Positions 1 through 64,000 of a DNA stretch of 64,000 bases are shown piece by piece. Below the pieces are notes generated by a model. The model saw nothing but the letters and a program-made list of their open reading frames with translations. It was not told where the DNA came from and ran no database searches. How positions within the stretch are numbered: the stretch's first letter is position 1; every line of letters begins with the position of its first letter. The stretch is from positions 62,001 through 126,000 of the forward strand of contig KZ537959.1 in the NCBI GenBank assembly GCA_000934665.2. The letters are read 5' to 3'. The position numbers and the translations under genes were made by a program. This stretch comes from Catajapyx aquilonaris. Its lineage: Eukaryota.

Positions 1-1983
1 AAAATACGGCTGTGGGTGTATGGCGGACCTTCCGATCAAAGATCCGACACGCTTGCAACACCTCTTGAGGAGGTGTGCGTCTCTTAAGAGATTTTGAAAC
101 TTCTCGCAGCAGCTGCGAGCATTGGTGAATGGGATAGGTCGCGTCCCTGGCAACGGCGGCGAGTTCGGAACCAATGTTACGACGAAAATCAAATTTACGA
201 CCGTTAGTGAATCCAGACCTGGAACTTTTTCTTGGTGTATTAATGCTGCATGTGAATGTTGAACTTGTAATTTGGAGTTGTTGGAGAAGGTTACACGATA
301 GTGGACGCATTTCAACACTTTCCGATGTGGAATTATTTGCATTTGCTGTCCTTGTCAACAGTTGGTCATTGCGTGAAGCTCATCGGTCCACATATGGATA
401 GGTGCTGACAGGCACCTGTCACGACCACATAATGTCCAAAACCAATTATCTGGAGGTTAAAAAACTTGGGATTCCCATCCATCATTTAACCAAACCAAGA
501 GGGGCAGGCATAACGAGAATGGTTGGAATGTTGTTAGACCCATCATTTGACAGTGAATGAAGTAATCAGGCTGTGTGAAAGATACCCCAGAGCATGCAAC
601 ATGCTCTCTTGAAGCGCACTGTATCAAGTAATTGATCCAGCATGAATAATTTGGCAGGGAAAGTTTAGTTGACTGTATTCCTTGACGTTTGATTAAACAT
701 TTACAGGGCAAAAGTGATTACCGCCACTGCGCTATGCCAAGTCATTATGGATGTGTATAGGTCGTGGCTGATGTGTGGCACAAAGCGAGCGAAATTTCAT
801 TACAGTATACAGCGAAGGCAGTCATTTGGCGCACATGCGAACGAGTTCAGAGTGCTTAAATGGACGTGTTGTGCGAGAGGCATATGTGCACAATTTGGAA
901 CCTCTGGAGCAAGCCATAGCAATTTTTTTTGCACCTCCAGCGATTTTGCCAGGGGAGTGGGGGAAAGAGCCGGAGGGAAGATTTATAAGCAAACAAGATG
1001 GGCGCTCTTTTGCCTGCTGTCCCGAAGAAGGTACTTGACGCGTTGGAGCCTTGTCAAGAAAGGTATCTAGGCGAGAGCCAAGAATGCCTGCTGCCTTTTT
1101 TGGCGTGAGTCAAGAGAGGCTCTGCAGAATGCTTGCAAGCCGGTTGGGGCAGGGTGGGTTTTGCATTTGAAGTCTTATTTGTTTGCGGAGGGGGGGGGGG
1201 GTGTCGCAAAAGTTGCAGGCAAGCGTGCTGTGGATGATGCCTGGGAAGCTGCTTGTGTCAGACGAGCAGGAGAGGAGGTTTTCACGGGGGGCTGGAGGGC
1301 ATATTTATTAATGGCTGGTGGGTGTTTTGGGAGGGGATGCCTTGTCAGCAGCTAAGTGTGATGGATGGATGCTGCGAACTAGTCCTGTCCGTTCTCCGAC
1401 TCGCATAACACACGTTTTGGCATATATGCAAAGGTGTCGACTCCAAGGATGCTCCAACAAAAAAAAAGCGCGCAAATGAAAATCTTGGCCTGCAGCTAAG
1501 TAATATCTCAGAGTCGCCTGGGATGTTTTTCTTTCTCTCCTCCCCGGCTCGCCAAGTGATCCCCTTACTGGTGATACCCAGCTGGGTGGGTTGTGGGGTG
1601 GGGCACGGTGCGGGGGATTAGTGGGAATCGCCAGCATCAATCAAAGGCTCGGGAAAGTTGGCAGGGCTGGTGGGGGGTGCCGCCCTTCATTTTCCAGCGC
1701 CCGGGATTTTCCTTCCGGGAGCTTTACTCCGCACTGTGTAATGTATAGAGAGCGTTACATGTGTCACGCACGCGGGAAGCTCCCCGCTTGTGTCGACTGC
1801 TGACTTTTCCTTGCCTTGGGACAAAAAGGGCCGGGAAGCAAAGTGCAGTCAACAAGCACATATACACGGCGGGATTGAATGCAGAAGCAGGTAAACAAAA
1901 GGACGAGTGGGAGTCAATGGGTGCTCGGTGGTCCACAGTAGTGTTTGAAAGCCTTCGTCGCCACTTGTGTGGAGACAGCCAGC

Positions 1984-1995
1984 GAGAGAGAGAGA

Positions 1996-2026
<31 letters not shown>
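1984..2026. repeat. (GA)n microsatellite with one interruption
   Basis: Direct read. Confidence 0.95.
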
Positions 2027-4019
2027 GAAGAGGGTTTTGCAGAGCGAGCGCGACTTCCATCCGGCTCGAAATGGGAAAGTTTCCGGTGGTGGGATTCCGA
2101 GCTGTCACTTCCCCCCCTTTCTCCACCTCCCACCCCACCACCCTGATGGTGACACCTGCAGCAGCCTTTCCTTCATCTTCACCTGCCTTCTCACCACCGA
2201 CACATTCGAGCGCACCTGCTCATAGCGCCAGAACTTGGAAAGTCTATTTTCCATAGAGGACGTCCATAAATTACGTAACGGGGGATGCATGGCCGCGTCA
2301 TCCGCCCATTCCACCTGTAACGTACCGGAACGCTCGCGAGACCTCCACTTGAATTACAACACGAGGGGTGAAGCGCCAGTATCTGTTGGGCTCATCCATG
2401 TTCACCTGTGTTGGGGATCCGGCCTAATTCCATTTCGCCGAAACATTTTCCTGCAGTGAAATTTCACTGGAGACATTTCGTCCGCCGAAATTCTTGTCCA
2501 AACGACATCTCATTTTTTTAAAAAATGCCGAACGAGCAAAGGCCCAGTCGCAGCGAAGAGTAAATCAAAGATGGAGGATCTTTCTCATGGATTGGTTTCA
2601 CCAATAAACACAGCAATAGCAAGAATAAATCCTCAATCCAGGGTCTATGAACATGCTGCACTCTGGACACCCAACTCTCATTCCGTCATTGCAGCGTAGT
2701 GTGTACTATATTTCTTTCCGCCTGAAGTGTCGCGTAATTGCAGCCGACGCGGCGTCGCACGTGATTGACCAGCCACTGTCACGTGGAACCGAATGCCAAG
2801 CATTTCGCAAGATTCAAATTCGAGGGTTCTGCAAATATGCAGATTTATCCCCGGAGCAGGCAGACTAGAATAATTGGGCAATTACGGCAAGTGATGGAAA
2901 CATTTTCCCACCACCCCCACCCTCAATAACTGCCGGCACAACTTTGGCGGCTAGATTGGCTCTTGCCAGAGACGCGCAAGTTTCCCTGCGGCTCTGGAAA
3001 CAAGTTGAGACAAGTTATATGAGCTGAGGCGTGGGGTGGGGGTGTCGGAGCAGAAAGGGGGAGGCAGGATGGAGGGGGAGGGGGTGTTTGAGTTGAATTG
3101 GGGTGTATCGTGTATAGATGGAACAACATAGGCGCTTGTATAGCCTCCTCCGAGGCGCACCACACGTATCATCGCACATGGCGTTCACGTCTCGGGCTGA
3201 CACTTCATCTGGAGGCGCTAGATTAATAGTGTTTTGGACGCCCGCTACGAAATCAGTGACAGGCCAAGATTGCATTCGCCCCATACTATCATCCGTCTGG
3301 GGCTGAAAAATTATGCTTCCAGGAGCATTTTCATCCTGGAATTTAGACTACCTACGTGCGCCTGATTGTAGTGGGGGAGGCAAATACGTGCAGGCGTGCG
3401 TGCAGGTATCTGCAGCTTGTACAGTAGGATGCACATAGATTGTGAGGAAATGACAGACGTGAGTTGCAACTTTCACATTGCACAAGGATTGAATGGAGGG
3501 GCTCTTCTGTATTTACTGTAAGCAGTATCCAGATAAAGCTATGTCAGAATTTGAAGCTGGAGGCAGCAGGATATCTTTTCCTTTGCCAATCCGTACATTC
3601 TTTCAGGAATAATTATTGCCAAAATATCGATATCCTGCCAGTGCCAACTGTCCCCAAATGAATTACGTGTAACGGTGTCACAGAGTACCTGCGGATTTTA
3701 TGGAACTAATTTATATTGATATTGTTGCGCAATGTAACATAAATTTTCATTTTATGACGTGTCCGCATTACGCTTTTTTTCATAAAAATATGCATTTTTG
3801 TAGGTCTACCTGTAATGGATGGAGTTCTGGATAATCTCTAACATTAAATACACGTAGTTGTCTTACGATTTCCATAGATCATAAATAATTAAGGTTGGAT
3901 GAATAGAATGCGGATTATGGAATAAGCATATGAAATAGTTCTGGGAGTACTTCACTTATATGTTTTTTGAGATTAGAACGATATGTCTGGTGTGGAGGCT
4001 GGGACGTTTCAGAATTTAT

Positions 4020-4260
4020 GCGCGCTTACAGCTGGAATGGCTCTGAGTTCGATCCCAGACCAGAGTCTACCCACTTTCATCTCACGCGGAGTTAGGGTCG
4101 TATCCTGCTCGGCCTCGGGTGGAATTTCCTTTAGATTAGACTAACAACCCGGAGGAAACAACGAAACATCAGAGACCATCATTGCATTTGCCCCTTGCCC
4201 CTCCCCTCCAAGTCATCCTACCCTGCGGACCCGGGCGCGTCGCCAGTAAGGACTCCAACT
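4020..4260 (+). mobile_element. Possible degenerate tRNA-derived SINE remnant
   Basis: B-box-like GAGTTCGATCCC at about 4045-4056, followed by a GC-richer body with a pyrimidine-rich stretch inside AT-rich DNA. No clear A box, tail or TSD; boundaries are approximate. Confidence 0.3.
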
Positions 4261-7200
4261 GCATTTTGGACGGAAAACAATGAAGGTCCCAGAAACACCT
4301 CGCCGAGGTCGGCATTATCCGAATTCTGATGTGAAAAGATTAAGTATCCGAAGTCGGGGAACATTGAGAATTCAAATATTTTTGCAGGTTTTATGAGCTT
4401 ATTAATTTACAGAAGACTTATACCGGTGGTATTTGTTCAGTATTACCAGTTCCACTTTCGTTAAGCCATTGAATAGTCTCTATATTGTTCATATATATCA
4501 ATGGCAGCAGGTTGTGTAGGTATTTGCATTTGGCAATGAGCTTGCAGATTCGGACCTGACAATTACCTCATTGTGACAAGGGTAGTAGAATTATTAAAGG
4601 TGTTTTACATTTCAAACCTGAAAAATTGGGGGCGTAACATTATGAAATAGAGCTCCCATAATGCCTGTATCCATGACCAGAATCTGTAGGGCCATTTATG
4701 CAATATATCACGATTAGAAGCTTGCATCCTTCAATTGAGGAAGTAATATACTGTACCACTATTTAGCTGCACTGGAAAATCAGTACACCCATAAGTTGCA
4801 CTAGAAAACAAAATCATACATGCGTTTGAAACTATATAATTGTGTAAGAGCATATACCCCTGGAAAGCAGCAGACTGTGGAGCCCAGAGATCCGAAGGGG
4901 TTATCACCCTCCAAGGATGAAGCTACAAAACTTTTGACAGCCTCTGGGGAATCCGCTCTCTCCCGCCATACTAATACCCCTAACCATGCGCCAAGGAGTG
5001 CATACAAATCACCTACTACAAGGGTATTTTCACGATTTAGTTCAAGGTAACTTGATTTCAGCACTGTAACGTTCGGAGTACAATTCATTAACAGGTTCGT
5101 TTTAGTTTTTAATTCGGAATTGGATTTCTTTCTCAAGGCAACTGAGGTCGCCTGCAAAAGGCCGGAATTGACTCCCTGAATATAGCAAGTGCAAGGAAGC
5201 ATGAACTCTGTGTGCATAAGCATGCAGTTGTGTGTAGGGCTGGTGGGCCGCGCCTGTGGTTGGGATCCCGGAATCTGGCCGTTTAACCGCAGAACAATCG
5301 ATACGTGTAATCGGACTAAAGCTAACCTGCAAGGTTGCCGTTTGGGCCCCGCTCATTAGGCGCCTTCCTGAGTGACCCAACGACGAAAAGAGTGAATGGT
5401 CGCCCTTGATGGGACAAGCTTTACTTTCCACCAATTTTAAAGAGTCTGAGTTCCGTTTCTAAAAAGGGAGGCAGAAGGAGAGAGAAAGAGAGCGGGTCCA
5501 ATCTGAGGGTGGAAATGGAAAGAGATGCCAGGAGACGTTTTCCATTTGCGCCGCCTGCATTGAATTCATGGCACACAGGGACCCACTGCCCAACTGCGCA
5601 TTTTTATACGTGAAGGCGCGGAGGCTCTGCGGAATATGCGATAAGGAGTTTCCGTCCCGCTCTCTTTATATGTAACGCGGGTCCTCTCAGAGGTTCTGCT
5701 TAGGAACGTTGGAGGCCCATGATGACTCTAGGAACACCGCCGTGGGATGCCCATGCGCAAGTCTCCCGGGCATCACACCGCAGCCGAGCGAGATAGGAGT
5801 GTGACGTCAAAGGTTGCGCATTGTCATGGAAAAACGGATATACCAAACACGTGTGATTGCTTGGCGTCAAGATCGGCGTCAAGTGAGAGGCCTAACTTTA
5901 CGGGAGACAGCGGTGGGAGACTATTACTAATCAGGCCAGCTTAGACTGCAATTTGGAGAGTTAGAGCCAGGGGCAAAGCCCAGTATCTTGATTGCTTGGT
6001 TCAAGTTTGGAGCGAGCTCATCGTGTAGTATGGCGGAGCTGGCTTTCGGGAGAGATCAGTTGCGGGACTAGCCTGTTCGGATAATGTAACTGATTTTCTG
6101 CCAATTAGCCTGGCAAGAGACGCCGGCCATGGTTTGGGACAGGAAACCATCTGTATCATTCTACCCCTCTAGGAAACTCGCGTAACTTCAGTTTTTTTAT
6201 TGTCTCTTCTTGCTGCTGCTCCTTCCCGCCTCAAGTCGCTTCGAGAACGGATCCTAGAAACAAGGCGGATTTTAAGCCTCTTTGAAGAAATGGATGGGTG
6301 GTAGTAGGAGTAAAAGCCTGTTCTAATCTGGCGCATCCTATAATTATTGCATTGGCGGTCAAAGGAACGGGAGTCTTAGTTTTGCTGCTATCTTGAGTTG
6401 CTTCTTACCAGACGCCCTTTCTGTAAGAATCATTGTGATGCGCTGAACCGCAGTTGGAGTCTTACAAAGTATTTGTGGCGAAAGGAAGTTTCTTGTGAGG
6501 GATAAAAGAAGGCAGCATGCCATATAACCAGGAGTGACGACAATTGATATGAGGTTCGCAATAGGCCCGAAATTGCTGCAAAATTAAAGAATAGATGATC
6601 GTGGGCTGTCTGGATTCACAAAAACCACAAGCGCCAAATGTGAAACTCATATACAGTATTTCGTATTTTCATCACCTCATTACTTTGTTACGACCTTCAT
6701 ATTGAAGTACGCTCTCCAGCATTTCCTTCATATTGTAGCATAATTCATTCGTTTTCTTGTTGGGAGGGAAAGAAGTTTAAGGAAAGGACGTGATTGCGGA
6801 AATGAGGCCGTGAGGTAAGAGCGTTTGAATGAGGCCCATTGTGTGAAGCCATCGCATTTCCATGGGAAAATCACGATGAAGGAGGCAATTTGAAAGTTCA
6901 TATCAATACCAATATATGCAGCCTTTTTTCTGCTGTATTGCAGATGAGATAGTGCAACCTTATTTGCACCATCAGTGGAAGGATGCCATTTGAAGGGGGG
7001 AAAAACATTCCGTTTTTTGAAGTACTCATTCAAACATTTTGTATTATTTATGGCAGTAAAACTGGGCAGTATCAATAATTGTGCGTATGTCTCGAACAAG
7101 TGCGAGGAACTAATAATAAAATAGGCAACACTTATTGCACTACGAGAGTCTGTTCGTATCTGTTTTACTAGTAGGTTTAAAACGATCAATATTTTGTTAC

Positions 7201-10200
7201 TAAAGACAGATACGCAAACAAAATATTGCGAATTCAGATCACGCTGTACTCAGGCAGTACGTCAACCGTGCTGTGTTTTGCACGAAAACAGTGTTTATAG
7301 ACTCGTAGCTTTGAGCCGCTGAGTACGGCCTGCACTGATGAGGTTGATTTTAGTGCCGGTTGATCTTGTTTGCTTACTTGTTTGCTTGCTTGTTTACTGG
7401 AAGATCATTATCTGATTCGCTCAGTTTTAATGTCCCTCGGGCGAGCAAAATTGGCTTGAATTAGCACCTTGTGGGCTTTTCATGTGGCAATCGGAAAGCT
7501 CGTAGTATCGATGTACTGTACCAGCAGATGCAATGAAGATGTGCGAAAAATATTGACGCCTGCGGAATACGTTTCGGAAGGGCTCGATACTGAATGTAGT
7601 TTGTGCGATATTACTTATGCAGGTACTACAGTACAGAGTCGAAAAGGTTTCGACCAAAGGTAACTAGGCCAATCTAGGCTCTTATTTGCACAAACTTAGG
7701 TTGTTTTCAGTTTATCCGCACTCTTATTATTATTTTAATTAGGTGGAGTTTAATGATTACCCCTGTTGTTGCATTCACATGTCTCAAAGATTTAAACTAC
7801 TTTTTCTCTCGAAGGATTAGGCAAATTGTAGATTTAGGATCGACTCGCTGTGCAAGTAAAACACGGGCTTATGTGGGTGAATAAGCTGGGTTGGTGAGAA
7901 CTGCCATAAATATCGCAACAGGGATGGAGAACGTGTTATCAAGTAGGACTCTCTGGGGTTTGAGGTGAGTTTGGTTGGTCACAGAAACTACCTCAGCTAT
8001 TGCCTATTTACAATGTGGAGTAACAGGTGAACAACTGGAGCGCTTAATTGGCTGCAATGGTCGGATGCTTTCTATTTTCACCCATTGTTGTACTATCGAA
8101 TGTTCGCTCTCTCACTACCCAGTCCTAAACTGCAGAAACTCCACTCTACTGAATGCTCTTCTATAGGCCTATATTCCCTATAGTAACCCAATTTGAATGC
8201 GGAACAGTATTGCCAAGACCAACCTCGTGCTCCACGTGCAATCTGTTCCCAGTTTTCCGCAACTGGGCTGTACCAATTAGCGAGGAGAGCTCACAGTATT
8301 GTGTATCAACGCTGTTAAATGGCGTCTGTGTGTAAACACGAGTTCATAATATGTCACTTTGCGGCTTATGAATAGGTTCAGAAATACCCCCAATTTAGGC
8401 TCGAATGAAATTACAATCTCTCACAGATAATATGAATGGCTCGTCGGCTAATTTTTTTTCTCGGTCATGCTTGTATAGGCAGTGTTCGTATTTAAATTTA
8501 AACTTATACTTGAGATCAAAGTATGTGACGAGCTTAATCCTACCGGTCACTCCAACCAAAAAGGTCCGGCATGGAGTTGCATCTGATAATTTCCCGGATA
8601 TTATGATTTAGAAATGCTGCTTGGATGAGTGGATATATAGGAATAATTTGAACGAGTAGAGTGACCAATGGTTTGCTTCCCTATCCTAAGCAGAGAGACT
8701 GCTTTTGACCATTCGGGAATATACCGAAGTAGGAACTTTTTGGCTTTGAAAGTACGCAGCCTAACTCGTGAATGGAGATAGCGAATAAAAAGAAGCTCAT
8801 TGCAGAACTGATGGTGTATGGAGTATAGGTCAGGGGTAGGTGGGTGGGTGCGTTTTGGGGGTTGAAATCCGTAGATCCATGGGCGTGGTAATTGGATGAG
8901 TGGGCGCCTGGTAGAGCTGCTGGCTTATCCCTTTGCAAATCCTGCTTGTGCTGGGCGCCGCAACGCCGCCGCCACAATAAGGGAGCCACATCATTATTTA
9001 TCTCTTGCGCCCGGAAAAGCCTCAGATGCAGCCGCCAAGACCTAGCCTACTTGCTGCAGCACTGCCATACCTGCCTGCCTATTTATCTATTCACGCACGC
9101 CTTCTGCCTGCTTATTAGCCTTTTCTAGCGCCCAATTAGTTGGGATTAGGAAGGATTCGCGCCCATATTTTCTCAGCTGTACTTTACGGGCCCATAGGTT
9201 AGGTTTTGAGTAGAAGTTGCATTTTTCATCTTTGCTGGCTTGCTTTTTTCTGCCTGTATAGGTCGATATTATTTTGCTTTTTTTTGTGTATGTCACGGTA
9301 CAATATTGAAAACACTCGCGAATTGTGCACTAAGCGTTGCGTAGGTTTGCATGATTCAGAAAATTTATCGAAATTATATTGGAAACAGTGTGACATCAAT
9401 GCTGATTGTCAGTTGCACTGACAATTTGTCATTTTACTTTAAAACTACAGCACCTGAAAGACAGTAGTATATTTCTAACGTCTGTGATCAAGGGACACTC
9501 ACTGTCGAAAGCAGTTCATAATAAAGGTAATAGTGCCGGTGCAATATAAACTAGCACTTAAAATGTTGCGTTTATTTGGTTGCCAGTACAAGCAGGTGTT
9601 TTCTCCAAAACCATGCCATCACTTGCTGTATCCAACTTCTTGTTGTCCATCTTTCTTTCAAAGGCAGCTACCACTCACCGCGTTATTTAAATCACACTTC
9701 TTCCGGACCGGATCACCCATCGAGACGAAATAGCTCGAGTTCATTTGGGCGATTCAGGTATCATTACGGAGATGATAATGTCATATTAGGCACGAGGATA
9801 ATGGTGTCATCCTGCCGGTTATTATACCCTCAAAACCCTTGGGATATACATGTTGCCTGGCGCGTAGGATACTCTGTCACAGCAATACTAAAAACTGGCA
9901 TGCCCTTACTTGCGTAAGGAATTTGAAATCTTCGATGTCAACCATAGGAATTTCAGATTAGAACTTCGAAAGAAATGAATCCGAACGGAAATGCGCACCA
10001 TTTGCAATACCATGTATTTGTTATCCTAAGTGAGAATGATTTCACCCGTTTAAAAAATATTTTTTTGTAAAAAGTAAGAGAAGTGTTTCGGCTGTGTAGA
10101 ATTGCATAGGTCATTTGACAAATGTAACTGTTGCGTAACTGTCTGTCTGCTCTGACTAAATGTGAAAGGCTTAATTTTTTTTGTCATTTACGATAATCGC

Positions 10201-13200
10201 ATAATGCATGTTCATTGATAAATAAAGCGAACGTTTTCTGTCAATTTTGAACGTGTTTTTGATTGAGAGAGAGAGAAAAAAAACGTTTACAACTTCCATT
10301 GATGATAAAACTGTTGAATTGGTACCTTGATGTCGGAACGACCTCAAGGGGAATGAGCACTTATTTTTGTTGCATATTGTAATATCGATTTGGCATATTG
10401 CTGATAGTCGTCAATCTTGCGGGAAAGTAGTAGTGATTATGGAGCACGAAGTAGATCTATCCATCTTTCGACCTCATATTTTTAACCATCCAGCCTGCCA
10501 TCATTGTATAACATGTTTCTCCGTGGAATCTATTGTGCTAGCTCGGGGGCGCCTTGGCCTAAATCTTCTTTAGTTGGTACTTTAAGCGAGATGCTCGCAA
10601 AAAGTGACTCGGGAAGTAATGCAGGCATCTCTTCCTGCTGGGTTGTAGGCTAGCGTACTGGAAGTGCACTTCGTACGTGACTCATGAAAGCAGGGCTGCT
10701 AGGAGTTTTTAGTGTGGCGGTTTGGGAGAGCAGTACATCAGCATAAATTTATTTTCCTGTAATAAAAAGCTACAAATGACTTTAGCCTCCTATGCTATAG
10801 GCTATCTAGCTTGATGGCAGAAGCTCTTTTTCTCAACGTAGGCGGCGAATTGTAGCTTTTTGTCTTATGGATAGGAGAACTCGAGCCATCTATGCTATTA
10901 AGACTTTTAACACCTTCAACTAACTCTGTAATGGGATGTTTAATGTAAAAATGCGTGATTACTGAAAATAGGAAAGTTATGTGAGTGACACTCCTAGGTA
11001 ATGTGTCGCATTGAATTAAACTGGTTGTCTTAATTGAGAAACTCGATTGTTTTGCAAGTTTGTGGGAACTGTACATGTGCTTGTTATATTGAAGCAGTAT
11101 TTCTCTGTGGGGAGGGAAGGTAAATTATTTCCACAACACTCGCCGGCATCATTACGGATCTGTCCTCCAAGGACATGAGTAACTTTGTGATGTGCAAGAT
11201 ACCTGCAGTGCAGCCTATTTTCTTAACAGAATACATTTTAAATGTTCTCTTGAGCATAGTACAGTACTTAGCATGCAGAAGGCAACTTATTATCACCCCA
11301 CACTGTAACGCTGCTACATTCTGAGAGCCATGTAACATTCAGCAGAAATCTTCACGCTAAAATCGGAATCTGGCCCGAAAAGATCACGATGTGGTCATAT
11401 CGTAAGAGTTTTTTCCCCCCCTGCACTAAACATTCTGATTTTTGGTTTATAAAACGTCTCGATGTGCCGTTTGCATGTATTGTACCGAGCCCTATCCTAC
11501 TTGAGAGGGTCGTAATCGTCTCATGCTTAATTCCAGAGTAGTCGAAATAACTGCCCTGTGACCAATAAAAAGAAAAGTATAACCACCTCTCCACGTCTCT
11601 CCTCGCCGGAGGAGGCATAATAAGGTAATTTGAAGGAAAAGGGAATGTCAGCATTGCGATGATGGATTCCACGCCGCCCCCCTATTGATTTTGCGTTATG
11701 CAAAAGAAGCGCTTTAAAACTGGCCGTTAAAAAGGGGAAAAAAGTTCTCCATGCTAGATTTTGCTAGTGACGTCATTGGCGCGCAATGCTGCTTACGCGC
11801 TCATGGCAACGTTAATTGCACACATTCTCGTGCTGGAGCATTTGGAGACGCACCACAAGGATAGTTACTTTTCAATAAATTCAGTGCACCTGATTTTCCT
11901 GAAGCTGTCCAGCAACACCTGCGCTGAAATAAAAGCGCCTAATTAGGCCATTAATCAATTCCAGCCGTCCTGGAAGCACTGAATTGTTCATCTCCACCAC
12001 CATCTCCTAATTAGCAAATTGGATCTTTCTTCGTGGAAAATTAGTGCGGGGAAGGCGCCTCTTTCTTCACTTCCAATCATGCTCTCCTCGCCACCCTAAT
12101 CAATCGTTCTGTAAACTTGCGATTTTACTTAGTTGCGATGAAATATGTCGTTGTGGTGATGGTGCTGCAGCTTTGTCGTGTCTGTATGTCTAAGTAATGA
12201 TCGGTTACAATGTTTACAATAGGTGGGTATCAGTTTGCACAGAGTAGGCTATTGCATGAATTTCTGACGAGGGAATGGAATTTAGGATTCCTTCCACAGA
12301 TGACCAAGTAGATGCCAGATGGAGGTCTTGGAAGTGTTCTTGTGAGAGGAAAATTACTCATTTTTTTTATTCCTTTATAAATAGAAGTATTAATAGTTTA
12401 GTATAGGTACCCATTTTCTGCAGAAATGCAGAAGCGACCGAATGCTGTATGGGTGGAATTGACATTACGCACATTATAATGTGAGTTATGTGACTGTTTC
12501 CCCCGGTTAAGCTAATATTGGTTTTATCCGGTATTATTTTTAGGAGTGGTTACGTTTCCGATGCCACTGTGATTATTCGGGAATCTAAAAAGTGTTGTAC
12601 ACGATTATGCTGGGATGAAGATAACAAACCTCATGTGCACCAGTTGCCTGGCTTGGCGGTTCCCGGTTCCTCTCAAGTTCCCCCCCCCCCCTCCCCCGGC
12701 AGACCTGCACACCTAACCAACCACACGAAAATGTCACGCAGACTCGTTGCTAAGTTTTTCGGCCTAAATTGAATTCATATGCCCTCCTGCGTACTGCTTT
12801 CCTTGGCAGAAATGTGCAATAACCCGGGACCCGGATGAAAATTTTAAACAGCAATTCCGGAGGGTATGACGACAACTTGCTACTTTAGGGCAGGAAGAAG
12901 GAAAAAAAATAAGAAGGAAAGGAATGTGTCACATTCTCCCTAGAGCCGGCGTCCATTAGCTACATTTAGTTTGCACGACTTAGGAGGTGTCGCGTCGAGA
13001 TGGAAAGGGAGCCCGATGCAAAGCAGTGTGTCTGGAGAGGGAATAAAGAAGGTCTGGCCGGGTATATAAGAAGGCTTAGAGCTGGAGGGAAAGGAGCTGT
13101 GGATTTATAGACTTCTTTGCGATCGGTGCCGGTTATGAATCATTGCTGCATGAACCGCTTTTGGGATGAAAGATGGCGGCCGTATTCAACGCCCAGGGGA

Positions 13201-16200
13201 TGGAAGCTGCCCTCGTTGCATATAACCAGTGGTGGCGTCTCTTTTGTGGCGACAAGAAGCACTGCGCATTACAGTGTGCTTAGGCAATTCTGGGGACTGC
13301 CTGGAACGGCTGGGAAATGGCCGAGGGAGAAACATCCTGGGGGACAGTGTTGCTCTCTGGCTCCCAAGATATAGGAAACGGTATAGTTTGGCCATCTGGG
13401 CCGCTTTCTGTATGTCTAGGAGAGGCGTAAAAGCATGCGTGGCCATTCGCGACGGGAAAGAGAGCAACCCTTGTCCCTCAGTGTTGCTCTTTGCCAGTGT
13501 CCCCAGAGGTCGGACGACTAAAGCTTTATGATCCAGGGCTGCACCTCGCCGGCCGCCGCCCCCACCTCCCATGCCCATCCGCCCCAGCCAGCATCATTCG
13601 CGCCTCACATTTCCGACTGAAATGCACGTGCCGTTGGAAAATCCTCCGGGACCATAAAAGCGGAACACATCCGTGGATATTTCGCTTAAGAGAGATTTTG
13701 GCTGGGAACGAGCTGCACAGCGTGCTTGCTTATGTGCATGCCTAGATTTCTCCCCGTGCCAGCGCCGACACGGACTTGCCATGTTTCTGACGTGAAACTG
13801 GCAAGAAGTGTACTGTACGCTTAGCAACGGGAGGGGATGGTGTTTTTCGGGTCTGTCTAAGCTCTAAGGGAATGGCCAGGAGCAATTTAATGGCATAACT
13901 GCATGCAAATGTAATATTGTTGCAGAGATGGCGTGTAACGGAATCATTTGTTTGTCTCTGCTTGGTAGTGTTTTTACTTCAAAATACGAACAGGATATGG
14001 GTATACCTGTACACCAAAAACACAAGATGCTTGGATAGGAAATATATCATTTTATTGCAATTTGCACACATCTCGTGGAAATCGTGTTGCGTGGCTGACA
14101 GGAGTGGAAAGGAGTGGAAGAATGATAATGTAGTTTTGTTGGAATATAATTAATTTTTGGATTTTGTTTTAGCTGCTCATTATTTTTGAAAACTGAATAT
14201 ATTGATTACCCTGTTTATCATGCTTATCTTGCTATATTAAAAATACTTATGAAGCAGTGGATCTATAAGCCTTTTGATCAGTGTGCCCAGGTTGCGTGAT
14301 TTTTTGATCTTGTCAACTACTTTTACACTGGCCTTTTTGAAGGATGCTGAATGACTATTCTTTATTGACTTGGCACCTCTTTCTATGCGTTACATAGACT
14401 AGGTTTTTGATTTGACATTGGCGCTTTGACTGCTAACTGGTTCGGAAAGATTCCCGTGATTCATGAATGGAGATGGCAGCACTCCGAGAGGAATTGTTTT
14501 ATTATTGGGTCCCCTTTCTCGCGAAGAGTAATATTGATATTCATCATTGTCGCAGTGATTAATAGTCACCATAGTAATCAAATGGCGTGCGTGAATCACG
14601 CGTCGCAGTTTTACGACATTTTCGTGGGATATAAACGAACGATTACATCAACGGAGGTGGCGCCCTGGCGAGTCGATAGTTATATAGGAAAAGGAAGTCC
14701 TCGTGGAGTTCTGTTTGAAAGCATCTGGATGTCTGATGGTGCAGAAGGAGCAGCAGTATCTATCCAGCAGCAGAAGCAGCAAACATTGGCTGAGAGAGTG
14801 ACCCAGATATTGGTATTCCGATTGACTCTCTGAAGGCAGCCATGCACCTTTTCAACTACACAACTTTGCCCATCACTGCCAACGCCTCTATTTTGTCCTG
14901 AGGTGGCTCCATTTAGCATTGCGGAAACTTTTCAATGGTTGTACATAATGCCCCTCAAGGCGCGTATGTGTCTCAGCGATAGGGATGAATGTCAGCTGCT
15001 GCGGCAGCTTACGGCGGCCTAATGATGCACTTGAATTAGGAAATTCTGCGCTTGCGGCATGTTGAATTTACGCTTGATACGAGCGGCATAGCTTGCGCAT
15101 GGAACTTGTATGGCGAGATAGTAATCACTTCCCTCCGTTTACATAAAGATTGTGAGCTGGCGTGCGATAAAGAACTTTCACGTACGCAGTTACTATTAAC
15201 CTACTTGGTTAATTCAGCCATGTGAATGAACCTCTCTCAAGTACACTGTGAAACCAAAAGCCGTCTGTCAAGATAAGGAAATTCAGACTTCAGGTATATA
15301 CAGCTTCAGAGCTGGGCTTATCAATTTTGACATTCTGTCCATTCTATGCACAGTATATCATTTCAGAAAAAAATAAAAAAATATGTCTATTGCGGTTACC
15401 TCTTCACTGCACCTCTGGACACTTCTATGCGAAAGGAGATTTGCCACGAGGGCTTCCTCTCTGGCTGTATCAGGTCTATGTGTGTTGCAATGTTGCGACG
15501 TTGCGAGGATCACAGCTCGGCGAGGTTATTACATTTTGATCACATTCTACCCTCTATGCCAGTAAGCCTTATTGCCCAGCTGCTTCATGTTATTGAGAAA
15601 TGATTACTGCGGGCTTTACGACCGCTTTCCTGTGTACTTTTGGTGAGGGACAGCGCTGCATATGCTGGCTCATAATAAATGGATGAGCAGAGTTTGAAAA
15701 AGTGCCAGTGTCTCGTGTGATGCGACCTTGTTAGCCTGCTGGCTCTAATGCCAGTGTTTTAATTTTTAAAGCTTCTCTCCGCTGCCCATTGGGTGTATAA
15801 TATTGATGGTACACGACGTTGGTAATAGGGTGTTGGTATAAATCGTAAGAGTTGCACCAATGAGCGGCTTTGTAATGATCATAACAGTGGTAAAACCGAA
15901 ACAATTGGCATTATGCGGGCATTGATTTTTCGTTATTTGCCTTTTTGTGTTTAAAAAAAGTGGGGCTGCTTCTTGGGCTGATGATACTCTGTGGGTATAG
16001 GAAGGAAACTGCTCAACCATAATGCGGGGAGAATGTGTTAGTGTAACTGCATGCTGCGTACGAGGGTTGTGGGAAGAATGCTATGCTAGTATTTGTAGAT
16101 AGAATGTGTGTAAATTGGAACGCGGCGTGTTCCACCTCTCCCAAACAGCCCTTCCCCACAACACAACGCACTGAAAATGAATAGTCTAATTGGTATGGTT

Positions 16201-17206
16201 GCCTGGGAGGTCCCGCAGGACCTTGCTCCGGATTTTATTGACAAATTATGCATCGTCAGTGGTGATTATTAGCTATTTTGAGGGCACCATCCTCAATGAC
16301 TGTGGTGGTACAGGGGTCAGTGTTGGCATGACCAAACCCAAACGTGACATGGGAGTATTATCCCCTACGGCATTATGCTGAAGATTCGGTGACACATAAC
16401 ATCTCCCCACACTCCCTCCACCAGAAAACTAGTGAAACTGGACTCATCCTTTTTCCACTTACCCGTTTAATAGACTTTCACTTTCGATAGTCATTCGTTC
16501 CAACAACATTCCAGACAAAAATTCGATGAGTACAGGTCTTCCCGAGCTTCTTCGTATACACATAGAGGTACTCGTTTATTGTGGTTGAAACCAGCTGGTA
16601 CACTACCTCAAATGCTCTGAAGGATATATCACTCTTTAAAATCAGAAATTTTGCAATTCTTGAACATGTTATCGAAGTCGCTGACTCTGTTTTATTGAGC
16701 GCTGTTTTATTTTCATTGTTTTAATAGGTATATTTATGATGAGGGTAGACCACCATGTTTACAGAATTGCATTAGGTGCACTAATTTTGGCGTTTAGTGA
16801 AATCACCCATTTAATACCGTTAACCGGTATAGGCCATCGAGTGCTGGAATCACCCATGTCCTGTTTATCATTTAAAAACAAATCAATATGTTAATCATAC
16901 ACTCTGTTACCTTTCCCATTCTTTTTGAGAATGGTAATGCTATGAATCATATCATACATTTTACTAAAATGCAGAAATTGCGAGAAGCGTGACATAATGA
17001 ACCATTATGATTTTTAGAAACAACCAATTATGTAAGGCAGCGAGAAAAATGATGGTTTTTAAAAATCGGACTGTTCATTGTTGTTGATAGGTGGTTCTTT
17101 GCATCTACTCTAGCAACTCTCCAGCAGTTGCACTTGGCATTGCCCATAACCAGGAAAGACGAATGTGCGGCCGTAAATTTGACTTTGTGTCCTCTTTTGC
17201 TCTCAG

Positions 17207-17358
17207 GACTCGGAAGGAGACACTCCTTTGCACGACGCCATTTCGAAGAAGAGGGATGACATGCTGACCCTGCTGCTGGACCACAACGCTGACATTACTC
17301 TTACCAACAACAACGGGTTCAACGCTCTGCACCACGCTGCTCTTCGTGGAAATCCTAG
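17207..17358 (+). CDS. mib1: Internal coding exon of E3 ubiquitin ligase Mind bomb 1 (ankyrin-repeat region), 152 nt, phase 0 start and phase 2 end
   Basis: Translates to [50 protein letters not shown](S). From memory this is nearly identical to vertebrate MIB1 [51 protein letters not shown]. Canonical acceptor tttgtgtcctcttttgctctcAG (AG 17205-17206) and donor AG|GTAAGA (GT 17359-17360). The ORF track shows only its antisense shadow, 17105..17335. Confidence 0.96.
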
Positions 17359-20300
17359 GTAAGATTATGTTTTTGGTATTAAAAGCCGGAATCGTCTCGT
17401 AAAAGTTCGGTAAAATAACAACAGTGTATACAGTACTTCACAAGAAAAAAAGAGTTTAGCACAGTATACACCGTATAACGTGATAAAGTCTTGCTGATAA
17501 TCATGTTCAAATCAATCAAATCACGCCTGGAGCTACGCTCGATTCCTCTCGCTTTATTCAAGCCGAAGCCGACCATCAATGAGCCCTGATTAGCTCCGCA
17601 TAACTCGGCAGTTTTCGACAAAAAAAAAAAAACTTAGCGTTTCCAATATGCCCCCNCCCCCCCCCCCCCCCCCACGTCGCGTCGTTCCGTCGCGAAAAGG
17701 TAAGCGGATTAGAAGAACTCCATGTGAACGCGTGAAATTTTGGCCTCGCAGCGATTGACATGCGGAATGCACACTTGCTGCTTTCACCGGACTCGATTTG
17801 CATCTAAATAAACTGCCTTGGGGAAGTAGGGAAGGTGGTGGGAGAGGAGGAGAAGGGTGGTCTAATTACCCATGTTGCGAATGAAGGGGAGGGGAAAAAA
17901 AAGGTCTTGCTTGAACGGATTTGTCGTTCTCTCCTTCTCTCGCCATTTGGCGGCGGAAAAATAGGTAGGTGCAGTTTGGGGGTTGGCAGATCACGCCGTT
18001 CGCTCCGGATTATTGCGCGGCCAGGCTTTGAATCCGCCAAGGGGACTCGAGTAAAGGGGGAGAATTAGCCATCTTTTCCAAGTTTTCACTGCAATTTATG
18101 AGCCTTCCCGCGGGATAATAGTTTGGGAGAAAAGCACCCCCTTTTCGCCCCTGCCTTTTTTTTCTGGCTTGTTCCCCAAGCTGCCTCAGCCTAATGGCTC
18201 AGTCTAGTGCACAACTTTTCCTTTTTTTAGAAACATTCACCAAGAAGTATCGCCACTGGACTTTATTTTAATCGATTTAATCAATCATCGGGGCGGGCGA
18301 TTGAATTTGAGGCTATTCCCCGGTGCAGCGCCGTTTACTGAAATGGCACCCGGATACACAGTGGACTCGGAAAATAAATCGTAGCCGGAGCTAATCCTAT
18401 GGGATTTCATTCCGCGTAAAGTTTCGATTTATGGCAATCAAACGTGCAAGTTACGGCTGACGTGTAAAACCGACCGTTGCGGAAAACACCTCTTCTGATT
18501 GACTGTCGCCGGTGCTGATGGAGTGGTTTCCAAAACAGGTTGTTAGTGGCACAAAGTACTGCATATATACAGGGCACACTATTTCAGGCTTGACGTTGGC
18601 GGGGGTTGGCATTCCGGTGAAGAGGTGGCGTGGACGGTAATGGGACTGTCCGCGCCATCTCTTCTGCTTGACCCGGACAATTAGTCCATGGGTCAGGATT
18701 AATTGGTGAAGAATATACTATACAAGGGGACTGGAGAACTGCACCCAATTTACATGTCAAGAAAACTTTCCGCATGTTACGAGTAACCCTATTATATTAA
18801 AACACCGCTCCGTAGCTTCAAGGTGCAGCTTTAAAAAATGCTAATGTTGTAAGCAAAGAATGTTCGCTTAATTTTACGGGTCCTGGTCACATCATTTGAC
18901 GGTATAACCAATGTTGTTGGCCCGAGTCGTCCCTGGTATTTTCTCATACGGGGAAAAGTGTCTGGAGTTTGGTGATCTCATAACTTTATAAGTATCAAGG
19001 CGGCGACAGCAGCCTTCCTCTTTTTCATTTACCCCTTGGCGGAAGAATGTATTGCCGGACCCTGTTTTCAGCCGACATGCCTGCGACAAGCGAAGCAAAA
19101 ATGCAATTAGTGCAAATTGGCAGTAAAGTTGCGAGACTAGTGGGCCATTTGCAAGGGGTGGGGGGCATGAAGGAGGGGGGGGGGGTACTATGACCTCCTT
19201 TGGCATCCCCTATTCCCTCTGCCGGTGCCCCTCCCCCACTTTTGTCTGTTCTGAAAAGGAGGGATTATCCTCCCCAACGTGCTTTTTAAGCAGGTTTCCT
19301 AATGACATCGCTTTTAATCGGATTGGGCCTTAATTGGAAGAGAATTAGGCAAGTGCCGCGGGTCAATTGCCGGGGCTAGTTGTCTTAAGGGCCGTGAGGG
19401 GTAAAGAGGTGGGGGATGGGGGAGTGCAGATTAGCAAGACTAGGGCTCGTCTGAAGAGATGCTGTATACTCCCCGCTGGTAGGAGGTTCGCGGAAGAAAG
19501 CTGCTGGCTAAGCATTTACCGGGTGGGCCGATGATGTATGGAGCAAGTTGCGAGGCGGGCGCAAGTTTTCCGCACGAAAAGTAAAGTTGAAAATCAGCAC
19601 AAAAATTAATCCGGCTGAAGGGGGAGTTGGGGTTGGGGTGTGGGGGGGAGAGAGAAAAAGAGGCTTTGAAACCTCGGGGAGGCTAATAAAGTGCTATGGG
19701 ACTGAGGGAAGGGGGTGAGGTACTGGGGGATTCCTTATCTGGCCGCGCTAAGGAATCCGCGGAATTAGACGTGATCCATGCAATTGAGGCCAACAGGCTG
19801 CTATCGTGTGTCGCATGCGAAGACTGCTCGATGGATCCAACGGGTAATTAGCCTGCGAAATGAAGCGCCTTTTTTTCCCCTCTCGTTTCCGGCTCTCTCT
19901 TTTCTTCCTAGTTCCTTTTTTTTTCTCTCTTTTCTTTTTCCAACGGCCCAAGTTTGGGAATGAGACTCGGGAGGGATCGCACTTTTCTTCTTGTTCTCCT
20001 TTCCTCGTTCCTTTGGAGGTCTTTTCTCTCTCCTTGGGTCGATAAAGACGGGTTGGAGGGTGGCTGCTGATCGGCACCTCGTACTATCCGCCATCTCCTT
20101 TTAGCAATTTGGAGATAATCGACAGGTCTAAGTCACTTCCAGGTCCAGAGAAACGGGTGTAGCCTCTCAATGCAACACAGGGCTTTCATCGGGGAGGTTT
20201 ATACAGTTGGTAATGCGCGGGGAAAATCCATTTACGTATCAATCTTTGGGAGTCAGGTGAGGCACAGTTTCTGTAACACTGAAAATTGAATTGAGAATTT

Positions 20301-23300
20301 AATGTTGCACAGAAAGCAAAATAAAAGCGTGGCGGGCTGTTTTCCTTTTTATAGATTTTCAACCGGTGGAAGAACTGGAAGCAAACAATGTAGCCGATTC
20401 GGCACAAATTGATTTCTTGGGTCAAAATTGTAACGTAGATATAATGAGCCATTGCTAAATCTGAGACTTTTCCATTTTGCAAGTACTAATTATATTGAAG
20501 TGGATGAAAGATTGTTAGAGCAGTGGGATATTACCCTGCTTATTATACTGACTAGATTCGATGTAAATCTGAGCCGACACTCTGAGAATCATGGGCATAT
20601 GATTAATTCATATACAATATTCATATACAATGCTTTACTTCAGCATACGCCATGAGTAATATGACATCAACATTACTATACACCTCGATTCACTAGTCTA
20701 CTCAGGCTGACATTTCGCATGCAACGGGATTAGAGAGAAAGTAAATATTAATAGACCTATTAAAGTAATTATAGTTCCTCCGCCCACCTATCTGCATTGT
20801 AAAAATAGCCGATTTCAAAAGCAGAGTGGCATTTCCAGGAGGATTCTCAGTTGAGCAGACACAGAAGCAAACGACGATGCACTGTTATTTGAATGAAGGA
20901 TGTCCGTGGAGTTTTACTTGAGTGTTGATTTTTTTTGGAACATTCTTGAGAAACCCTTGCAGATAATTGGGAAGTACTGGTGAAGGAGGCCGTTTGGCTT
21001 CTCCCATTAGGACGTAGTAGTCAATCAGGTGACCTGAGTAGATCTGTAACTATTCTACTCCCACTTCCCCCAATTCAGGTTATGAAACAATGTAAACAGG
21101 CTGAGGTGCCTACACCAGACGCAACGTAGGCCTACACTTCTCAATGCTAGGTAACGGAAATGAAAAAAAATGGGGAAATGGGATGAAATGCAGCTGATTT
21201 GGCAATGTCCACTTCAAATTTTTCTGATTAATATGACCTGTTGCAATGGGAACTCGGTTACAGCTGCTTAGTCTTCTAGTTATTTGAGGCTAATGAGCTT
21301 ATGGGACTTACAAGTTAGTGACATAAGCAAATTATTATATACCTCATGTTTTGTATTTAGGAGACACACTTGAACAGTGTAAGGAAATAGTAGCCTATAG
21401 TATTTAATACAGTAGCATATGTCGCTTTGTTCATTTTGCATGGCATGGCTTCAAGGTATATAGAAAGCATAAGATTTGTGTCCACTTGCTATTGCCAATT
21501 GTGTATGTGGACAAGGACAATGGACTTTGTAAGAAATCAGTGAGAAAAGATCGCTTGTTGAATCCGTTGTAAAAAAGAAATCGCTTTGCAATCTTTCTGC
21601 AGCAGTGCGGAAATCAATGGCTATCACTTGAGTAACACAGGTGCCGTGAATGGTTTTGTTGAACTGGGTGTGATTTCAAGTGCTCATGGGCCTCTTCTGC
21701 GGAATATGTGGGCTGATTGAGCATTTCTTGCCAGGCTTTTTGGGCGGGTTTAGAGCCCAAGGCAGATTGGCGGGCCAGCAACAACACGGCTCCTCTGTTT
21801 TGTAATGGCTGTCGGCAGCGCTACTCAAATGTTTATGTGGACGCCTCTGTAGTTGTCGGCTTGGCCTCCAGATAATTCCCCGCTTTTAAGCGAATTGCGT
21901 CCCTTCACCACTTTGTTGCCTTTATGATTTTTCCCCCCAACACCGATTCATTTACCTTTCTCCCGATTTATGACTGTCCAAAGCGACGCGTGCAATGCTA
22001 AAGGACTGATGTGGGACGGGGAAAAAATTAAATATATACACCTAAAAAACGGGGCACCGGCAAGCCCACATGTTCACACAGAGGGATACATTTAAAAAGT
22101 TGCGACTGTGAAATACTTTGATGGCGCTTGGCGTGCTGATGGGAAAAGCCCGGTTTTTACATTGATTTTCTCCCCGGAAAAAGAAGAGGAAAAAACAGTT
22201 GGGCTGGGCAGAGTGTGACACACGTCGCGTCAACCTGCCCCATAAAGACTTGCATCGGGGCCCAACTTTTCAGGCCGTTAGGTCATTTCACTTTGCCAGG
22301 AGTAAACTTTGTGATATGATGGAGAGAGGGACAAAGGGAAGGGAATCCATGCGGATGCCAATTCTTGCCGGGGATGTATGAAACATTAAACCCGCATCAT
22401 AACCAACAACAGTATTATGGTTGAAGGAGAAAGAAGAATGGAGTTTTATGGAAGCGGGAAATGACTATAAGTGTTGGCCTCTCTATTACGGGGGAGGGAT
22501 ATACTGTATACCGGGTGGGCACATGCCCATTCAAAAGAGCGCACCTGTGCTTTGTGTTATGGGAACTCATTTTGTTCTGCAGCAGGTTCTAAAATTAGAT
22601 TTGATGGAACATTTTAAAAACTTCCCATTCTTCTGCCGCCATACCCGCTGTTAAGAGAACGTGTTTGTGGCGCATAGCCCACAGCGATTTCTCCAAGTGA
22701 CGGTAACTAATCTCTATGAACACAAGCATGAGACGCCGCGCCTCCAGGAATGTTAGCAATCGCCCAAGTGAAGCAATCAATTAATGAAGTCAGTGATCAC
22801 TACGACCGTCGTGGAATAGCTAATTTAGAGTGCAAACTTTAACATTATGTCAAGGGAGGAGGAGGAGGAGGAGAACTGTGTAGTTGGCATATATATGATC
22901 CTTGCATGTGAACGCGTTGAAGTACTGTATGTGCTGTTAATTTCGAGTGTCGTCATCACCTTTTTTTTAGTATTGCAGTTTTTGGTACTCCTCTTGGGCC
23001 TAAGTTGACGTCGCTCTTTGATTATAGTTGCAATGTCCCACTGATTTTTGCCATAGTAGAGCTTGTTGATTTAGAATTTCATAGGCAATGCGGATATGAT
23101 GGAGTATAGGCCCTGCCGGGTTGTCTCGCATCAGGTAAATTTGAATGGATGCTTCAATGTGGGCGAACATGCCCAGGAAGTGTGTGATTACCTCCAGTCT
23201 TAGAATGTGGAAAATATTTCCAGCCTGGTCCAAGCAGGGATCCCTTGGGGACAGCCTTTGTTTGGGAAGTCGGTTGGCTCAGTCTTTCGCGACTGATTCG

Positions 23301-23495
23301 TTTCCGCTTGGCCTGCTGCGACAGCATCTTCTTGGAGCGCTTTGGGCCACCGTGGCATCAGTATAGCATCCAGAATTGGCAATGCTGGAAAAGAGCGAAC
23401 TATTGTGCTCAGCTTCCTTGCTTCTATAGAGAAGTGTCTGGTGTGTTGAGCCGGAAAGCGATTCTTTCTACGACTGCGGAGCAGATTTGCCCCCT

Positions 23496-23512
23496 NNNNN
23501 NNNNNNNNNNNN
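23496..23512. other. Assembly gap (17 N) in a poly-C context
   Basis: N run flanked by C tracts. Single Ns at 17656 and 62654 are also in C/G homopolymers, so those tract lengths are unreliable. Confidence 0.95.
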
Positions 23513-26500
23513 CCCCCCAGCAGGCGGACTTAAGTGTCTTTCTCCCCCGGAGCCCGATTATGACCTGCCTCGTAGTACTGTCTAAGAAGATCATTTTGTT
23601 AGGCCGACTGGAATATGTCGCACGGGCCAGCGATGATCAAGTGTCGGGATTCAAAACGATCTGCCTTGGGGGAATCCCCGTCTAACCATTTGGGAGCATT
23701 AATTTCCTCCCTATGGTCCAAAGGTCTGGAAGGCAGCTTTTCTCTCCAGCGGGAGAGAGGCTCAAAGTTGACGTCAGGCAGCTGCAGCGTGTCGGTCGTG
23801 CGCTATACTCATGATTTTGCTGTCGGTCAGATGAGCCTCGATGGAAGGGTTATATTGATTCTGCCCGCATTTTGAAGCCTAACGAATGCCTTTGTTGATG
23901 CAGTCGATTTCGTGCCATTGTCGGTGTGTTGATTGAAGGCAGCTGCAATTGGTGCTGGTGGCCCACGCTTTAGCTGGTCGCGGTAGGCTCCATTTTTCAT
24001 CCCACGGGCGATGGAATCTCGCTGGCTGGCTGGCAGAGGTTAGGTGGCGCCTTGCTGCAAACTCCAGAAGGTGCTTGCTGTCCGCTTAGATAGATGAACC
24101 TTACCGCGTCATCTGTCCAAGAATGTTGCAAATTGCGTCCGCCCGGTGGCAGCGATTTATTATTTAGCTAGTGCAAAACGCGGGTCTTTTGGCAGGTGGA
24201 GGAGAGAGAGAAGCTGCGGTTAGTTGGTCGGTCGGTTGGCTGGCTGGCTTGCTGCTGGGTTGGTTTGTCCAACCAGCCAGTGCTTGCATGGGACTGAAAA
24301 CGAGCGTATTATTTTAATTAAAAGCGGGAGAAAGGAGGAGCGCCGAGAGGGAAAATGGGTGTATACCCAGAAGCAGTCGACCGGGGGGCATTATCCAAGT
24401 CACTGGGAGGAAATGGCGATAAACGAAGCGTCGTTCTTTGCAGACTTTTGGGCCACAGAGCGAAACGTAGAGATAGATGGATGATGGGTCAGGCGGGGAG
24501 GGGAGCGACTAGCTAATGCGAGCAGGCGAAGCAGGCTTTGGCGTCGCTGGCGTCGGAGGACAACATCGTGCGGAGAGATGAAAGTCCTTTGTGAATGCCT
24601 GTCAAATGCCCCAATAGCCCGCCCACAATAAGGCCCAAATTGTGTGTCCCTTTGCAGCCGGCTTTTCATCCAGATTCTACGCATGGATGGCAGTTAGCGA
24701 GAAGGCCGGCCTATCTCTCTGCTATATGACTTGGGCGCACAATGCATTGCACCCACAATTTGTCTACCGGAACAGGCCATGACCATCATGGTCCAAGTCG
24801 GAGGCGGCCAACTTATCACGTTTTCCCCTCTTTTCACTTTTTTTTACGACCTTCCCACGGATGGAAATATGAACGACAGGCGCCGAGCCGTCGAACTTGT
24901 TGCTGCCTACTCCTTTTGTGCTTGAGCGGATGATTCGAGCGGGGTGGCGGGGGTTGAGCCTGTATCAGCAGCTCCTGGCCGACAAAAGGCTCCGTGTCGT
25001 GTCACATCGGGGTGCAATCTCCCGCTGAATGTGCGTGGCTTGCAACCCCCGCTGCCGCCTCCGCCGCCTCGCAGCACGTTATCGTCCGTCTAGCTGAACC
25101 GTGTCAGGGAAATTACCAGTGCACTGCGCAGATAATAATTGTCGCGGACAGGTGTAGATTTCGCAAGCAGCTAATTAAAGATAGGGTATAGTTTGAGGGG
25201 GGGAGAGCTGGGGCTGAGCGCTGCCGGTATCATTACGGGACTGTACACTATAACACTGACAACTGAGTCTGCAAATCCCGGCGCAGCATTCCGGATGATC
25301 GGGAGGCACGCCACCTGTCCTAGCTAGGCTACTAGCTGGCTAGGTTTGGCCATGGAAGCAGCCGGAATTAATGTCATGCCGCATGTGGCGACATAAAAGT
25401 GGGCGCAGTCACGAGAGCCGACGACCCCCTGCAGCCTGGCTTGTTGTCAGCTCGGATACGATTAGCCGGCTTGCTGATGCCAATGAGAGTGAGCTAACTG
25501 TAGCAGTCCAAGCGGCGCCTTTTTTTTTATCCGAAGAAGAATCCCCAATTTTTTTCTATTTTTATTTTGATATCATGGTGCCTTGTCGGGCTGGCGGCTG
25601 CCATCCCCAGTTTTCAAAAGGGGCTGTCGGAAATGGGAAAGAAAGAAAAGGCGCATCGGAGTCAGATTCACTTTGTGCAAGCCTGCTTTCTCTCAATCGC
25701 GAAGGAAGGGAGGTTTTTATTCCATACCTTGCTACAAGAGGGCGTGCCTGCCTATGCGGCATAGTCCTCTGCTCCATTGCAGGCATCTGGCCTGTGATTT
25801 AGCGGCCCCTCGAGGAAAATTCGGCCCCTCCCAATATCAGGCCCTCGCTCCACCAATCATTTGCTTGCAACATGTTATGAATTTCCACTTGGAGCCATCA
25901 GTTGGGTTTACTTTCGCCTTCTTTAGCTCCATAGTCTTGAAGCTACTCGGTAGTCTAGCATTACCAGCACGGGATAGCGAGGAAAAAAAATAGCAGTTTC
26001 GGTAGTATAGTGAGTTAACTCTTGAACGCGAGGGCCAGAGAGCATGTCTAGGAGACTAGAGATATTTTTCGAATGGTGTGGCCTACAGAGAGAGCCTGGA
26101 AAACGTGTCTGGAGACGCAATTTATTAGAGTGGGACGGCACAGTGACGGCCCCGCACTATTAGTGTGCAAATGGCTGGGCGGTAATGTAGTCCCGGGGAA
26201 TTATCATTATCCCGCCATATTGGTTTGGATGTGCATAGGCATTATGTAAAAGCGGCGGGTGGAAAGAGCCCGTTGTCCTCATTGAATTCCATTATTTTTG
26301 AAGCTTACATCGCAATAACGAAACCAATGAATTTGCATTGTGAGTTCACTAGCCCAGCACTGCGAAGGGACGGCCTGCAATTGGAAATGTTTCGGGTCGC
26401 GGATGAAATTGCCTTTTCCGGCCGGATAATCCGGAAAAGGGGGTCGGGGTGGGTGCGGGGCTGAGGGCAAAAATTGGCTCTGCTGAGCTGTACCACTGCT

Positions 26501-27319
26501 GCTGCCTTTTGTACGCTGTGGTAATTATAATTACCAGATTCTTCCAGTCTCGACCCGGATTTTTTTGTCCTTTTTAAGGGTGGAAGTGAGTTCCGGAAGC
26601 CAAATAAATCTCTGAGAGCCGAGGATGGGACGAAATTCAATTAATCGATCTCGTGACATTTCTAATCGAGTGTGAAAGATTTCCTTCTAATCAATATTGA
26701 TGACGGAATTTTCCATCCGGGCTGTCAAGTTCTGGAGGTCTCCTTGTCCCTGGGAATTAAGCGCAAGTGCTTTCTGCTTATACGGCGAAAGGACGGGATT
26801 TCGTGTAAAGGCCAGCTTTTCCAGCAGTCAAACCCATCATTCGCCATTTATTAGAAGCACAGTGTGGATACAGGATAGATCTAAAGCGTTTTATATTTAG
26901 TCGTGTCTTGCGGTCGGCATGGGATTTATTGTTGTACCAGTTGCAGGCATAACGTGAGGTTGGACCATTTGGTATGTTTTAAAATTGAGGGCCACGCCAA
27001 CCGTGTCGCGGCTTGACTGTATATCACTACCTCTAATGGTGTCCATATACAACGTTGTATCCAATCTTACTACGCCGGTCGAGAGAATGGTGGAATAATC
27101 CACTCGGAGAGCTTAGTCTTATGGTTTGGCCATTGATTCATTGTCGAAGTTGTTGTAAAACTGCAGGCCTTTGCATTATTGTAGGTCTCATTTTGTGATT
27201 TCTTAATTAACTGCCTCGTTTTTTTGTTGTGATATTTTAACCATCATGTCCGGAATTTGTGTCGTAATAGGTGTGGAGGTCAGCGACGTGATTCAGGGGT
27301 GGTTTACCAAATATCTTAA

Positions 27320-27346
27320 AACAACAACAACAACAACAACAACAAC
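27320..27346. repeat. (AAC)9 microsatellite
   Basis: Direct read; may be an orphan retroposon tail. Confidence 0.9.
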
Positions 27347-27888
27347 ACACGAATAAACTACTTGTCTCATACCAATTCGATATCTACCGCACTGAAATTT
27401 TATTCGTAGCCACACATGTTCTGAAAATGGGAACCTTCAAGTTGTAAAATCCTGTGGTATTGGATTTATGGTGAAACTACATAAGTGCGGGACGACGCAA
27501 GTCAGGGTATGAATGTTTACCACGGAATTTATTATACACCGATTATGAGTCTGTTTAGCCCCGAAAATGTCTCCGAGGGCACTTTGCACATAATGAAGTC
27601 TTCTAAACAGGCCTGTTTCATTGTATAGTGAAGGAATTATTTAGCGTACTAGGTTGCTTTGTGTATAGTTTATGTACGATTGCGAGAAGTAGATCAAATC
27701 AATAGTTACCGTAATGATGCTGCAGTGGCATTATTATACTGTATTAAATTTGGCTAAAAGTCCATGTCAGCTGCTGACATCTGCGAATTTCGATTGATAG
27801 GGAGGAGGTCCATAAATTTAGTCAACTTTAGGAATGCGGCCAAGAACGTTCCTGTGAATAAGAGATGATAGCTCCAAATTTATACATA

Positions 27889-28781
27889 CAAGGGCCGTAC
27901 CAAAATGGTTTACAATTATTTTTTTTTTTTTTGCCGAAAATACAGGGACCATGGAGGTCGGCAAATAGGTACACACTATCGACAGAACCTACCCGGAGCC
28001 GAATGCAGAGGAGTGAGGCACCCCAGGAATCACTGTTTGGAGGTGCGAGGCACCTACTATACCAGACATCTGCTCAGTCAGCAACTATCAACAATGTCCT
28101 TAAAATGGCGTCAGCGAAGGGATTTTTTCATGGATCTTGCTTTGAGTGCTTCCACACCCACCGTACTCCCCTGGCGTGGCCTCAAGTGACTTTTTTTTGT
28201 TAGTTTGTTAGTTTGTTAGTTTGCAATACCCCGTGATAGGGCCAGGGGCCCTCTTGGGGGCGTGGGGAAGTTCCCAAGGGAGGGCGCTCTTAAGTAGTCA
28301 TTTCTGACCATCTTAAATATACCAGACCTTTTCTCTTGGCCCTTGGCAGAGAATGTAGTGCAATTCTGCCCGGACATTTCGAGTGAAAAGCAGAAAAAGA
28401 CCCGCCCAAGCGAAGGTGACTGCCTGACGCGGAAGGGGTTTGATCCCCGGACCTTCCGCTTGGCTGGGCAGTAGAATAGCCACTAGACCACCATGTTCCC
28501 CGCCTCCAGTGACTTTCATATGTTCGAATATATTTAAAAAGTCCCTTCGCCGATGCCATTTTGAGGACATTGTTGACTGTGAAGAGTTGTCCGGGAGTCG
28601 GTGCGCCGCACACCAAAAAGTGGTTCCTGGAGGGCCTGGATAGGTTGACCACTGCCAATGCCGGTGCATTCTGCTCCAGGAGGATTTTATTTACAGTATA
28701 ATGTGTGCCTATTTTTCGACGTGCATGGGCGTTGTGTCTGTGGCAAAAAACAAATTGTAAACCATTTTGGTTCCGCCCTCG
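27889..28781. mobile_element. Tc1/mariner-type non-autonomous element (MITE) with long imperfect inverted arms, interrupted by a SINE
   Basis: Left end TA|caagggccgtaccaaaatggtttacaatt and right end aattgtaaaccattttggttccgccctcg|TA. Inverted similarity runs about 240 bp inward (tcaacaatgtccttaaaatggcgtcagcgaaggga versus tcccttcgccgatgccattttgaggacattgttga). Confidence 0.85.
28194..28507 (-). mobile_element. tRNA-derived SINE (family A) nested in the MITE
   Basis: Minus-strand head with A box TGGTCTAGTGG and B-box-like GGGATCAAACCCC; tail (AAACTAAC)3 plus A run; TSD agtgacttt at 28185-28193 and 28508-28516. Confidence 0.85.
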
Positions 28782-31700
28782 TACTTAGTGAAGTAAAAAA
28801 ATACCGCAATTTTTCTGTACTCATGGTGTGTTCCTTACTAGAAATGCGTTGTTCTGATGGGCTTGTGAGGCGAGTGATTTTTTTGCGCCCATATTTTGCA
28901 GGTCAGTCACATGGGACCAGAGTTACAGCGTCATTTCCCCCCTGCGTGGAAGCATTAGGTGCTCATGTTTTCTGGCTGAACGAATTGTCAGTAGTTATGA
29001 TGCCCACGATTTGCTGGCGACAGTGAAGTGCGGGATGCCACGTTCGGGTTAATTGAGACTTTTCTGTCAAGCCTGGCATGGGACCGGTTGGAGATTTATG
29101 AGCGTATCATCGGATGCTTTCGAGATAACGTATTTCGAAATCAAGCTCTATGACATACAGTGATAGCAGCGCACTGAAATTTATGACTGGGCATGATTTT
29201 GTCAGCTTAGAATTTCACAGACATAAAGAAATGTACCTCAGGCAATGGTGAAATATTTGTATCGTAATAGAGGAGAACTGTGAATAATTGCAATTATATA
29301 CATACTGTAGTATGGGAATAAAAATTTGAGGAAACTTTTCCTTTTGTGACACTATTGTAACAAGCCTGTAATTAGTCTAAGGTGTCGTTGTCACTGTATT
29401 TGAACACGCACGAGATATATCTTTGTTAATCCTGTTGCGGAGACTAAAATTCGCATTCTATTTTGACCCGTATGTGAGTGCAAGTCTCCTCTAAAGCATC
29501 GCTTTAGAGAATTGCTTTTTCAAGGGAAGGATTTTCAATTCCTTTATCCGGCTATTTTGGATCAATTCTGCGAGATAGACCGTTATTCCACTGATGGCCT
29601 TTCTCTACATTTCCAGTCTCCTGAAATAAGTTCTTCATCCTGACTGTTCAGAGCTACCCTTTCGCCTCTGTTGAGCGCCAGGTTACGTGCCTGGCAGGGG
29701 CAAGCCACTTTCCTCCAACCCCACTCACAGTTGTTGTTGGCCTAACTTTGTACTTGCCCCGACTCTTTTTGAGTCGACGCGACGCTGCGATGAGATGTTA
29801 GGGATCCTGTGATTTAAAGGAATGATGTAACGCCTTTGTTGGGGTGCGACATGTTCAGCACTGTCGCTATGTTACAAAAGGGGTGTATGCAGTCGGAAGG
29901 GTGGACTTGGGTGACGAGACACGGCGGGTGAAAGCCAATACAAAGGAAAGCAAGTGAAGCACAGTGGAGAAGAGTTGAAACTTGGTGCTGGTGCGATTCC
30001 GACGGGATGAATGAATGGATTCATGCAGCAGCAGCAGCATCGGGGTGTGCTCGCCGTTTGAAACACAGCCAAGAGTGGAGAAGGCCTAAAGCAAGTCATC
30101 CAGCCAGACATCCAGCTAGCTAGCCAGCCAGCCAACAAGCAAGCAAGCCTCCTGGCTTCATGTCTAATGTATGGCCTGCCGCCGCCTTGTTCTTCTTCTT
30201 CCTGAAGTCTCCGGGACCAGCGTTGTAGTGGAGATCCGGAGCAGAGCCGGATCTCCTTTGTGCATCTGGTAATGCAGCACCGCCCGCCGCCACTCTTCCT
30301 ATGCTCAATGGGCTTAATTAGGCGAAGAATGCCGGGCTCTTAGGCTAATGAAAGGCTTGAGGAGCGTATTGAATGGCCCCGCTGCTACTTTTCCGCCACG
30401 GTAAACACAACTCTTAAAACAATCCCCGTAATTTTCTTGCTTGAGCCATGCTCTCTATTGGATTATTTTAGACGTCCCGACATTTCTTTATCTGGCTGGG
30501 GCCCTTTTCTTTTCCTTCCTCTTTTTTTCCGCCTGCAAGGGAATGGGGGCGGCGGGGTGAAGTGGTGGCAGTGGCGGATGCAGATTGTGTTGGCGGGTAG
30601 GCATGATGCCGTCCCGCTGCCAAATGCAGCCCAATCCGATTTGCTCCCAATCATTCGATTCCCCGCAAGAGTACTCTCGCTCCACTTGTATTCGAAGGAG
30701 GAGCAACTGGAAAGGGCGGGGGTCGCTCGGAGCGGCCTCGGAGGTTCAACACATGTTTGCTGCACTGGGAGACGGATGTGGCATATAATCTCGTTTCTCA
30801 AGACTGCCGTAAGGCAGGAACGAAAGTGGGCAAGAGAGATAATGTAGACATGCGGCTAATTCGGGATGGGGTGGAAGGGGGTAAGCGATGTGACAAGCCA
30901 GATCGCGTGGTTAGCGGCCAAGCACGCAACAGCATCTCAGTGTTTGCCTGTCCGCTAGCCGCTGCATGCTGTCCGAGCCCTGCATAGTCTTATCCGAAGC
31001 AGTTGCCTTGAACACAGCCTTGCACAAGATGAGCCAATTAAAGAGGCCGAGGCCGCGCCAGGACGGTAATAGCCGTGTGCGGTTACAGCCACCATTACTC
31101 GTCGAGAAATGCGAATTCATGTATTGTGGTTGTCTGTTTTGCGGTGCGTATAGGTCACCCTATAGTGGACGCATGCACTCGTCTGAGCAGGCCACAGCCA
31201 GGGAGAATTTCACAAACCTGCCTTGGAGCAGTGCTGGCTTCTAGCTCCGCCGCCAGTGTGGATGCCTAACCAGACCCCAACAATGTCCGATGTAGCCCCG
31301 GCACTTCCCAGTACGTGCCCAGATTGGAGGATATAAAAATGTGGAAGGGGCCAGCCATGCGAGCACTGTTTATATGCGGACGAGTAGCATTCTTTGAAGA
31401 GCGCAATTTGCATGGAAGGAAAGTGGCACTGTGCTGGGGGAGGGGGTGGAAAGCTCACCCAGATGGACGAGTGCACGGAAACATAAATGGGAGCCACCCA
31501 GCTGGAAAATCAGCCGACTGAATCGCAAGGGTGATCCACAATACCTGTCACTTTTTGGCCTCAAAAGCTGCTGAGTGTCCCATTAAATGAAGAAACGCCC
31601 CCGGAGGCTCAAGTCGGCGCTAAGTAGAGGAATGAGCCAGGGCTTACCGCGAACTCGGCTTGTGTGGATGAGTTTGAAGGAGGCTCGAGACGCGCTGAAT

Positions 31701-34700
31701 TAATTGGGACAAGTGGACAACTCGGGAGTCAAGTCTGCGGTATAGGGCAGAAATTGCGCGGGGCTTAGCTCTTCAGGGAAGGGACTAAGGACAGGCTGCG
31801 GGGAGAACTTATAGTAGGGGCCGCGTAGGGATTTGCTTCCTACATCAGGGCTAAGAAGAAACAAACGGCCGCCTCTGACGTTTTACCGACTCCATTTTGC
31901 AGCGCCAGAATCGCGGTTGGACTCTGGTCGGGAGGATTCATTGCCTTCGGTGCTCATCGAATGTTTTGTGCACTGAACCAGCCAGCGCCAGGCATAATTA
32001 AGCATATATTATTTTAAAACTCCCTTTGCAGGTTGCGATCAGGATGATGTATTCTGTGATCGGAGTACCATATGTTTCCGTTATTTCCCATTCAGCTGAC
32101 TGCACTTTTGCGTTTTTTATTATTTAAATCACAGACCTATACGTGCTTGCGTGCGCACTTTTGCACCGAGGCTGCTGGAAATGGGGTGGAAAGTCGACTT
32201 TTAGGTGAACAGAGCTTGTCGGCCGATATTGCTAAGGAAAGAGAGTTTCTTTGAACCTATGAAAGCGATTTCTCATGTAATACATCTGGGGCAGCTAACT
32301 GATTTGTGCAGTTCTACTGAAATGGTCCCTTCCGGAATCAGATGAACTCACGAACCGAGAAAGGTGCGAGTAAGCCTTAAAATCTCAAAATACTCAACAT
32401 GACAGAGGCACTCGTGGCGAAGAATCTTTATTTGGGATATTTAGGGGAATTAATACTCTCAATTTCTCATCGACAAATACATTGCTGTTATTTCTGTAGT
32501 ATAAAAACACCGTAAGTTACTTTCTGCTGCATAATAGGCATTCGAGAACCGCAGATGCAACCATTGAAATAAAAGCCTTGTGATTATTTTTCATTGCTAC
32601 AGGGAAAACAGGATAATATATAATTATGTTGTTGATGTTTCTGACATTCACTCTAGCGTTTATGGCAGACTTACGCTTTATAGTACTGGCTGTCCACAGT
32701 GTAACGTATACAATGAGGGTTCGTTTGTGAGCGTATATAGCTTCAGCGAGCCGGTATTCGAAGCGGCTGCATTGATGGAACGTGCTGCCGCAGTAACCAC
32801 ATCGATTGCCACGTTCGCAAGAGTACACCACAAGGAAACATATCTGCGTTGTATCCTCTACAGTATTTGATAATCAGATGCACACAAGAGACCCAATAAA
32901 GATGCTCTGAATTTCAATGGAACATGGTAAACGGGTGCTTCTAGTGCCACGCCCGTAAGGCTGATTGCCTAATTTCAATACCGAGTTTTGTTGCAAAAGT
33001 GGCGCACCATCTGGCCAACGACCAGTCCAATGAATTGATTCATTGCAGTCCATGAAGGGCCAGCATAAGAAGAGAGCCTGGCAGGATGGCAGCCATTTGC
33101 GGGCAGGGAGGCAGTAGCCGACTGGCAAATATCGTCGCGCCCGTTTCCCCGCCCGGATCTCCTATTCAAAGTATAAATGGCGAGGCGGCCTGCGGGGAAT
33201 GGCGCCCTCCTTCTGTATATATACGCGCCTTCAACGCCACCAACCACTTTCATCCTCCCTCCCCACATTCCCCCCCATTTTTTTCAATCTTGGATTCCCG
33301 TCTTATGCCAGGCACGAATATTCAAGAAGTAGGTCATCATTGCAGGGATTTAGTGTCGGTTCTAGTAGCGGGCGGTTGGCACGGAAGAGCCAGAGCCGGT
33401 GGAGATATGTCGGTTGGAGGTATAGGTGGGTGGGTTGGGGGAAGAGTGATTAGGGTGAGATGAGACGGAGGCGATGCTGCGTAGGACAGGCTCTACCGCC
33501 CATTCCGGCCAACTTATGTGCTGCTACCGATGTTGATGGATGGATGGATGGGAGAGACCCGTGTCGTGGTTTAGAGCCGGCCTGTCCTCTGCTCCTCGAC
33601 AGGATGGCCTCCCCCCCGGAAATGGGTCCGAGCGGACTATTCCCGACACATCCTCGCTGATTTCACACTGCGCCAACTCCATTCTCTCTGGCCGTCTCGT
33701 AACTGCTCTTTCTGGGTCTCCTGTTAGAGTCCGCACAACAAGAAAAATAAAAGAGACCATCCTTGTTGGAGGCGGTAGAAAAAGTGTTGTGGGGCCCCCA
33801 ATCTTGGCGGTTAACTTCGTCAGTTGTCAGCCAATCACGGCTCCTTATCTCCGACAGTAGACTTTGTAAGCTGTCAGGCGCTTCTTCCTTCCTTCCTTCT
33901 TTCTCCCGCACTCCTTTCGCTCGTGCCTCTTTTTGTCTCTAATTTTTCCGAGCGTTGTTTGGCGGCCTCCCGAAGTTGAGATTGGAAGCTCGCCCAGAGA
34001 ACTTCTCTGCTCCTCCTTCCCTCTCTCCTTCCATCATTTTCAGAGAAGGCTGCCAAGTTGCACGAGCATGCAGGTGTTAATTGCCCCATCCCTCCCCACC
34101 CTCCTTCCTGACTCAAGAGTCTTCCCTGGAAGAGATGAGACAGTGTGTCGGGAGCGGTCCTTCCTTAATGGGAGACGTGGCTCTGTAGGGCGCCGGCAAT
34201 TGCCGATAGAAATGTGTTTGGCAGTGACGTGAGGGGACGACCAACGAACACATTATTCGGGATGGGCTGCTGCAGGAAAAGGAATTCATCGATTGGCAGC
34301 AGCAGCAAGCAAGCAAGCGCCCAAACCAACAGCTAAGCTTCAGGGAGTCTGGGAAAGCCTCCAAAAGCCTGCGGGTAATGGCGTCCGGATCGCTAACACA
34401 AACACTATCAATTTAATGCGCGGTTTAAAGCCTTCTGATAGGCACACAAATCCACACCCTCTGGAAAGCCCTTCTCTCTCGAACCATATTCACCCAAAAG
34501 GAGAAGCGCCATCACTCTCCCGCTCTTGCTTGCCCATCGCTGTTTGCTGCTATCCTGCAGTATATACGTCGGGAGAGAAAAGATCCGATCAAGATGTAGC
34601 GTCAGATTCTTCCAAGCTCGCTAAGATGGTTTTAGGTGCAGATTTGAGGGGGATGGACACTCCATAACCAATAACAATCGAGAATCCGTCATTTTTATTT

Positions 34701-37700
34701 ACTGGTTATAGCACCAACCCATCTAGAGTTTGACAGCCTATGAGGCACCAGCATGTGAGGTAACGTGGGTTTTATGCTAAGGGTGTAGGTGCACGGGAGC
34801 GGGTGTGTCATACTGTTTTTGCGGGCGTTTGGAGTGGCGGTTTATGATGCAGCCATAAGGGGCCGCTACGATCGAGTCCCGGAAGTGACTTGCGGACTAA
34901 TAATGCCCGCGTTATCGTTCAAACCGCAGATTGCATGAACAGTAAAACTGCGCAGCCTGCTGATGCTCCCTTGGAATGTGATTTTTTATATTTTCATGCA
35001 TTTTTTTTTTGGCGTAGTTGCCTTGCTTCCCTCATGTCCTGTGAGTAAGAATGGCAGGTGTAGTCGAAGCAAGGAATTCCACGACTCTACGCCCCGAGTT
35101 GCAAGGGTTAAAACCTGACCACCTGGACGGATTATCACGTTTTGTGTGTGTGTGAAGCCGGAGTCGCGGAGAACGACAAAATGAATGATTACTGGCACTG
35201 CAGCAAGTAACTTGCGACAGCCGTCCACTTGGCAGCCGCTCGAAAAATCCGGCTGCCGCATGCAGTCTTTCAAGACGAGGTCCCGTGGAATAATCCGACT
35301 CTTGGAGCAAAGAGAGGCGCCGGCCTTCCCCTTTTCCTTGCTGCTCCCTAGAGATTGGCCCAAGAGGAATTTTTCCTTATTTTGAGCCCACACGCAAGCG
35401 ACCTCCCTCTCGGCAGCACCAAAATGAATATAAAGTTTAGTTTGTGCGACTGGGAAATGGGAGCGGGGAATTCGCTCGTCAATAAAATACCGGTGGCTGC
35501 GAGTGAATACGCGGATTTCCAGGGGGTTCGGGATCCCCGACAGATCGGTCCCGCACCGAATTATTTAAGACCAGCCTCCGACCAGAGGGACGTGGAGTTG
35601 AGGCGCCCATATTATCTCAACCGTCGCCTAACCATGTGTACCAATTCTTCTGGCTCACTCTTTAAGCGCGGGAGTGTAGTCCCATGTCTGGAAATGAGCT
35701 TTGAATAAGCTGCTTAGAAACCTGAGATTAGGTTGAGCTGGGATTATCATGATTATTTCACATTTTTGGAGCCGAAACTTGCTGCGGTCAAAGGAACGAG
35801 GTTGAAGCTGGGGTGGTGGCATGTTTATTTGGGATACTGCAAATAGCATGGAGAGGTATTACTGACTGCTGAAAAAAGAATGGTTCTGAATGGAGCGCAC
35901 AAAGCGGATTGTTGTGCAAATAATTCAGGAGTTGTCTTCAGCATCAAGGGGATGTACCCATTGCGATTTTGAGGACTGGTTGTATATAGTCAATTTACTG
36001 GATGGGGTAATTGCCTCGAATGAAAGGGTATGAGGGGTGTGTTTAGGTACTCCATATTATAAAAAGTTTATATAGGATAAATTATTCAGAAATTAATCAC
36101 GGTTTATCAATATAAAGCGCCTATGCAAATTGCAGCCGTATTCATGAGTTATGTCTGTACTAACTTGACATCCGGTAACAGTTAAAATGCATCATGGCAC
36201 TTTGCATGTATCCATTGAATCATTCACTCTAACGCGACGAAGCTTCATGAAACCGACTGTGATGTATGCTAAAATAAAGGGAGAAGCCAACCGAGTCGAC
36301 ACAGGAAATGTGCAGGCCTGTATTAAATCCCCTTTTGCCCCTGCGGTTGATAGATGCCGCTTGACAAGAGGAGCTCATTGGTTGCATAACCGGCAGGATG
36401 AAAATATTTCCCCCAATTAATGTGGCAAGTTTGCGTTATCTGCAATTTTCAGCCATGTGCAAAAGATTCATAACACTTGATTGGTTTTCCAGAGCGAGTG
36501 GCGGTGAGGCGTGGGTTCTAAACGGTTATTTGTGAGGGGTATTTTTTTCCCCCTCGGTTCCACGAAGGATGGTGGGAGCAGAAATGAGTATAGGGTAGAA
36601 TGGCGCTGATGCAGGCGATTAAATCTGACAACAAATTGCCGGCTTTATTGCCTGCGCATTAAGCCGGGAAATTTGCATTGATTGACACCTGTGACGAAGG
36701 CGGACGAGCCGTCTAATGAGGCCTAACAGTAACAATCGAGCCGCCTTTATCTCATTAAAAGTGGATCTGCAAGCTCATCCGCAACGCTGTCAGCAAAGTG
36801 CGCGGAATGGAAATGAAATTCACAAAATAAACGCCGGGCCCAATGAACGCCGAATCGGGTTAATTTTGTGCGCATAAACGCTCGCCGCCGCGTTCATTCA
36901 TGGATTTATGGGCGGGTTTTATACCGGCCGGCCTAGATTACTACAGGTTGCGCCCAAAAGTTGCCCGGGGGAGGCTCCCTCGCATGCTGATGATGCGCTG
37001 TACTGTACAGGGCTGCACACCAGGTATGGGGCCAACTCTGACCCTTGGGCTTCGCTTACACCACCCGCGGCAGCACGGGAACCAAGCCAAGCACAACTTT
37101 GACATGCCGAAAATTTTGGCCTGCAAAATGTACCGTCCGTTTTGTATTGGCGAGAGGTGTGGGAATCGCGTCGGAATATTATTTCTGCATGCCCTCTGGA
37201 AAATTAACGCCGGTCCAAATGGCTACCCTGGGCATTTCCGCTGCTGCTGGTGTTACTCGGGGCCGTTTTGAGATTGATGATGATGAATGGGTGCGTCCCA
37301 GTGGAGTTGAGATTGCTGCCACATCAACCTTCGTCCGGCCCTTATGCCAACTAATGGAAAAGGTGTTTTGGTGGGCCTGGCCACAATGCGTCTGATCGCC
37401 GTGTTTTCACTCGTTCGCTTTTCCAGCCCGATACTAAACACATTCACTGTTCGACCGAAACGGCCCATCGTAACGCGGAGGTACTACGATATGGGTGATT
37501 TCACAAATCAAGTACCACGCCTCTGATCGGAGATACAACTGGTGTGGAGTCATGAAGCTTCGTTACTTCATTGTTTGTTTTCAACGGGTTTGTGTTTCTG
37601 ACCTCTTCAGGGTTCGTTGTTACTTTGAAGTCTTGAATTATTTCCACTTATGGGGTCATTAAGACTTGGATTTTTTTGAACGACATTGACGTGCGTTTCA

Positions 37701-40700
37701 GGCAAGTACGTATTGTTACGTGACCTTTTGTTATTGTTGCTATTATTACGTGCAGCCTTTATTATTAAAATGTTTCCCTGGGGCACTGAGCTTCATATAG
37801 TGTAACTTAGCAGCACGGAATTCAAATTCCAGTAAGGGTCGTTTCGTGTTCTGGTGGTTATGATGATAGAGACGATGATTGTTCAGTGTCACGCATCTCA
37901 AGGAATGGAAGTAACCGCAACAGCATGCTTGAGTTATGCATAATTTTGTTCTGTCTCTGAGGTTAATGCAGTGCAGTTCGTTGCATTTTAAAGAGATGGA
38001 ACTAGTGTGCTTGGAGAAGTATTTATTTAGTAAGGGTATTGACCAAAACATAATTAATATCTTAGCTTATTTTTGCGTTTGTTTGTCACATGACGATAAG
38101 TTTGGGCCGTATGCTACAATATTTGCCCTGGTTTGGGCGATGTACTTGAATGGATGATATAGTTATTGGTGGCAAATTATCTCGTTTCTTTTGGCGCTAG
38201 TTTTATATTGGTTTTATCCGAGTGGACTGTCATATTCCGTATTATGTAAAACGTGAACAATTTTCGCAATATGCTGCACAAGCTATGCATATAGGAATTC
38301 CATTATAAAAGCTGATTAATGTATATGTGTGCCAGTAAAATAAATATTTCTAAATAATTTTAAAACGGAAAAGAATGGGGCCAATAAGCTTCAAGTCAGT
38401 GCATGAAAAAGTGTGAGATCATTGATACTGATGATCAAGTGATATCAGACTAAAAGAGCAATAGCAAACTAAACGCGAGAGATGCCGAAATTACTGCATT
38501 ACAGTTGGAATTCAAGAGAGGGTGTGCTTTATTGAATTTTCCATAATACTTGTGAAATGAATTAAATCATTGGCTGAGTGCTGTCGTAATTTGTAAACGA
38601 CTTGGTACTTGCACCTTTGTTACTTTTAATCAAATTAGAACACTATCTGGTGTTGAAGCTATTCCATTAGGTGTAACTATGGCATGTCCCGACATCTTTT
38701 TGCATATTTTACAGAGTATCGACACTTGCAATGTTGTTTCATGAAACTGCTTAATTATGGTTGTTTGTATTGACCCGCTGGAAGGTGACCAGGGAACGGG
38801 ATGGCTCAGAGCCCTGGAGTAACTTATGGTTTGTCATGCCGTGGGTTAAGCTTGTCAGTTAACGGTTGTAAATATTGCATGGCCAATGAAGCTTCTGACA
38901 CCGTAGCATGCATGGACATCAATATTTTGCTCCTGCGGCGGATATTACCTTCTCTGCATGCCAGGGGCAGAGAACGTAACGTTGTTGTGGCATAATTCGT
39001 ACGATGCAAATGTGCCTTTTATTTTTTTAAAGTTTAGGCTCATATATCAGCTACAAATGAGGTTTAAATACAAATATGATGGAACGTGGATCCAGTAGGT
39101 GCACATCACCTATCGGCAAGGTAGGCAGAGCGAGTCTTGACCGCGGAAATAAGACTCAAAGTGGGGCAAACATGGCTATAGTGCCGGGTATAAATAACAC
39201 CGGGTCGGCTTGAAATTGGAGCTTAATTCGACCCCCCATTATCCTGCACAGACCCACTTTGCATCGATTGAAGCTCAGAAGCTGCTCTACCTACTGCATG
39301 TATTCTACTTGCTCCCTATCCCCAGCAACCTCATACACCCACTCTTCCGAGTAAATATGTTATTTGCATGGTTTCCAAAAAGGGTGTCGCTGACAGAACC
39401 CGTATTAATTAGCAGCGCACGTGTCCTTGTACGCCATTTGGGAGATAAGTGTGTAATCGCTTTTTTTTTTTCTCCCAGGGCATATCGCCCGATATTTCTA
39501 GCCTAACTGCCCTCGCCATAAAAACCTAGGGAAAAAAGGTGTACCTTGTACCACCAGCGTGGCCAGTTTTTTTTAGGGGGGCCACTTGTCAAATTAGGAT
39601 CCCGATTACCCTCTTAGCTGCCAGATGAAAAAAAGTGGTTGAGGGGAAGTAGTTTTCTATTTCAGACATGTATGTGTTTAGCTCTAATGGCATTGCTAAC
39701 AAGGCGACTTGCCCCTGGACAAAGCGGAACATATATACATAAGCAAAATGGAACGGGTCGTGTAGTTGTAAAAGGCCTCGTAATGCGGCCCCCCACATGG
39801 TGGAGATGGTCCCCTCCCCGAACCCTCCTCTACGCCTATTACCATCACCCTCAGACGATATAATATCGATTGGCGGAAACTTAGTGTCCGGGATAGTCGT
39901 ATAGGTGTGGCTCGGCCTACGTGATTACTAGAAAAAGGGAAAGGGGAGGAGGGGAAAGAGGGGTTAAGTTTGTTCCCGGTTCCGAAACTTAGTTGGCGAA
40001 GACCATAAAAATAGGAGAGGAAGAAATGGGGCGGCTAATCGAGTGTTGTTGAGCAGTGGCCTTGCGAGGAGCCTGATGAGGAAACTGATGGAGATTTGGC
40101 CATCAGTGCAGATAGCTCCGGCTCCACTCGAGGTGCTGCAGCTTGGCTTTTCATCAAGCCCAAAGACGAGGAAGAAGAGGCCCCCGAGTGATGGATGGCC
40201 CTCTCTCGCCTTTTGCTACTCTCCATTTGCAACCCCACTCTATACCTGCTGACACACCCGTTTCAGGGGTGGTCGGAATACCTACTGACTAGCTCTGGTC
40301 TGATGGAGCTGGACCGGGTTGTTTTCCATTTTGGAGAATTACCGTTGTCGGCGTGATTATCAATTAAAAGATGCACTGTAGTGCCATTCTGATCAGCCGC
40401 AAAACAAATTGTTTTCAATGCAAGCCGCAGTTAATTTCGAATTAACTCATTTGCTGGAAGCGAAAGGGAATATGACAGCGAGGGGGGGTTCTTGCCGCTG
40501 TTGCTCTCCAATATTACGCCAGTCACGTGTGCTGGGTGTGTAATTGGCAAACTGTGTTATTAACTGGTGTTTTGAAAGTTTTGCGTTGACAACACTATCG
40601 CCCGTATATGCCTCTTTGATTAACGTGTTGTGCCACTTGGAAAATTCTGTCGGATTTGATTAATAGGCTTTTGAAAGGAGCGTTTTTATTAGTATTTGCG

Positions 40701-43700
40701 ATCCAACATACTGTACTATATCCACACATATGCGCTTGGCGTAGAGAGAATAAAGTTACGGTGATCTTGCGCAGACTTTTTTTTGACGAAGCGAGAGAAT
40801 CTATCCTGCTTGAATCGAGTTAGAATCAAGAAAGGGAAGCATTATGCAGAGTGGCATCTGTACGTTCATGCAATCTCCCTACTGCATCAAACTCGAATGA
40901 CACAGACATGGTGTAGTTGCGTCGTGGGAGAGATGAGACATCAGGTTTGCGTGCGGGAAAGGTGCTCTGCGGTAACCAGAATTTTTTGCCTTCGCTGTAA
41001 CACACGGGTCCACTGAAATTTAATCAAACATGCCTCCCTGGGTTCTGGAATCTTGAAAAGTAAGAAATGACAGGCGCGGACGTTATCACATGGCCATGAC
41101 CTGCCTCTTGACATCTCCGTGGCACTTATACGCATGTACTGGAATGAAAGCCTGGCTGTGATGGAAAGGAAAGGCCGGGTGTTAAGCTCGACTTGACGCA
41201 TGCTTGAAGTTGGTATCGAATAAGCACTTGAAGGTGCGCCTTTCACAAGCAAGTTGGAGAGATGTAAGCTGCGTGTAGATGGGGAGAGAAAATATAGGCA
41301 TCCGTGTCGGGCAGGCAGCGTTGGGCAGCCTAGGAGATGGGCGAAGGTCTTAGGGAAGACGTGTTTAGCCTCCGTGAACCTGGTGGCACACTCACAATCA
41401 TGCAGTGCTGGGTTCACGTATTGATCCTGGTCGTTCTCCTGCTCCGCAGCCAGAATGGACGAGTCAGGAGAGGGAATGGCTCTTTTTATAAGAGGCAAGT
41501 AGCACTGTGAACTGGGAATAGCCAGCCTTTGCTCTCTCTCTTTCTCTCTCTCTCCATCAGACTTTACTCGGTGCCAGAGCCGCCTCGCCTCTGCTAACCC
41601 ATCAATTGCACCAGCCACGACCCCCACTCCTATATGTATTCTGCCAGGCCGCTAACGGGCTCACTCTCGTCCCAGTATTTTTCCCCTGCCCATTTATTCC
41701 TACAATGGGAATTGTTTTCTCACCTATAGCACAGCGAGTACAGTGGAATCTACATGGTTGCAGAGGGAAGGACTCTACTTCAGAATAGGTCGTGTGACTG
41801 GTGTCACTCTGCAAAAGTGAGACATTGTTATCCGGCTTGTGTACCACACCATGTACGAAAAGGGACGGATCATGCTGAAGGGACAGTTCCAAATAAATTT
41901 TTATACCCGCGAGTTATTGCTCATTATATGAATTATGGCCTGGTGTGGTCTCCCTGTCACATAATACTAAGGGAAAACAATAGTCATTAGCTAATTCTTT
42001 TGAAGGTGAATGTTATTATGCAATATGTAGAATATCACAGAAACGACACTAGTATTACGTTGGTGCTGACTTTTTTTTTGTTCATTTTTTTTTTTGCACA
42101 AGCACGCAATCTCTGCCTGAAGTTATACTGCAGACCTGAATAATTTTGTGGTTGCTAAGTTCTATTGATATTGCGAATTGCGTGGACTTCAAGCCATTGT
42201 ACAGTGCATTTTTGTTGTAGGCCTATTTATTCCGTTAACCGGCCGTGACAATTCCGCAACTACATATTAAGCTATAGGCTATGCATTTAGGCCATGATCC
42301 AGGGATTATGTTGTCGATGCCAGCATCGCCAGCTTGTGAAGTGGACGAAGTGAATAAAATGTGGCTATAATTGCGGGGCAATCTAAATTCCCGGCAATTT
42401 TTCTGCAATTAACAAGTACTTCATAGTTCGTGCCTATTTTGCGTGGGCACCGGGACGCAGGCCACAAGCCAGTTGATTCTGGGACAATAAAAAAACACAT
42501 TGCCATTGTGACAGCCCTTTAATGATCTCCCCGTGCAGCAGTGCCGATTATTCTCACCTAAATCCGCTTTTTTTAAAAAAAAGGTTACTACCGCGCATTT
42601 CCGCGGATGAAGCTAATATGGCAACATCCAAGAAGCCAAGCAATTCCCTCCCTGCTTCCTTAAGAAATAAAGAAGGCGGCAATTCTCCTTTTCTTCTGCA
42701 TTGCCATTCCGCATGTCAACTGGGACCGTTTCTTTTAATGTGCAGCCCGCGGAGAAGGAGCTTACAAAGGTCTCAAGTGCTGAAAGGTGCTGCTGTTACA
42801 GTTTCCCTGGTTTATTATGCATTTTTCGCACCCCTGCATCTCGCGTTGTTGCCAGTGCGAGATCCGCTCCACCATTTCGAACGGATGCTGTATACTTTTC
42901 CATGCACGTCGGCAGCCGTATTGCAGGGTTATTGAATGTTGTAGTGATATGAGCAATAACGGTGAAAGGGCCAACCTAGGTAGGCTGCAAGCATTCCGGA
43001 AGCGTATCCCAGCGCTTATTCTGGCTTGCTGCCGACGGCAAGAAGTCAGTACACCTTTGGGAGCCTTCATTCTAAGCGTTGCAGGCAGGCATTTGCCAGG
43101 CCAGATTTAGCCCTCGGGATTCGCCGCTAATTCACGCCGCTACTTTCTCGCACGAGGATGTATTAGAGCGCACGCTACTATGGCCAATATTTTTTTGGGG
43201 AGGGAGGGAAAGGGGGGAGGACTAAGCCTAGGTGTTGATTTATCTGCAGCAGTGTCCATGTTTGTTGTGGCCAGTGCTATATCGTGGCTATGACTTGTTG
43301 GAGCAACACGGTGCCATTATTAGTCGCCCCTCCCTCCCACAAACCCTTCTTCGTAAAGACTAGGCATCCGAAAATTTATTAGTACCTGTGACAGGCATTG
43401 TTGCGGCCACAAAAGGTGGAGGGAATAAACAAGGTATTAGGGCGTTGTAAAATATGCGGAAGGTGCAAGATGGATAGGGCCGCTTGATTGGTGCTTGTTG
43501 TAGACAGGCATTAATTATTGGGGCCCTTAATTAATCCGCTGCCGATTAATTATTCCTGCGAGCGGTTTCGGTGCCAAGCGTCCCAACCTCATCATTCTTA
43601 ACTGCTTGCGGAAGAGGAAAGTGCAACGAAGGAAGACAGTCTAGGAGCCGGTTGAGAAAAATTAAACGGCGATGGAGTTACAGAAGGAGAACTGGCTGCA

Positions 43701-46700
43701 TTGCTACTGCAGCCAGTTCTATGCTCGCTGGACTACTTTTCTCGGGCCATTTCTTGGGATTGCATTTCTTCCGTGCTCGTTCTTGCACAGAAAGAGAATC
43801 AGGCTGGCCCTGGCTTGCACCCGTGATGCGGGGGCTATTTATGAGATATTTGCTCAATCAGGAATTTCCATTGTCTATACGTTCTGTACCTGATGATTAA
43901 AGGCACTTTTGTGCTGAAATATGGTGCAATGTGCTGGGGGATATAACAGCAAGAGGGGTATGCGCCAGTATTGGAGGAGCTGAAAGCTCTGGATGATGAT
44001 CATATCTGAGAGGCCCCAGCCAACACACCGCAAATGAAGATGAATCACTTGCTGTTTGCGGTGTAGATATAGATCCGATTAGAAGTGATCCCTGCTGCAC
44101 TTGACGGGCTTGCTTTTCAAGCTTTGCTGGCTGTGGCTCTTTTGGGGCGAGGAGAGGCTTTTCTCCCCGAATCGGATTCCGTACGTTGCAGTATGACGCA
44201 AGGTGGCAGCTGAACTTCTATTATGCTGATAGCTCAGTGGCTTAAAATTTTTGGGCTGAAATTTTCATTTCAAATAGTATACGCCAACTAGGCATGTTAC
44301 TACATGTGAGTGCATATTCACATACACATGGGTAGCCTCATCTTGGGTGCAGTCAATTACCTCCATCCATCCATCCACCCACCCAGCCAGCAGGCAGCCC
44401 ATCCCGGCCACTTGATACGGACAAGCATCATCGAGCTTACTTCCGCGCCATTCACACGTTTGTGTGCCAGGCTTTTCAAATGGACCCGACGTCCTCCAGG
44501 CCTCTAGCCTGCCTGCATGTCCCCCCTTCTTTTCAGCCATCCAGCTTTGCTTTGCCACCGGATGACCATCAAAGGCCTGAGTTGACTCACAGCCAGCGGA
44601 CAGAACGACAAGAAATGAAAATAAATATGACCAGTGCAGCAGCACGCGGCACTCAGTCGCTAGCTGTGTAAGTAGCAGCGTGTGCTGACCTACTAGGAGC
44701 GTATTGGCGGGTTTGTGGGTTGAAAGGTTGGGGCGTGGCTAGCTCATAAAATAGCAGGCACCGAAATAGACGGGGGGTGGTGGTGTCTGGCCGCCATAAT
44801 TATGATCCGATAGGAGTTACCAGGCCGGGAGCCTGATAAAGGGACGTAACGACTTGTGGTTATCAGGCACCGTTCCGCCTGAGATTGCTGCTGCCTAGGA
44901 GCCTCAGCCGCTTTTATCTGGCCAGAGGAAGAAGTCGGTTAGCATGCCCTCGGATTGTTACTCTTCTTCCTGCGTGACTCGACCTACCACCTCTCCATTG
45001 TTCCCACTATCTTTCATTTTCCTTCTCTTTCTTTAGACGACCTGGTAATTTCTTACATCCACCCTCAAGTTCCAAACTCTGGCGGTAGCTGACACTTTAG
45101 GGGAGAACTGTCTTTGCTGCTTTAGAACCGGTATAATTCCGACATGTAACACATTCGAAGTTTATTTGTTGGTAGTAGGCTATACCCGAATTTTTTGTGT
45201 ATGGGAGGCAAGCTTAATTTTAATGAATTAATATGGACATACAAACAACGTAGACTAAACTAAATTCATACCTTGGATAATTTCATTGGCTATTGTAAGG
45301 TATAAGAGTCGAGACTTGAGTGATCGGGTCTGCATTAATAACTGCAAAATATGGGGGAGAATTCACAAAGCGCGTTTAAATATTTTCTTTAGTCTGGCCA
45401 TAAAAATGGGCATATCAGCATAATGTTGAATCCTCATCAGGGACGTTATTGTTTCAACGCGAACGCAGTTGGAGAGAGAGTATATGGGATAACCGTGATT
45501 CGAGGCTGAGGGTGGTAATAATTTGATGAACGCGTTGATGTTAGATTATGCTGACGCTTTGACGAGCCACGTACATTTTAATCGTGCGGAGGCTGACATT
45601 GTCATCATGCTATGTTTTGATTGGGGGTCGTTTTGAAGCACACTCCAATGTGTTTGATAGGGGACGGTGAAGCCATGGTGATGGTTGGCTGTGCAGCCGT
45701 CCTGCCCTGTAATTTCAGGCCAGCAGGACTACCGCCCTGATTACCTAATGCACTTTACGGGTAGTTTCTGTACTTTTTTGCTTGCTGGCCCAGGTCCCAG
45801 TTCTCTTTTTTTTCGGATGGAAGTGGACCGACTAATACTGGCTGACTTATTGCAGGGAAGCGGAGCCGTTCTCACACTTCTTCATTGTCAGCGTAATCGC
45901 CTCATTAAAACGGGATAATTGCAGAGAGAGACTTGGGGGCAGACCAGTAGAACACACGCGATGCTTTGCCAGAGAAGGGTAGCCCTTCATGAATTGCATT
46001 GTTGCGCATTTTTTTGCGAACGTTTCAATCGTTAAAAAATTAACGGTTGCACTCTTTTGAAAGTGTCGCTGGGCAATTCAGAGCCGAAGAGTAATCTGTG
46101 AAATATGTGTGCGATACAGCGGAGGAAGCAAGCTTAGCACGTGTACAGCATGCAAAGTAGGCCTTTGTGCTGGCCCCGCTGCTGGCTAACGTAAATGGAT
46201 CGGGTCTAATACGACAGAGATTAAACATGCGGCGTGATTTTTGCATGCACTCATATTCTGCATATTTCGCGGTCTTTGCTCATCGCTTCCGAACATGCGA
46301 CTTGGCGCTTAGGCGTCTATCACCGTACCCATCCCACCCGGATCGGCTGCAAACTCGTTTACCAAGTTCTGCCGTAATGATTGCTCTCCGGAATTACTGA
46401 CTTGTATCGATAATGGCGCTCCCGAATTAGCCGGGGCAGAAACAGAATGCAGAGTATGAATCTTGTTACGGTTGTTTGACGCGTACAGAATGGGATTGGA
46501 ATTATTCATTACAGAGAGTAGGGTGGAAACTCGATATCGGACTGGATATGAAAAGTTGTTAGCTCTCAAAATCGGGGAATTCCCCCGCTAAGACTGATCC
46601 ATCAGCGACGGGCGATGGTAGAGGGAGAGTCCACATGTGTGTTGGGATGGAGGTGTGCAAGCGAGTGGCACACACCTTGTCAGGGAGTATACCGATGCGC

Positions 46701-48445
46701 ACCTCGCATAAAGTCGTGCAGCAGCTGCCTCGCCTAGCGCAGGACATAAATCCCGGGGGACTTGTTATTGTGGCCGTGCTTTGGTGGCCAAGTTTGAATG
46801 CAGGCCGCACGGCAGGCTGGTTGGATGGCTGCACAGACCGGAGCCATGTAGGCAGGCAAGTCCTCCTGCTGATCCGGGGCTGAAATATGAGCGGGACCTG
46901 GCGCACAAGCCGAGCCAGCCCCGCCGTGTAATTTGGTGGCCTGGCCATTAACCCCGCACACGAAGAGAAGCAGAGCGCCACGGGAGGTGCCATCATTGCA
47001 ACTCCGGGAGACCCAACCTTACTCACCTGCTGACGACCGCATGTGCTCTTGCGGTTCCAAGGCTTTTCTTTAGGCCCGGGACAACATACTCGCAGTGGAC
47101 GGGCGGGGTGTCCGGCTACTGCGGAATGCATAAATAGTGGGTCGGCAAATTGGCATCGATCCCTGGTGCCCGGCTGGCTTAATTGCCCCAGCACTTGGGG
47201 CAGGAAGGCGTGGTCAGTCCACTCGCATTAATTGCTGGCTTGATTCCAGCCGGGGCTCTAATAGCCCGGCAGGCCCAGCTCCTTGCGAAATTCGGAGGAG
47301 GAAGCAGGGGTGACCTATGCCTGCGCACTGCCTCCCATCTTTCATTCAGACTTCCTTCCTTCCTCGCCTCGGGACTAATAGTTGGGATTGCTAATGGCTT
47401 CTGTGCCCCAGGAATTTGGGACTGTGAGTCCGGCCCACCCACCGGCTAGCATTTGTTTGCTCCAGATTTGTACCGTGCACAAGTCCCGCGGGGATCGATC
47501 AGAACGTGGCAGGCAGGAGGGGGGCATTGATTCACAATGGCTGGGTGACGACTAGATTCATCCATCTGTACAGTTTTAGGCGTCAAAATGGATATGTGCA
47601 TGCGGTTTGTCAACACCCGTCGCGTTGCTGGGATAACCTGGTTTGACGTTTTAGGATGAAATCTTCATGCTGCGTGAGTGATGGCAGAAAAGTGATGTTG
47701 CATTTTACGAGGGTTAAGAAGAGTTTCGGCGAACCTACTGGTCGCATAATACGTATACACTATTATTTTCAGGGAGTGTTACAGGGTTCTTACCAAGTTG
47801 TGGATTGCTTAGCCCAGCAACCATTTTAAGGAAGATCATCCCGTTGCATTGAATTGCATGGAAAGAAGATATTGTCTGCCTTTAGCTTGGATGCAGGGGG
47901 TATAAACTATCCTGATCTGTACATGGGGCTGGAATGCGACAGGATCGAGTAACCCATGGCCTTTACCTCGCCCGATTATTATTGGAGATGTCAACTTAAG
48001 CAGTGTTCCACCTTCCACCATGTACTGTACACCAAGGACGTTGTCATACTACTAATTTGTCGGTTAGGCCTGAACTCTGTCGCTCTTTGATGTGAGATGT
48101 GACCCACTTAAAATGTATTACTGCAGGCTGCACACAAAAATTATTTACAAATTGTAAAACATATTGGCCATGTAATAATATTGTGCTTTCAAAGACAAGT
48201 TTGCAAACCCTTGAAGTCAATTTTGCGTGAAAGCACTTCACAGAACAGTGAGAGGAAGTAGGCCTAAACGCTTATTCTTAAGTCAGTGATTAAATACGGG
48301 GGAAATTGCCCGGCACGTACGATAATGGAGCTGGTGAACATCAACGGTAACGGTGGTGCTTTGTCGGAAAATCTAGATTAAAGCTGCTAATAACAATATT
48401 AAAGTGAAGGACATGGCAGTCACTTCTTCAGAGTGCATGACTATA

Positions 48446-48870
48446 CAGGGTGTATCTGAACTCAGTGCCCCGACGTATATGACTGCCTTCCTAGCCACCA
48501 GAGGATCGATTTAAGTATAGGAATCATTATGTTTGGCCGCCGCATTACGGAGATACACTCTTTAGCGATTTTTGCCTAATCGCTCCTTTTGACTTTTAAA
48601 TAGAATTTTCTGGTGTAACTAGCCAAAGAGGCCTTACCACCTGTGGGCAACAAACCAGCAAAGTCCCGCCCCCAGACCTTCCAGAGCCTTCTGACTGGGG
48701 GAGGGTTCGATGGGTGGCCTAACCGACAGGATATTTTTGTACTACATGTTTGCGGCCAATTATCTCCGTAATGCGGCGGCCAAACATAATGATTCCTATA
48801 CTTAAATCGATCCTCTGGTGGCTAGGAAGGCAGTCATATACGTCGGGGCACTGAGTTCAGATACACCCTG
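48446..48870. mobile_element. Young Tc1/mariner-type MITE, 425 bp, with perfect 110-bp TIRs
   Basis: TA|CAGGGTGTATCTG...CAGATACACCCTG|TA. Segment 48446-48555 is the exact reverse complement of 48761-48870 (checked base by base). No coding capacity. Confidence 0.95.
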
Positions 48871-48958
48871 TATATCAGCGACACTGTATTTTGTGGTAGA
48901 CATTGTGCATACGTGTAAAGATAAACTGTAATGATCAGAACCAGGAACGCAAAGTATT

Positions 48959-49046
48959 AAACAGAGATGTTACATCTGATGTATAGATCCTTTCACATGG
49001 TATACCATGTGAAAGGATCTATACATCAGATGTAACATCTCTGTTT
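48959..49046. repeat. Perfect 88-bp palindrome with no spacer
   Basis: aaacagagatgttacatctgatgtatagatcctttcacatggta followed directly by its reverse complement; centre between 49002 and 49003. Confidence 0.97.
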
Positions 49047-52000
49047 TGTAGACCCGTAATGCCAGTTCACTGTCCGGGGCGCATTCTGTTACTTTAATTC
49101 TTTGATGTTACTTATTTAAATGACAAAATATTGTTATTTGATGATTGAGATACCTGGCATATCGATTCGATGCTAAGTGATGGTTATTAACAATGGTTGA
49201 CATGGCATTCACCCTGATATTGCGAGAAAATATTCAATGCGAAGTCATCTCGACTCATCCTGAGTATATGACGAAATCAATTCTTCACAGTTTAATTGCA
49301 GAGAAACTTAGTCTTATGCTACCTGCACCTCTTACGTGGGTATACATTATAGTAATTTTTGTGACAAAGTGGCCTTTTAGTGATAGTGGTTATATGTGTT
49401 AATGTTCTGACGAATTCTTAGGGTCGCTTATTGTTTACTAACACATAAAAAATGTAATGAACTTAATGATTGCCATAATATGTTATTTGCCCATTGTAGC
49501 ACTTCATTAACCTTACACTATCCTCAAGTTCACTCAGGTTAATTTGTGTGAAGAATGCGTTACTCAAAAATTAGATTATCATATACCAACGCGCAACGCC
49601 ACATAAAGAGAAATGACAACGATTGCAGAGTTATAGCGCCTTCTATGGACACTAGAAGGTGAAAAATTACAAGTTTTAGCTCGTTCTGACTTTTAAACCT
49701 CAGTTCAGGAAATGTTGTTTTGCAAGGGTAGCTTTCACTGTTCTAGTAGACGCTAAAAATCCCAGTCCTACAGATCCCTAGTATAGGTGAAAATTGCATT
49801 AGTTTCATGCCATTGATTATGGCGGGAATTTATATTTGCAGGGCGCGGAAATTTCAAATCCAAATTAGCTGTGTATTTATAGAAATTACAGGTGTGATGG
49901 TGGTAACGACACGCCCTCTCGCTGAAGTACTAGAGCAGCAGTAATGATTTACAGTATAATAGGTCCAAGGTTGCTTGAGCAGATTTTAAGAAGCGGCTGG
50001 AGTTGGGACGTTACTCATCCTGTCGTGTCTGCAACCTTTGTGCCTCTTGCGCTGCACATTGGCCTAAACGGAAGGGGCTCTTTCAACTGCTTGGATTTGC
50101 TGCATGCAGACTTTACTTCCCTGCGTTATGACCATGTAATCTCGCTTATATCTATATATTTATGATAGTTGATATTGTAATTAGGAACGTCCGGTGTTGG
50201 TGCACTGTCATTGTGCAAGTAATGCATGGGCGGGCGATATTTTCGACCACAAATGTCCGCATGGTCGTTGTGGCGGATTAACTGTAATTATTGTGAGCAC
50301 ATATTCCAACCAACCTTCTCGTGCTATAGTGATATACGAGCGATTATTAGCAAGCCCGCGTGTTAACTCGATTACCAGGCAATATTCTATAGATTATAAT
50401 AGGCCCAGAATTTCCGCTGCACTATCCGAGCGCATTGCGCTGTTTCCTTTATTTTCGACATTGCGTGCTCGTAAATAGCGCACCTGCCTACATAGAAGAG
50501 ATATTGTATGGGAACCGTGTACTACCGGCGTAACTAGTCGTGCTCTCAGAATTTCCGGAACATGATCCAATGTTGCCCGCCCCCATGTTTTATGGCGCAT
50601 TAAATGAAAAGAGCAGTACATAGAGTGTTCCATGTAATAGCAAACTGCAAGGCAGTGAAATGAGTAGTAGGGCCGCGGAAGTGCTTAGCTGGTAGGAATC
50701 TTTCTCTCGGGAGTGTACTGGCCACTTTTAATTTCCGCGATGTCGTTTCATTCTCGCAAGCAGTAAATCTACAGTTTAATTTTCCCCTCCGGTAACCGCA
50801 GCGCCGACTATATCCTCGGCAAAGCCGGCGCCTAGAAGCTTCTAGGGAACGTTATTTAATATCCTGTGATCCTTCTTCGCACCTTTGCGCACCTACCGCC
50901 TTTCGATTTTAAAGCCTTCGCTTGTTGCAGTTGCACCAGCCAGATGCACCAGCTCTCGGGACAATGGGAAATGGGGAGGTTTAAAAAAAAGATGCGGCGA
51001 CTGGCAAGTTCCCATATTACATTAGTGACCCGTTGGAAAATGGAGTTAGCTGCATAATTAATGTAGGCGTGAGGCTTTCAGTCTGCGTCGAGCTGAGCCT
51101 GGGCCGCAAGTTGTGTCCTGGCTGATGTTTGAGGGCGAACAGATGGTCCGGCGATGTGAGGGACAGTCGTTCTTCAGGGGCTGCGTGGTGTAGTACTCGA
51201 GTGTACAGGAGTTGCGGCGAAATGAGTCGGCTGAGCCAGCCGAGGAGAGAGGCTGTGGAAAAAGCTATACGGAGTCGGAATGAAAGGAATGAAGAGGTGA
51301 AATACGGTCTGAGGCGCCCGCCAGAATAGAACTTAGGCAGGCGTCTCGGACTAAGTAGTGATCACCTCCTTAAATTACTTGCGCCAGGCCATGCAGGCAC
51401 TAAAAGCAGGTTATCTCGCCATCCATAAATCTTGCCTCCCGGGGAACGGGAGAAGGGGTTACAACGAAGGAACTTCCAAGCACCCACTTTTGGGACATGC
51501 GGATTATTCGGGCGCAGATTGTCATCTACTGCATGTACTGCGCTGCACATGGACTGGAAGACAAGTTGGGGCAAGTAATTTTTATGAAACACTCCGACTG
51601 CATAAAATACGCATGTAGCCCAGGAGAGGACGAACAGAATGCAGATGTCACAGAATTAGATGGGAACAAGGGAGCGCCACCAAAAATAAGGGACGCGTTT
51701 TGTGGCACAATTGTACTGTACATTGCATACGTATAAAAGCTGGGTTTGTATGCCTGAATTGTAATGTATAATTAGGACATTTGTAGCTAGTTATTTTTAG
51801 GTCTATTATATCGCCCCAAATTTTCGCGATGACTTCGCTAGTAGAGTCTATGTATAAATAATACACTAGAGTGCATGTAAAGTCCAGATAGCCGGTGAGA
51901 AACATGCATTATTACAGTGTATGGACATCACCATTTCAGCTAACACAGACCATTTTATGTCTTCTCGACGTTATTACATGTGACGGCGAACCACCCAACC

Positions 52001-53472
52001 CATATAGCCACTGCGTTAAAGTTTCTTATTCGCTGTGATGCAGAAACCTAGCCCATGCATATTTATTCCCCGCTGGTTAGAATATACCTCTGTAAGCAGT
52101 ATCCTGGGAAGATGGGATATAAGGCTGCGGGTAGTAGAGTGGGCGGAAACTCCACATTCTCTTGAGATACACCTTGGTTTAGGGCATAGTTTTCTGGGAG
52201 CATTGCGGAATTTGTGCCAGGAAAGGGTGGGAAGCAGTGTGGTGGAGTGGGGTCTCCAAAAGACCGTTTTGTCTCTATTTAGTGGAAATGAGGCCGGGTT
52301 GCTGCTAGGGAAATCACCCAGGTTGTGCACTAGAGCTCGTATCCCACCCAGGCAGGCTGCACAGTAGGTAAGCCTTTAGCCGTCGTTGATGGCAATCCTG
52401 GCCAGCTACGCCCTACTGCCCACTCGACCCGGATTTATTGCGCCCTTGCTAAACGCTACGCTTGTGTTCCTCTACCCGGACAGGGCGCAAAGAATCATCA
52501 GTCACTGTCCGTGCACTTCTCACTCTTTTTTTCTGCCTCAACCTCATTTTGTCTTCCGTCTCTAATCTTTTACGCTGATGTTCATCACACGAGAGTGTCA
52601 AGGGCAGAAAAAAAAATCATCACTGCTGGTTGCGCAGTGAAGCGGTGTTACAGTTGGAGCATTAAAAAGCACGCGTGGTAACCCGTTCCTTCCATAATCA
52701 TGCATGGGTAGGTTGATGGAGAGGCGGGGGAGGAGGAGCACTAGTAATGAGTCTGGGCCGAGGCGTGATTGGGAAGGATTGGGATGGGAGTGAAATTTTC
52801 ATGGCCAGGAACAACACGTGCGGCCTTTCATGAGATGCAAACTAAGTGCCACTAAAAGGAGCTCGTGATATCCTCCCTGCGCTTCCCATACTCTCTCTCT
52901 CAGACATTCCGCTCTTAGCTAACCTTCCGCTTTCGGCTGGGGGATCACAGCACACACCAATGCCAGCACCGAGGGCATTTTTTTTACATTAGTGGACGAC
53001 TGCTCGACTTGTTTTTCTTCCTTTATTTGTTTGCGGGAAAGCTGCTGCTTAGGGAAAATGCTGGTACTGTAATGCCACCAACATTGTAGTGTGTAGGAGT
53101 GAAATAGTGTCTAGGTTGTTGAAGTGGGTGGAAATGGGGGATACAGTATGTGTGGGCGACAAATATCCGGATTATTGAAAGAAAATAATGCTTATTTTGG
53201 GCAGAAGGGAAAAGTGTTTTTCAGCGAAGGGAGGCTTTTGGCCTCAAGCCACTTCATCATCAGCATATTCATGTATTGTGACGGTCGCTATAAATATTGC
53301 ACATTCGGGTATATGTGGCATGGAATTTCCATAATTTTTTGCATTTGGAATAAAGGCCCGAGCTAAGAATGCCATTCATGTCAACCATACTCTTTTTCAT
53401 ATAAATAGAAAAGCGGTATTCTATTTGAGATACCGCCTCCTGGAATCGATGCCTTAACCTCTGCAAATACAT

Positions 53473-53637
53473 ACAACAACAACAACAACAACAACAACAA
53501 CATCACGACATTTCCCTATGAGGGGTAGTCAGCGATGAAGGGAGACGCAAGCTAACCCAACATATGAACTAATAAAACTCATGAGAATAAACCTAAAAAA
53601 CAACCTGTCCCACCCCTCACCCCTGCCCACCTCAGAC
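53473..53637 (-). mobile_element. Short (GTT)n-tailed retroposon-like element, copy 1
   Basis: Reverse complement of 60787-60950; 63 nt next to the tail are identical; tail appears as (CAA)n on the + strand. Confidence 0.8.
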
Positions 53638-53663
53638 ATCACATACGTATACATACGTATAGT

Positions 53664-53665
<2 letters not shown>

Positions 53666-53711
<46 letters not shown>

Positions 53712-53712
53712 T
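53666..53712. repeat. (TATT)n microsatellite, preceded by tandem acatacgtat x2 (53641-53660)
   Basis: Direct read. Confidence 0.9.
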
Positions 53713-54087
53713 GTCATTGTCAGTTCATTCGTACGTACATGCATTTACATACCGTGCACATCGAATTACTCACGTTAGTGACGGCATGTAATATGTATCG
53801 ATTCCCAACTCCTGCTAGTTGTTATTCAAGCTATATGCATTGTGTCGGGTTTCTCACTAATAAACCCATCACGAGCAGTGCCTTTCAATCGGATATTTTT
53901 CTGCTGGCTTTTCAGTGGAGAACTGTATGCGTCAAGTGGAATAGGAATTTATTGCCAGCAAAAAAAACAAAAAAAGCCGCATTATGCAGAGGGCTGCCGC
54001 AGCGATGGGTCATACACTGTTGAAGTGCGAAACATTACTCACATTCTTTTTTAATTGTATGATGCTCACAGTTTGCTCTTCATTCCA

Positions 54088-54152
54088 CTAATTCATGTAC
54101 TTTTGTCCTTACAGGTGAGTGATCCACTGTTGCGCGTACGTGAAAGGTAGGC
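54088..54152 (+). promoter_or_regulatory. Candidate recursive splice site (AG|GT ratchet point) with a cryptic 32-nt RS-exon
   Basis: CTAAT branch motif at 54088-54092, AG-free pyrimidine-rich tract ttcatgtacttttgtcctta, CAG ending at 54114, then consensus donor GTGAGT at 54115-54120. A second donor AAG|GTAGGC lies at 54146/54147. Same strand as mib1. Confidence 0.65.
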
Positions 54153-56007
54153 TAATACCAGCACGTATTTTTTTTAAATACGTAGCAGCTAAATGTGCTA
54201 GCCCCCTGCTGTTCAGGGCTTGTTGGTGGTACGGGGCGCGGTTTCGAAATGGCGGTTAGAATTTTTTGAGTCGGCGCCACCGCAATTCACTTGGAGGAAC
54301 CGGTGGCTGCGTCACAGGCAGCGAGGGGCGAGGGAGGGACGGAGTTTAGGTGGTGTGTGGAGGGGCAGGGAGAGGGCGAGGGAGGGAGGGAGGGGGGATA
54401 ATTAGGCCAGCGTTTGATGAAGTAGCGCTGCGGTCACAATTTCATTAGGTTGTATTGGGATGCGGTGGGGGCGCGTGGCCTGGCGTCTAATTGCGCCTGA
54501 AATACCGCCAGAGTCAGGCACAGAATAAGGGCAGGGCGAGGCTGAGGCCGCCGGACTGATGGATCATTGTTGCATCGACCACTAATAATTCTTGTAGGAC
54601 CACCTGCATGGATGCTCGCGGCAGGCTATAATGTCTAGGCCCGGCATGGATCACTTTATGAGCTGATTTTCAAGCTGGGGGTCAGCCGGACGGGGATTGC
54701 CCTCTGGCGCGCGAGAAATTCCGGAATTGCTGATGTTTGTCCTGGGCCTGGCTATCACTGGAGTGGGAGTTGGACAACAAGATTTTTATCTATGTTAACA
54801 AACTGATGACTTGAGAGTCATGAATACGATCGGATCGTGTGAACAAAACTTTGACATTAAGCTCAATTGCGTAATGAACACTCACTTGCATCATTTTAAC
54901 GTTGTGATGTGGACGTGCCTGAAAAGATGGGAGTGCACTTGGCCATTACACATCACAGATATAGATACAGGCCAAACTGGCCATCCCATTTCGTTTATTT
55001 TCACACCATTTGCCAATAATAGCCCCGGCTGCTAATTGGCATGGCCACAGCAGCCTTCATCTCCGATTCCAATGAACCGGGCGAGCCATCTAGCCGCACT
55101 TGCTACACACGCCTATTAACATTTCACGCGTTTGTATGCAGGTTAAAAATGGTGCGATGTTTTCACACGCCAAAAAAAAGTGGTGCCCAGGCCATATCAG
55201 AAGGATCGCATTTTCCGCAATAACAAATGGCATTTCATTATCAGCAGGCACTAGCTTGTGATCAATTGACCGTTCCCCAATTACCAACTGCCCGCGCGAT
55301 TTATGATATGGTCTCCCATGCACACGGTTTCGCAACAATGCCTGCCTGCTGGGGACGCACCTGAACCGCAAACGCTGGGCGCCAGGGGACTTGGCTGGTG
55401 ACTTATGCCCGATGTTTATGGCCCAGAAGATTGTCGCGCGGATGGATGTTGGCCCCCGACGCGTGAGTTAGAGCGTGTGTGAGGGTGTCGTGCGCAAAAT
55501 AATCTTGGTACCAAATGCGGAGGGAATCATCGGCGTGGGAGCCATTTCATTAACCCCAACCGAAACTGTCAATTAGCAGAGCGGGAAATATGGGAAGGAT
55601 AGTTGCAGTAATCAACACTTGATTCGATTTAGCCTGGAAGCAATTAAGCCAGTTGGAGTCCTTGTGTTGGCGGCGGGTAATGTTAGCGCTCCCTCCTCAT
55701 CCCGTCACCTCCCCGCCGGCTCCCTCGGAAGCCAGCAGGTACTTACAAGTGCGTTACTTGTGTAATGCCTTGCTGGAGCACTGCGCAGGGCTAAGGAATC
55801 CGGGGCATAAGCCCGTGGGCCCGGCCGTAAATGCGGTTCCGGATCCGGGCTTGAGTGTCAGACGATTGGGCCTGGGAAATGATAGGGACGGAGCAGCAAT
55901 GGGAGGGATGGGTGGGCTAATGGAGAATTGGATGCTGCCTGTACATCGACCGCGACTTTATCCCATTTCATTACGTTTTATGGCGTCATGTGGCCAATTG
56001 TAGCAAG

Positions 56008-56010
<3 letters not shown>

Positions 56011-56080
<70 letters not shown>
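56011..56080. repeat. (AG)35 microsatellite
   Basis: Direct read. Confidence 0.97.
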
Positions 56081-56083
<3 letters not shown>

Positions 56084-58173
56084 ATCAGACCTCATCGACC
56101 TGTTTTCTGCTCAGGACTATCCCTCCTTCCTCTTGCTCTATACACGCTCACTCGCACCACTACTAACCAGGGATTACGCGAATACGTACGACTATGTTGC
56201 TTGGCTAGGAATTCAACGCTTCTCGACTTGTCACGCCAGAAAACGGCTGCAACGATCGGGTGCGGCATATACATGGGGTTTGGGGCGTACACGACCGTGC
56301 CTTCTTGTTCGGAATGAATGTCGTTGGCTAGAGGACCAGGGGACATGTTCTGATTTGTTTTCCTGCTGGCCAAATGACATGGACTTGGGAACAGTTTCTA
56401 GTAGTTAGCTAGGACGACGCCGTTGGGAACGGAATTGGAGTCAATCAACTGCTGCGGCTGGGCACAGAGTACTTGAACAGACCCGCCTCAGGATCGCATA
56501 AAGGGCCACTATTCTCAGTGTGCTGTTTGCCAGATAAATTAGTGGGACCACGGCCATGTCGACATGTTACAGGCTCTGACAATGTGTTACAGTCAATGTG
56601 TCAATATTGAATTGGTGAAATCACCCTGTATATGAATGGCTTTTAAGTTCGAAATCTTATTATCGTCTTCGTTTTAATTATTTGGCAACAATTAGTGACA
56701 ATGGTATACCCTGGGGTTTCAAGTGAAACCCCCTTATATAACCCGGCCTTAGAAGTAACGTGCCGATGTGGACGAGTCGTATTAGCAACAATGGGGACGA
56801 GCCTGATGTAGGGCGCATATATTCGTAGCGAGGCCGAGCGTAAGCACAGGCGAATCCCTGGAAGCGAGCATTTCGTTGCGCTTCCATGGCGAGGGATTTG
56901 CAGACACTGTAGGGTACAGTGCGCAGGAGTGGGTTCCTCCCAGCCCTGCTCTATACTCGGTTGATGTATGCACGCATAAAGTGGCCATGGTCGCTCAGTG
57001 ACCGCTCTCCAACTGACACGGAATGGACAATCAAGTCCCGCTGTTTCAGATGGACGCTACTATACCCCCTAACCCCCTTCCTCTCATTCCTAGTCCCTCC
57101 CATCGCCTCCTCCCCTCTCTTACTGGCTCAGCCGAGCCAATTTATACCCGGAGCTTGTCACTGGTCGGACACTAGTCTGCCTTATTCCGAGGCCTTGGAG
57201 GATCCGTCCCGGCGCTTCCTCTCCATCAACCACTAGCCCCGCTGCACTGTACAGTATACCAAAACGGCGTACACGCCTACTCGACGTGATAGCATTGTAT
57301 TTAATGCAAAGGGACTGGCGGCAATATTAATATCTCCAGGGACATTTTTAGGGGGGCGTCGGTGTGGCGCTTCTGGATTAATCTGTGTAATCGAAAGTGT
57401 TAGTGATGGTTGAATAGCCAGGAAGCAGTGATAAGTGGGGAAGGAGTAAATTTTCACGCGAATTAGGGCCCGTTGCACGAACGCGTCGAATAGGCTAAGC
57501 CGTACAAAGGGAGTGGAGAGGACCAAGGTCCTGCATGCCTGCTCTGTGTTGGTGGTATCACCCGGCAGGCTGGTTGGCAATGAATGGCTGACGTATACTC
57601 GCTGTTTAGGACGAGAAATGCAGAGTGTCCGGGCAAACATGGTGAATGAAGGCACTGGCGTGTCGTGAAAAGGGTCATGTTTTGCAAAGACTTTAGAATT
57701 GAAATCCTGCCTTTTGCAACGGGTAGGTCTTTTCTCATGTCCGTTAAAATGGATTTCCCTCTATCCGATCGACCCGAGAGACAAGCTAGCTGGATGGATA
57801 GCTTGGCAGGAAGGTTGTTGTACACTGTGTGATATGCGATATATCGTGTCCAATTGTACCTTTCACCTCCAATTCCTCTTGTCAAGGCTGACTGGTTTTT
57901 GGTAACTGACTGGAAGGAACTTGTTGGCCAACGCTTGTACGGGATCATGTCCAGAAGTGTTGTAGTTTATTACACTTCCGTTTTTATCGTGGGAACGACC
58001 ATGACGCCGCAAGGTTGCATATAATGTTGAGACACGTGGGAGAAAGCACGCACATTAAACACTTTCTCTTTATTTATGCCATTCTGAGTCAGCATAACCG
58101 AAACTTTTTTTTTTCTGCGTGCACTTATCTTCACTGAGAAGATAGAATGTATATGGCTATAGACCAATATGCT

Positions 58174-58179
<6 letters not shown>

Positions 58180-58220
<41 letters not shown>

Positions 58221-58509
58221 TTGATACCCCATTATCAGCCAACCGGGCTTTTCTAGGGGGGGATTTCTCCCAATTTTTTGTCTGGAACTCTTTCCATTTT
58301 TACTACTTCTTCATCGGAATGAAGCAGGGATAGGGAAGGAAGGAAGCGGCTGCGGCCTATGATTACGGTAACGACCCCGGAATTATCCTGCGAGGACCAT
58401 GGGAAACCACAGAAAACCATGGTCAGGGTCGCCGGCCTCCGGGATTCGAACCCAGGACCTCCCGATTAGCAGTCGGACACCATATCCACTCCACCACTAC
58501 TGCTTCGGT
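58180..58509 (-). mobile_element. tRNA-derived SINE (family B) with (TTA)n tail
   Basis: Minus-strand head with A-box-like TGGTGGAGTGG and B box GGTTCGAATCC. Body ggaaggaagcggctgcggccta...ggaaaccacagaaaacc resembles widespread insect SINE cores (from memory). TSD caatatgcttatata at 58165-58179 and 58510-58524. Confidence 0.92.
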
Positions 58510-58623
58510 CAATATGCTTATATAGTTAACATGATGGCAATAATTGCTCACAATGCCGGATATGGGGTATGGGACTATATATTTTTTGTTTGTTTCAGCT
58601 TGAAAATGAATTAAACTTGCTTA

Positions 58624-59620
58624 GGCCGGAATCGTGGTGTCTCCCAGATGTATGGGCCCGCAAGTGACGTCACGCCTGTAAACATGGCGGCCGGTAAAGG
58701 GGCCGTAAATTTCAAGGAGAAGTCCATCGTGGTGAACTCGCGTATCGGCTCTTTAATCGGCCGGACTCAACCCCCAGATATCACTTGCAAAGCCTGGTAT
58801 CCGTGACGCAATGGGCTCTAACAGCCAATCCCGGAACAGGCTTCTCGTGGGGGTTGGGTGTGGGGGGTGTGTAGATGGGGGCAAGGGGTGGGGGTTTCTC
58901 TGTAAGGTTGGGGGGTTGAGTGGCAATCATCGGCGAAGGGCCCTAGGATAATCATGAGCAGCGGGCAGTTGCGATTGTTGCACCACTACTTTTGAAAATC
59001 CATCATGTTGCATAAGGTGATAGGCAGTAATTGTTTTCCATGAGGTCTTTAGGTGCGCAAATCCTTCCCGACTATACAATGAGCATCCGAACTGGCCCTC
59101 GGGCTGCCCCTGGGTGCACACCACACCATTGCATTGCATTCGGTTGGGATGTGATGATTAATCCGAGATTACAGAAGTGAGAACGCACATTCAAAGTGGC
59201 CCCGGGCCGCCCCGGGGCCGCCCCTAGCCACGGTCCGCCCACAGTCACGGTCCGTCCCCGTCATCACTCCACACAATTTCATTTCATTTGGTTGGTGAGG
59301 CGATGAAAAATCCGATCTGACGAAGTCACATCCAAACGGGCCGCCCCGGGGCCGCCCCAAGCCTCAGGCCTCCCCCGGGCACTCTTCCCCGCAACCTGAA
59401 GCAAACCCTGCCCCACCAAAACTCCCTGGGGGCCTGGAAAAGCCCAGGGCCAACACTCCCGTAAGTCCTATGGAATCTCGAAATGTCCCGTGGATTTGCA
59501 GGATGATTTCAATCGCGCGCCTCCCGTAACTTTTCACCACGGTGGTGGCCGTCGTCCGTATGGGAGTGACGTCACAATTTATGCCCCTGTAGACTTACGC
59601 GAGCCACCACGATTCCGGCC
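58624..59620. mobile_element. PIF/Harbinger-type non-autonomous element, 997 bp
   Basis: TTA|GGCCGGAATCGTGGTG...CACCACGATTCCGGCC|TTA: 16-bp perfect TIR and 3-bp TTA TSD. Subterminal GTGACGTCAC at both ends (58664, 59566). Internal direct repeat cgggccgccccggggccgcccc at about 59203 and 59337. Confidence 0.88.
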
Positions 59621-59985
59621 TTACTCTCGACGTACAAGGGTTCTTCTCAGAGCCGAAGTCTTATGATGTATTGACATTTTCGCACCGTTCAAACTGGATA
59701 CGTGAGCAGAATCTTTATGGCAGTTTCAAAACTTAATCAGTCTACTTAGAAGTTATGGGGGAGGAGTGTTCCACGCTCACGTGAGATACATGTCATACGC
59801 AAGGCAGAGTGAAACATTTGTATCCATCTGCAGCGTATCTGCACTGACCAGTTTTGAAAGCCAAGGCATTCGCAACATCACAATATTGGTAGTTGTTGCT
59901 GTGTGGGTATATATCATGCTCCTGAGACTTTTACCAGTATATCAGAAGTCTGGGAATTGCTATATCCGCTGATGTATTGTCAGTT

Positions 59986-60335
59986 TTTTTTTTTTTTTTT
60001 TTTTTACCCCGTGATACAACACTTTGGTCGTTATAGGGGGGTGGCAAACCACCATACAGTTTTTCTAATTACTTTTTCTTCGGACACCGGTGCGAGGATT
60101 ACTAGGAAATGGGGTAAGGGTAGGGGATTTGGGGAGGGGACACATGTGCAGGTGCATTGTCCAGCGGTGGGCCAGGTGCAGTCCCCCAGGAGGTCAGGTT
60201 GCCAAGACGCCTCCTTAGGCGCGGGTCACGACCCAATGACGCAAGCGAAAGGTTTACTCCCGGGTGGGGATTTGAACCCGGGACCTTTCGCATAGCAAGC
60301 CGAGACGTTACCATCTCGGCCACCGTGCCTCCCCC
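59986..60335 (-). mobile_element. tRNA-derived SINE (family C) with poly(A) tail
   Basis: Minus-strand head GGGGGAGGCACGGTGGCCGAGATGG (A box) and GGGTTCAAATCCC (B box); poly(T) on the + strand; TSD gatgtattgtcagtt at 59971-59985 and 60336-60350. Confidence 0.93.
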
Positions 60336-60786
60336 GATGTATTGTCAGTTCCCCCATAAGACCTACTGGCTCAACACTTCCAGAGTGTGCATTAGTACCC
60401 TAATTCTCTGAATAAATACAGCTAGAGATGATCCCGAGGTGTATTTTACTCGTCCTTACTCCTTAGTATCCCCAGTGATCGGATGTATCCAGAAGATATG
60501 CGTGTAATTGAAGCACAGAATGTTAAATATTTGTTATGTAATAGATACAAGATGACCATTCGAAAGGTCTATAGCAATTACAAATTATGAAATCGAACCA
60601 GAATGTGTTATTTAATAAAGACTAGAACAACTCGTTAGGCGAATGAACACAGGGTTATAACTATGTGAAATGGTTTCTTGCCTAAAATGTATAATCCCGA
60701 GTATAATACAGGGTGTTCCAAGTTCTGGGTTCACTTCTTGATATATAGAATGGGGTAATATTTAAATTTAATATTGAGTGTCTGTC

Positions 60787-60919
60787 GTCTGAGGTGGGCA
60801 GGGTGGGGGGTGAGACGGTTGTTTTTAGGTTTATTTTCACGAGCTTTAATTATTAGTGCATATGTTGGGTTAGCTTGCGTCTCCCTTCATCGCTGACTAC
60901 CCCTCATAGGGAAATGTCG

Positions 60920-60950
<31 letters not shown>
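60787..60950 (+). mobile_element. Short (GTT)n-tailed retroposon-like element, copy 2
   Basis: gtctgaggtgggcaggg...ctacccctcatagggaaatgtcgt followed by (GTT)10 and (GAT)6; inverted copy at 53473-53637. Confidence 0.8.
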
Positions 60951-62041
60951 GATGATGATGATGATGATTCTTTAAAAAGAAAGTTTGCTGGGCGAGCTGT
61001 TTATGAAATTGGAAATTTAATTAACCCTTCACCTTCCCAATATTTTGATAATATTTTGTGGTTAATTTTAGGCAAAATAGAAAACCTGGATGATATTCCT
61101 CAGAGAAACCAAGTTTTAGTGAATACTATCAATATCATCATATAGGAGAGGAGGTGTTACTGAACGACTAGCAGTTTGCCATCTCTGTCTCTCATGGTCC
61201 GGGTAGTTTCAGGAATTACACCAAGGCGATGATCCCGGATAGTTTTATCTCGAATTACTTCCCTCCTGAGTGGTTAAATTTCCCTCAAGCACAGCCCATT
61301 GCTTTTTTGAGAGCTGCAGCAAATCACAGTTATCGTAGGAAACTGCTTTTTCCCCATCTCAAGTGGCCGGATAATACAGCAAAATTCCCGAGATGATTGA
61401 GCAAATGGAGTGAATTACGTGCCTGCACGTAGGAATGGGAGTTTCAATTTTATAATTAGAGAACCCAGCGGGTTTTATGCATACAGCAGATATGTCCATG
61501 TTCAATTGGCTAGATTTGATGACCTTGGTTACATAATCTTTCTTTTTAGGGCCCTAATTGTCACAAGGATGCAGTATGTTCTTCTGCAACATGAACTGTA
61601 TAACGTACTTAGATAATGGAAGCATTTTGACGTAGGTAAATAAAAATACCACCGCTAATGAAAAATAACCTGCCGTAATGCGTTACAAGCGCCACATTTA
61701 TTCCTGATTTGCAGTTGATTGATCAGTTTGATAGTGGCAAGGAAAATTATGCACTATGAATTTGGCAGGTGGAATCACCCTCAGCACTACCTTGGGATAT
61801 GTGATATGCAGTTTTCACAAAAGACTGCCATTTGCCGTGACACCTGCCATTTACAAATGCGCCGACTGCCCGTAGTCGTTCCTGGTGTGACTGACAACGA
61901 TGATTGGATGCAGTGTACGCTGTCATGCATTTATTTCCTTTCGACTTTGCCGTACAGTAATATGTTTGATGCCCCCATTTACAAACGTGTTATGTGTGTA
62001 TCTATTTATGGAACTCCATTCCATATTCGAAATTTCTTATA

Positions 62042-63352
62042 AGGGAAGGGGTCCATATTTCGACCATGCTCCTAATTCCAACCACCATGCTATCTCCATT
62101 GTAACGTGTTGCAAATTGCCGGTGACAGTGGTAAATGTCACAAAGACGGATTTGGTGAGCTGGCAGCACTGATGCGAATATCCGTGCATTGTGCATGTGC
62201 AACCTATGACACCAGTTTGTTTCTAAGCGTATGGTGGACTGCAGCGCATGCTAGTATTGGCCATCATGTCCCAGCAATTAAGCTATGCTATTCAATGATT
62301 TATTTTAGCCTATATGATGTTGCTTGCACTGTTTATTTGCATGTTTTAAAGTAGGGACATTATGCTGCAATTTGTCGATGTGAACCAGCAGCCACAGTAG
62401 AAAGTTGTCTTGTTCCTAATTTCGGCTACTTAGGCGTTCCTAATTTCGACCTACTGTACTATCATGCTCATTGTGACAGTTCCATTCAGCCCCCGGACAC
62501 TACCACTACAATATTATCTTATCGCCTGCCGAGGCGTTTTGCATGAGGTGCTCACTTGAGACCGACATGAGACCTTTCACTGCTACATTATGTGGCGACC
62601 TTACCGGACCCGCTGAACTTTATAGGTACGAAAGGGAAGCGCTGCATTGGGGGNGGGGGACCCGGACCCAACATGGTCGCCGGCGGCCATGTTGGGCCCG
62701 CATGTAGCGGCTTCCTTTATACCTAAGTTCAGCTCGGTCCAGTAGGGTCGCCTCATAATGTAGCAGTGAACGCTGTCTCATGGCGCTCTCAAGTAAGCAC
62801 CTCATGCAAAACGCCCCGACAGGCGATAAGAGGGAGTGACCAGACCCTAGTATTCTAAGACCATGGTTCCATTTATTTCGCGGAAACTCAAGAAAGAAGT
62901 CACAGAAAATGTTTGTGCATATGATTGTACACTACTACCTGCTGTTAAAACGTTCTCGTATGATTGTATTGATCAAGTCATTATTCAACGGCGTAATTGT
63001 TTTTTTTTTTTGCAAATAGGGAAACTTTATTTTCATCGTGAAGATAAACCAGTTTTCATTGTATTGTTATTAAGCATTATAAAGCATTCACAAATTTAGA
63101 AATGTTTGTTTTTACTCCTTTCCTGCCATTAAAACGCAGGTGCCGAAATTAGGAACACTTTTTTTAGACTGAAAAAATTGGTGTTTTCACTTTTTCAATT
63201 CTGTGCTTTTTCCTAAATAAAAAAACAATTTCATTGCGGGACCTAGTATAGGTAAATGTTCAATGTGTTAACATTCACTTTCCATACATTGCTTCGTTCA
63301 GCCATTTTCTAAGAAGAAAACGTAAGGGTGTCGAAATTTGGGCCCCTTACCC
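62042..63352. mobile_element. Older TA-flanked TIR element (Tc1/mariner/pogo-like, non-autonomous) with subterminal repeats
   Basis: Left end TA|agggaaggggtccatatttcgac; reverse complement of right end TA|gggtaaggggcccaaatttcgac. The motif gttcctaatttcg recurs at about 62413 and 62437 and is inverted (cgaaattaggaac) at about 63144. Confidence 0.6.
62517..62831. mobile_element. Foldback (whole-length hairpin) element nested in the 62042-63352 element
   Basis: tcttatcgcctgccgaggcgttttgcatgaggtgctcacttgaga... pairs with ...tctcaagtaagcacctcatgcaaaacgccccgacaggcgataaga over about 130 bp with mismatches. Inner hairpin cccaacatggtcgccggcggccatgttggg. No TSD found. Confidence 0.8.
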
Positions 63353-64000
63353 TACAAGTGTGTCATGGTGTGTTGTCGCAGCAGCTACGAGAACAGGCGT
63401 AGTACTATACCCAGGCCCTTTCCCTGATTATCTCCGTGCAAGTCAGTTCCAAAGCCCCTTGCCCGAAAGCGTGGGCCAGGGCAACGAGGAGCCAGTGTGT
63501 TATGCATATACTTGTAGGTGGAAACGGGATATAATAGTCATGTAGTGCGGCAGGGGCTGTGGTGGTAGTAGGGGGCCCTCCACCCAGCTGAAGGGAATAA
63601 TCCGGTGCGACGAACATTGCGGGTCGGCGCGAAGGTTATCATCTGGGCCATAGTCCGTTGCGAGGCTTCTGGCTGCCTTGGCGTTCTCTCGCTTGCTCGC
63701 TCGCACTGTGTTTCATTGCGGCGTTTATGTAGGCCCCAAGGATGAAGCGCCCGCAGCCCGAATTGCCACTTAACTTGCCCACGCTCACGTGTTAAAAGGC
63801 CCTTTTTGCCACCTATGCACATCACGCCGGATATAGTCCGCTGCTGGAGGGTGGGGTGGGCTGGAGAGATGGTTGGAATGACCCTAGCTCGCTGCGGACT
63901 CCCTGCCTCTCTCCCTGAAAATAAAAAAAATAAAATGAAATTAGCGCGCGTTTGATAAAGGCAATGCATCAGCGCTCTTCATTACCCTTGAGCATAAAGT

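Follow-up and report, generated by a model that had tools for sequence, protein, structure and literature searches.

The window, by which we mean the whole stretch of DNA analyzed here (64,000 nt, 46.6% G+C, interrupted by three short N runs, namely single Ns at 17656 and 62654 and a run of 17 Ns at 23496-23512), contains a single exon of mib1 (mind bomb 1), located at 17207-17358 on the + strand. This exon of 152 nt, identified by protein identity, encodes a segment of ankyrin repeats and ends in phase 2 (...CCT AG|); its end at 17358 reads ...GGAAATCCTAG and is followed by GTAAGA (17359-17364), a donor which in the form TAG|GTAAGA agrees with the consensus at 7/9 positions. Of 648 candidate proteins, 628 matched the translation of the exon, ending in ...HHAALRGNP, at E<=0.001, and the named matches, among those listed, are mostly MIB1 / mind bomb. 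Identity of the translation is 96-100% in nearly all named arthropods (ticks, scorpion, spiders, Daphnia and many insects), 92% in sea urchin and acorn worm and 86% in fishes, by which the organism is arthropod-like. When 10 MIB1 proteins were compared with the window by tblastn, the exon was the sole match at E<=1e-3, and no + strand match resembling the next mib1 exon was present in the window even at E<=50. The intron downstream of the exon starts at 17359 and exceeds 46,642 nt, a lower bound because it runs past the end of the window. A weak collinear similarity to the MIB1 segment spanning the junction between this exon and the next one is located at 37056-37196 (+), but with 30-34% identity and E values of 3.6-25 it is at the level of chance; it was rejected as a mib1 pseudogene fragment, and a processed fragment is improbable at that place. 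In one tick MIB1 model (P0001, 917 aa) the ankyrin segment is duplicated, with residues 579-722 and 773-917 both matching 17204-17359 of the window, and its C-terminus ...GNPR falls exactly at the exon donor, as expected from intron read-through (AGG TAA) or from an assembly duplication.

The same intron can be followed in other animals. A protein-guided scan of metagenome contigs gave 50 loci, 28 of them mib1-like, and in 23 of these 28 an AG|GT is present at the same codon position (phase 2). Two loci, L001 and L002, are spliced transcripts in which the exon continues straight into SAMRVLLSKLPRPW. There is no close relative among the 28 mib1-like loci, since the best nucleotide identity of the exon between metagenome loci and window is 85%, and the final 25 nt of the exon had no exact match in the metagenome contigs. 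Donors of the GTCAG form are natural mib1 donors in several invertebrate loci (L012-L019, L024). The next exon is situated ~0.4-0.85 kb downstream in 7 invertebrate loci and was not found within 6.7-10 kb in 3 others (L004, L007 and L013); the length of the homologous intron in mib1-like loci is thus ~0.4 kb to >10 kb, in comparison with >46.6 kb in the window. Because the boundary is shared while the intron measures ~0.4-0.85 kb in 7 loci, these alignments point to an ancient intron position and to a derived character of the great length seen in the window. It also follows from the short intron in 7 other invertebrate loci that any recursive splice site in the intron of the window would be lineage-specific and not ancient. 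The short intron in relatives neither supports nor excludes the presence of such a site; what it removes is the deep conservation typical of fly sites. In 10 partial introns of distant relatives (0.55-10 kb downstream) we found 3 AGGTRAG strings, none with a pyrimidine tract, and no sequence resembling the region of the candidate site described below.

Recursive splicing, in which a very long intron is removed in steps, is well documented in Drosophila and to a limited extent in vertebrates. A candidate for a site of this kind is found on the + strand of the mib1 intron, where the sequence reads ...ccaCTAATtcatgtacttttgtccTTacAG|GTGAGTgatccac. An earlier note on this DNA had placed it 36.8 kb into a long mib1 intron, and the distance from the exon donor to the junction is indeed 36,756 nt (54114-17358); the strand and the gene it had assigned also hold, in view of the 96-100% identity of the + strand exon to arthropod MIB1. 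The core AG|GT is at 54113-54116, with the junction between 54114 and 54115, so that the AG (54113-54114) of an acceptor end TTACAG directly abuts a donor GTGAGT (54115-54120). The note had described a pyrimidine tract and CAG fused to this donor, and we count 15/20 pyrimidines in the 20 nt upstream of CAG, including TT at -5/-6 (54109-54110); the tract is weaker than that of the real acceptor of the mib1 exon (17/20). The CTAAT motif it had noticed about 23 nt upstream, which resembles a branch point, is at 54088-54092, its A at 54091 being at -24 from the junction and 23 nt before the G of AG. The stretch of about 41 nt without AG is exactly 41 nt long (54072-54112), is preceded by the nearest AG at 54070-54071, and holds both the branch motif and the pyrimidine tract. 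In place, as CAG|GTGAGT, the donor agrees with the consensus at 9/9 positions. It had been proposed that joining 17358 to the junction at 54114 regenerates AG|GTGAGT, and on paper this is what results: once joined to the exon the donor would read TAG|GTGAGT and agree at 8/9 positions, versus 7/9 for the exon's own donor. The note also knew of no such description for mib1, and a connection of recursive splicing with mib1 / mind bomb was likewise not found in the papers searched. No coding frame leads into the junction, as all three upstream frames meet a stop within 31 codons of it, and the predicted RNA fold of 54060-54200 (z = -1.0) has no special structure.

How often such a site would arise by chance was estimated in several ways. 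In the window we counted 220 AGGT on the + strand and 180 on the - strand. AGGTRAGT was seen 3 times in 128 kb (both strands), with a pyrimidine tract in front of just one of the copies, that at 54114. Pyrimidine fraction is 0.75 in this copy versus 0.50 and 0.40 in the other two, and the AG-free zone is 41 nt versus 16 and 1. Three Markov models were fitted to the intron, and 30 Mb of sequence was simulated with each. In these simulations the expected number of YAG|GTRAGT with >=15/20 pyrimidines was 0.006-0.023 per 46.6 kb, decreasing to 0.003-0.012 when an AG-free zone of >=30 nt was added and to <=0.002 when TT at -5/-6 was added too. The window itself contains 72 + strand pseudo-acceptors (YAG with >=15/20 pyrimidines), and under successive criteria this number falls to 40 (AG-free zone >=30 nt), to 7 and, with all criteria, to 4; with a GTRAGT frequency of 0.00028 per nt in the window, the expected sites from these real pseudo-acceptors are ~0.020, 0.011, 0.002 and 0.001 per 64 kb, respectively. 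Taken together, chance expectation in the intron stretch is ~0.001-0.02, with a further factor of 0.15 for the cryptic donor downstream (see below), but the thresholds were set after seeing the site and the true figure is therefore probably few-fold higher. The candidate site is rarer than chance predicts for the host intron stretch.

One explanation is that the site is a chance motif in a long, fast-evolving intron, i.e. a decoy without meaningful use. Although the expectation of only ~0.001-0.02 in the host intron stretch speaks against it, strong pseudo-acceptors are common in the window (72, then 40, then 4 on the + strand), the site was picked post hoc from a scan of many windows, and, by extrapolation, hundreds of Mb of intron would yield tens to hundreds of such juxtapositions genome-wide. 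The extra features of the site, namely TT, a branch motif in the range of real sites and a weaker donor 32 nt downstream (p ~0.15), agree with those of real sites and played no part in its first being noticed; on the other side, the intron is short in other invertebrates, so that there is no ancient constraint, and its first 36.8 kb are without companion sites. A 9/9 donor beside a competent acceptor on the transcribed strand would be hard for the spliceosome to ignore completely, while human and lungfish data, in the parts of those reports consulted, show that use does not follow from the motif, or from the length of the intron, by itself. On balance we consider a chance motif a serious explanation, somewhat less than evenly probable.

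The candidate at 54114 is the sole site of such strength on either strand of the window, and a motif scan of both strands found no second strong site within the first 36.8 kb of the intron. Under relaxed criteria two further, weak candidates appear on the + strand, at 23134 and at 28901, and the - strand contributes one. The acceptor|donor juxtaposition at 28894-28907 (+), 11.5 kb into the host intron, is weaker and reads ...atattttgcag|GTCAGT; this site at 28901 possesses TT at -5/-6 and 15/20 pyrimidines, but position +3 of its donor is a C, which is atypical, and it lacks a CTRAY branch motif.

It is also conceivable that the motif belongs to a fragment of a mobile element with splice-like signals, or that it marks where an exon of an unannotated nested transcript begins or ends. 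A repeated element is situated 480-640 nt upstream of the site (53474-53637), which is the nearest repeat and has an inverted copy, 165 nt long and 92% identical, at 60787-60951; the two copies enclose the site region, 0.5 kb upstream and 6.7 kb downstream of it. A G+C-rich block at 54201-54600, with 64% and then 54% G+C and a CpG observed/expected ratio of ~0.9, begins ~90 nt past the putative ratchet point, in surroundings that otherwise have 34-42% G+C. The repeat and the 64% G+C block are what could be brought forward for an element or a nested transcript. The region of the site occurs just once in the window, but this test is weak, as internal repeats account for only 2.0% of the window's length. 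None of the 146 open frames of >=85 aa in the window reached a Pfam cut-off (the matches below the cut-offs are of low complexity), searches of the window for Rfam families and for tRNAs gave 0 matches each, and the frames upstream of the junction all stop within 31 codons of it, as mentioned, all of which argues against this explanation, and we regard it as very improbable. No homologue was retrieved for a repeat-like frame on the - strand at 28293-28784. Further small repeat pairs are present at 48442-48555 / 48761-48874 and at 59117-59248 / 59265-59382, and perfect microsatellites near the site are (ACA)10 at 53473-53502, (TTAT)12 at 53665-53712 and (AG)35 at 56011-56080.

Downstream of the junction there is an additional feature that the earlier note had not described, a donor-like site AAG|GTAGGC at 54147-54152 (7/9), weaker than the donor of the putative ratchet point. 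Together with the junction it delimits a putative cryptic recursive exon at 54115-54146, which is 32 nt long and thus not a multiple of three. A donor of at least this quality is present within +20..+120 of 14.8% of random + strand intron positions, and because of this chance rate the donor at 54147 gives mild support for a ratchet point. The junction of the mib1 exon with 54115 reads AG|G TGA, i.e. Arg and then a stop, and since the 32-nt exon breaks the frame and brings in a stop at once, it would have to be skipped.

The same arrangement could mean that the acceptor is used non-recursively, as a rare cryptic or poison cassette exon (54115-54146 or longer) or as an alternative transcript end, which would yield a truncated MIB1 ending in ...GNPR or nonsense-mediated decay of the message. 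The Arg followed by TGA and the presence of a predicted usable donor next, at 54147, are compatible with a poison exon, but an exon of 32 nt is short for exon definition. A terminal exon is disfavored by the lack of AATAAA or ATTAAA within 1.6 kb downstream of the junction. Both flies and mammals are known to have expressed recursive exons as well as poison exons, and the cryptic-exon donor is usually weaker than the ratchet-point donor, which in flies favors skipping (both from the consulted part of Joseph et al. 2021); with the ratchet-point donor at 8/9 versus 7/9 for the downstream one, the candidate would be expected to behave in the same way. The ...GNPR end of P0001 was considered as a hint of exon inclusion, but we dismissed it because a transcript reading on into the intron would end in the same way; the readings with Arg and a stop in many mib1-like relatives are explained by read-through equally well, so that neither supports exon inclusion. 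We therefore hold non-recursive use of the acceptor to be unlikely.

The candidate at 54114 agrees with fly ratchet points in all sequence-level features that could be tested, and it is well-formed and statistically uncommon, a good but unproven candidate. As for the reading of the earlier note that it is a ratchet point, every testable feature is in accordance with it, while the stepwise removal of the intron itself is something we infer. According to this reading the acceptor at 54114 would be recognized during transcription of the long intron through the branch motif near 54091, the pyrimidine tract and TTACAG, and exon definition across the 32-nt cryptic exon, as far as the GTAGGC donor at 54147, would aid this recognition. 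The exon donor at 17358|17359 would be spliced to 54115, by which the first 36.76 kb would be lost as a lariat and ...CCTAG would be joined to GTGAGT, creating a new donor stronger than the original one. The regenerated donor would then out-compete the donor of the cryptic exon and be spliced to the next acceptor, beyond the window, and the cryptic exon would thereby be removed without leaving a trace in mRNA. Use of the cryptic donor would, by contrast, leave a 32-nt insert with a stop codon (AG|G TGA) directly after the junction.

How probable this is depends on what is assumed about the genome. In a fly-like regime, where real strong sites in introns >40 kb far outnumber chance ones, the site would very probably be real, whereas in a human- or lungfish-like regime, where real and chance strong sites are similarly rare, the odds would be well below even. 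Either regime may apply to a large-genome arthropod; in large genomes the motif alone predicts use poorly, according to the human and lungfish data in the parts consulted. Weighing all of this, we give just short of an even chance that the site at 54114 is a Drosophila-type ratchet point, used for recursive splicing and specific to its lineage. A more extended proposal, that the intron, <1 kb in other invertebrates, grew beyond 46 kb in a non-drosophilid arthropod with a large genome and that a Drosophila-type ratchet point with its own 32-nt cryptic exon then newly originated in it, is put forward tentatively, as rather less than evenly probable. If it is true, recursive sites can be recruited during intron expansion even in a broadly expressed gene of the Notch pathway, and the locus would provide a dated example of the birth of a recursive site; whether intron expansion recruits recursive sites is debated, judging from the consulted parts of the lungfish preprint and of the human survey by Bass & Salzberg. 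A validated site would be a clean case of recent origin, as the intron is short in other invertebrates, and would extend the fly-type mechanism, cryptic exon included, to large arthropod genomes. At present it is a single motif-level candidate and changes no view yet.

The ratchet points of flies are described by Duff et al. (preprint) as splice sites juxtaposed around AG|GT, strongly and typically deeply conserved and backed by junction reads, saw-tooth coverage and lariats. In that study TT at -5/-6 was present in 196/197 fly ratchet points versus 44% of ordinary fly introns, branch points were located at -36 to -21, and host introns of 11-133 kb were divided into segments of 2.6-63.6 kb (mean 18 kb). 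Like the Drosophila zero-nucleotide ratchet points of Ubx, kuz, osp, fz and luna, the mib1 candidate has an acceptor and a donor fused at AG|GT on the sense strand of a very long intron, with TT at -5/-6, a branch motif ~20-35 nt upstream and a donor that is predicted to be regenerated after the first splice. The A of its CTAAT, as far as a motif can tell, is at -24 and inside the fly branch-point range (-36 to -21), and a host intron of >46.6 kb is very long by the measure of fly ratchet points (11-133 kb). Most fly introns >40 kb carry recursive sites, the number of which rises with intron length, and the sites are often near intron midpoints and divide the introns into pieces of typically 9-15 kb (Pai et al. 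2018, in the part consulted); the first segment of the mib1 intron, 36,756 nt, is inside the fly range of 2.6-63.6 kb and above this typical length. Among the 560 AGGT strings of the S1 table of Pai et al. 2018, as far as that table was consulted, 'TTACAGGT' is present 42 times and 'CAGGTGAGT' 48 times, and one site carries TTTACAGGTGAGT. The core TTACAG|GTGAGT of the candidate is identical to fly sites listed there, and by these string counts it would be a common fly variant. Unlike Drosophila ratchet points, the candidate is a single site after a first segment of 36.8 kb with no companion sites in it, it cannot be ancient, and it is a motif-level prediction outside Drosophila, in a gene absent from the fly examples compared; its pyrimidine tract is also less pure than that of T-rich fly sites.

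The putative cryptic exon is comparable with the cryptic recursive exons of Joseph et al. 2018, as cited in the consulted part of Joseph et al. 2021, in being short and out of frame and in having a weaker donor. The typical fly cryptic exon at a ratchet point is ~50 nt long, out of frame and poorly conserved according to the same part of Joseph et al. 2021, in comparison with 32 nt in the candidate. As in the vertebrate recursive exons of Sibley et al. 2015 (again through the consulted part of Joseph et al. 2021), competition between donors is predicted to decide the outcome. Outside Drosophila, the only other arthropod case that we found in the literature consulted for this question is locust NPF1, whose 230-kb intron holds a recursive site predicted from a motif (EMBO Rep 2022, in the part consulted); a pull-down of the region with U2AF65 was reported there. 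In mib1, too, the prediction comes from a motif, the intron is greatly expanded and the host is a large-genome arthropod other than Drosophila; the difference is that the locust site has the support of the U2AF65 pull-down, though not of junction reads in the part consulted, while the evidence in mib1 is that of the DNA itself. Two large genomes give the other side of the comparison, the lungfish, with giant introns without ubiquitous recursive splicing (preprint, in the part consulted), and human, where 3,022 of 1,674,568 AGGT loci passing a predictor had read support in the consulted part of the Bass & Salzberg preprint. The mib1 candidate resembles the human pseudo-splice sites or decoys, most of them without read support, in being an AG|GT in a long intron, but unlike the human AGGT loci which pass that lax predictor it is far stronger and possesses extra features of the fly type.
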